From positions 48,360,001-48,424,000 of the forward strand of contig OZ336883.1 of assembly GCA_965287045.1 (NCBI GenBank): DNA of 64,000 nt. The letters run 5' to 3'. Shown piece by piece: positions 1-64,000 of the stretch. Both the position numbers and the translations under genes were made by a program. This DNA is from Carcharhinus amblyrhynchos. Lineage: Eukaryota. The notes under the pieces are model-generated. The model searched no databases and had not been told where the DNA came from. It saw nothing but the letters and a program-made list of their open reading frames with translations. Within the stretch, counting starts at the first letter, position 1; every line of letters begins with the position of its first letter.

Positions 1-274
1 TATGTAAGCAGCCAATTACATTGAAGTATTCTCATAGCCACTAAACCAAGAAGTACCTTTTTTAAAATTAAAAATTTAGTTTGTGAAATAACATGGGGTT
101 AAGGTAGAAGCAGTAATGTCATAAATAAATTTTTAAAAAATGAAATGTGATTTTTGCATTGTAATAGAGAAATTGGACATTCCACAAATATTTAACCAGC
201 TTTTCAGGGCTAGTGATGCTGTTCAGCAAAACATATCAATTTTGTTCACTTTCAAAACTTGTTACACAATTCAA

Positions 275-595
275 ATCATAGAACCCTACAGTGCAGAAAG
301 AGGCCCTTCGACTCTGCACCAAACACAATCCCACCGAGGCCCTGCCCCCATTTCCCTACATATTATACCCACTAATCCCTCTAACCTATACATCCCTAGA
401 CACTAAGGGGCAATTCCTTAGCATAGCCAATCAACCTAACCCGCACATCTTTGGACTATGGGAGAAACCAAAGTATCTGGAGGAAACCCATGTAGACATG
501 AGCAGAATGTGCAAACTCCACACAGACAGTGACCCAAGCCAGGAATCAAACCCAGGACCCTGGAGCTGTGAAGCAGCAGTGCTAACCACTGTGCA
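275..595 (-). mobile_element. tRNA-derived SINE, HE1/V-SINE-like
   Basis: Reverse complement has a tRNA-like head (gcacagtggttagcactgctgc..gggtttgattcc), a V-domain-like core and the CR1-like tail ctgtagggttctatgat. Confidence 0.85.
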
Positions 596-654
596 AGTGT
601 GTCACCCTTTAAAAGTTATAACTTTTCAAGGGTTTTTAGAGCAAGACTAATAAT

Positions 655-800
655 GTAAAGATAAAAACTAAATGCTGTGGATGCTGGAATCTGAAGCAAA
701 ACAGAAAATGCTAAAAAAAAAACAATCTCAGCATGTCTGACAGCATCTGTTGGGAGAGAATAGAGCCAAAATCTAGATGACCTTTCATTAGAGCTTGGGT
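655..800 (-). mobile_element. Penelope-like element terminal fragment with degenerate hammerhead
   Basis: Resembles shark Penelope-type ends (gatgctggaatctg...cagcatctg..gagaga). The minus strand has CTAATGA in place of CTGANGA and no GAAA. Confidence 0.45.
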
Positions 801-2454
801 TCAGCCAAGATCCATTTGGCTTACTCCTGGCACCCATTTCTTAACTCCGTAACTATAAGTGAAAGCATTCTAAAAGGAAACAAAAAAAACATTGTGGGTT
901 TGCCAAATATTATAGATGACATTAATGTGATAACAATTGTGACATAGCCAGAAAATGAGCTTTCCAGCTACAGTTGTTACAGATAGCTAACTGTATTTTC
1001 TACCTGAATATTTTCTGCAGTTAAGTACTGTCCAGTACCTGGCCAAGGTGTAATTACCTACTTGAGCCTTAATAGTGAGAGTAAGGAAGTGAATTGATGG
1101 GGAGGGAGGGTATACTAAATATCCACAAATATGCACTACCAGCAGGGACGCTGAAAGCTGACTGCATTCCCGACGCTAATCGAAAGGCAATAAAACACTA
1201 CCAGCTGCTCTCTTCAGCACAGAATGGTAACTAAACCACAGCAATTTACTCGATGAAGTCGTAACGTTATGGAGGCATGCCAAGAATACAATGAATGTTG
1301 CAATAAGGTTGAAACAAATGTGTGGTTCAGGTCTGCTTCTTAACCTAAGAGCCGGGATAAGATGATTGATAGCTGTGTAAATCGGACATTTCCTCCCCAA
1401 GGAACGCTGTACAACTTCACAATTCGAGTGTTAAATAAATCACAAAAACACACACGAATATGAAATAAGTTATTACATCATTGGATAAGTTTGCATTGGC
1501 AATTCTCGCACAGGATGTGTAGAGAAAAGAAGTTCTCATTTGCACCATAGAATTTGGCGTTTCTGGAACAAATCATGAGCTGCGCTTTGTTGGATGGAGA
1601 TGTGTGGGAGATAAGCTGTATATCGCTGTTCTCCCAGTGAAACCAAGTACAAATCTAATAAAACAGCGACGCCAACTGTCGCTATGGAAAATCGGTCAGA
1701 CAGAACGATATTTAATCCAGAGTGTAATTTTCAATTAATTCAGATGCTGAAAAAAAAACAATGCTGCAATCAGTAGTAAGAGATAGTGATAGGTTTACTA
1801 AGCACAAGAATAGTTAATCTTATTTGAAATGTGCAGTTTATATACTTTCAGCGATTTGGACACAATTGCAGTACCAGTACATGAACTATTCCGTCTGAAG
1901 CAAAGTTCTGGGCTTTAAAATTGAAATAAGTAACAAACCAGTCATAATACTTTGAGTACCAAGTTCTGAGTTTAGTCCCAAGGAAGAGATTGAACATAAA
2001 CTTCTTGTGGACTCAGTACCGCCCTCTTCTGGAATATATGCAGCCTTCAATGTTTCTGGATTGTCTTCAATGTTGAATCATTGTTGCAGTTGCCCAATCG
2101 CTTAAAGTGTATTTATGCCGCGTATGCAAAAATTGACACATTTGGGGGGATGTAGATGAAAAAAAAGCATTATAACAAAGGAGGAAGAGCAACAAATTAT
2201 TCCTAAAGACAAGGGATGTGACACCAGCTTCAGGAATTTATCATGAGATTCATTGTAGTAAACCTGTTTCTTAGAAGTTTCCACATTGTCTGTAGATGGT
2301 CTCATGTCCTTCTCATGCTGTGAGATCACAAGATGGCGAAGGCCATTTGGTTCATCTAAGTACATGTATTCAAAAGAACCCAGCGCTTACTCATTAGCAA
2401 TATGTCTTTTTTTTATATTATTCTGGAGTTTTTACTTTTCTATTCGAAACCACA

Positions 2455-3470
2455 GGGAGGGTTCTCCCCAAAAACCCAAAGTGCCCCACGGGCAGGAAAA
2501 CGGTAGTATTTCCCACTTTTTTTTGGGCAAGTTGAATAGAATGAATCTCTGGATGTCTGTGCATCACAGGTTCCGTAACGTGATTCAATCCGATAGGGGG
2601 GTGGGGGACACTAAACCGGCTGGTGTGACCGGAATCAACGCGTTCAGCGGGCCACTGTACATGTGCTGATCTGTCAGTGCATGCACTCTGGCCTCCCAAT
2701 TATTGCTTCCCAGGCACCCCTGCCTACCCAATTGCCTGCTTCCCAACTCCCCTCCCCTCCCTCAATCACTGGCCCCCCCAACAGCCCCCGTCCCGTCCTG
2801 GACCAGCTGCAATCGCCAGAACCTATGGTCAGCCCCGAACCCCCCGCCATGGCCAGTCCGACACCTTCCCCATACACAGCCTCAACTGTCCCCTCCATGT
2901 CCAGCCTCAATCGCCAGAAACCATGTTCAGTCTGACCCTTCCATGTCCACCCCAATGCCCTGTCATGGCCAATCCAATCGCCGCCATGTCCATCCCCCTC
3001 CCTCACCTCCTCTCTCCGAACCTCATCGATCCCTAATGCAGAGTGCGCAGCAGGTCCCCTCCTGTACAATGACCGATTGGCCCCACCACTCCAGTAGGCC
3101 CCATCCCTTTCAGTCCCCGCTCCCTTGGCATGATCTGGTGCCCAGTGGGAAGTGCCATGGTGCCCAGTGAGCAGTGCCAAGGTGCAAGACTGGCACTGCC
3201 TGTGTGCCAGGCTGGCACTGCCCAAGGGGCACCCAGCCTTGGACCTCACATCCCAAAGGTGCCTCAAGGGCCTCTGTTCCCACTGGCAGGGTGATCACAC
3301 CTGGTCCCTGTTGATGGGGACTACCTTTCATCCCCACTGTTGGAAACCTACCCAGCAGGATGGCAGACACTGGCAAGACCAGAGAATATTATTCCGGGCT
3401 CACTAATCATATTGAAATGTGAATTTCAATATTATGATCAATGATTACAAGTCCCCTGGTATCCTGGCCT
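2455..3470. mobile_element. GC-rich non-autonomous DNA element (Harbinger-like MITE), truncated
   Basis: Starts ggg..ttctccc and shares ggcactgcc/gtgcca internal motifs with the elements at 5585-6310, 9450-10230 and 20030-20390. Confidence 0.6.
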
Positions 3471-3477
3471 GCTTCAT

Positions 3478-3722
3478 TATCTGAAATTAAACTCAAACCC
3501 CCTGTTAATAAACACTAACACACTATAAGCCTTTTTCACGGCTCTATCCAATTGAGTGGCAACCTTCAGAGATCTGTGGATATGAACCCTAAGATCTTTC
3601 TGTTCCTTTACATTCCTCAGAACCCTGCCGTTGACCCTGTAATCCGCATTCAAGTTTGTCCTACCAAAATGAATCACCTTGCACTTGTCAGGGTTAAACT
3701 CCATCTGCCATTTTTCAGCCAG
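3478..3722 (-). mobile_element. CR1 LINE ORF2 fragment
   Basis: WQMEFNPDKCKVIHFG...KDLRVHIHRSLKVATQLDRAVKKA is the typical CR1 post-RT region. Confidence 0.85.
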
Positions 3723-4049
3723 GAGAATCTCCCCCCATATTCCATGCACTTTATGTGAAGAAGAGTTCCCTAAGAAGAAAGGTCCTGAATTTGCCTTTCA
3801 TTAATTTAACACGTGTCTTTCTTTAGCAGAGAGCTAACATGAGAAGCTGCCCATTTTACCACGTGTATCACATACGGTTTTGAATTCTGAGATAAAAAGG
3901 ACACAAATCAGCCACATGTCGTCTGATTTTGCTATCCACTGAAAAATTGAGAAGTGTGTAAAATGGGCTGACCTAGTCCGTGGAGCTCCTGCTAATTAAA
4001 GTTAGCAAATGGTGTCTTAAGGTTTTAGGTTGCATTACATGAGAAGGCA

Positions 4050-4370
4050 TAGGAGGTTGGCAAGATAATGGGAAGTGAAGCAAAAGTGAAGTAGAATAAA
4101 TGAGTGGGCAAAACTATGACAGATGGAATTCAATGTGGAGCAGGGTGCAGCCCCAACCACTTGAGAAAGACAGAATATTTTCTTAATGGTAAGTAACTAG
4201 GAGCAGGGCAGGAATTTGTAGGGTGCCCACATACACAACTCATTAAAAGTTAATGAAGTGATAAAAATGTAATCCTGAGGGCAAATGGAATGTTGGCCTC
4301 CATCCAAAAAATGTTGGCATTCAAAACTGAGGAAATTATCCCTCAGCTCACAAATTAATAAAGAGATTAT
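4050..4370 (+). mobile_element. Decayed CR1 LINE fragment
   Basis: gagtgggcaaaa..cagatggaattcaatgtgg and aaatggaatgttggcc, homologous to the other CR1 copies. Confidence 0.6.
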
Positions 4371-4399
4371 TTTCTGCAGTTTTTCCAGATCATTTAAAA

Positions 4400-5582
4400 G
4401 ACAATAAACAATTTGCATTTATATAGCACTTCTAACCAGTAAAATGTCAAGGAACATCACCATTCAAAATTTGATACTATGTAAGGAAATTTTGATGCAG
4501 TTGATGAAAATCTTGGTCAAAGAGATAGATTTTAAAGAGATTCTTTAACGAAGGAGACTTAAGAAGAGAAGCAGACACATTTACAGAGAATTCAGTTGGG
4601 AAGCCATGGCTGTCAAAGTTTCAGCATTTAAAACTGGGGGCAAACACAATGCCAGGATTGGACACATGCAGAAATCTCAGTGTCGCTGGCCTGGAAGAGA
4701 TTACAGGGATAGAAAAGGCCATGGCCATGAAGAACTATGAAAACAAGATGAGAATTTTAAAATCAAGGGGCACATTTTACTGTTCTGCCCACCATGGGAA
4801 TTGGAGCGGGTGAGGGGCAGACCATGGAAAGGTCCATTGACATCACACGGGATTTTCTGGTTTCAGGGCGAGCGAGGCCAGAAACTCCTGCAAAAGGTGT
4901 TGCCAGACTGAATCATAAATACTTAATACCTGTACAGAACGTGTAAGTTCAAATTCAATTAGCTGAGGGACTGAACCATTTTGTGCTCTCAAGCAAGAGG
5001 GAGCCAGAAAATGGCAGGAAAATGAAATGTGTCTTCAGATTGCTTCCCCAAGCAGCCAACACAGACATGATGGTTTGAATGACTTTCTCTTCATGGTGTG
5101 GATTTCTTTTGTTCTTTGGTTTGATGTATTTGTACCTGTAGTGTGTTACTATCTCTGTTTAATGATTTGAATTGTGAATGGTTTTAACAATGATTTTCAA
5201 TAGTCTTAGTCAATAATCTCACTACTTTCCCACAACAATTTGTGTTTTAATCATGCTATAACATCTGAAAGTGCTTCACAGCAGCATCATCAAACAAAAT
5301 TAAACATCAAGCTACATAAGGGTTTGGTAAAGGTCGTTTATAAGATGCATTTCAATGGAGGAGAGATAGAACGAGAGGAAAGCAGAGAGATTTAAGGAGG
5401 GAATTCCAGAACTTAGGGTCTAAGCAGCTGAAGGCATGCTTACCAATTGATGGAGGGACGTGCAAGAATTTGTTGTGCGTAGAAATCTCAGAAGATTATA
5501 GGGTCTGCGGGAAGTTACAGAGATGCGGAAAGGCAAAGCCATAAAGGAATTTGAAAACAAGATTAAGAAATTTAAAATCGAG
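4400..5582 (-). mobile_element. Two decayed L2-like LINE 3' fragments (about 4400-4910 and 5240-5582)
   Basis: tttgcatttatatagc end and gagagatttagggaggga..ttccag..gccatggagggatttgaaaacaag motifs; inverse homologue of 17420-18160. Confidence 0.6.
4768..4895. mobile_element. Short (~125 bp) MITE; related copies at about 7137-7258 and 8795-8925
   Basis: The 4768 and 8795 copies share ttctgcccacca...accatg(g/c)aaaggtccattgac, with short imperfect TIRs and 3-bp flanks (aag/aag, cag/cag). The 7137 copy is inverted and more diverged. Confidence 0.6.
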
Positions 5583-5584
5583 GA

Positions 5585-6310
5585 GGGCAATCTTACAAAA
5601 AAATTCTAAGTGCCAGACAAACGTGAAAACCAGAGAAATTTGTGCCATTTATTTGGGCGACTTAAAAATCAAATTTTATCTCCTCTGACAAAAAAATTCA
5701 GATAAAACGTGAAATCCACCTGTAGGGGGTGTGTACCGGGCCTAAATCACCCAGAAGCCGACTGATAGCAGCAGAGGGCACAATTGTGCATTCTCAGACC
5801 TCTGTGCTCTGAGAGGACAGATGCCAAAACCCAACCTCCTCCCCCAATTCCCCCTCCAACCGCGGGGCTCCACAACCAATCACCAATCCTCCCTCCCCAC
5901 ACAGGATAGATCGCCAAATCCCAGACTCAGACTGATCACCACCTCCCCTCAGGCCCCATCCCCTGATATGGCCTGGTGCCCAGTGGGCACTGCCAGATTG
6001 GCACTGCCAGGATGCTCAGTGGGCAATGCCAGGGTGCCAGTTTCTACCAGTGAGACCATCACATCGTGTCCCTGTTATGTGGACCCTATGTAATCCTCAA
6101 CTGAGGGAAGCCTTCCCATGCGAGGCCACAGATGCAAGTGAACCCAGACGTTTCCATTCCGGGCTCGCTAATTCTATTCAAATTATGTTTCAAATATATT
6201 TAAATATTATAATCTGCCTTGTGCCAGATATTCTGTGCCAGCAAGATCGCGAGAGGCGAGAATCATGCGTGAACATCGGCCTGCAGAGCGCAATGGTAAG
6301 TTTGTCCCAG
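5585..6310. mobile_element. GC-rich Harbinger-like MITE
   Basis: Termini gggcaatcttac ... ggtaagtttgtccc are imperfect TIRs; it interrupts an L2 copy. Confidence 0.65.
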
Positions 6311-6801
6311 GTATTATTGATCAGAAGCCAATGTGGACCAGTGAATATACGCTTGGAGCAACACATGTATGTTTAACCCATAATGCTTTTCAGAACAGAA
6401 AGTTTCCTCACTTTATTACTCCCATGGGGTTCTCACTCAGTGGCTTCAAAAGAAAGGGTGGAAGGATGCTGTGGTGGGAGTTCTGTGATGACTGTGGCTG
6501 AGTGGACTCAGCAACAGATTTCTGTACTTGGATGTTACGACCACATGAAGACAGGTAAAATGACTGCCCTATTCTATCACTGCAAGTCTGATTGTAACAG
6601 GTTTTCTTTGTGAATTTATGAGAAAGCTTTGCTTAACCACTTACGTGCTGATTGCAAAGAAACCAGTCTGACAGGCTTTCTTGAATTTAGGACACAAAAT
6701 AGTTTGTTTTTTTATTGAGATAAAAACCCACCCAGGTAAAGATATAAGGATAATAAAAAATGGTAAACGCAAGTCCCAATCTTCATAACACCCCTGCATG
6801 G

Positions 6802-6808
<7 letters not shown>

Positions 6809-6839
<31 letters not shown>
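6809..6839. repeat. (CA)n microsatellite
   Basis: About 15 perfect CA units. Confidence 0.95.
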
Positions 6840-6841
<2 letters not shown>

Positions 6842-9449
6842 ACATAGACAACATGCATAATTACAAGCTCTAAAATAGGAAGTTACTCTTTGCCCAAATT
6901 AAAATTCACTGATAAAAGGCCAAAAATAGTTAGTTCACTGTTAAAGAGTCTTTCACATTTACTGTGGTTAAAGCAAAGTTTTTTGACTGTGGTCTTGAAA
7001 TTTCAGTGAACTTGAAGCTGATGTAAACTGTAATTTTTGAAGACGATATAATCTATCTTTTCCAAAGATTGCACCTGATGTTCCTTTCAATGAAAATTCT
7101 CTATCTCTGTGCTGGATTTCAAATTGCAACAGAGATAGGTGCCAGAATTTTCCGCCTTGCCTGCCCTAGGGTCATAAGATCCCACCCGAGGCCAACGGAA
7201 CATGCGAGCCTCGCATGCCCTGATTCCGGAGTGGGCATGCTGGTAAAATTCCGGCTTGAGTCTTAAATTTGAGGATAGCGATGGTTCATTATTGCTCCAT
7301 GCTTCCAGACTTCTGCTTAGCGGCTTGGGTATTGTGATTCTAGGCAGACGATCTCTCTCTTCGCAATGATTTGTGAAGGTAATTGATTAGCTGATATTTG
7401 GTCAGACCATGGCTATTGTTTTCTGGCCTAGCTGATCAACTTCAATAATGTTCCAGTAACTGACTATTGAATAATCCATCCTCCATCTTGATGAGGTAGG
7501 AAGGATAACTTCCATGTAATTATTGGCCCAGTAGACTTTCTGTCTCCACTTGAAAGATAGATTTATAAAATGCAAATGATGAGGACAGTACAGTTCATCC
7601 TTTGAAGTTGTTCTTTGTATCAGCAGGTGTTAAATTCCATAAGAGGCTTTCTTGTCATGTCTTAATTGGAATTCACATTGGAAACTTTCAGAAACGGGCT
7701 AATTGTAATTGCAGATGTCAGGTGACTTGTGGCAGCTGTCAATGTCTATGCTTTCTTTCTTTCAGGCTCCTTTTAAAGCAGTTCAATATATACTTGATCA
7801 GCCGTGAAATTACTGATCAACCTCACACTTGTGCACACCACATTATCATGCTTCTGCTGGTCCCTTTTGGCTCAGCAACTGGGTTTCTGGCACCATTCCA
7901 AGTACTTATTGTGCAGATGACAAATGATACCCTGAGAAATGACAAAGCCTGGCACTTCAACTGGGTTACTTGTGCCCCACCTGGGGCTGGCATTACTGGT
8001 TCACAGATGGCAGACTGCAGAACATGATTAACTCCTATCCATTTGCTCCACAAACATCTTCAAGGTAGACATCTGTCTTTCCAAGGCAGATAATATCTGT
8101 CTACCCAGTTCTGTCTATCCAAGCAAAACTCTAATCCCCTGATAGAGAAGGGATTTGGAGGAAAGAAGGAAAAGTGGTCACTCTGCCAGAGGTATGAAAA
8201 AACTCTTACAGGGTATTTACCATGCGACACAGCAAACCAGACAGAACAATATGCTAGATTTAATGGTCCAGTGCTGGTAGTAGAAAGGAATGGGATGAGA
8301 AAATGCACAATTTTGCCAGCAATGTACTATGAACGCCCAATACAACTCTGGGAAGGCAATAAAGATAAAACAACATCTCCAGCCTCATCCCAGAGGACCT
8401 TGGGGACAGATACAGATTGATTTTTTAAGTTTGTTACCGCCATTATAAAACATATTTCCTAGTAATTATGGATCAGTCTAAAAGGTGGGTGAAAGCATTT
8501 CTTTCTAGATGTTGCTCCGCTTTCACAGACCATAGAGGGGGGAACAAATGCAATGCCTTGGAGAGGCAAAGTCCGAGAGTGCGTTAGAGAACTGAGTAAA
8601 CAAATGTATTTGATTAAGAAAGAAGTTAGAGACTGACAAGCAGTGCAAGATTTGAACAGTGATCAGCAAGTTGAAAAATCAAGAATACCACAAGGTGAGG
8701 TAAAGATGGGACTAGAATGTAGCAGTCTCTAACCGTGGTGGCTTGGACCATACCAGGTGACAGGTGGTCCATGTGTACCTGTAAATACAAAGACAGAGAG
8801 TGAAATTTTCTCATTCTGCCCACCACAGGCATCATTGTGGGTGGGACTCAGACCATGCAAAGGTCCATTGACCTCAAGTAGGATCTTCCGGCTTTGGGGC
8901 AAATGCAGCTGAAAAATCCTGTCCAGGAAGTTGTTAGAAGCATTATACTCAGTTAAAAATGTATAAGGATCCTAACACACTTGATGACCACACGACTGGT
9001 GGGGAGCTACATTAATATTTTCACAGGTTCCTATTTACTCTGATGACTATTGCGGAACTGTATACATCAGCTACCAACCGGAGGAACAAGAGAGTACATA
9101 AAGAAACCCAATATTTGGATATCGAATCACGTGACCCCAACCAGTCATTGGACACAAGTAATCGTGCCGTCTTGGGGAGGAACTGAGACAAAGCGTGAGG
9201 TTTTTGTGCCCCCGGAAAGGCTAGGCATGCCAATCTGAATCACTGATCCATATTGTGGATAGTCTGAGAAAGGATGGGAGAATAGGATGGGAACCTGATA
9301 TTGTGGCCTCTCCATAGGGTGGCAATTCAAGAGGGAGATAAAAGGGGCAGCCCGTTCATAACACACTCTGAGATGGAACTCAGAGATGAAAAAGACTCAG
9401 AGGCAACTTGGCTATTAAAAAGATTTACAATTCAAATACTGTGGTGGGA

Positions 9450-10230
9450 AGGGCAATCTTAGAAAAAAAATTCTTTGACCAGGATGAGCGTGAAAATGGG
9501 AAAGTTTCTGGTCTATTTTTTTGAACGATTTCAAATCTGCAGTCTTATCCACTGAGATTAAAAAAGAACCTCAAATGGTTAAATTGACTGGACGCTGGCT
9601 ATGAACAGCAGCTGGTGCAATTTTGTGACTCAGCTTCTGCTGCTGTCAGTCAGCCTCGCACAAGGTTCCCCCCATGGCCAGCCCCAATTGTTCCCCTTCC
9701 TCCCCGCCAATCTCTAGTGCAGAGTGACAGCAGATTCCACTCCCAACACTGACCAGCCACCCCGGTCTGACTGCACCCACTGTAGGCCCTGTCCCCTTGA
9801 GCTCCACCCCTTTGGCACTGCCTGATGCCCAATGGGCAATGCTGGGGTGCATGGTAGGCAGAGCCAGGCTGCCAGGCAGGCAATGCCAGTCTTTCACTCC
9901 CCAATGGGCACCCGGCTTGCCCCCAACCACCCCAGGGGAGCTGAATGGCGTCTGGTCCTACCAGCGCTGGGGACCATACGTGATCCACACCGGAGGGAGT
10001 ATCTCCTGTTGAGGCCATAGGTGCAAGTGAGCCTGGACAGTAGTGTCCCAGGCTTATTAAATTAAAAATAAATATATTCAAATTTCCAGCATGAGGCTGA
10101 CCTCGCTGGATATCCGGTGCTGGCAAGATACAAGAAATTAGGCGTGAACCTGATTTCTTGGCTCTTGCGACCTTACCGGCTCACCCTGCCCGTCAGCCTG
10201 CGGAATGCAATGGTAAGATCACCTTCTGGG
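9450..10230. mobile_element. GC-rich Harbinger-like MITE
   Basis: gggcaatcttag ... gcaatggtaagatcacc termini match the 5585-6310 element. Confidence 0.65.
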
Positions 10231-10939
10231 ATTGTAGAAATATTTATTCAATGTTACGGAACCTGTCCTTGAGGGCCAGCATTGTCAAGAGCTATGTAAA
10301 CATGTAATAGATAAAACTTGATTGTAGAGATATTAGATGTTACCAGCTTAATGCCTGTGGATATCAAAAACCAAAGTCCAAACATGATAAAGCTCCCCTC
10401 AGACGGATTTAGCAGGAATGAGAAAGCTAAAATTCTAATGCGTGATGTGCAGTTGGGGGTTATCTGAGTGTGACCTATAATATTCCCAGGTTATTAAAGA
10501 TTTTACATTTAATCTTGTCAGAGGTCTGATAGATGAGGTTAGGTTTGACACAAAAGATTTGAGATTTGGAACCACTCCTCAACATTTATTCATCTCCCTG
10601 TACAAAATAAATGTTCTTAATATCTACCGAGCGGCAGTGGTCCCCAGTGACTGGATGGGGCCCCAGTAAAAGGAGCTCTAAAATTCATCATGGCTGTATC
10701 GCAGGAGAGTACATCCAATGGGATCTTTAAGGATAGCTCCAGATTCAAATCATTCGGGACAGAAGAAGAAGAGCTGGATCCAAAGGATACATGACACTTA
10801 AAGAGGGCTCGACATATGGGAGCACAACAGAATGCTGTTCAGAATCAAAGCATTATATAGTGAGTGTTTGTCAGACCTTTGAGCCTCAAGGAAACACAAG
10901 CAAGTTAATCGTTGATATCTTACCATTGGAAGAGGAATT

Positions 10940-12537
10940 TAAAGCAGCGCAGGCAGGCCCCACATAGTTATGCATAATCACCCTGGTGACAGAGATCATA
11001 TCAGGGTTTTACTTTGTGAAAGTAATCACAGTGTTTGCCTGCAAGTGAAAGATTCACTGGCTGTGGAAGGGTTCTACTTGCCAGGAAAAACATCAGGATG
11101 CTTGTTTGGTGCCTCATGGGATGACTCATTAGTCATTGACGACACGCTGGGGACAGGCCATGTGAGAGCCTATGGAAATTACCCATAAAGGTGTTCTAAA
11201 GAACAGACCCATAAAAGATGAATACAGGTGAACCTCGCTACCCAGGCTGCCATTATATTGAAACAATCGGGTAATGGAGAGTGCAGGTCCCGTGTCCACC
11301 CCCATCTTCAAGAGATGACCATTCACCAGTAATTCTAGCATTATTGGAGCAACTTTTGTTGTGATGACGATTCAATTCAGTTGTAATGTCCCTGTCTCTG
11401 GAAGAGGGGATACTTGCATGGTATGCTCAGATACTGGCCTCGGCTTTTTCACAAGGTAGGACACCTTTTGCCTGTTCCTGAAACTTTGCCTTAGCTATAT
11501 CCTTTGACAGTGCTTACAATAATCCATCATCTGGCAATGACACCTTTCTGGAGTATGTTCTCTTAATACTCTTGAGGTTGTCACTATCTGTTGTTGACTA
11601 TCTGGTGGTGATATTAAGGTTCCTATATCGAAATGGGTCCTTTAACACCTGATTTACAAAAGCACTCTCCATCGAGCACAGTGTCCTCCGTACTAGTTAG
11701 AAGACGTTGCTGCTTGATGCCCCTGTAATTCCGAAGCCTCTTTTCTGCATTCTCAGGTGATAAAAAGCTGGCTTTTTGAAAGTCCAAATTGGTTTCTTTT
11801 AGGTAGTTGGGTCAGTTAGACCAGATACCAAACTGTCCTGCAACATTTCATTAGGAAGTGGTCCAAATTCGCAATATTCTTTCAATTTCCCTAACCTAGC
11901 GAAGAACTCAGTGACAGTTCCTCAGGGGTTCTCCCAGCCATGTTGAAACAATATCCCTGAAGGATTACAGAGGGCTTCAGGTTGTAGTGGTTTTATCACC
12001 AGGTCTTCTAGCTCATTAAAAGTTTTGGAGTCGGGGCATCCAGATAGGTCAGATTTTTTATCACGCTGGAAATTGGGACCCCACTTGCCAACAACAATAT
12101 CTTCAACAATAAATGTTTTGTTTTTTGCCTCCTTCAGAGTTGTTAGCACATGTGTTCTATGTATTTGGCACAGTCTTCTCCGTTGTATCTTAGGGTTCAG
12201 TTTTCCCAAAAAGAGACGTAATGATTATTTCTTGCCAAGTAAATTTCTTGACTTAAGGAAGTTGTCTGGAGAGAGAGGTGGAGAAAAAAAATATTTCTCC
12301 TCATCACTAGTCAGCCAAATTCCAGTTTCCCATCACCAAAGAAGAGCCAAACACGCAACTTACAATTAGACAGTTACACTTTGGGATTTGCAACAAGTTG
12401 AGCAGCATGTTGAAAATCCTCTGCTGGCTGTTCCTCATCATGTGAGCCTCACTCACTCAACAAGGAAGCTCATATGACATGAAGTCCAGGAGCAGATCTA
12501 CTGATGATTCCCCATGCACTTCATAGCCAGTGTAACA
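10940..12537 (-). mobile_element. Decayed Ty3/Gypsy LTR retrotransposon, 5' part (LTR, PBS, gag, protease)
   Basis: Aspartyl protease motif LLVNGHLLKMGVDTGPALSI (11129-11341), gag start MGKL.., PBS-like remnant at about 12298-12309, LTR-like end gtaaca at about 12537. Homologous to 55490-59746. Confidence 0.75.
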
Positions 12538-12735
12538 GCTACCATCAGCAAATTTCGAAATTGTATTCTGTATTCCCACATCCAAGTCACTTAAATATCA
12601 TAAAAAGCAATGGTCCTAGCACTGGACACAACCATCTTTAATTCTGAAAAATCACCATTTACCATGACTCCCGGTCTTCTGTCCTTAAGCTATTTTTTTT
12701 AAACAAAGTTGTTTTTTAAACAAAGTTGGCATTTG

Positions 12736-15700
12736 GGGCCCAATTTTACCATTTGGAGTCTAAGAGCCAGATCCAGACGTAATACAGATCCAAGCCCGGA
12801 ATCCTCTTTGCAGCATGCCTATACGCTTTTTGCCAGCTGCAGTCCGATTCGTGCTGTAGGCGGGGCTGAGCACTGCTAGAATAATCGGAGCTGTGAACTG
12901 TGCATGCGCAATTAGAAAAACATTGGAAAAAGTGTGCCCACGTCAGATCCACTCCCGAACTGCAGAAAGTGAAGAAAGTAGCTCGAGAGCGACAAGCGGG
13001 AGCGAGTGTGTATCTCGGGGGGGGGGGCGGAGGGCAGATGGATCTCTATTGGGGGTGCAGGTGGGTCTCTGTTGGGGGGGGCAGGTGGATCTCTGGTGGG
13101 GGAGGCAGATGGATCTCTGGTGGTGGGGACGGGGCGGGGGGGGGTGTCCACTGCCACTCTGCAGGCGATTGGTGGGGGGTGGGGAGGAAGGGGGCAGGGT
13201 TGGCAGTCGGTCTGGGTAGTGGAGGGGGGGGGTGGTTTTTAGCTCTCAAGGATCTACTTCCATTCTTTCTTTTCTAGCCCAGAACTGTGTTTCACGGTGA
13301 GGGTTTTCTCTGGAGATCTGTCCTCAAGTGCAAGCTGGGTGAATCTGCCAACAGCATTTCAAATTTGCACCGAGGAATGTGTGTGGGAGCTTGCACTTGG
13401 ACTGAAAGGAGCAGTGCAAGCTCCCACACACATTCCTCTTCTGTGGTTGGTCCCTTGTTGCTCTCTCTCCCTGACAAGTCCACGCCCCCCTCCATTACCC
13501 AGACTGACCGCCACCCCTGCCCCCCCCTCTGCCCACCACCCGCCTGCAGAGTGGCAGCGGACCCCCTGCCCCCAACCAGAGAGCCATCTGCCCCCCCCCA
13601 ACCTCCCAGAGAATGGCTTTACACCCCCCACCCAACAATGATCTCACTCACTCCCCAGACAACAATCTCGCCTCACTCTCTGCCCCCCAAAGAATGGTCT
13701 GGCCTTACTCCCCCTCCCCTCCAAAGGAACATCTGACCCGCCTCCTCCCCCAGACAATGATCAGCCCTCCCCCCAAACCAGACAATGATCAGCCCCCCCT
13801 CCCACCAGACAACGATCAGCGCCCCCTCCCACCAGACAATGATCAGCCCTCCCCCCCACCAGACAATGATCAGCCCCCCCACCACCAGACAATGATCAGC
13901 CCCCCCCACCACCAGACAATGATCAGCCCCCCCCACCACCAGACAATGATCAGCCCCCCCCACCACCACCAGACAATGATCAGCCCCCCCCCCCACCACC
14001 AGACAATGATCAGCCCCCCCCCCACCACCAGACAATGATCAGCCCCCCCACCACCACCAGACAATGATCACCCCCCCACCACCAGACAATGATCAGCCCC
14101 CCCCCACCACCAGACAACGATCAGCCCCCCCCACCACCAGACAACGATCAGCCCCCCCACCACCAGACAATGATCAGCCCCTCCCACCAGACAATGATCA
14201 CCCCCCCCACCACCAGACAATGGTGATCAGCCCCCCCCCACCAGACAATGATCAGCACTCCCCCCACCACCAGACAATGATCAGCCCCCCCCCCACCACC
14301 AGACAATGATCAGCCCCCCCCCCCACCACCAGACAATGATCAGCCCCCCCCCCCACCACCAGACAATGATCAGCCCCCCCACCACCACCAGACAATGATC
14401 ACCCCCCCACCACCAGACAATGATCAGCCCCCCCCCACCACCAGACAATGATCAGCCCCCCCCACCACCAGACAATGATCACCCCCCCCACCACCAGACA
14501 ATGATCAGCCCCTCCCACCAGACAATGATCACCCCCCCCACCACCAGACAATGGTGATCAGCCCCCCCCCACCAGACAATGATCAGCACTCCCCCCACCA
14601 CCAGACAATGATCACCCCCCCCACCACCAGACAATGATCAGCCCCCCCCACCAGACAATGATCAGCCCCCCCCCCACCACCAGACAATGATCAGCCCCCC
14701 CCACCACCAGACAATGATCTGCCCCCCCACCACCAGACAATGATCAGCCCCCCCACCACCAGACAATGATCAGCCCCCCCACCACCAGACAATGATCAGC
14801 CCCCCCACCACCAGACAATGATCAGCCCCCCCTCCCACCAGACAATGATCACCCCCCCCACCACCAGACAATGGTGATCAGCCCCCCCCCACCAGACAAT
14901 GATCAGCACCCCCCCCACCACCAGACAATGATCACCCCCCCCACCACCAGACAATGATCAGCCCCCCCCACCAGACAATGATCAGCCCCCCCCCCACCAC
15001 CAGACAATGATCAGCCCCCCCCCCACCACCAGACAATGATCAGCCCCCCCCCACCACCAGACAATGATCTGCCCCCCCACCACCAGACAATGATCAGCCC
15101 CCCCACCACCAGACAATGATCAGCCCCCCCACCACCAGACAATGATCAGCCCTCCCCCCCACCAGACAATGATCAGCCCTCCCCCCCCACCACCAGACAA
15201 TGATCAGCCCCCCCCCCCCAACCAGACAATGATCAGCCCTCCCCCCCCACCGGACAATGATCAGCCCCCCCCACCACCAGACAATGATCAGCCCTCCCCA
15301 CCACCAGACAATGATCAGCCCTCCCCACCACCAGACAATGATCAGCCCCCCCCACCACCAGACAATGATCAGCCCCCCCACCAGACAATGATCAGCCCCC
15401 CCCACCACCAGACAATGATCAGCCCCCCCACCACCAGACAATGATCAGCCCCCCCCACCACCAGACAATGATCAGCCCCCCCCACCACCAGACAATGATC
15501 AGCCCCCCCCACCACCAGACAATGATCAGCCCCCCCCACCACCAGACAATGATCAGCCCCCCCCACCACCAGACAATGATCAGCCCCCCCACCACCAGAC
15601 AATGATCAGCCCCCCCACCAGACAATGATCAGCCCTCCCCACCACCAGACAATGATCAGCCCCCCCCCCACCACCAGACAATGATCAGCCCTCCCCCACC

Positions 15701-16771
15701 ACCAGACAATGATCAGCCCCCCCCACCACCAGACAATGATCAGCCCTCCCCCCCACCAGACAATGATCAGCCCCCCCCCCACCAGACAATGATCAGCCCC
15801 CCCACCACCAGACAATGATCAGCCCCCCCACCAGACAATGATCAGCCCTCCCCCCCACCACCACCAGACAATGATCAGCCCCCCACCAGACAATGATCAG
15901 CCCTCCCCACCACCAGACAATGATCAGCCCCCCCCCCACCACCAGACAATGATCAGCCCTCCCCCACCACCAGACAATGATCAGCCCCCCCCCACCAGAC
16001 AATGATCAGCCCTCCCCCCACCACCAGACAATGATCAGCCCTCCCCCCCCACCAGACAATGATCAGCCCCCCCCCACCAGACAATGATCAGCCCTCCCCC
16101 CACCACCAGACAATGATCAGCCCTCCCCCCCCACCACCAGACAATGATCAGCCCCCCCACTACCAGATAATGATCAGCCCTCCCCCCCACCACCAGACAA
16201 TGATCAGCACCCCCCCCACCACCAGACAATGATCAGCCCTCCCCCCCACCAGACAATGATCAGCCCTCCCCCCCACCACTAAACAATGATCAGCTCTCCC
16301 TCCCCCCCACCACCAGACAACGATATGACCTCACTCCCCTCCTCCCCCTCCAACTAGAGAATGACCTGACCTGCCTTCCCTCCTCCTCCCCCCACCCCCC
16401 CCAGCCCCCACCCAGAGGATGACCTGGGTCAGAGAGCCATTGCAGACTCTAAATCTGCTTTGGAGGCTCTCCTGCAAAATAAAAATCGGCTTTGGAATTT
16501 TATTTTGCAGGCCGCTTGCAGAGCAGATCCGGAACGGACCAGAAGAAGGTGAAGTGGGATTTGGTGGGAGAGTTGGGTGCGCGGTTCATTAAATCAATTT
16601 AAATGTATGCTAGTGCATTTAAATTGTCAGGCCGCCCATTTCAGGTGTGGACCAGATCCACATCCAAATCAGGTGTCAGTAAAACTGCAATCTGCTCAGA
16701 TTCAGGTGCAGATCGCATTAAAGGCCGAACGCCCAAATTTCAGGCACAAATTTTTGGTAAAATCGGACCCT
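12736..16771. mobile_element. Long TIR element (Harbinger-like MITE) containing an internal inverted duplication and a minisatellite
   Basis: TIRs gggcccaattttacca / tggtaaaatcggaccc; both end regions align with the inverted copy at 58230-59198. Confidence 0.7.
13750..16330. repeat. Minisatellite, unit (CCA)1-3GACAATGATCAG(C)n of about 22-30 bp, roughly 90-100 copies (estimate)
   Basis: Directly visible tandem array with the near-invariant core CCAGACAATGATCA and variable C-runs. Confidence 0.97.
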
Positions 16772-16909
16772 AGGAGTGTTCCCTTCCTCAAGTACTGCCC
16801 CCCTCTCCTTCTCATCTACTTTCATCACCTCTTATCTCAAAAGAAACCAACCCTTTCCCTCTATTTCTCTGTAAACTACTGCCTTATCCCCAATCTCCCT
16901 TTAGAAAGG

Positions 16910-17410
16910 AAGGCTGTGAATGCATTGGAGAGTATAGAAGAAGTTTACATGAATAATTCCAGGGAGGAGAAATTTCAGTTATGAGGACAGATTGGAGAGG
17001 ATGGGTCTATCCTCCTGAGAGACAAGAAGGCTAATAAAAGATTTGATAATGATGTTCAAAATCATGAAAGGGCTGGACAGAGTAAATAGGGAGAGTGTTC
17101 CACTTGTAAACAGATCAAGAACAATAGAGCACAGATTTAGATTGATTTGCAAAAGAAGTAAATGTGATGAGAATAAGTTATTTCCCATAACAAATGGTTT
17201 GGGTCTGGAATACCCTGCCTGGAAGTGTGGTGAATGCAGGTTGAATCAAGGCGTTCAGGAGGCCATTAGCTAATTACTCGAATAGAAACCATGTGCAGGG
17301 TTACGGAGAAAAGGCAGGAGAATGGCATAAAGTCACAATGCTCATTTGGAGAGCTAGTATATACATGATGGGCCAAATGGCCTCCTTCTGTACTGTAACA
17401 ATTCTGTGAC
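16910..17410 (+). mobile_element. CR1 LINE 3' end
   Basis: MFKIMKGLDRVNRE..P..SRTIEHRFRL followed by the tail gatgggccaaatggcctccttctgtactgtaacaattctg. Confidence 0.85.
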
Positions 17411-17419
17411 CCTGTCCAA

Positions 17420-18160
17420 GTTCCTTGACCTTTTCATTGCCTTGCAAACTTCTAGACACACCATCACTACCTATTTCACCCTTTGTAACATCACCCAACT
17501 TTGACCTTGCCACACTTTATCTACTGAAAGTCAAATCCATGCCTTTATTACCTCTAGACTTGATTATTCCCATGTTGACCACCCACTGTTATTCAAAATT
17601 CTGTTAACCACATCCTAACATGTATCAAGTCCCACTCTTCTCTATGATCTCTAATCTGCAATGCCTCCCAGTAAAATGATGCTTCAATATTAACATTTTC
17701 ATCCTTGTTTTCAAATGGCTTCATGGCCTTACCCCTCCCTATGTCTATAATCTTTTCCAATTCAACAACCCATCTATATCTCTGCATTCTACAGGTTCTG
17801 GCCTCTGCAGCATTCTCAATTGTAATCACTGCATCATTGGCACATCTTCAGTTCATAGGCCCTAAACCTTGGAATTCCCTCCCTGCATCTCCCTGACTCT
17901 CTTCTTTTCTTTAGTTTTCACCTTAAAACCTATTTCCTTGACCAAGCTTTTGCTCACATAATACCTCCTTATGTAAGTTTGACTTAAATTTTCTGTTTGA
18001 CAATCCAACAAATGACTGCTTGACTTCAGAGGGTAATTTCCAGTTCCACTGGAAAACCCCATCTTTAGAGTCTAAATACATTCCATAATGCTCCTTTGAA
18101 TTGCCTTGTGATGTTCTACTTTGTTAAAGATGCTACATAAATGCAAGCTGTTATTTTGTC
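17420..18160 (+). mobile_element. L2-like LINE 3' fragment
   Basis: catccttgttttcaaat..catggcctt..ccctaaaccttggaattccctccc...gatgctacataaatgcaag tail. Confidence 0.65.
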
Positions 18161-18164
18161 CTAG

Positions 18165-19890
18165 GGACATATGTAAAGACCTCCGCTGACTATGGGAAGA
18201 TCTGCAAGGCATAACGGGCTACAAGATGAAGGCGTGTAAAATCACCGACTCCAACGCACTCCTCCCTGATGAGCACAATGCATTCTACACCCATTTTGAG
18301 CAAAAGGTCAGCAGGAGCATGCCCTGCACCTTGGAAGCCCTGGATGAACCTGTATCTGGGGTCACCAATGCAGATGGCAGAGCAGCTTTCTCAAAGGTCA
18401 ATCCACAGAAAGCGACTGGCCCAGATGGGGTACCCGGATGAACACTCAGATCCTGTGCGGAACAGCTGGCAGGAGTATTCGCAGACATCTTCAAACTCTC
18501 TTTGTAACAATCAGGGGTCCCTATCTGCTTCAAGAAGACGACCATCATCCCAGTACCTAAGAAAGACCAAGTAGCATGCCTTAATAACTATCGGCTGGTG
18601 GTTCTGACATCCATCATTATGAAGTGTTTCGAAAGGCTAGTCATGGCACAAATCAATTCCAGCCTCCCTGACTACCTGGATCCACTACAGTTTGTCTATC
18701 TGCAATAGGTCCACAGCAGACGCCAGCTCCCTGGCCCTGCACTCAACCCCGGAACATCAAGATAACAAGAACACCCATGTCAGACGCCGATATATTGACT
18801 ACAGCTCAGGCTTCAACACCATTATTCCCACAAACTCATCTCCAAACTCTGTGGCCTGGGCCCCAGCACCTTCCTCTGTGACTGGATCCTGATTCACAGA
18901 TCACAATCAGTAAGGATAGGCAACAACACCTCCTTCATGATCATCCCCAACACCGATGCCCCACAAGGCTGTGTTCTCAGCCCCCTACTATACTCCTTAT
19001 ACACCTATGACTGTGTGGCCAAACTCCCCTCCAATTTGATTTTCAAGTTTGCTGACGACACCACTATAGTGGGTCGGATCTCAAACAATGACGAGACAGA
19101 GTACAGGAATAAGATAGAGAATCTAGTGAACTGGTATGTGACAACAATAATCTCTCTCTCGAAGTCAACAAAACAAAGGAGATTGTCATTGAAGCATAAA
19201 GGAGAACATACCCCTGTCTACATCAACAGGGACAAAGTAGAAAGGTTCGAGAGCTTCAGGTTTTAGGTGTCCAGATCACCAACAACCTGTCCTGGTCCCC
19301 CCCATGCCGACATTATAGTTAAGAAAGCTCATCAATGACTCTACTTTCTCAGAAAACTAAGGAAATTTGTCACATTAGCTACAACTCTCACCAACTTTTA
19401 CAGATGCACCATCGAAAGTATTCTTTCTGGCTGTATCACAGCTTGATTTGGCTCCTGATCTGCCCAAGCCCACAAGGAACTACGAAAGGTCATGTATGTA
19501 GCCCAATCCATCATGCAAACTAGCCTCCCATCCATTGACTCTGTCTACACTTCCCGCTCCTTAGCAAAGCAGCCAGCATAATTAAGGACCCCATGCTCAT
19601 AGACATTCTCTTTTCCAGCTTCTTCCATTGGGAAAAAGATACAAGAGTCCAAGGTCATGCACCAACCACCTCAAGTACAGCTTCTTCCGGCTGCTGTCAG
19701 ACTTATAAATGGACTCAGCCTGCATTAAGTTGATCTTTCTCTGCATCTTAACTATGACTGTAACACTACATTCTGCACCCTCTCGCTTCCTTCTCTATGA
19801 ACGGTATGCTTTGTCTGTATAGCACGCAAACAACAATACTTTCCACTGTATGTTAATATATGGGACAATAATAAATCAAATCAAATCAAA
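18165..19890 (+). mobile_element. Rex1/Babar-type non-LTR retrotransposon, 5'-truncated, disrupted RT
   Basis: KATGPDGVPG, PQGCVLSPLLYSLYTYDC and KFADDTTIVGRISNNDETEYR with in-frame stops; (ATCAA)n tail at about 19874-19889. Confidence 0.88.
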
Positions 19891-20029
19891 AGGAGCAGGA
19901 CTTTCAGCCATTTCCACTTGCTCCACTATTCAATGAGATTATGGCTGATCTGTAATTTAACTCCATCCACTAGCCATAGCTCCATATCCCGTAATACCCT
20001 TGCCTAACAAAAGCTGATCTGTAACAGAC

Positions 20030-20390
20030 CTGGGGGGCGATTCTCAGCACAGTGGGTCAGGAGGCTCAAGCAGGCTTCTCGCTGAGTGCAACGGCTTATC
20101 TGAGACTCCAGCCACTGGATTTCCAGCACTGTCAGCTCTGTATCAGAAATCAGTGCAGAGATGCATAAATTATTATATTGAGGATCTACATATAATTAGT
20201 GGGCCAAGGATTGAAATCTCTGGGCCTGCTGGAGTCTCCATTCCAGCCAAGAGTGTTTCACTGCGGTGGGGTTTACAATAGCTCCCTACTAATGGGAAGC
20301 TGGCGGCTCAAACCCACTGGAGTGAAGGTGGGGGGGGCCATCGAAGCCCTCGGAGGGTTGGGGTAAGGAGGAGTGCCCTGTAGGAGCCTT
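20030..20390. mobile_element. Harbinger-like MITE fragment
   Basis: gggggcgattctc terminus preceded by aacagac-ctg; internal motifs shared with 53229-53846. Confidence 0.55.
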
Positions 20391-20511
20391 TTGGAAGGCC
20401 AAAAGGACTCATGGAGATTAATTACATTTGAAGACATATTTGACACATATGCTACACCCCTCCAATCTATACTTAAAATTGCAAGTTTAATTGTTTCCAT
20501 AAATCTGTCAT

Positions 20512-21178
20512 TATAAGAACATAAGAAATAGGAGCAGGAGTTGGCCATCTATCCCTTCGAGCCTGCCCCGCCATTCAATAAAATCATGGCTGATCTGAAG
20601 TGGATCAGTTCCACTTTCCTGCTTTCTCCCCATAACCCTTAATTCCCTTATCTGTCAAAAACTTACCTACCCATGACTTAAATATATTTAGCAAGGTAGC
20701 CTCCACCACTTCAACGGGCAGAGATTTCCAGAGATTCACCACTCTTTGAGTGAAGAAGTTCCTTCTCAACTCCATTCTAAACTGCCCCCCCCTTATCTTG
20801 AGGCTGTGCCCTCTAACTCTGCTGTCCTTCCTGGGCGGGAAGAATCTCTCCACCTCTACCCTATCCATCCCTTTCATTATCTTATACAACTCAATAAGAT
20901 CCCCCCTCATCCTTCTAAATTCCAATGAGTACAGACCCAGTCTATTTAGTCTCTCTTCATAGTCCAACCCCCTCATCTCCGGTATCAGCCGAGTGAACCT
21001 CCTCTGCACTCCCTCCAAGGCCAAAATATCCTTGCGCAAGTGCGGCGACCAAAACTGCACACAATACTCCAGCTGCGGCCTCACCAATGCCCTGTACAGT
21101 TGCAGCAAGACCTCCCTACTTTTATATTCTATCCCCCTCGCTGTGAAGGCCAGCACTCCATTCGCCTTCTTGATCACA
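20512..21178 (-). mobile_element. Young 5'-truncated CR1 LINE
   Basis: Uninterrupted 190-aa ORF2 C-terminus (LYRALVRPQLEYCVQFWSP..RRNFFTQRVVNLW), 3' UTR and tandem tail (taagaaca). Confidence 0.92.
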
Positions 21179-22616
21179 AACGAATTCTTGATTATAAACG
21201 AACACGGGCACGAGTTTCAGAATGGTTTGCTGAAATAGTTAACTTTCCTACAGATCCCAAGTGGAACTTAACACGCAATATAGAGAAAGCCGCAGCTCAT
21301 AAATTTTAAACCTTCCACTTCCACATTCTTAAAGAGACAGAGCTCAAAATTTCTGTCAAATCAAAAAAAAATTCATAATCTTCAATGTATATAAATTCTT
21401 AATTACCATATTAGGAACAAAAAATGGTGAAATCACTGCCAGTTAAAAGCGCAAAAGATAAAACAAATATGCCATCACATTTTCTTCAGACTAAGACAAA
21501 GGAAAGAGCGCATGTCTCCCTTAAATCACAGTTTGAACTCAAGATTGTTCAAAGTTCAAATTGATTATTTTCAAACTCCAAGTTATATATTCTGAATTTG
21601 AAATTTCAATTTTCACTGATTGTGTTCAAAGTAACTTTCCACACATATATATTACATGTGTATGTGCAAGGGCTCTTATTAAACTACCTTCTATCCTATA
21701 TCTCTTGAGAACAACTGTGGCCATCGATTATACTCAAGATTAAGGAATTTCAAAATCTTGTCTTATTTCATATACGCTTTAATCCATCCCAATTCCCATT
21801 TGATTTTAAACTCTGTATCAAACCTATTATTGTAAAATCTCAATTAGGGAAAAAAAAATTAAAGCCTTAAAGCAAACAACATAATGAAAATATCCACCCA
21901 AGTACTTTGTTAAACACACATGTAAACACAAATGGAAGTTTTCAATCATTCATTCCATAGCACTTCCCTTTCATTTGATCTCAACATTCTAAACTGGAAC
22001 AAAAATTGGACAGTGCCAAGGGTTCAGGCCACAGAGCGTGGATCCTATTGGGGATGGAGCCTCAGGGGGCAATTGCTGAGGGTGGGGGGAGGGGAGTTGG
22101 GGGGTTAAACTTTTGCACCCTTGTAATTGTCATTTCAGCCTTGGGAAAAAGCTTCCAACTGTTCATCTTTTCTATGCCTTTATAATTTTATAAACTTCTA
22201 TCAGGTCGCTCTTCAGCCTCTGTCTTTTCAGGGAGCACAATTTTCCAGCCTATCAATACCCTGCTGTATTCTCTGACAATTTTCATCATTACCCGCAACT
22301 CTGCCAATCTTAGTATCATCCGCAAACTTGCTAATCAGACCAGCTACTTTTTCTTCCAAGTCATTTATACATATTACAAACAACAGAGGCCCCAGCACTG
22401 ATGCCTGTGGAACACCACTAATTACAGACCTCCATTCAGAAAAACATCTTTCCACTGCTACCTTTTGTCTTCTATGGCCAAGCCAGCTCTGAATCCATCT
22501 AGATAGTTCATCTTTGATCATGTGTTATTTAACCTTTTGCACCAGCCTGCCATGAGGAGCCTTGTCAAATGCTTTACTAAAGTCCATGTAGACAACATCC
22601 ATGGCCCTTCCTTTAG

Positions 22617-22856
22617 GGGCAGCACGGTAGCACAATGGTTAGCACTGCTGCTGCACAGCACCAGGGACCCAGATTTAATTCACAGCTTGGATCACTATCT
22701 GTGTGGAGTTTGCACATTCTCCCCTGCATGGGTTTCCTACAGGTGTTTCAGTTTCCTCCCATATTCTGAAAGACGTGCATTGACCTGAACAGGTGCCGGA
22801 CTGTAACTTCACTGCAGTGTTAATGTAAACCTTACCTGTGACTAATAAATAAACTT
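22617..22856 (+). mobile_element. tRNA-derived V-SINE-like element nested in CR1
   Basis: gggcagcacggtagcacaatggttagcactgctg head, V-like core, tail gtgactaataaataaact; same subfamily as 35965-36215. Confidence 0.85.
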
Positions 22857-23080
22857 TGCCAATCGTTTTTGTCACTTTGTCAAAAAACTCAATCAAATTA
22901 GTGAGATATGACTTCCCTTGTACAAAACCATGCTGTCTGTCGCTAATAATACAATTCAATTCCAAATGTGTATAGATCCTTTCCCTAAGAATCTTCTCCA
23001 ACAGTGTCACTGACATCAAGTTAACTGGCCTATAATTACCCAGGTTATCCTTGCCATCCATCTTAAATAATGGGACAACA

Positions 23081-23788
23081 AATAATGGGAGGTATAATTT
23101 GGAGGTAAGAGGAAGGTTCTTTACGCAGAGAGTTGTGGGGGTCTGGAATGCGCTACCGAGTAGGGTGGTGGAGGCAGGAACGTTGGACTCGTTTAAGATG
23201 CAGTTAGATAGGCACATGAGTGAAACGAGAATGGAGGGATATGGTAGGGGCTATTAAATAGGGTTAAACCTCGGGAGACACCGGAAGGGCAGGCTGTATG
23301 ATTAATATTTTTTGTCTTTATTCCACAGGTGGAGGTCCACCTCGTGTCAAGCGAGGGGCATGCACACGGCGGGTCGTGCGTGGGCTGCTCTTGGAGGTTC
23401 CGGGAGTGGCCTAGTACTTCGTGTCGGTGTGTGTACTTGATCCTGGACCGATAGACGGGCTCCACAACAGCTCAGTGACTAGCACTGCTAGCTGTGCAGA
23501 TACATGGATTTGGGCCTGTGTCTGTGGGAGTTTGCGCATTCTCCCTGTGGTTGCGTGGGTTTCCTCCGGGCGCTCCGGTTTCCTCCCACACCCCAAAGAT
23601 GTGCTCTTAGGCTAATCGGTTTCCACCAAATTGACACTATTTCTTCCCTGAATCTGACTGAGTAGGGTCCCATTCGTAGACATGCAGGGTAGAATAGGTG
23701 TAGGGCGATGCGGCGGCGCGGGCTCGTTGGGCCGAAGGGCCTGTTTCCCGTGCTGGGTTGTTCTTTGTTCTTTGTTCTTTGTTCTTTG
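23081..23788 (+). mobile_element. CR1 3' end with a long 3' UTR containing a V-SINE core
   Basis: RGRFFTQRVVGVWNALP..FKMQLDRHM..GY* (stop 23257), then a V-domain gggtttcctccgggcgctccggtttcctcccac, then a (TTCTTTG)n tail. Confidence 0.85.
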
Positions 23789-25399
23789 TATTGACTATCC
23801 TCCAATCCTCTGGGACCTCACCTGTGGCCAACAAAGGAACAAAGATTTCTGTTAAAGACCCCGCAATTTTCTCTCTTATCTCCCTCAGCGATCTGGAATA
23901 GGTGCCATCTGGCCCTGGGGATTTGTCTGTTTTAAAGCATTTTAACACACCAACACTTCCTCCCTCGTAGTGATGACTTGATCTAGAGGGTTTACATACC
24001 TCCCAAGACACCATCAATCGACATATGAATATCCTTTCTGAATACCAACGCAAAGTATTCATTAAGGATCTCACTCACTCCCTTTGGTTCTATGTGTAAT
24101 TTCCCTCCTTTGTCCCTGAGTGAACCAATTCTCTCTCTAGCTACCCTCTTGTTCTTAGTATATATATAAAATGCCTTGGCATTCTTCTTAATCCTGCCAA
24201 GGACATTTTATGAGCCCCTAACTCCCTGTTTGAGTTCTTTTCTACTTTCTTGTACTCTTCAAGTGCTTCATCTGTTTTTAGTTGCCTAGACCTTATGTAT
24301 GCATCCTTTCTCTTTTTGACTAGACTCGCAATTTCTCTGGTCATCTATGGTTCCCGAATTCTGCCTTTCCTGCCTTTCCTTTTCACAGGCACATGCCTGT
24401 CCTGCAGTCCGATCAACTGCTCCTTAAAAGATTTCCACATGCCAGATGTGGATTTACCCTCAAACAGCATCTCCCAAATAACATCTTCCAAATCCTGCCT
24501 AATCCAGTTGTAGTTAGCCTTCCCTCAATTTAGCTCCTTAACCCAAGGACAACACTGAAGTTATCTGTGAAAGTGTCTCATAAACCCCAAACAATAATTT
24601 GGAACACTGGTTCTAAATGGTACACATTTGTTTGTACATATTTCCTCACATGTACATACATGTGAGGAACCAAGAACAATGCCATTGTATAAACAATTAG
24701 TAAACAACACTTGTTAAAGTAAAAGAAAAACACATGACAAGAAAGACTGAATTACACTATGACGCTCAAATATATTAATTTAAAATGCTGTTTTATTTGA
24801 AATAACCTTATATTTCCAAAATGCACCCACATTCCCAGAAATCACCGAGACACCCCTTTTCCCAAACTTCAGTAATTCTTTCACTTTAGTAATTCTATAA
24901 GTCAAATGCAGCTAATAGTTACTACACTGTACAGTTTAGGTGACCAAATCTGGGTAAATGTCTTTTCCTGATACAGTGAAGGCACAAAACTGTGCCTTTT
25001 AGAGGAGAACATCTCCAATCTGCTGTGGCTCTAAATGTTAGATGTAACAGGCCTCTGTCTGACTGTTGGATGGAAAACTAACCTGCCTCCCCAACAAGGG
25101 TGCTAGTAGGTATATTGTTCAATTTGTTTGACACTCCACCCCATGGATTGGGCTGTATACATCCCCCAAATTTCTTGCCTTTAGAAGTTATCATTTGTGG
25201 AGCTCCACTAATCTCTGTTAAACGTTTTTTCTGATGTGGAAGTTTGCATCTCAATTTCTCTAGATGTCTGCTAATCTTGTTACTTGTTTGTTATTTTGTT
25301 TTCATCTCATTTTTCAACTTTTAACCTTGTTAACTCCCCAGATTCTTAGTGGATGGGACCATTGTATATCCGGGCCATAGGGATGTCTGAGTGGGAATA

Positions 25400-26480
25400 G
25401 TGTGTGGCCAGAGGGAGGGGACAAGCCCAGGCATTTCAGGTACTGCAGCACGCACCATACAAGAGGAGCAAGAACACAAGGTATTATCCTGAGTTATATG
25501 TATACCAACTGTGAAGATTATATCTGAACATGACAGAAGATCAGTGCAGAAGAAGGCTAAGATTATCCTGAGAAATGGTTATACAGATATGTGCTAAGGT
25601 GCAACAAGATCTGACACTACAGATCCAATGCATTACCTGCAGCAATTAAAAAATATTCATGCTACTGACTTGCTCCAGGGTCTGCTCTAGATCTCTGTAG
25701 CATTTCTCGCCAGCTGTCTTCAGGTGCATCCAGACTGCACTGGTGGGGGAAGTACATAAACATCTCAATATATATGATGACGGAGACACAGAGAGCCAGG
25801 GGATTAACAGAAATTACAGGCTCCTGTATAGCAATCTGCATCCATATTAACATAAGGGCACCAAGTAATCAACCAGGTAACCCTTCCAATTCCTGAATAT
25901 ACAGGGAATGTGTGACCACACCAAGGTGTTCCTGAGCACATATGCAGAGTATCTTGGAAACCGCTAAGATTCTTTGATACTGAGGAATTCACAGCACCCT
26001 CAGCTTTTTGGACGCCAACATATTTCAGTAGTTTGCTTTTGGGTGACAAGGGATAGCCTTATGGAAGTGGCTGATGACCTTTTAGGTGACTGCACATGGA
26101 GCCCAAAAGGTAGTACAACAACAGCCATCTGTTGTCCCACAACACAAGATTACAAAATTGAATAGGCTACAGGCATCTTAATGATGCACTTTGGATGTCT
26201 TGGCTGTTCTGGAGGATCACCACAGTATTCCCCTCAAGGTTCTCCAGAATAATTGTTGTCAGCTGCATGCTACTCAATATAGTGCAGCAAAGAGAGCCTA
26301 CAACCAGACGGCAGCACTATAATTCTGACATCTGAGAGGAGGATGATGAGGAAGATGATGAGGAGGAGGCTCATGTGCAGGGCAATGGAGAATACATAGA
26401 AGAGGAGGAAGAGGGTGACAATGGGAGACCATCTGAGCGATAGGCCCATGTATTCCTGATAGCTTTCTTACAGGAACAGA
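25400..26480 (+). mobile_element. Decayed PIF/Harbinger transposase (DDE_Tnp_4/HARBI1-like) relic
   Basis: Frameshifted translation gives MTEDQCRRRLRLS, LRNSQHPQLF, LGDKG*..WLMT, IE*ATGILMMHFGCL..SGGSPQYSP, SRIIVVSCMLLNIVQQR and an acidic tail, in Harbinger order. Confidence 0.78.
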
Positions 26481-26889
26481 TAATTGCCAGATGTCTCTTA
26501 ATAGAGAATAGATTCCCCAAAATTTTGATATGTCTCTAAATACATCAACTAATCCCTAATGAGTAGCTTCCACATAATTACTCTTTAACAGGGAAGCCAC
26601 ATTTCTCCAGTAAGTTCCCATAGCCAACAAGAGAGAAAACCAACAGCACATACTTAAACTCAGTGTCACCAATATGATCAAAACCATAACCATTCAACCC
26701 TTGGTCTCAAGATAGCACACAAATATACTTTGAGAATTCTTTCATAACGTGGACTGCACACATATGTTAAAGGCTGTCAAAGTGCCTGAGGAAATCCACC
26801 TTGTGCTGAGTCAAACCATACCAACTATGCCAAGACTGCAGTAGAAAGAATGACTTTAGACCCATGATTTTCATAGGGACATTGGTGCA

Positions 26890-28245
26890 GTGGTAGTTCA
26901 AATGGGCCATCTATCATTCAGTTAGATCATGACTGATGGCATACTTCCACACCTTATTTCTGCACTATTCCAATATCTCTTAATATCATCAGTATCCAGA
27001 AATTAATTAATTTCCATCTTCAACATGCTCAATGGTTGAGTATTCACAGCCTTCTGGGGTAGACAATTCCAAAGATTCACCAAGTGATGCCGAGTGAAGG
27101 ATTTCTGCTCATCTCAGTCTTAAATAGCATGTCACTTATTCAGAGACTGTGCCCCCTGGTTCTAGACTTACTAACCAGGGGAAACACCATATCCAAACCT
27201 ATCCTGTCTGTCCCTGCAAAATTTTGTACATTTCAAGAGGATCACCTCTCATTCTCTGAAACTCTATAGTTTCAGGCAGGCAGTTTCCTTAATCGCTCCT
27301 TATATGACAATCCCAGAGATTAGCCTGGCAAACCTCTGCTGCACACCCTTAATGACAAGAATGTTCTTTCTGAGGCATGGAGACCAAAACACAGTACACT
27401 AGGTACAGATCACCAAGGTGCCATACAATTGTAGCAAGACACCTTGACTCCTATATTCAAGTCCTTTTGAGATGAAGGCCAACATACCAGATGCCTTCCT
27501 AATTGCTTGCTGCACTTGTCTGCTAGCTCTTAGTGCCTCATGAACAAGGACACCGAGGTCCTTTTGGGCATCAATACTTCCCAATCTCCCATTTAAAGAA
27601 TACTCTGCTATTCTGGTTTATTCTACCAAAGTGGAGAAATTTGCAGTTATGCCATATTCTATCTGCCATGTTCTCACCCATTCACTAAGTCTGTACAAAT
27701 CTTCTTGAAGTTCCTTGTATCATCCTCACAATTTATATTCCCACATCATTTTGTGACATCAGCAAATTTAGAAATGGTACATTTGGCCCCCACATTCAAA
27801 TCATTTACATAGATGTGACCAGCTGTGATTCCAGAACTGATCTTTGTGGTACCCCACTAATAACAGCCTCTTGAGAATGACCCATTTATTTGTATTCTCT
27901 GTTTTCTATCTGTTAACTAAATCTCAATCTATAACAGTACACTACACCAGTCCCATGTCCTCTAATTTTATTTACTAACCTCCTGTGTGGGAACCATACA
28001 AAAACCTTTTTGAAAATCCAATATACCACATCCACTTGTTCTCCTTTATCTACACAACAGTTAACATTTAAAGCTCCAGTAGGTTCATCAAACATGAGCT
28101 CCCTTTCATAAATCCATGTTGACTCTGCCCAGTTACATCATTATTTTTCAAGTGTCTAGTTATCACATCCTCCATAACAGATTCTAGTATTGATATTGAA
28201 CTAACAGGTCTGTAATCCTCTGTCTTCCCTCTTCCTCCCAGGTAT
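26890..28245 (-). mobile_element. Decayed CR1 LINE (RT to 3' end)
   Basis: VDKGEQVDVVY..FKK..PHRRLVNKIRGHG; KDLGVLVHEAL..QVQQAIRKASGMLAFISKGLEY. Confidence 0.85.
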
Positions 28246-29939
28246 GATTGTATGTGCCAACAATACTGCAGTGACTACACATTGTGCAACACGACGCCAC
28301 ACTGTGCTTTTCATTCCTTCAGCTACTTTCCACACTGTGCATCCACCACCACCATTCAGTGTCGAAGTGTGTGTATCTGCAGATTGCATTGGTGCCAAAG
28401 AGCTCGGTTTCTGTGGACTCACAGCTATTGAGGAGGCAAAGTTTTCATCTCCAGTGGAGAACCAACACACGCAGGCTTCCCTGGAGCATACATGGTATTG
28501 TAAAATGTAGGGAAACCACTTTAGTCATTATGTAACTGTGCAGGATGACTGCCTTTGATAAAGCATTTGTGCTTGAAATGCACCTAATAAAATGTATTTA
28601 ATCATTGAGTCTCATCATTGATCCTCCTTCAAAAACAATCATTGACAGATGAGAAATGCTGCTAGAAGAACCTCAATCCTTTGGCCTACAATTACCTTAT
28701 CTGAATAAAGAAAGAGCTTTTTGCTGATGGAATGCCTGACAGACCCTTGTTCCCGATGGTATCAATAAGAGATGACTTCAGAATGCAAGTTTCAATCCCG
28801 CTGGTAAGAACATCCTTCATTCTGCAAACATTCTCAGTGAGGATATTAGTGTGCAAAAACAGACCAAAACAATTATGATGTTAACCAAATGAAATGAAGG
28901 GGGATCAGCAGGGTAAATATATGGGGTTACAGGAATACAACCTGGGTGGGATCGTGGTCAGTACAAATTCAATGGGCCAAATGGCCTCCTTCTGCACTGC
29001 AGGGATTCTATGATTCTAAACTACAGTGAACCCATCAACGTTGAGGTGGCATGGCAACATACTTGCGATCATTCACCTGTAATGACTCTGTATTGCCTTG
29101 ATGGAAGTGGAGACAGGCTGCTTACCTCTCATGCCATGTGGCAGTAAGGAATGTGGTGGCCAACCTTGTTGTGTAGAGTGCCATTGGGAATCTATTTTAG
29201 ACTAATGCCTCCACATTTATACAGGAGTAGTTGTATAAATGTGGAGGCATTAGTCTAAAATAGATCCCCAATGGTACAAGACAAGACAGATGATGGCTAT
29301 GGCAGTGGGGCTGCAGAGTTAGAAGGTGAGGGTGTTGAGATGCTCTTAGAACCTTTATCTTCCCTCATTAATCTCCACAGCCCTAGGTTGGCCTCCACAT
29401 GGATTAAGTGTGCCTGCCTTCTGGGGTGCAGCAGTCAGCCATTTCAACAACCTCTGTGCTACAATGTGAACGTCTTGTTAAGGGAATACAATTCCTCATG
29501 TATTCTGTGCACTCATTCTCTGAGTGAACTTCTCCAGACTACTGAGTGAACTTTGTTCGCTCGGTACATTGCTCTTGCATTCACACCGAGAAATACGATA
29601 TGCATCTCTTCATGATATTGGCCATTGACTCATGGTTGGCCCTCATGCAGTTGAGCCTCACTCAAGGTAGAGCTCATCATCATGATAGACTCCTCCACCC
29701 ACAGTGCTTGAACTCACAGTGCCTCCAGGAATGTTACTAAATGTCCACACATTTGCTGCCAATATTCCAAAGACTGTGTCCCACAAAGAAGCCATTCCTC
29801 AATGCCTACAGGATCATCATTATGACTCGCTTCAGAGGGGGCTGCACACTTATGTCTCTGACTCAGACACCTCCTCCTGCATTTTGATGTGGTGCCTCTC
29901 ACCTTGTACTACATCTTTCCAATGTGCTATACTCACCTC

Positions 29940-30155
29940 ATTATTTTCCTGAGGTCATTGAAGATATTCAATGTAGATCCTGAAGGCAATACTCCTCACT
30001 CCTGGAAGTCTTGAACCTCTAAAACTCCTTTCCCTCCCAGCAGATAGAGTGTTTGATAACTCACTTGGCAGTTCTTTAACGACAGTCCTCATGCTGATCT
30101 CTTCCACACATACTGCCAGGGTGCCTTCTGAGAATTGGAGCTCTGCCTTTGACCC
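29940..30155 (-). mobile_element. Possible Myb/SANT-like ORF remnant of the Harbinger element
   Basis: With frameshifts the minus strand reads RAP/FSEGTLAVCVEEISMR ... IFNDLRK, resembling Myb/SANT-like RAPxFS..L..LVEEV and KKFNDL motifs. Confidence 0.4.
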
Positions 30156-30364
30156 ATTTCAGAGAAAGTTCTTCTTCCAACAAATTAGAAACATAGTAAG
30201 ACAGAAGGAAATGGAAGCTCCCATTAGGGGATGCATTCCCACTTTAAATAAACTTCTTGGTTTGTTGGGAATTTCAACCTGGGAGTGAATGTATTTATGG
30301 TAGGATCAGTTATTCAGTGGAAAATCCATTGATGAGGTTACACTGGTTTTCATGTTAAAATTGA

Positions 30365-31835
30365 CTTCCAGACGGCCTTTGATAAAGTGCCAGACTACGG
30401 ATTTGTTGGCAAAGTTATAGTTCATAGAATAAAAGGGACGGTAGCAACATGAATATAAAATTGACTGAATGACAGGAAAGAGGGGGTGGGTAGTGGTTAA
30501 TGGATGTTTTATGGACTGGAGGAAGGATTGTAGCTAAGTTCTCCAGGGGTCAGTGTTGAGATCTTTGCTCATCCTGGCATATATATTAATGGCCTAGACC
30601 TTGGTGTACAGAGCACAATTTCAACATGTGCAGATTATGTGAAAATTGGAAGCACTGTGAACAGTGGTTAGTGTAGAATTTCAAAAGGACATAGACAGGC
30701 TAGTGGAATGGGTAGACAGGTGGCAGATGAAATGTAATGCAGAGAAATGTGAAGTGATTCGTTTTGGTGGGAAGAATGCATAGAGACAATATAAGCTAAC
30801 GGGGACAATTCAAAAGGGGTGCAGGAGCATGAGGGCCTGGATGTATGCGTGCATAGGTTATTGAACGTGGCAACATAGGTTAAGAGAATGGTTAATAAAG
30901 CATAGAGCATCCTAAGCTTTCTTAACAATGGCATGGAGTATAAAGTCAAGGAATCAATTCTAAACTTACATAGGAGACTGGTTTGGCCTAAACTAGAGTT
31001 TTGTGTTCAGTTCTGGGGCAGCATGGTAGCACAGTGGTTAGCATTGCTACTTCACAGCTCCAGGGACCTGGGTTCAATTCCTGGCTTGGGTCACTGTCTG
31101 TGTGGAATTTGCACGTTCTCCTTGTGTCTGCATGGATTTCCTCCAGGTGCTCTCTCTTGTTAACAGTCCAAAGATGTGCAGGTTAGGTTGATTGATCATG
31201 GTAAAATTGCCCCTTAGAGCCATGAGATAGAGGGATGAATAGGTAATATATATAGGGATAAGGGGGTAGAACCTGGGTAGGATTGTGGTTGATACAGACT
31301 CGATGGGCCAAATGACCTCTTTCTGTACTGTAGAGTTTCTATAATTTCTATGATTTTCTGGGAGGCACATTGTGAAGGCATTAGAAAGAGTTCAGAAAAA
31401 AATCACCAGAATTGTCCCAGGGAGGAGGAATTTCAGTTACATAGATAGATTGGAGAGGTTGGGACTGCTTTCCCTGGAGAATAGAAGCTTGAGAGGAGAT
31501 TTGATAAAGATATTCAAAATCACGAAAGGTCTGGATAGAGTCAATAGGGAAAAACCTTCACCATTTGTGGATGGATTGAGAACAAGAGGGCACAAATTTA
31601 AGGTAATTCGCAAAAGAAGCAATGGTGACATGTTCATATAGTGAGTGGTTAGAATCTGGAAAGTACTGCTGGAGAGTGTAGTAGAGAAAGGTTAACATTC
31701 AGGAGGAAATTGGATTATTATCTGAAAAGAAAAAATGTGCTGGGTTGCCAGGGTACTAGCAAATTGTTCATTTGGGGAGCCAGCATGGACACAACTAGTT
31801 GAATGGCAACCTGTGCTGTAATAATTCTGAGATTT
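30365..31835 (+). mobile_element. Decayed CR1 LINE (RT to 3' end)
   Basis: gcctttgataaagtgcca, caggggtcagtgttg, LVWPKLEFCVQFW, ALERVQKKITRIVPG..LRGDLIKIFKI. Confidence 0.85.
31016..31355 (+). mobile_element. Full-length HE1/V-SINE-like element nested in CR1
   Basis: A box, B box (gggttcaattcc), V-like core and CR1-like tail; ttctggg is repeated at both ends (candidate TSD). Confidence 0.88.
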
Positions 31836-32184
31836 TGATTAACAAAATTTGTCAGGCCAACACCACTTCTATCTGTATTTGTTTTTTTAATATAAATACT
31901 TAAAGAATAGTTTCAGCTGCAATGGGTACGTTTTACATTGAAACCAAAATTCAGCCACACTAAACATACCCAGAGTTAAAATCAGGGCCACTGTTCATTT
32001 CAAATGGCCTCATTCTGTGCCATAAATTTTCTATGCAAGTACAAACAATGTTGTCCTCAACACTTTTTTTCAGATGACCCTTGTACAGTTTAGGCCAGTA
32101 GTTCATTGTTAGACTCTAACAATGAGATTCTAAAAGCCCTTGGAAGAAAGGAAAGGAAAAAGAAAAAAGGAAGAAGGATAGGAC

Positions 32185-32460
32185 ATGCATTTGCTTCATG
32201 CCTCACCATTTCATCACATTATCTGAACGTGCTTCACATTGCAAATTACTTCTATAGTGAATTTATTGTTCTGTAGGCAAACATTGCAGCCATTCTATAC
32301 TGTCACATGGGAGATGAATAGCCAGTTAGTCTAATTTTTGTGACATTTTTGAGAAAAAATGTTGGCCGAGATCCAGAAAAGGTTTCTGCTTTTCATCAAG
32401 TAGTGCATTGGGATCACTCACATTCATCGGAATAAACACATGGGAACTCAGTTAACATGT
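32185..32460 (-). mobile_element. Old DeuSINE-like fragment
   Basis: Inverse homology to 44420-44765 (gtgcttcaca..aattacttc..gcagccatt..atgttggcc). Confidence 0.45.
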
Positions 32461-33129
32461 TTTTTTTAAATAGAGACATTTTAATCTGACAGCAGGTATA
32501 ATACGACTACTGTTGTTTGTAAAATGCAGTACGCAGTCAGTGATGTTACAAGGTTGCCTTCTTTTTCTTAATATTAAAAACATTGAGATTAAATTTATAG
32601 TTAACAAGAGAGATAATAGACAGCCAGTGAACTTTTAAACTGTGGCTTAGCACAAAGCTGGAGTTAACATATATCTGCTACCCAATCTGAGATGTGGGAA
32701 AACAATTGTGGTGATGTGACATCTTTTGCTTTAGTGCACTTGGAAGTCAGATTAGTAGCCTAACGTCTGAGTTATTGTACCACTTTCATGCCAACGCACA
32801 CATGAAACTACTTTACTGAGACACAAAGGGCCAGTGTGCCTGCAGTGGGATGCCGTACTGTAGATGCTGGTCTCATATCAGTAACTTTTACATGCTATGT
32901 ACAGCTGGCAAGCTTAAGTTATACTCGCTTGCAATTAATTTATTATAAAGAGCATTGTGTGTGTGTTTTTGTATAATATGCAGACATCAATGTCCCAAAC
33001 AGCGATTTTTTAAAGAAAATATGAACTTTTCATTATATATATATTTAAATTTATAAAGTTACTACACACTTGAATGGACATTTTTAATTTTGCTGTTTTA
33101 CTCTGGGCTTGTGTACACTGTGTAGTTTG

Positions 33130-33875
33130 GAGGGAAACCTGCAGGTGGTGACGTTCCCATGGATCTGCTCCCTTTATTCTTCTAGAGCAGTGGTTCACAA
33201 CGGGGTACTGTGAAGACCCCCCTAAATGTGCCAGAAAAAAAGGATTCAAAATGATTTTAAAAAATCATTAAATTAAACCTTCATCAGCAGCTCTGTGGCT
33301 GGCATCTCCAACACCCAGGGAACCTTGGCTCCTGCACTGGGGAGTCAGGAGGTGAGTTACTTGCCACAGAATTCCTGGCCTTTGACTTGCTCTTGTTACC
33401 ACAGTATTTTTATTGCTGGTTCAGTTAAGTTTATGGGCAAAAGTAAAATCCAGGATGTTGATAGTGAGGGATTCAGCACCGTTAATGTTGCTGAATGTCA
33501 TGGGGAGGTGGTTCATTTTTCTTTTATTGGAGATGGTGATTGCTTGACACTTGTTTCATGCGAATGTTACTTGCACTTATCAATCTAAGCCTGGATATTG
33601 TTCAAATCTTGCTGCACAGGGACTTGAACTCTCCAGTACCTGAGGAAATATGGGCCATACTGAACATAGTCCAACCATCAGTGGACATCCCCATTTCTGA
33701 TCTGATGTTGGAGGGAAAGTCATTGATGAAGCAGCTGAGGATGGGGTCTGGGGTGGGGATGGGGATTAATGACCAAGACACTACTCTGAGAAACTCCTGT
33801 GGTGATGCCCTGGAGCTGAGACCATTGACATTAACAAACACAGCTATTTTCCTTTGTGCCAGGTCTGACTTCAAC
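33130..33875 (-). mobile_element. CR1-clade LINE RT fragment
   Basis: LSCFINDFPSNIRSEMGMSTDGWTMFS (degenerate FADD region) and caggagtttctcagagtagtgtc (GVPQGS-like). Confidence 0.75.
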
Positions 33876-34319
33876 TAGTCTGTGTTCTGCAAGCACTTCC
33901 TCCCACTCTCTTTCATTTAAACCTCTCTATATACTGCGCCAATCCTTTCTCCGTTATGTAGTTATAAAGCTTCCTCATCAAGGCATCTATGCTATTTATC
34001 GCAACCATTTTCGCGTTCTAACCACTCTCTGGTTAAAAAACGCTCTCCAGAATTTTAGTTGGATTTATTGGTCACAATTTCATATTTAAAATGACTAAGT
34101 TTGAACTCTCCATTATGGAGGCATTGGGTTGAAATTAGCTGCAGGGATCAAGAGCCCCATTTCAGGATCATCGGTGCAATTAAAAAAAACAAAAATTACA
34201 TACATTGGAAATCCGAAATAAGAGCAAAAAATAAGTTGAAACGTTTTTCTCTCCAGCATTTTCTGTTTTTAACTCGGGATCATGTGTTTGTGCTCAAGGC
34301 CGGCGCTGTCACAGCATGA

Positions 34320-34490
34320 TATTAGGTGGGATCTGGATGAGCACTTTGCATGACATGACATTCGAGACCATGGGCCAGGTGCTGGTAAGTGGGATTAGGT
34401 GGGAGGTTAGGCGTTTCTTGCGTGTCAGTGTAAACTTGATGGACCGAAGGTCCTCCTCTGCACTGTATGATTTAATGATTCGATGATTCT
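34320..34490 (+). mobile_element. CR1 3' tail
   Basis: ctggatgagcact..gctggtaagtgggattag..gatggaccgaaggtcctcctctgcactgtatgatt. Confidence 0.7.
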
Positions 34491-34494
34491 GAGT

Positions 34495-34660
34495 TGCTCC
34501 CCTGCGCAGTCGTATCCTTGGACAGAGGGCAGCTTCCTCTCCCAATCGCAATAAGAGAACCCTCAGCCCTGGACAGAGGGCAGCTTCCTCCCCCAGGCTC
34601 AATGAGAGAGTCCTGAGCCCAGGACAGCTCTGAGCCCTGGGCAGCGGACAGCCACTGGGA
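34495..34660. repeat. Short degenerate tandem repeat
   Basis: tggacagagggcagcttc occurs twice about 52 nt apart, followed by ctgagccc subunits. Confidence 0.55.
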
Positions 34661-35549
34661 AGGCTGTCATTGTTGAGACAGCGAAACGGAGCCAGCTGAA
34701 AACGTTAACATACGGAGAGCCACAGTATTCGGTCCATAATGTGGAGGGGGCATCCTCCTGCCCCAGCTTCCAGACTCAACGAGATTCGGAAAATTGAGTT
34801 TTAATCGGCTGCCCGTCTGCTTCCAGAGAACTGGATTCTGGTTCCTGCGACAAATCATTCTTGGCAAATTGGCCAGGAGGCGAGGCAGCATCAAGAATCT
34901 GTCCCAATGTGTAAACTATACCACTCCACCATCTCCTCAACCCCGTTTCCAAAACCGCCTCCAGCACCGTGGCAAAATTCAGCCCAACATTTCTGCATCT
35001 ACCTTATCAGACCACGTCAGGATAGATCAATCCTTAGACCTCTCTTTTCCAGAGAGGAGTCTTACCCTTTTCAATCTTTCAGACTTGGGCCCAGTTGAAC
35101 TCCTGTGCAATGAGTGGTGGTGAGTTAAAACTTCACTGACATGACTGAAGTAATGGAATCTTATATTGTTCGCACATTTGTATTAATGTATTTGTATTAT
35201 ACTGTAGATACACATTTACTAAAAAGTTCAAAAATGTGTCAGACCACGAAAATGAATGGAAAGATTAGCAATTTTTTGTTACAAAGAACAATCATTTGGC
35301 CATGTTGAAGACATCGAATGGCCAATTTGAGCAGAAATGAATGTTAACATTGGATTATTAATGAAGTGTTAGCCTAGATTGTATGGACTCACGCCATTTA
35401 ACCTACAATCCCACTGAGTTTACTAAGTTATATGTACAGTTATCGGTATTGCATGTTGTGTTCAAACGTTCCTGCCGTTTTGGCAGCTATTGATTCAAAT
35501 TTTATTCATTTTAGTTCATGTATTGTCGGTGTCTACTTGCATTTCATTT

Positions 35550-35810
35550 GAGAATCAACTACATTGTTTTGGATCTGGAGTCACATGTAGTCTAACTCCA
35601 CGCGCCTGAAATACTGCAGCAGATTTCCTACCCTCAAGGGCATTGAGAACCAGATGGGTTTTTACCACACGTGACCATTGTTTCATGGTCACAATTACTC
35701 TTTTGCTTAACCAAATCCAAATTTCATCATCTGCGGTGAGGGGATTGGAACCCAAACTCAGATCGTTAACCTAGGTTTCTGGATCAAGAGAATATCACCA
35801 CACCATTGCC
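35550..35810 (-). mobile_element. tRNA-derived SINE (second family; related pieces at 53015-53220 and 55700-55770)
   Basis: ggagtcacatgtag..cagatttcct.ccct.aagggcatt is shared with 53120-53180; the minus strand has B-box-like gggttccaatccc. Confidence 0.65.
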
Positions 35811-35964
35811 TCTTGCGGCGACGCCTGGGTGTAATACCGCCTGAAATACCATGGCGCAGGCATTCAACCATAGGAGCTTCAGTAAAGGTCTAGAAATCTT
35901 CTGCATGATCAGAACAGTGGATCTTTAAAACATTTCACACACGTGAATGCTTGCGAAGTCACAA

Positions 35965-36215
35965 ATAAAGTTACAGTTAATTTATTAGTCACAAATAGGC
36001 TTACATGAATAGTGGGTGAAAATCATCTTGTCAGTACACTCCAGTGTCTGTTCCGGTACACTGAGGGGGAATTTAGCATAGCCATCGCACCTAACCACAC
36101 GCCTTTCGGACTGTGCGAGGAAACTGGAGCGCCCGAACGAAACTCACATAGGCACAGGGAGAATGTGCAGACGCCGCACAGGCAGTGACCCAAACTGTGA
36201 GGCAGCAGTGCCAAA
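35965..36215 (-). mobile_element. V-SINE-like element
   Basis: Inverse of 22617-22856 (tttattagtcaca..ggcagtgaccc..gtgaggcagcagtg). Confidence 0.8.
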
Positions 36216-39200
36216 TATTTTTATTCAGATGAAACGAGATTGCTGCATACAATTACCAGCGGATTTTGTGCACTGCCTCTTTCTGGCTGGACTTTTGAAG
36301 CATATGTATTTTATTAGCTTTTGAGGAAAGTTTGAACTGCCATTGTATTGTTAACTTATTGTATAATATAACCGTGGCAATGAATACTTGCGCGACGAAG
36401 AGGCTGGTAGATGTTTTAAGGATGAAACAAGCGTTTAGAATCTTACACGTTCGATTCGGGGAGAGGGAACTTAACTAATAGTAACCTCTTAACATATAGT
36501 TTAAAAGTTCGTGAAAATCCGTAATGCAAAATCCTATAAAAATGCTGGCGACCTTGTAATGGTCAAATGAACAAAAGTGCTCATTCTTTAGTGTTTGTGC
36601 CACTTGTATCATTTACTATAGATTGAAGGCAACAGCAACATTACATAAGGGCAAAGTGTCAAAAATGGACTAACAATGAGCAGAAATTTTGTCTTTTTCT
36701 TTAAATGCCATTTGGTGTAACAAATCGTCTTAATAAATGCGTTAAGTTCCGTCCAAACACCATAATGTCTTAACAAGATCACGAATTTCCAAAATAGCAT
36801 TGTCATCCCATCAAAACCATGCCCTTTGTCTTCATGAAGATTACAATGTTTTAAAAGATGCTATTGTGCCCTTCGTAAACCATAAAATTGTCACTGGGGA
36901 CTGATTAAAAACTTCTGAATTGAAACACGGCGGAATTTGTCTGCATCCTATTCAGGCCTGACAATGCTCCTTTCAGCCCAGTACACAAAAAGGGTTTAAT
37001 GGTGATTCTGTTGGAGATTCTCCAAGGCTAGCTGCATCCATATGGAATACACGGAGGACATCAGCTGGGACAAAGAGCCCAGGTGACAGCGCCAGCCCCT
37101 ATCTTTGCCCAACAGGCAGCAAAGACAACAGAGGGTCGAGGTACTCAGCGAGTTTCATCAAAATGCACGCCTCCTACATTTCATTTTCTCATGCCGACAA
37201 CTTTCCCTTTTACTGCTCTTTGATAGTTATTGTGCCGATATAAACTGCTTAACTTTCTGATACATCCCTAGCGAGATCCAAGTGTTGCTGCGACTCCTGA
37301 TGACAATAGGTCATTTTGACAAATTTGCTGCAATAATCTTACTGCTATTGGCTGCCTCAGACACGAGTTAAACAGAAAAGTGGATCTGATCTTGTTCATT
37401 TTTATAAACGGTACAATGCAATCAATCAGACTTTTTTAACTTGTCATTCTACTCATCATTATCACAAATCCTTTACAACGTTTAGAACCGTAATCTTTCC
37501 TCGTAGGGAACCACGGATATTTCAGGTTGAGACAACAATCTATGATATTTAACTTGAATATTTAATCTGAAATAATACTTAATAATAGCTCTAGGTAAAA
37601 GCAGAGTGGTTCGGTAGTGGGAAACATTTAGTTTTCAAGGTGCCTAAAATAGATGAAATGATCTTCCGAAGGCAAAGGAGGACAGCAATTGAGCTTAAGC
37701 CTCTAAATAAATGATTAGCATTTAAACATTCACACAATCACATGCTGTTGTTTACTCTAACACATCTCAGAGATAATCCGTGTTTCCTTGTTGAATTTGC
37801 AAAATTGTTTCCAACGTTCTCCCCATGTTTCAAAGAGGCGCTTTAGTTTACACGGGAGGGTGGGTCTATGATTAGAGAAGGCCAACCTCTTTATTTTCTA
37901 ACCAAGATATCTGGATGTTTTGACAGAAAATACTTTTTTTCGGAGTTTAGTTTTAATTGTTCAAAGCATTCAGCGTCAAACTCTGACACTATCTCAGATT
38001 TACGTCGGCAGCAGTAGGTCAATTTGCTGCAATTATACAGAGAAAGGATTATGACAGTAGAGAGAAGCAAACGTTGTAAGAGTTGGACTCTTCTGACTTT
38101 ACCGGTCAGTAACCATTCTGGATAGTGCCATACCCGTGCCTTACAATGAAAATAGAAGTTGCAAAACAATTCGGACGTTGTTTCACTTTGTTTCTTCACT
38201 TCTATGCGTCAATTTTCGGAAGTCTATTTTTGTTTAAAAATCACCTTTGCTATAGCATTCTGCTGTCCTGACGTGAGCTGTACATCGATTTCCTCCTAGG
38301 AAAGGCTAATAAATACTCCTCAATCTATATCTACCGTGCCAATCATTGTTTCTGAATCCCTTTAAATTACACAATAACCAATACAATGACCTTTTTGAGC
38401 TGTTGTTCACTTTCTTCCTTAATTGCTGTTTTAGCCTTTGCTAGAACCTTTTCTTCAACAAATCCAATTTCCCAAAAGTAAGCCTTTCCTTATTACTGCC
38501 ATCAAATGTTCATAAACTACGGAAGGAAACAGTAGGACAAAGTTTGTGGTGGCATGTTTAGTACATTTTCATTCACTTCTATTCTATGCATCAGAGATAT
38601 TTGATTACTGTTGTTTGCAAGTGAGGTCCCTTATCACGGCGCGCATTCATAGTAGAACTTTTTTAGTAACTACCGCAATTCGCGCGAACAAGTTAATCGA
38701 ATCTTATTACTGTATCAAATTCTAACAGGAATGACGACATTTAAAATTAATTCTTGTTAATGGGTAAACAGAAAGGAGGGAATTGTAGAAATCCATACGC
38801 TTCTTTTTCCACCTCCAATGTGTTGCTAAAGTAAGATTGTGAATGTTGTGTATTACTGAAGGGCTTTACGATTTCGTCGTACAAAACTAATGAGGGAATA
38901 TTGCCTGTCTCTTGCTTGCAAAGTCACTCCTTAAAACTAAAATGAAAGTGTTCTAAATAATGAAAAGCTTAAGAATGAATTTTTTTAAAATTAATATTAA
39001 GTATGTGTTGCCAATAAATGAACTGAAATCACCGTTGCTTAAGGAACATATTTTCCTTCAATCTTCGGGAGTGATATAAGTAGGCAAAAATATATTATTT
39101 TTGCATGATTTCGTATTATTTTGTTGGCATGTGTTGAAATTATTAGTTACTTAGTGATATTTCTCAAGTATTTAAACAAGGTCTGTATATATATGTATAT

Positions 39201-40453
39201 ATAATTAAAATGTAAGGCTGTTTTAGAATATCCTTGCTGACAACTTTTCTGCAATCGGAATTCAAGTGGATATTGTGCAATGTTAATTACCTTTTTTCAC
39301 CATGTACCATGGGCATGTTCACAATAGAGGTAATGTATTTATTTTCAAATTGGCATTCTCCTCAGCAGGATAACTGCTGTGAAAGAGTAAACCTCTGAAA
39401 CGGAAGAAAATAAATTTGCTTATTCTTCTTTAAACATGTGACGCAAAGGCAATTTATTTTATATATTGCAAATATTTAACCTTTGCATCAAGTTTATGAT
39501 ATTACATTCAACTTGCCAATCTAACACGTCTGTAACCTCCTTGTAGGAACACTTATATAACGTTGATATAATAGGGGAAGCTCACTTTAAAATTCTATCT
39601 CTCAAAATTCACAAGGAAACTCATAATTTTCACTTCCAGGTGGAGTGTCTTCAGAAACAACTGTTATACAACTTTTTACCAATTCATTTCCTTCCAAAAA
39701 AAGACTTGGTCTTAACCTCATAGCTCGCAAAAGTTACCCAGTGAGTATGTTCAAATTACCCAACACTAAAATTCTGTCCAATTTTAAAGAAATGTTTGGA
39801 TTGAATCTTAAAAGTAATATTCCGCATAAATTGAAAGTGATATAGTCAATCCATCCATACAGATCAGCAAATCAAACAGTAAAAGCTTATTGTATCATCG
39901 TCAGTGAACTATTTTACATTGAGAAAAAGATATAAGCGTTGACATTAGAAAATAATACGGTATCAAATCAATGACTATGAAATCTAACACTTTCAAAAGA
40001 GGGTTCATGTGGAAGATCTATTTGCAACTCCCCCCCCCCCCCCCCCGCAGAAATTCAATGTATCACAGGGCAATTTGCATCTACTTTTTGCCATTTTATT
40101 TTCTCAAGCAGGACATTACAATGAATAAAGTACTAAAATGCTTTGTTGGCATCTTCTGTGCTTGAAAACGTACAATTTAGGTTTTCCCGATTTTATTACA
40201 TCCACGAGTTATTGGGCCAGAAGTGTTCCCTTTGGAGAGGGGAGTTAGGTATCTTATAAGGATATCAGTGACATTCGAAAAGTGATCAGAGGAAAAGTCT
40301 AGAAAGGGGCCTCGAAAAGCTATGTGAAATAAAGCACCAAAAATGCAATTACACCAGAAGACTCGACCACTCACAAACTCGCTGAACTATTTCAGTAATT
40401 ATTTTATACATCAAGTAACAAGATAATAAATTGGAGTTCAAAGTGTCCAGGAT

Positions 40454-40992
40454 TCACCAGCTCCACTGTTGTCTCCGTACAACAGGATGCGTTAAATGAT
40501 GATAACTGGGGAAGACGCCAAATGGTCCTGTGTGCGGTACTTGCTGAAAGCCATGAAGTGTAAAAGCAGCGTAGGAATTGGGTTGGATAGTGTGGCCCGG
40601 CTTGTCCTGGATCTGCACCGAGGTAATGGAACAAGAATGACAGGGTTTGCCATCTCTGACCAGCACTGGCACTGCCACCCTGCGCACCAGCTGAGGCTGG
40701 TTCAGATCTATCTGCAGGCTGCCATCCACGCGAGCTCTCTTCATTTTATACCTGTGGTTCTGGAACCAGATCTTCACCTGAGTGGGGGTCAGGCTCAGAA
40801 GGTGAGCAAAGTGTTCGCGCTCAGGGGCGGACAGGTAACGCTGCTGTTGGAATCTTCTCTCCAACTCAAAGGTTTGTGCTTTAGAGAAGAGGACTCTTCG
40901 CTTTTTCTTCTTCTCGCTCTTGGTGCTGGCTGAGAGGCCTTTCCTTTGGACACAATCCGCCGAAGCCGTGTCTGTGCTACTCTCATCAGATG
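40454..40992 (-). CDS. NKX2-8: NK2 homeobox protein NKX2-8/nkx2.9, coding exon 2 (homeodomain + NK2-specific domain)
   Basis: Acceptor tttatttgcag|CA restores the frame (106-nt intron 40993-41098; total CDS 741 nt = 246 aa + stop). Encodes [20 protein letters not shown]...[11 protein letters not shown] with the NK2-diagnostic Tyr54, the NK2-[17 protein letters not shown] and a C-terminal QQWSW. NKX2-2/2-8 subfamily is clear; the paralogue call is by motif recognition. Confidence 0.92.
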
Positions 40993-41098
40993 CTGCAAAT
41001 AAATGTTTCCGGTTAGAATTGCTTGTGATATTTTATCGGGGGAAAAAAACAAGACAATAAACCAGCAGGGGAAACTAAATTCTAATTCGCATACTTAC

Positions 41099-41300
41099 AA
41101 ATCTTGTCAGAGCCAAGCCACCCTGAAAAGGATAATTTCGAATAGTCATGCTGCGAATTTTGCTCTGTTTCTTCTTTAATGACAGCAGATTGCATTGCTT
41201 TGCCACTTCCTCCATCCCATTGATTTCCATGGTCAATTTCCTGTTGATCTGGTAAATTTAAAATACTGCGCACGGTGAAGCTGGCCCTCGTTAACGACAT
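41099..41300 (-). CDS. NKX2-8: NK2 homeobox protein NKX2-8/nkx2.9, coding exon 1 (TN/eh1 domain)
   Basis: ATG at 41300 gives MSLTRASFTVRSILNLP, a tinman/eh1 motif; FTVRS is typical of NKX2-8 whereas NKX2-2 has FSVKD. The exon ends at a GTAAGT donor (plus-strand acttac 41093-41098), phase 1, 202 nt. Confidence 0.88.
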
Positions 41301-41439
41301 GTTCACCAATTATCAGACCTCCACCAAGTCTCTGAGAAATAGAGATCACTCGCAGGTTAAAGCGGGGTTCGACCCTCTCGCTGGGAATTACAGCTCGCTG
41401 CTAAATGATAAAGAAATAAGCGAACCTTTTACAGGGAGC

Positions 41440-41840
41440 GTCCTATGTTTATATAAACAGTCCTCTTCACCGTCAACAGTGGCAACCTTCAGATCGTGTC
41501 TGACCACAGGATACCAAGTACCTGTATCAGTCAAGTGCCAAAGCATTAATGTGAGTAGGTGTAACCTTACCAGAGAATTACCCGGCACTTCCCAAATGAC
41601 AGCAGGAAACAGGCTTCATCATTACATATTCTGCCTGATTAGCAAAGAACGTACTGAGCAGATAATGGTAATTGTGTTAGTGAATTAGTGAATTACATCT
41701 TGGGTGGTTAGTGGCGGCCACAACCCTTCCCCCTTCCCATTATTTGCATACAAAGTAAAGAAGCAGTGACAGATTTCCCTAGTTCATTTAATTACTTATT
41801 CATTTGTTAACTAGCCCACGAGTGTTATTTAAGTGAACGA
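41440..41840 (-). promoter_or_regulatory. Putative proximal promoter of NKX2-8
   Basis: TATATAAA about 150 nt upstream of the ATG (41446-41459), NK2 sites TCAAGTG (41531-41537) and TTAAGTG (41829-41835), Gli-like TGGGTGGTT (41701-41709), octamer ATTTGCAT (41742-41749). Confidence 0.6.
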
Positions 41841-42339
41841 GACGCGCTATATTTGCTACAATCACACATTAAAGATGTTTATTCGCCTCCCTAAAAAATC
41901 CCTTTCTGAGACTACTACAAATGGGGATTCCTATGACAGAATTTACAGTGGATATGAAGTATTTCTTTACAGGGAACATTGCACCGGGATGAGGAAAACG
42001 CCAATTGCAAGACCAGCAAAACGATATCTAATCACAGACAATCGCCGGGAGTGACAAAAATCACAATGCTTTTTGGTTTCATTTTATTCAATATTTCTTA
42101 ATGACCTGGATGTAAAATATCTAGATATGTACGTGTATATTTTAAAAAGTATAATGGGACAGTAAATGCCAACTAAGGAGTACTCTGCGGCAGTGGTTTT
42201 CAGGCATAAGATTTTAGTTGTTTCTCCAAAACATTTAGCAAACTTGCTATTTCATTGCACTCTGAAACGACGCGCTTTTAGCGATGCTACTTGCAAATAT
42301 GGCACTAATCCTGAGTTGGCCATCTTTCTGATAATTTCT

Positions 42340-42600
42340 GGAGGTAATCTTCAGTCAAAGATTCCCATGCCATGTCTATTTGTGCCACCTATCAAGCCTG
42401 CTGCTGTGACAGTGTTCCATGCTCCACAAACTCCCTCACAACGTCCTGGGTGGTCGAAAGTGGGAGAACACAAATACATGCCAACTGCTAGGCTGCAAAC
42501 AATGGAGGAAATGTAGACCATCGTCCCGGACCTGTTGGAAGCATTTGTTCCAGTCAAGATTTTGCATTTGTTCAGTCATCAAATAATAGATGATTGACGC
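42340..42600. promoter_or_regulatory. Putative Hedgehog (Gli/Sox) responsive enhancer
   Basis: Perfect Gli consensus TGGGTGGTC (42447-42455) and Sox site AACAATGG (42498-42505) about 1.15 kb upstream of the ATG, in repeat-free sequence. Confidence 0.6.
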
Positions 42601-44419
42601 CTCAGCACAATACGCTTTAACTTTTTGGGATAAGTCCGAGTTTGCTCCTTGTTGTCATGGTTTTCAATGGCATTAAAAAGGATTTGGCTGCTATCGACTT
42701 CGCTTCTCGCCTAATGCAGCCAAGTGCATAAAAAGTTATTACTTATATCGCTTAGAATCAAATAGGATTTCCTAAAATGTAAAATTGAAGGATTATTCAC
42801 TCTTGCGAGGACGATGGACTAACGCGTCTATTGCAAATACAATTTCTTCCTCCATTTTTACAAGTTTAACACATCTTGTTGCAGCAGTATTTTACTGGAA
42901 TTGCTCAGACTTACTTTGGAAATTTGCTGAATGTGATATTAAATTAGCTCATACAAAATGCTTGCTTTTATGAAAGAGTGGAATAGTTACAATTGCAGCT
43001 TTTGGAACATTTCACTTTGCTTGTTTTCATTGCACTTCGCATCACGGCATCGTTATCACAATGTTATTAAATAACGCCAAATGGCCTATGATGCACAATC
43101 ATAAAAACCGTTTTGATGCCGACAGGGTTCATGTAAGCGTTGTACACAAAGGGCTGAATAAACGTCAGGAAAGGCAACATGCTGGGATCCCTGCAGATGC
43201 AGAATGATACGGTCGAATTATTCGATTTCAACGAAAAATGGGCCGCCGTTTTCAGCATTGGCATCCTTTCCAAGATTGCAGTCCGGTTAAATCCTGTCCT
43301 TAATTTAGAAATCATTATGGCTTGCACAATGTAAACTAAGCGTCAAAAACGTTACCAATCATAGTCCAATCAAAGTGCAGTAAGAAGTCCTACTCGGTAA
43401 GACAAACGTACAGCTTCGATGACCTCTTGTAGCCCTTTAATCTATTTAACATCTGAACACTGCTACCAAGTGCAGAAATAAGCAAACAGATACACTTACA
43501 CGCTGAAGGACTCTTCACCATCAAATGTTTACTTTCGCTTCTAAAACATTGCAGCGCATGTTGGATGTCTGAATATTTCGCGCCCCCAGATATTTTCTTA
43601 GCTAAAGAACATTTAGATTTTTCAAATATTGTTTTTACCTACTTACTACGTGCCCACAAATTTACAACGATTACTAGAAGTGAATAGCTGGTATTCATGA
43701 TATTTTTTCAATAAAGATTCAATCCCAGTTAATCACACGTTTAGGTTATTATGTTCCTTTGTCATTAAAAGGTGAATGAGTTCGAAGGTAAAGGACCTGT
43801 TGACATCAAGTCCTTTTCATACAATAAATAAAACCCGAATCATTATTATAATAGGTTCGATAATTCGCAGATTTACTTCGTGGTAAACATCATTGATTGT
43901 ATTAGCAAAATCTATAATCTTGCCTCAGCTGTCGGGCACACTTTGCACTGTACAAAGCAAACAGTCACTAGATTTCCACGCGATTCTGAAGATCTGATTT
44001 ACGGTGATCAGAAGGAGCTGATGCAGCCCTGAATTTGAGAAAGGAAAGTCTGAGGTTACATCTTCAATGTGGGTTAATGAATAAGGAGGGGTAGCGAAAA
44101 TGAGTGCAATATTACAGCTTTGCAGCAGCAACCAGGAAGCTTGATGAGTCGGGCCCGGCGGGAGCGCTGCAGCCGAGTTGCTTGTTTCGGATTCTGAGTA
44201 TCTTGGGCTGCTGCTGGCTGTAGAATTGGCTCCAACCAAGGAGCGCCTCGATTGTTGGCCCTCATGCCAATTCTCACGCTAGACCAGAGCTGTGTACAAT
44301 CGTTTGTAACAAAATCAGAGCACTATTCAATGTCTGTATTGTGATTAAATTTATAGGACAGCTGAACTTAGTAACTCCAAGAAGAATAAACTCTTGTGCT
44401 GCAGCGTTTAGGTCTTAGT

Positions 44420-44765
44420 TGTCAGTCTTGGCTTAATGATAGCAGCTTGTCGTTGAGTCAGAAGGTTTCAGCGCACAAAGCTGCACATTCTAACATGATA
44501 GTTCAGTGAAGGACTAGGAAACCCCTTTGCCCCAGGGCCCTGAGGTGGGTGAAAAAAAAATCCCTTGGCTGTATTCGAAGATTCTCTCGGCCAATATTTG
44601 GCCTTCAAAGAATATCGTAGAAGAAGAGATTATCTGGTCGTTTGTCTCGTTTCTTGTTGGCGCGATCATGTTGTGTGCAAGTTGGCTGCCATGTTCCAGA
44701 CAAGAGCGACTGCACTTAAGAAGTATGTTGATTAGTTGTGAAGCATTTGAGATGTCATGAGATCA
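44420..44765 (+). mobile_element. Old DeuSINE-like (SacSINE1/AmnSINE1-type core) element
   Basis: gattatctggtc...tgtgtgcaagttggctgcc..tgcactt..aagta..ttgtgaagcatttgagatgtc resembles the Deu-domain and tail; recognised from memory. Confidence 0.55.
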
Positions 44766-47700
44766 TTTGAACTAGTTGAAAGCTGAAGCTGTATTAAATT
44801 TAATAAGCAAGTGTTTCGGTTATTCACCCCTTGCAGTTCGATATTACAAAAAATGTTACTTCGCATTTAATTAAACAAATTTAACTTGAAGCTTATTACC
44901 ACTGGTGTTCGCAGCACGTACCTTCAAACTAGTACAGCTTATAATTGGAATTTACAATGGTCCTGTAGCAAAAAGAAAATCAACCAACATATGCACAGAA
45001 TACATTTGAAAATGTTTAAACTGTAAGTTGTATTTCTACTGATGCAAATGTGAGGTGTTGGTCACCATAATGATTAAAACACAAGAGCCACACAGTAACG
45101 GCAATGACTCCCAGAGAGGGGTTACTGAATGGGGGAAAAATCGCTGAAGTTGAAAGCAGCGAGGCGTTTATTGACATATGCAATTCACGTTTCGGTGAAG
45201 AAAGAAGCAAAACATGTCTGAGGAATTGTGAAAAGAGGGAATTTCAGAAACAAGTATCTGTGATTAAGGGAATTAAAGAATTCTTGCTCCTGGTTGAGCA
45301 AAAGGAATTGTTTAAGACAGAGGGGAATATTGTGACTGTTCTGAGAGAATAAATCATTTGCTGTGGAGAAAGGTTGGAAATATTGGTGCTGCGCTGTTGC
45401 CCTCTCTGTCGAAAGAAGCACAAATAATATGGGTAGGTATGAGGTGAAAATTCTCACTTGAGAATGAGATAGTCTGCAACCAGGTAAAATCATTTTGGAA
45501 CAGGTGGCTCACAGTGCATGTCATAGGCAGTTATTGTTTCTGATTTTGAAAATCAGTAAATATAGTGGGACTTAGAACTAATGCCAGAGGAGTTCGTTAT
45601 CAGGCTTTTCACAACATATAAATGTAAGCATGTCCCATGAAAACAAACCTGGGTTGAACACAAAGGAGTTTTTAAAAAGTGATTTAAAACCCCTTAGCAA
45701 AAATATAAAATTACTATCAGAAAAAATAGTGCAATTGTTTTGAGTATGTTTTGATTTTATTTACAAAAGGAAGTGGCTGGTGAACTTTTGTTTCCAGTCT
45801 CTGGGTGTGTGTGAATGTGTGACGTTTTACTGCTGCTTTCAGGATTATGAACCGTAAGTGCGATGTTACAATTTTCAGCAGAAGTTCCTACTGTTTCCTG
45901 GTTTATGGTGAGTAACTAAAACACTGACGGTTCGATCAAAATACCAAACTATAGAACTGGGTTTCTTCACCAATAACAACCAGTAATGCAAATCATGTGA
46001 ATACTTATTAGGTGAACAATTTGAGATTGGAATTCTTTTTAAAAATAGCAGTTTTAGAGTTCATAATGAATAAGGTGCATGAATACATGTTTGTTCAGTG
46101 TTCATTTCACTTTACGTTTGGAAAGCCAAATAAAGTGAAAATTAAAATAGCAATGTTAGGAGAAAGGAAAAGAAAATGAAGGGGTTGAAAATTGATTTTA
46201 AACATTTGAAAATTAAAGATGCATCGCGTGAATTTAATTTTGAACTGAAAAAAAACTACTGCTAGATCCTGTTTTTACATGAAAGAAAGAAACAAGTATC
46301 AGTTGTGGAAACTGCTATTGTCTCATTGAGCCACCCGCCTCACCGCAATCCCTACAGTTTTCACAAGGAAGATATAATTAATAGTTACTTCTAGTTGCCA
46401 AATTGCATTGCTGAATTACAGATAGATTTTAATTTTAAAGGACTTGGTTTAACACCATTTGAGCTCCTGGGAAGCTGCCGAGTTACAGCGCCCGCGCGTA
46501 AAAAAGTCATTGTACAAATAATTCCGCCCTTCTTTATTCAAAATATTCATGTTCGCCGTCTGATTTTTAAAGTTCCGAGAGTCTTACGCCACAAGCTCCT
46601 TCGCATAGTCCGTGATCTTATTAGGTGACAAGTTGGTCATATTCCAAGGCAGTCTGTGTTAAGTCTGTTAGGGTCAATAAAGCCTCTGATGATGATGTTG
46701 CTTCAGACAGCTCTGATATTTTTAAACCTAGCAGTGGGTGCAGGTATTAAGAATAAGCATTATTTATTCTGTAACCAGTAACCTAATGGCTTCTGTGGTC
46801 AAGACCTTCAGGGATATCTGAACGTGGCAATTTTAAGACTATAAAAATAATACAAAACATTACTGCTGACAACTTCAATTGCAAAATATTGACAAAGCAT
46901 GGGATCTGTATGAGGATATGCTTAAGGAACAATAGGGTATAAAAACTTCTGAACTTTCCATTCTTCTACGCAGACATGAGGACACGTCGGCTGCTGCCCT
47001 GAACCCACGCCTCAGTGCAAACTTAATCTAAAAACTGACAACACAATTAATAGTTTAATAAGTGGGAGGCAGGAGAAAAACTGCAAACCATGTTAATGAA
47101 AAACCGATAAAGGAACCTAGCGCTATAATTAGAAATTATTCCCCCTCTATTAATTTTTTGCTTCTGGATATTTCATTGTCTTAATTATGTAATAATGTAT
47201 GCAGAGTTTTATCTTACCGTGCTTAGAGAAATGGCGCACTTTCAATTGAATACAATGCAGGAAACTATCTCCGTGAACTCTGAGATAATGAAACACCACT
47301 TAAAATGAAAAGGCAGGCAGGTTATACTTGAGCAAGGACAATCCTGGTTTTAATAAAAGGAAAGTTGGAAACATTAGGACAGGTTCGGAATAATAACATT
47401 CATTCAGAAGAACAAAGGCTATCAAAAACAACTTATCTCCAAGGCAAATTGTGCATGGAAGGGTTTTACTATATGTAAATTCAATAAGGTATTAAATTCT
47501 AAAAAAAACCTAAATTTTACGTTAGATAAACAATTAAAAATCTGAAAATCATACGGGAATATAGAATGACATGAAGTATAAAGATTTGATTTGGTGAGTC
47601 ATACCAGCCCTACAAGTAAAGTGAAATTGTTTCATTACTGATTCCTGTGATCATGGCAATACCATTGCCACCACAATGAAAACTACTTAAAGTGGTATGT

Positions 47701-48229
47701 ATGTGCCTGCTGTGGATAGTATACAAAAGCAATTTGAGAACTCTATAAACATATTAGTGAGGAAACAATAAGGATTCTGGATTTCATGGAAAGTCATCTC
47801 TCAAGCAGGCTATCAAAATGTTCCCTATCCAGCAACCATCTCCAGCCTTTTAGACATTTTCATACCTTAGTTGCCCCAAGTTTGCCTGTGTTTCCAAACC
47901 CTCCATCACCCCAATATGTGTGATAGAGCATTCAGCATCTTTAGTCCTATCATTTGGGGAACCCTCCTGTATATTCTTCACATCTCTAATTGTCTTTCTC
48001 CCTTTAAAATTCCTCACAAGTACAGTTTTTGAGCACCACTTCCCTCTCAACCTCTCCTCTATCCATCCATCTGACTAATTCCATTTTTGAAGTGAATTTC
48101 TATTTTTAAACAATAAATAATTTCAGGTCAAACAGAAATTATTATTTTTAATGATACCAATGTGATGCTACAACCATATAAATTGACTTGACTGTGATTA
48201 CTAGCAGTTCTATGACACAAACATATGTC

Positions 48230-48590
48230 ATGATGTGGAGATGCCAGCGTTGGACTGGGGTAAACACAGTAAGAAGTCTGACAACACCAGGTTTAAGTCC
48301 AACCGATTTATTTGATAGTAAACTCACAAGCTTTCGAGGTTCCCCACTTGAATGGAGAGTTCTGGCCTCAAAAACCACACTTACTGTACTGTCTGGAGAC
48401 AATACACATCTCTTTAACCTGTGCTCAGTGCTCCTTCCACTCACATTGTTGGCCAATTTAAGACTTGAATAACAGGTTAGGTGTAAAGATTCGCATTCTA
48501 ATCAGTAATCTGTGTACTGTCTGTGGCCAGAACTCTCCATTCACCTGACGAAGAGGGGAATCTCGAAAGCTTGTGAGTTTACTACAAACA
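48230..48590. mobile_element. Penelope-like element remnant with inverted terminal segments
   Basis: 48316-48368 and 48525-48584 are inverted copies; atgatgtggagatgcc..acaacaccagg..agtccaac is typical of shark Penelope-type ends. Confidence 0.7.
48539..48578 (+). ncRNA. Minimal type I hammerhead ribozyme motif
   Basis: AUUCAC-CUGACGA-A-GAGG-GGAA-UCUC-GAAA-GC-UU/GUGAGU: core boxes intact, stem I 6 bp, stem II 4 bp with a GNRA loop, palindromic AAGCUU stem III. Confidence 0.7.
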
Positions 48591-49889
48591 TATGTACCAG
48601 GATCAGTCTGCACAGAACTTCTGTCATTGGCGTCACTGAAGTCCACATATGTATAGCAGGTGCCACCAGCACAATGGAGGCAACTTGGATGCCAGTAGTC
48701 ATATATCAGATACTCATTCATCCTTTTTCCGAGACAATGCTATTTATGATTCAATGCACCCAGTTATTAACTTGAAACCTAACTTAGAAAGTTTGCCATA
48801 CAGTGCCCAGGTTTCCAGCACTGAAATACCTCTAAGTCCCCCAAATTGTGGGCAGAACTTAAAGCATCCACTATATTGATAAGAAAGGTGCATTCGTGGT
48901 AAGAAGGTATGTCATTTTAAGTACAGATTATTTATCTAAGTTAGATCCAATGCATCTTGTTGGTTCTATTTCTGATCTTCACTCGCCACATGCTGAACAC
49001 CTACACCACAACATGATGCCAAAATGCACAAAATTCTCTCACTGGATTGATGACAATAAAGCTTGAGGTCTTATTTTGGGAATTGCTTACAGCTCATTAT
49101 ACTGACACAGAGATCATACACTGCACTGCCTGCCTGTCCAAAATTGGATACCTCCAAATTTCTAGATCTATATACCTTGCAATCTTAAAGATTGTTTTTG
49201 GCAGACATTAAGTGGTAGAAGAATTATAGCAACAACATGTCAAGATAGCACTTATAGAGCAACACACTGCATTAATTCAATGTTATTACAGTCATGTAAA
49301 TCTTTCTTTAGGCTTTTTCCTGCCTGTTTGATGTCCTGTAATTACAAATCTGAAAGAAGTAAACTTATTGTTAAGAACTGCCATCTGATGGACTTGTTGG
49401 CTGCAGAAAGAGTGTTCATAATGTGGTTCAACAGGCTGATGATCAGCTCAAGAATCCTTCCATTATTCCCCAAACAGAAAAAAATGTCTGTGTGAAGGTA
49501 TGCTTAAAAAAGGAATGTATTCTTGCTGAACACTTTGAATTGTTTTTTTAAAAGTTTCCCACAATTTATTTACCGCTACACAATTTTAGTTCATTCCCCT
49601 AATCAATCTTTGTCAGCTCTCCCTTCATTCTTATATAATTGGCTCTAAGTTTACATTTTTGTTTGTAATTGGAGTATGTGATTTTCAAACTCCATTTGGA
49701 ATTCAACTGATATTCTGATCTTTATTTCCCAATGGATCTTTTACAATGTCATTAATTAAACTTGTCTTATTACACAATATTAGATCTAAAATATCTTTAC
49801 CCTAATGGCTTTCACAACACATCACTCCAGGAAACTGTTATGAAAACATTCTACAAAACCCATGTTCCAGACCATCTTTACTAATTTGA

Positions 49890-50310
49890 TAGGATTGATA
49901 GTACTTGGGCTGCTCTTGGTTGTTCGAGATTGGCCTAGTGCTTCATGTTGTTAGTGTGTGCTTAAACTGGGCCAGATACTGGGCAAGACGACAGCTCAGT
50001 GACTATCGCTGATTGCTGTGCAGACACATGGATTTGGGCCGGTGTCTGTGGGAGTTTGCGCATTCTCCCCATGCTTGCGTGGGTTTTCTCCGGGTGCTCC
50101 GGTTTCCTCCCACACACCAAAGATGTGTTATTAGGCTGATTGGCAGTAATAAATTGTCCCTAAATTAGTTTCCCTCAATGTGGATGGCCATAAAACATTG
50201 GATGAGGGTCACGGGTGGAGGGGGGGACTGGCGGTGTTAGGATGGCGGCGCGGGCTCGTTGGGCCGAAGGGCCTGTTTCCCAGGCTGTTTTTGTTCTTTG
50301 TTCTTTGTTT
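49890..50310 (+). mobile_element. 5'-truncated copy of the V-domain-bearing CR1 3' UTR
   Basis: Near-identical in inverse to 51035-51440; (TTCTTTG)n tail. Confidence 0.85.
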
Positions 50311-51034
50311 GTATTATCTAGAGGAAAATTAAAGTCCCCCACAATGTTACATTGCCTTTGTTATAAGCTCCAACAATTTTTTGTTTAATGCCTTGATCAA
50401 GGTTATAACTACTGTTAGAGCGAGTATAAACTATTCCCTCCAGCATTTTCAACCCTTACTATTCCTAATCTTCACGCATTCTGATTCCATGTGCTGATTT
50501 CCTAAGCTAAGATCCTTTCTCAGTAATGTTCTTTCCCATTCTGCTTGCCTCTTTAAAATGTTGTGTGCTCCCTGGAATATTTATTTCCCAACCTCGGTCA
50601 CTTTGCAACCATGTATATGCAATAAATTATTTATCTCTGTTTGTGCCATTAGTTTATCCATCTTACTGCAGATGTTCTGCACATTCAGATAAATTAAATA
50701 GTAATTTAATATTACTATTAAAATCTTGGCCCTTCCTGTCCCACTCAGTTTGTCTTCACCCACATCAATATACTTTTATATGCCTCAACTTTTATTTGTG
50801 GGTTTTTAAATATCCCTTCAGCTGAACCCTCCTCCTCCTCTATTAGTTTAAAGGTATTTTCCTTACTCTGGCCATTTTTGCTAGTGCAGTCTTATGGTTG
50901 AAGGCTTTCACGTGAACCCTCTCCTTTCTTTAGTTTAAGGCCCCCTCTACAATGGTCCTTATTTAACTTACCAAGCTCTGGTTCCAGCATGATTTAGGTG
51001 AAGACTAACCCAACCATACAGCTTTCTCTTTCAG

Positions 51035-51755
51035 AGAACAAAGAACAAAAACAGCCCAGGAAACAGGCCCTTCGGCCCAACGAGCCCGCGCCGCCATTTT
51101 AACATTATCAGTCCCCCCTCCACCCATAACCCTTATCTATGCTAATGGCATTCCACATTGAGGGAAACTAATTTAGGGACAATTTATTACCTCCAATCAG
51201 CCTAATAGCACATCTTTGGGTTGTGGGAGGAAACCGGAGCACCCGGAGAAAACCCATGCAAGCGCGAGGAGAATGCGCAAACTCCCACAGACACTGGCCC
51301 AAATCCATGTGTCTGCACAGCAAACAGTGATAGTCACTGAGCTGTCGTCTTGCCCAGCATCTGGTCCAGTTTAAGTACACACTAACGACATGAAGCATTA
51401 GGCTATTCTCGAACATCCAAGAGCAGCCCTAGTACGACCCATCGCGTGTATGCCCCTTGTTGGACAACAAGGCAGACCGACTTAAAACCTGTGAATTAGA
51501 AGAGAAAAACATTAGTATCATTCCACATTCTTTTACATTACCGGGGACGTCCCAATGCTAATGAACCTTATTTAAAACAATCTCCTATATCCTCCCATCT
51601 CCAACCCACTCATGTGCCTGTCTAAGTAACTCTTAAACAACTCCAGCGTGCCTGCCTCCACCACCTTACTTGGCAGAGCATTCCATACCCCCACTACCCT
51701 CTGTGTGAAAAACCTCCCTCTAATATCCATGTTATACCTCTTCCCCCTCAGCCTA
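51035..51755 (-). mobile_element. CR1 3' end with V-domain-bearing 3' UTR
   Basis: Same architecture as 23081-23788: ORF2 C-terminus at about 51590-51750, V-domain at about 51200-51300, tail agaacaaagaacaaa. Confidence 0.85.
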
Positions 51756-53228
51756 ATTAAGATCTCCCACTACAACAACCCTGTTTCCCCAATACTGGTG
51801 CCAGTTCCCAATGAATCAATATCCATTTTGCCCGCAACAAACATTGAGCCCCACATTCAACTCTCTGATCTGATTTACTCTGCCAATTTGCTCAGTGGTG
51901 AGGTAGTAACTGAGAGATTGTTACCTTTGTGGTTCTGCTTTCTAATTTAGCCTCTAGTTGCTCATACTGCCTCTTCAGAATCCCTTTTTCATTTATGTAC
52001 CATAACAACTGAATCCTTCCCTTCCAAGTCCAACTTCCTCTCCAGCTGGAAGGAGGTGCCCTTAATCCTGTCACCGAGTAGGGTAACTCAGTCTTTGGGA
52101 CTCAAGCTGTCAGCTATAAAAACAGTATCTAACACCCTAATTATACTGTTCTCTACTACCCTCCGTTTGCCCCCTCCCCCACCCTCAGTTTGTTCACCCA
52201 CACTGTGGCCCTTGTTCTTGTCCACACAATCTGCAAAAACCTTAAACTGTTGGACAAATGCAAGGTCTAATTTCCCTCAATTGTTAATTTCTGGGTCCCC
52301 ATACCTGCTTCACTCACAGTCGTACCATTGTATTCCTGACCAAGAATCAAATTAGAAGTATTTCGCCTAAGGGGTATGGTTGCTTCTTGGTGCAAAGTGT
52401 TCAAGTAACATAGTGTCTGAATCTTGGACACAGCTCATCAAATCTGAACCAGGTTTCTCAAGCTGCAGACATTGACTGCAGATGTGGTAGCTGTGAGACA
52501 CACAGGTGCCTATGAATACCCACATGCTACAGCCCCAACACGTCACCTGCCTTGCAACCTTTAATGTGTTTTATTTAATTAATTTGGTTTCAAGTTTAGA
52601 ATTATCATTCAACAGTTATCTGTGGCAATAATAAGAAGTTTACTGAACGAAGTTATAAATATAATACAGTATTTATATCTCCCCAGTACCAATTTAAATT
52701 ATTGCTTAGAAGTGTCTTGATAACTTTGTTTAGCAGGATTAAATCTTAAAGCTCACCAACTAACTATCTACCAGCTCACCTGATTATTGTCTTTGAACAC
52801 TTACAGTCAACTTGAGATTAAAAGAAATATAAAAAAAAACTGCACCCTCTTCCCCATCTGCATCAAATTTCCACCTGCACCAATTCTCAAATTACCAATC
52901 ATTCCACACTGTCTCCATTATCATACACCCACTATACCTTACAGACACTAAAAGAGATAGGTTTCATAATTTCTGACCTTCCACTTTACAAAACCTGCAT
53001 AAGGCCATTATTTTTATTATTCATTCATGAGACACGGATATCGCTGGCTGGCTAGCATTTACTGACCATCCCTGGTTGCTTGAGGGCAGTTGAGAGCCAA
53101 CCACATTGCTGTGGCTGTGGAGACACATGTTGGCCAGACAAGGTAAGGAAAGAAGATTTCCTTCCCTAAAGGGCATTTGTGAAATTGGCTCTTCCTTCTA
53201 TAAACTTATTATTTTCATTGATACACTG

Positions 53229-53846
53229 GGGCATTTCTCCCAGCACAGCAGGCCAGGAGACTCAAGTGGAGGCCATGTAGTGGGCTTCCCAGTGGATGCC
53301 ATGGCCTCCGTGAGTTTCCAGATGCCAGGTTTCTGGCACTGCCAGCTCTGTGCCGGTTTCTGATGATGAGCTGTATAAATTATGTAAGTGGCTATTTGAA
53401 TGTCATTAGTAGACCTGGAACTGAAATCTCTAGGGCCCGTTAGCCTCTTCTCCCCACTCCCCCACCAGCCTTTTCTTCCCTCACCCCATGCCCCCCGCCT
53501 CGGGTCAGGTTGGGGGGGGGGGGTCAATGCTGGCCTGGACTCAGAGGGCCAACAATGCAGGGTTGCGGGGCTGGCCAGCGATCAGGAGGCCGGCAGTGTG
53601 GGTCTGTTGCACATGCGCTGATCTTGATGCTGACAAATCAGTACTTGCACAGTGGCCCGCTCAGCGCTATGCTGCCGGCCTCTCCAGTAGGAATAGGCCC
53701 CACCCCCTTGTTTTTCACATGATCCATGCTAGTGCAGTCTGCAGTGCAGAGAGTGTGGGAGATTCATTTTGAAACTCCTGCTGAAGAGACAGCGGAATTT
53801 ACTCCTGTAAATTCAACACTTCAAAATTTTTGGGAGAACTGTCCCC
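53229..53846. mobile_element. Harbinger-like MITE
   Basis: TIRs gggcatttctccca / tgggagaactgtccc. Confidence 0.7.
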
Positions 53847-54559
53847 ATTATTTTTATTTTGCTCCAGTTCCCACCATACATTTTCAACACTGTTGATCAT
53901 ACAATGTTCAACACTTGAACAATTAATTGTTTACAACGTTCTGGGATTGGCTGGTTGACTGACAAATAGCAATGTTGCAACTGGAGTCAGTGATCAAAGG
54001 AGTTAATAAAAGTGGTCTTGTAGGCCCAGCACAAACATCAGCAATCCACAGAACACAGGAAAAGACTCTAATCCCAAACCACGATTATTCCCCAAATGAG
54101 TTATATTTTGTTATATTCATCCTTATTATTAAGTTAAACAGGAATTTACATTCTTTATTCCTGGAGTTATTGCAAATAATAGTTGTTTGAATTAAACTTA
54201 TGAGTTAATAATATCTATAAATTAAATATTTGTTACATAGTGAAGTTATTGGGCAAGTTTGTTATTTACAACATTTTCTTCTCATTCATTGTTCAAGTCA
54301 CTTGATGGAGGATAAGCTTAAATGGGCCTGGTGCTTGGTACCTTAAGAAGGTGATAGGTTCAGCGGGAAGGCAGGGTAGAGGAGGATGCAAGGAGGCAGT
54401 GGTCTGTTATTTAAAGACCTTTCAGCTAAACCATTCAATGCAATTCCATTCAGAACATTGTTTGCAACTCAAGGCAGTTTGTCCTTAATATAACACTGAT
54501 GTAATGAAGAAAATTCCAAGATGAGCAATTAGGACAATTCTCAGATGTAAGGCTGTATA

Positions 54560-55050
54560 TTATGCAATAAGAATCTCAGAAATAAATTAGTTTTGTTCCC
54601 AAAAGAAAGGTGCAGACTGGAGATATGATTGAGGTGTATATAAGGCTAAAGGGTCAGGCAATATGGCTTAAGTAGGTTATTGCATTTGGAGAATAAACAA
54701 ACAACCGGAGGGTACAAATTTAAAGAGCAAGGCTAGATGAAATATCAGTTTAATAGCTTGGTGGATACATGAAACAGAGTATTCCAGGCTTGGGGAACTG
54801 TCTGTGTGGTGTTTGTACATCCTCCCTGTGCCTGCGTGGGCTTCTTCTGGGTGCTCCGGTTTCCTCCAACAGTCCAAAGATGTGCAGGTTAGGTGGATCG
54901 GCCATGCTAAATTGCCCCTTGAGTTAGGGAGATGAGCAGGGTAAGTATGTGGGGTGGGGATAGGGTCTAGGTAAGATGCTGTGTTGGAGAGCTGGTGCAG
55001 ACGCGATTCACCGAATGGCCTGCTTCTGCACTGTAGGGATTCTATGAACT
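54560..55050 (+). mobile_element. CR1 3' fragment followed by a 5'-truncated HE1/V-SINE-like element (about 54790-55050)
   Basis: ggagatatgattgaggtgtat (CR1); gggtgctccggtttcctcc..ctgcactgtagggattctatga (SINE). Confidence 0.8.
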
Positions 55051-55489
55051 ACAACTGAAGGCATTTAATATTGTATTGATTACTCTATTCATAAATTAGC
55101 AGTCAGAGAATGATAATAGGGTTGATGGCTCATGTGCAAACCGCAACTCCTTTAATTCAGTGGATTTCTGAAGATCACCAGTAGATCAGCATGTATCAGG
55201 TTATGTAGTCAGGTTAATAATCTGGAGATCATTGTGTTATGAAATCCAGATACATTGGTGAATGGATGATTGCAAAATGGACATGGTAGCAGAAGGAAAA
55301 CAGCAGAAGCAATTTTGATAGTTACAGACAACAGAGGAATAACTGTATTCTGTGGTTAACTGTGATCTCAATGTGATTAGGTTTGCAAGTAATTATCAAT
55401 GGCTTAAGATTGAGAAACTATCAATTTCTCAATCATAGCCTGAGTGGTCATGGAAACAATGGGCACTGCAACCTCTTGGAGTGTGAGTC

Positions 55490-58400
55490 CATCATGATCA
55501 AAAACATAGAACCCATGAACAGACCCACAATTTCCACATGTCTATGCAGCCACGGTCTGTCAGGCTACTCCCATGGGGATACTGAGGGAGGAATTTTTGA
55601 TTTTCCTGGCACAGTTCACATGGCTTCACCAAGCCTGTGATGTTAGAATCAAAACCAAACCACCAGATGTAACCCCTAGCTATCATCTTCATTTTTAAAA
55701 ATTTGTTCATGGAATGTGGGCATTGCTGGCTGGGCCAGCATTTATTGCCCATCCCTCTCCGGGTGGCCATTATGTAGCTCCATTAATATTGGACATCATT
55801 TTTGGGGGGGCAGAACAATTACTTGGAACTCCCAAAGAATGATTCTGTCCTCAACACTAAGTTCATCTTTTTCAATAAGGTCGGATTTCATTTCTTTAGA
55901 GGGCTGTGCTTTGAATCTATCATTTAGGGTCATGTACCTTATTGTAGATAAGGTTGGATCTTTTTATGTCCTAGCTTTAATCTGACTTGCTGACATTGGC
56001 GAGGTTTCCAAGAAGTTCAGAGATATCACAACCTCTTCCTATACTGGAAAGGAGTCAGGCTTGTGGACAACAGGAGGTGACTCAGTGTGTCAGCATTGGC
56101 TATCTTGGTTCCATGGTGGTGTTCCAGAAGGTAACTATAGGCCACCACTAATAAGGCCCAGCGTTGTGTTCGAGCGCAGGAAATGGGGGAATTGCTTTAT
56201 TCTCTTTGAAGAGGTCCAATAAAGGCTTATTTGGTAAATATTAAAAAGCCATCAAATTTCGACATATTGACAGAACTTCTTCACACCAAATACAAACACC
56301 AATCCTTCTTTCTCAATTTGAGAATATCTTCACTCTACATCCAATATGGTCCTGGATGGGGAAGAAGTTTTTCCGTCCTCTCTTTCCAGCAATGTGACAG
56401 CACCATCCCAAGAATCACAAGTCAACAGGAGTTCTTTCTTAGGATCAAAATGGGCCAACACAATAGCTGATAGTGGTTGATATTTGATTTTAGAAAATGT
56501 TTCTACCCACAGAGCTTGCCAGGGCCATTGTTAGTATTTTCATAGCAGGGCATGCAATGAGGCCAGCATGGAAGCCAGGTTCTGGATAGATTTTCCATAA
56601 TAAGTGACTAATCCAGGAAGGATTTCAACTCTGGTGTTCCTTGGAGTTGGTGTTTCCTTGATGACCTTTATTTTATTCTCTACTGGATGTAACCTCTTAC
56701 CATCTACTCAGTAACCTAAATAGTTTACTTTAGCCTCTTGGAAAATGCATTTCTCCCTCTTCAAATGAATTCCTGCTGTGGAATATTTCTGCAAGACTCC
56801 TTCTAGTTTGGCCAAGTGTTCCTGTTCTGAAGCCCCTGTAGACAAGACGCCATCTAAGTATACTACTACCTTAGTTAGCCCTTGAAGAATGTTCTTTGGA
56901 AAATGACACATGCTGATGAGACCCCAAAGGGCAGATGGGTACACTCATAGAATCCCAAAAGCATGTCAATCATCACATATTTCCAAGATAACTTGTCCAA
57001 TTCAAGCTGAAGATAGGCATGCCTCATGTCCAACTTGGAGAATGTCTTGCCACCTTTTAACTTGGCATACAAATGTTTGATTCAGGGCATGGGGTAATGA
57101 TTGGGTTTGCAGATCCAATTGACTGTTAATATGTAGTCCCCACTAAGACAAACTGATTTGTCAGGCTGAAGAATGGGAATTATAGACACAAACCATTCTG
57201 CAAATTGCATAGTTTTAGTATATTTAAGCTTTCAAGGTCCCTAGTTCAGTTTCCACCTTCTCCAGCATGGAATAAGGGACTGGCCTGGCTCTGAAATACC
57301 TAGTTATAGCATCAAAGTTAATGTAGACCTTGGCCTTGGCCCCTTTTATTTTTCCCACATTTTCTTGAAAAACTGCAGAATATCTACTAATAACTTTGTA
57401 CAGTATCCCCACCCCCTCCCCCACCTGGCCTGAAGATTTCCAACCAGTTCAGCCATATTTGCTGATGCCAATCTCTCTCAGAATGTGGGTGATGAGCTGA
57501 TTGCTGCCTGTAAGTCACTGGGGTCATGGTGGTGCCTTGTGTTTGTAAAGGTTCCCCTGTGCAGGTGGCTAGTTTGGCCTTCGTATCTTCCTACCTTGGG
57601 AGTCAGATGCTAAATATGTCTGTTCTTCAAAAATGGAGACTGAAGCTCCCAAGTCCACCTACATCTTCAATAAATGGCCATTCACTAGTAATTCCACTAT
57701 TACCAGGGTAACATTTGTTGTAATAATTCAGTTGTATTGTCCCTGTCCCTTGAAGAGGAATAACTGCATAGTACGCTCAGGTACTGGCCTCGAATTTCTT
57801 CTGAGGCAGCATGCACTTTGCCTGTTCCTGAAGCTTCACTTTGGCTGTGTCCTTTGACAGTGCTTGCAATAATCTGTCATCTGACTGCTGCACTGTTCTG
57901 GAGTGTGTTCTCTAATGCTTTTGAGGTCATCACTACCTTTCCTTGACCGTCTAATGGTGACATTAGGGTTCCTATACTGAAAGGGGCCCTTTATCATCTG
58001 ACTTACAGAAGCACTCTCCATTGAGGACTGATTATATGAGGTCCCAATGGAGGACATTGCTGCCTGATGTCCCCTGTACTTTTGAGCCCCTTTTTTTCTG
58101 CATGCTCAAGAAACAAGACTATATCAATGGCTTTTTAAAGGTCAAAATTGGGTTCTGCAAACAGTTTATTTTGGATGGTTAGGTCATTTCTGCCACATAC
58201 CAATCTGTCTCACAACATGCCATTGGTCGTGCCTGTTTTCGGGCATGAAAACTTGGTAATATCAGGTGTGAGGCGATTAGCATGATCTGCACCTGTGTCC
58301 ACACAGATGCTCACTTTACCAAGGCCCAAAAATGGCTATGATCCAAACTGAGCCCGAAACGGGGCAATTGCAATTTAAATGCATTTGCATGTATTTAAAT

Positions 58401-59746
58401 TGAATTAATGGGCTGCTCACCCAAATTTACCAGCATTTCCCCTTTTACCATTGTGTTCGGCCATCCAGATTTGACACGAAACAGACATGCTCGGCAATGG
58501 TCCATCTCGGGCGCTCCAACTTCTGAAGAGGTAAGTTCAGAGCTTCGAATGGCTCTCTGGTTCAAATCGGTGGTGAGGGTGGAGGGTGGTGGGGTGCCAG
58601 ACCATTCTCTGGTGACGGGGGGAGGACAGGGGGAGGAGGAAGGCCCAATCGTTCTCTGGTGGAGGGGAGGGAGGCGGGTCAGATGTATCTCTGGTGGGGA
58701 TGAGGGAGGAGGAGAAAGGCCCGATCATTCTCTGGTGAGGGGGGAGGGAGGCCAGATGGATCTTTTTGTGGGGGGCAGGGGCAATGGGGACCACTGCCAC
58801 TCTGCGGGCAATCAATGGGGGGTGATGGAGGGAAGGGGGTTGTGATCGGTCTGGGTAGTGTGGGGGATGGGTGGATAAGAAGACAGTTGTGTTGTGGGAG
58901 TGGGGCGATGTCTGTGTGGGCCATTGCTTCCAGGCCACTTTATCTGCTTTCTGCGGCCCAGGAGTGATGTGACAGGTGCATGTTTTTCAATTTTTTTCCA
59001 CTGCGCATGCGCAGTTCAAAGCTCCAATTGGAGCTGTAGTGTTTCAGGCACGATAAGCCTCACCCACAGTGCGATCTAGCCTCGTGATTTTTTTTTCAGG
59101 CTAAGTGTGTATGGGGGTGCCTGAAAGCAGTTTTCCAAGTCGGATCTGAATTGTGCCCAAATTCAGCACTTAGAATCAAAATGATAAAAGTGGGCCCTAA
59201 GAGGCAGTCCAAGTTCGCAATATTCAGATAATTTCCACAACCTAGCCAATAACAGATTCTCCCAGCCATATTGAAGTGGTAATTCTGGAGAATTACAGGG
59301 CGCTTTGTGTTGTCGTGGCTTTTCATCAGATTTATTAGCTTATTAAAAGTTTTTGAGTCAGGGACAAATTATGCTTAAAGTCAGGGCCCCATTTTCCATC
59401 AACAGTATCACCTTTTGTTTATTTGTCTTCATCAATCTTGTTAGTATGAAGGAAGTAATACATGATACTCTGTGTATTGGGCCCAGCCTTCCCCACTGGT
59501 GTCATAGGGTTCAAATTTCCCAGAAAGAGGAATAATGGCTTTCTCTTGCTGGAGCATATTCTTGACTTACAAAGGTTGTCTAGAGGGAGAAAAAATTCTC
59601 CTCATCGCCAATGTAGTAATTCAGCCTAACATTAGATTCCATTACCAATATCCTTTATTGTGTACCAAAGAAAAGGGTCATGCCTGCGGCTTACAGTCAG
59701 TTAGTCTTTGTTATGGACCTACAACAATGGTCCAGGTGAAGTAACA
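55490..59746 (-). mobile_element. Decayed Ty3/Gypsy LTR retrotransposon (LTR, PBS, gag-pol), interrupted by a MITE
   Basis: PBS-like TGGCGATGAGG (plus 59600-59610); RT GKTFSKLDMRHAYLQLEL, LPFGVSSACVIFQR, VYLDGVL..EHLAKLEGVL; integrase zinc-finger KMKMIARGYIWW..CELCQ. Confidence 0.85.
58230..59198. mobile_element. TIR element homologous (inverted) to 12736-16771, without the satellite
   Basis: Terminus tgataaaagtgggccc; shared blocks tgcgcatgcgcagttc and aatttaaatgca..tttaaattga. Confidence 0.75.
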
Positions 59747-62112
59747 GGTTTTAAACCCCCCGCTGACCATCTCGCATTAGGCGAGCCTCTGCTCACTCAA
59801 TAAAGTAGCTCATAAACTATAAAGCACACCAGGAGCTCTATTAATGATCCTCCATGGTGTTCATGGCCATCATAACAATAACCCTTTTTTGTATTCTAAA
59901 ATTAGGAAGAAACCTACTGATCTCAGCAGCATAGAATTTCAATACAAAAAAGATTTATTAACAATAAGAAAAGAAAACATAAGCACAGAAAATTACAGTT
60001 ACATAGTTAAAATAGTCTTATAAAACATCCCCCTCAAAAAACCTACTCGGTCAGACCCACCTTCCAGGAAAAGTCCCTTATAGATGTTTAACTATAAAAA
60101 TACAATAATATTACCCAAGCCAAAACAGTTATCACTGCAATAAAGGTATATTATGTGACCGATCAATCTCTTTTCCACTCTGCTGTGGAAATCCAAGAAA
60201 CTTTAGAAACAAGACTGCTTTCTGAAACCCAATACTTTTCTGGTTTTCTGCTTGGCTACTTCTGGCTTCTCACTTTTTCTCTGCACAAAGCTGTTTCCAA
60301 GGTGTTTTCCCCACACACAGCCAGCAGCCCCAATGCAGCTCTACATCTCTCCTTGAATATCCTTTTCCCATTTCATCTTAAATGCCATTTCTCTCAATAC
60401 TTTTTGAACACAAGCCTTTCCAAAATATAAAAATCTTTCATATTTTCCTGTGGCCCCATTTTTTGGTTCAAATGAAATTCAAGAACCTTTCCTTGTTTAC
60501 TTCTGAAATCTTTGCAAGTTGTAAAAGTTCCTTACTCCCCTTTGAAATTTAACCACTGAAAATGTAATTTCCCATCTATCTCCTAATGCAAATTTCTAAA
60601 CTCTACTTATTTACTTGTAAATCCACTTTACCATTGCTTCATTACAAATGCACGCATTTAACACCTCTACTCCTTTTTATTTCTCAACCCTGTAGACAAG
60701 TTGCCTCCATTACCCTTTCCCCAGCTTAATTTACTAATTCACACAAATACAATGTTTCTAAATTTTTTTCAAAAAATAACATCCATCCTCACAATAGCAA
60801 GATTTGTTGAATTTTTAAAAATTGATGCAAATATTTATGTCTGAATGAGGATACCCAAAGTTGCTGCTACTTGAAATTTAGCATCCACATAAAATGATTG
60901 ACAACTTTCAAATGAGCACTTGAACTCCAGTAATGACAGAAAAGCTTAATTTCATTCTGTGGTTGGGGGTAAAACTGAAAATAACAACACACATATTTCT
61001 GAATTGGAAAAATATAATTTTCAGACCACAAGAAAGATTATTTTTGAGGATTAACAGGAAAACAACCATGTAAATGGATTCTCTTTTGAGTTTTCATAAG
61101 AGACTGTAAGGATGCTCCTCACAGTCATCTCCATGCTTGAATGTTTAGGCTTCCCTCAGAGACAAGGGCAGGTTTCTGCTAATAAACCTGAAAATTACTG
61201 GAAGTAATAAGTAGTTATTGCATTAGTTATTCTGACAATAATTTGATTAATAATAACTATCCTGATAAGACCTGATCATTTATTTTCTTCATTTTCAGAA
61301 TGTTCTTATTAATTAGAACTTTTGATTTTAAATAATTCAGGTGAACAATTAAACAGAAACATTGGCACTCAGGAATAACCAAATAGAGACACTAGGGATT
61401 TATTTACATTTTGGCTACTAGTCTGAGGCCAATCTTTACAGTTTGGACTCTAGCCAAGTAGGCTCATGGTTAATTTTCTTGGCTCCTGTCTGGCTGAAAC
61501 TCTAACTGTCCTGCCCAGGAGAGAGCTCTGCACATGACTCAATACACACATGTTCAGTGCTCTCTCCCAACAGTTAAAAATGTTGATCTTTAGTGCGTGA
61601 AGGGGAGTTCCTACCCTCTAAACATGAAAAGTAAGTAAACATATGTTTAACCAATTCCCTGGAGGTCCAAAGGATGCTGACAGTGTTTTGCAAATTAATT
61701 TTGACATTTTATGTAAAGACAACTGAAATGGTGCAGAACTGCTATCTCCAGAGAATCTGACCCTCTTTATTATCAAATCCAGTAGTTGAAAATATTACAG
61801 ATTTTAAGGACAACTGTTTTAAAGGTTCACTTCTGTTTTCAAATGCAAAATGAGTTGACCTAATGATGAAGACAGGGCCCAAAGCAGCTGGAGGTGGTTG
61901 TCCTGAGGAACTGCTGTAGTAATGTTCTGCAGCTGAGATGATTAGCCTCCAACAACAACCAACATTCTTTATACCAGTTTGGACCTCAGCCAGTGGAGTC
62001 TTTACACCCGATTCCAGTTCATTTCAGCTTTACTTAGTGGCACACTTGGTGCGCAAACAATCCAAGTGCTTTTGGAACACTGGAATTGTATAAGAATCGG
62101 GATCAATGATTC

Positions 62113-62712
62113 TTTTATTTATTTCAATACTTTTCATACTTGAAAATATCAAGTGTTGATATCTATAAAACATACATGTGGAATGTGGAAAGTCTTTCTG
62201 AACAGACCACATTCAATTTGTACAATCAGGAAGTCTAGCCACTTTACCTGAAGGAGAAATTACACAGGAAGATTCAAATATTCACTTGCACATGTAGCAA
62301 GAAAACCCTCTTGAAAATGATGTACTCTCGATACTCTCAGGTCTTTTGCCTCTTAGCATGAGAGATGCCTAGAGGAGTAACACATACTAGTGGTTGGAAA
62401 ATAATTTCACTAAACGTGCATTCCTAAACAGGAATTAGAGATAAAATGGTAAATCCGTCATACAAAAAGAATGCAGTATTTGTCTGGAATTCTTTCTTAT
62501 CACAACATAACCAAATAATTAATTTTGATGTGACCGTCTTCAAGAAATGCGCAACATCAAGTGTTATAGCAAAGTATTAATATTTTTATTTATTTCAATA
62601 TTTTTCATACTTGCAAGTATCAAGTGCTGATGTCCATAAAACATACATGTGGAATGTGGAAAGTCTTTCTGAACAGACCACATTCAATTTGTACAATCAG
62701 GAAGTCTAGCCA
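62113..62712. repeat. Direct duplication of ~129 bp (62113-62241 and 62584-62712)
   Basis: The two copies are directly visible; the 3' ~75 nt are identical. Confidence 0.9.
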
Positions 62713-62999
62713 ACTTAATTAATCTCCTATGGGATATGAATAATCAAAGAAGAAAGACTTGCTAGGTATTAGGGGTCTGTGAAATTTCTCATCTGTAAAG
62801 CCAATCAAAATATCAGGATACATTTGCCAATCCTGTACTCTGAGCATAGGGCCATGTTTGAAGGCCGCATGACTAAGTGTTTGGACCACAATTCTAGTTT
62901 CTGTGGCCCATGCATTCTTCAGATTCCTAAAAGGAGGGTGGAATTGGTGAGCTTAACTTACTAGTTAACATTAACATATGACAACAACACAGTCCTTAT

Positions 63000-64000
63000 G
63001 GAGATGTCGTCCCATCTTCAGACCAACGACACCCTCCATCATATTGTATAGAATTACCACTCTGTTAAATTGGGTAGACTTTGGACCGATCTCGCAGCTC
63101 AAAACTGGTCATCCACGAGGTGCTGTTGATCATTAGTGGAATTGTATTCAAGCACAACCTGTAACCTCGTGATGCAGCATATACCTCACTCACTTTACAT
63201 TCGAGACAGGGGTAGGCCAACTCTGTTTCAGTGAGCAGGGTAGGAGAACATGCAAGAGCAGCACCAGACAACCTGCTAAAACTATGAAACAAGATGATAT
63301 ATATGCTAAAAAGCAGAAGCAGCATGCTATTGACAGAGTTAAGTGATCCACAATTAATAGATCAGATCAAAACTCTATCCTCTTACTACAGTCAGCTGTA
63401 AATGATGGAGGACTAACTAAACAACTAAGCAAAGGAGGATGTTCCAAAAGCATGCCTATTCTCAGCACAATGGTGCAAAAATAAGGCTGAAGCAATTGCA
63501 ACCATCTTCTACTTGAAGTGTCAAATGGATGATCCATCTTGGCCTCTCCTGAGGGCTGTACCATCACTTGTGCAAGTCTCAAACAATGGGATTCACTCCA
63601 CATGATATCAAGAAATGATTGAAGATGTGAGAAATAGCAAAGGCTATGGACCCTGACAACTTCCCTGATGGTGGAATTGAAGACCTCTGCTCCAGAACAA
63701 GCCATGCCCTTAGCCAAGCTGTTCCAGCACAAAAGTGACATCTACCCAACGGTATGGAAAATTGGTCAGGTATATTCTGTACATAAAAAGCAGAGCAAAT
63801 CCAATTTAACCAATTACTGTTCTATCAGTCTATTCTCAATCATCAGTGTAAGGAAAATGTAATTGATAGTGTTATTAAGTGGCAAAAAGTGCTCACCAAT
63901 TCTCAGTTTGGGTTCACCAGGGCAACTGTGCTCCATACCTTGTTACAGCCTTGCTACAAACATGGACAAAAGAACTGAATTCCAAATCTGAGGTGACAGT
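63000..64000 (+). mobile_element. CR1-clade LINE ORF2 relic, runs off the window end
   Basis: KAMDPDNFP..LKTSAPEQAMPLAKLFQ..WKIGQVYSVHKK..NYCSISLFSIIS and cagtttgggttc (QFGF). Confidence 0.8.

Follow-up and report, generated by a model that had tools for sequence, protein, structure and literature searches.

The minimal hammerhead motif at positions 48539–48578 of the window, by which we mean the whole 64-kb stretch of DNA analysed here, is in our judgement very probably the inherited end-repeat of a 355-bp, 5′-truncated insertion of a Penelope-like element (PLE). At this locus it is likely to be an inert passenger, and the prediction is that it neither folds nor cuts. Judged by all the features that could be tested, the motif is a PLE minimal hammerhead ribozyme (min-HHR) residing in a Neptune-type stump.

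Direct reading of the plus strand places the CUGACGA box at 48545–48551, stem II at 48553–48556 and 48561–48564, in which three pairs are Watson-Crick and a G-U pair closes the GGAA loop, the GAAA box at 48565–48568, and the CUU triplet at 48570–48572 (U16.1 at 48571 and H17 at 48572), while stem I, formed by 48539–48544 and 48573–48578, comprises 6 bp including one G-U. The core CUGANGA … GAAA … UH is complete, and the intact-looking minimal hammerhead of the original prediction is matched base for base, with the cut of this type-I motif predicted after 48572 on the combined basis of sequence reading, folding and descriptor search. An unpaired A at 48552, absent from the list of elements given in that prediction, lies between A9 and G10.1 and next to the pair G48553-C48564; in the available part of PMC4209133, an extra A at this place is a hallmark of PLE min-HHRs. 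The palindromic stem III that had been proposed is present, but it is not the 6-nt AAGCUU: because A14 and U17 are core bases, pairing is limited to the 4-nt palindrome at 48568–48571. Taken as an isolated 40-mer, the motif has stems I and II as its minimum free energy (MFE) fold, at −8.4 kcal/mol.

A general min-HHR descriptor matched the 64-kb window once, at 48539–48578. Chance matches are rare, given that any descriptor match occurred in 1 of 100 Markov-simulated 64-kb windows, and in a second simulated set none of the 100 windows held a match as good. The hammerhead search put forward as a check succeeded with this descriptor but not with the Rfam covariance models, which returned no hammerhead match at E ≤ 10 over 47500–49500. 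Elsewhere in the window, at 655–805 on the minus strand, lies the remnant of a different hammerhead-bearing repeat family, for which 3,165 candidates were found and a hammerhead-like layout was seen in 4 of the 7 homologues fetched. This relic, already described as dead near 780–800, is so indeed: its box at 791–785 (minus strand) is altered, with A at core position 5, and its GAAA is gone.

The PLE stump that contains the intact motif occupies 48229–48583 and consists of two head-to-head pLTR arms, with the hammerhead at the 3′ end. It is flanked by an exact 12-bp target-site duplication (TSD; 48217–48228 and 48584–48595, plus strand), the longest exact direct repeat around the element. The inverted arm (48229–48370, minus strand) was delimited by BLAST to family copies and by loose contig ends, 424–825 contigs per run and place breaking off before 48229 or 48230, and the plus-strand arm (48371–48583) by BLAST to family copies, in which the query split at 141/142, the border between the minus and plus arms. 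The minus arm begins a short way upstream of the hammerhead, continues across a tail of about 40 nt and ends on the ATG of the family open reading frame (ORF; 48231–48229), 97 nt past the cleavage position. The same coincidence of the long tail end with the ATG, 97 nt past the cut site, was observed in the tandem copy L173, where the ATG lies at 3748 and cleavage is expected after 3651. The plus arm starts about 30 nt beyond the family's ORF stop and ends 11 nt beyond the cleavage site, about 50 nt before the usual family end. Because the content of the two arms overlaps, they form an inverted repeat, pairing over 34 nt at 94% and a further 41 nt at 78%. As had been proposed, the inverted copy lacks the CUGANGA box; its dead hammerhead (48322–48353, minus strand) is shorter by an 8-nt deletion that removes CUGACGA. 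No coding sequence is left in this copy. The inverted 5′-truncated arm, the one-sided tail and the TSD are all present, and together they make up the PLE layout published in the accessible portion of PMC8557442.

Such a stump may have arisen when a full-length Neptune-type element supplied the RT/GIY-YIG protein, which would nick the target site, whereupon the pLTR end would be copied twice, from the tail/ATG end to give the minus arm and in the opposite orientation to give the plus arm. A fixed non-autonomous mini-element was ruled out by the arm junctions, which vary among copies. A non-LTR retrozyme was also ruled out, as the single intact motif has no other copy in the window or within 10 kb on either side. 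Retrozymes, as presented in the available text of bioRxiv 10.64898/2026.07.22.740005, do resemble this locus in that a short PLE-derived unit without coding sequence carries a type-I hammerhead, but they consist of at least two consecutive units in head-to-tail tandem, each with a complete hammerhead, in contrast to the single head-to-head stump found here with its copy-to-copy variation in arm junctions.

The family to which the stump belongs is large. A DNA search of the 2.92-Gb genome yielded 3,929 candidates, of which the best 40 were scored, and exact pattern searches gave 2,648 genome-wide matches to a tight 34-nt subfamily pattern and 35,843 to a looser intact-core pattern, with none for the reversed control; the latter figure corresponds to an expectation of 0.78 matches per 64 kb, or about one per 82 kb. 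These 35,843 intact-core matches come from a single PLE group that bears hammerheads and is divided into many stem II subfamilies. L009, L010, L012–L014, L017 and L018, spread over several small contigs, share both insertion and flanks, all with a broken core box, and are a segmentally amplified block, and the recurrence of four equally spaced head-to-head hammerhead pairs every 50–75 kb in C1:5337805–5521948 suggests a large tandem segmental repeat. For comparison, the consulted sections of PMC4209133 (Cervera and De la Pena 2014) give about 4,000 matches in coelacanth and about 9,000 in Xenopus, both lower than the present count, though by counting methods that differ from ours. The PLE min-HHRs of that study share with the present motif the core, the extra A and a palindromic helix III, and differ from it in genome, in family and in stem II, which is 4 bp here and 7–8 bp in Schistosoma. 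The searchable part of its supplements holds no entry for shark, Callorhinchus, Leucoraja or Scyliorhinus, and a literature search combining shark, Penelope and hammerhead ribozyme returned only an incidental mention, in the accessible text of a review (PMC6155905).

Relatives of the stump encode reverse transcriptase (RT; PF00078, E 4e-10) and GIY-YIG (PF01541, E 2.4e-5) domains directly upstream of the same pLTR. An ORF with RT plus GIY-YIG at its C terminus is linked to the pLTR in L031 and L173, while a Pfam search of a further relative, L032, gave no match. L173 has the canonical arrangement: two plus-strand hammerheads stand 3,014 nt apart around the RT-bearing ORF, accompanied by an inverted copy. 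Together with the pLTR arms and the 12-bp TSD, these relatives bear out the proposal of a Penelope-like remnant. The translations of L031 and L029 contain a CX4CX2C linker, and the GIY-YIG motif of the family has two Cys inside. According to the available part of PMC8557442 (Craig et al. 2021), a CX2-5CxxC linker is given for Neptune and Nematis and not for Penelope/Poseidon; these endonuclease-positive (EN+) PLEs share with our family the C-terminal GIY-YIG after RT, the two Cys within the GIY-YIG motif, and the combination of inverted 5′-truncated arm, one-sided 30–40-bp tail and TSD. Unlike full Neptune/Nematis elements, the window copy has no coding sequence and a plus arm about 50 nt short. 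These sequence features indicate a family of Neptune/Nematis type, the linker being common to both clades. A further comparison is offered by the Poseidon element PAc of Anolis carolinensis (Frangieh et al. 2024, PMC11167929), which, like the present family, has a pLTR hammerhead upstream of the tail, whose extent is set by two favoured 3′ ends, and in which cut RNA as the insertion substrate is likewise unsupported. PAc differs in that its ORF starts at stem II and its tail lies inside the ORF, whereas here the ATG stands 97 nt beyond the cut, at the long tail end; PAc, of the Poseidon clade, also lacks the linker, which in our family is CX4CX2C.

Based on comparison with other family members, the window copy is as intact as would be expected of a young copy under neutral decay. 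From 29 fetched copies we removed 6 segmental duplicates, leaving 23 independent ones, which as top BLAST hits are biased toward well-kept copies. The core was intact in 15 of the 23 by alignment (14 by regular expression). Over 11 core positions, 14 of 253 letters departed from the majority (5.5%), compared with 215 of 3312 (6.5%) in the upstream remainder of the pLTR (Fisher p=0.69), a test of low power in which subfamily differences are blended with decay. The window copy itself differs from the family majority at 7 of 184 positions, and with merely about 3–4% substitutions an intact core is accounted for. Evidence of another kind came from stem II, for which 15 distinct variants, of uncontrolled relatedness, were collected among the matches listed (30 of 35,843). 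Pair 2 was Watson-Crick in 13 of the 15 (A-U in 7, G-C in 6), a result equalled in 6 of 5000 shuffles; pair 3 was so in 14 (42 of 5000 shuffles as good), and pair 4 in 11, which is not significant (1883 of 5000). This pattern points to selection on the fold of stem II in source elements, and since the covariation lies between subfamilies, it would act there and not at this locus.

A special role for the locus was implied by its position beside a developmental gene. On the minus strand, at 40454–41300, lies an NK2-class homeobox gene, with a homeobox exon at 40454–41032 (Pfam Homeodomain, E 9e-20) whose best PDB matches, Vnd/NK-2 and NKX2-1, give the class, and with a putative ATG at 41300; it may plausibly be NKX2-8, with NKX2-2 as the alternative. 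The divergent position about 7 kb upstream holds, the start at 41300 being 7.2 kb from the motif. Two other features of the window were observed. Copies of a short interspersed repeat, a putative shark SINE, lie at about 405–610 and 54750–54950, and 14001–16000 is GC-rich and strongly skewed (GC 0.63, GC skew −0.65, AT skew 0.55), probably a simple or tandem repeat. One could imagine a domesticated ribozyme or hairpin by which a non-coding transcript, divergent from the NK2-class gene, is processed or regulated, as the element lies on the upstream side of that gene and is not confined to one organism. Contigs that join the unique flanks to the element occur in a further sample (X4) of the best-matching study and in organisms A (X5) and B (X6, X7); two related organisms therefore have this insertion, and their flanks have diverged from the window by 11 of 829 positions (1.3%) in A and 17 of 443 (3.8%) in B. 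Among the 15 joints listed, with 326 more beyond these, no contig joins across the element as an empty site would; in organisms C and D the junction was thinly covered.

We attach very little credence to domestication. Within 48558–48583, 26 nt that do not include the CUGACGA box, organism A has no changes, its six differences all lying downstream, and organism B at most one; this is compatible with constraint, yet it is also predicted by neutrality (P=0.71 and 0.74), and no excess conservation is evident. In addition, a C-to-U change at 48561 has turned the last stem II pair of the window copy into G-U, and its stem II is weaker than in 22 of the 23 family copies. With one intact motif per roughly 82 kb, a motif would lie within about 7 kb on the upstream side of some 8% of genes by chance, and proximity to the NK2-class gene needs no explanation. 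The significance that the original prediction attached to an intact ribozyme near this gene is not sustained, intact cores being the majority in the family. We found no functional link between the element and the gene.

The inert-passenger reading draws further support from modelling of the fold. The original prediction was right that PLE hammerheads need a dimer: in the available sections of PMC4209133, cleavage of single min-HHRs is undetectable and that of dimers is low, and dimer cleavage is attributed to Lunse et al. in the accessible part of a review (PMC6765202). In a full tandem element, stem III could be built by base pairing between the 4-nt palindromes of two hammerheads that lie on the same strand some 3 kb from each other, and this pairing would let the tandem precursor RNA be cut; selection on such source elements would leave a covarying stem II. 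The stump has no such partner nearby, as the descriptor found no same-strand hammerhead in the window or within 10 kb on either side, and read-through RNA would produce the antisense arm first, locking the motif in a hairpin of about 75 bp. Using ViennaRNA, an equilibrium model without protein chaperones, we found that forcing the hammerhead stems in the fold of the whole element costs 43.5 kcal/mol. The stem probabilities were 0.000 for transcripts starting at 48229, 48300 and 48330. With starts from 48345 to 48520 they varied between 0.005 and 0.56 according to the position chosen. In these models, transcripts that start upstream of about 48340 are predicted to have the motif sequestered by the antisense arm, and pairing with the inverted arm, named in the original prediction as grounds for refutation, occurs in silico for such starts.

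A transcript initiated inside the plus arm would be the sole open route to activity in this model, and it would still require a partner in trans. One may picture a latent ribozyme that, transcribed from a residual pLTR promoter within the plus arm and so free of the antisense arm, cleaves weakly by pairing in trans with the RNA of another family copy, or aided by the element's protein, and serves no host function. Its core, stems and NUH triplet are intact, stems I and II form in the isolated 40-mer, compatible partners number in the tens of thousands genome-wide, promoters within PLE pLTRs are described in the available part of the review PMC6765202, and protein-assisted cleavage is known for an anole PLE (PMC11167929). 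We nevertheless consider this unlikely, keeping in mind that the duplex of the 4-bp palindrome is worth merely −2.5 kcal/mol, that the stem probabilities did not exceed 0.15 for the four arm-internal starts 48371, 48420, 48480 and 48520, that this copy shows no promoter evidence, and that truncation points are not in excess at the cut site, as detailed below. A search for RNA runs containing the stretch listed none, which has no bearing either way on expression. In the anole Poseidon element, the hammerhead needed the element's protein to cut and was dispensable for insertion in vitro, and RNA-seq ends were absent at its cut site (PMC11167929). A more specific proposal, in which this copy, present in at least three related organisms, is transcribed inside the plus arm, dimerises in trans with the RNA of about 36,000 sisters and cuts, is in our estimation extremely improbable. 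If it were true, a developmental locus would make a divergent non-coding RNA that responds to genome-wide Penelope expression, and the locus, if cleaved in trans, would be a rare domesticated PLE ribozyme beside a vertebrate developmental gene.

The arms of L003 and L019 begin exactly after NUH, and on this lead we tested the truncations near the cut site. Were cleavage followed by insertion of the 3′ piece, arms would begin at the base after NUH. Truncated-arm matches numbered 822 genome-wide, and the first 100 listed represented 97 distinct contexts, from which one copy with an indel was dropped (another resembles one by eye), leaving 96 to be scored. Exactly at +1 there were 4 starts, where uniform truncation would give about 3.4. 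Starts at −3 to +1 reached 44, against about 27 expected, an increase driven by a peak of 22 at −2, of which 19 adjoin an inverted arm. This −2 peak is best explained by microhomology, though a cleavage trace is possible. A second peak, of 15 starts at +4, mostly beside inverted arms and at microhomology, is unrelated to cleavage. Across the whole genome, starts at +1, −1 and +3 numbered 20, 43 and 46, compared with 20.2, 49.6 and 39.2 expected (p=0.36; p=0.84 after removal of 13 family-variant rows, counted by eye). As arm starts are not in excess at the cut site, we reject a fossil trace of in vivo cleavage. We also observed that very short arm junctions (L070–L099, L108–L172) cluster at −2 and +4, beside inverted arms and with short microhomologies, and that many of them hold short extra copies of arm sequence, which suggests repeated template jumps.

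The locus itself is of little consequence, since equivalent stumps number in the tens of thousands. The family, in turn, bears on the role of PLE hammerheads, which is called unclear in the available text of PMC8557442. Selection appears to have acted on the fold in source elements, yet the 5′ ends of truncated arms do not pile up at the cut site; this combination fits insertion from uncut RNA, for which the anole element provides a precedent in vitro (PMC11167929).
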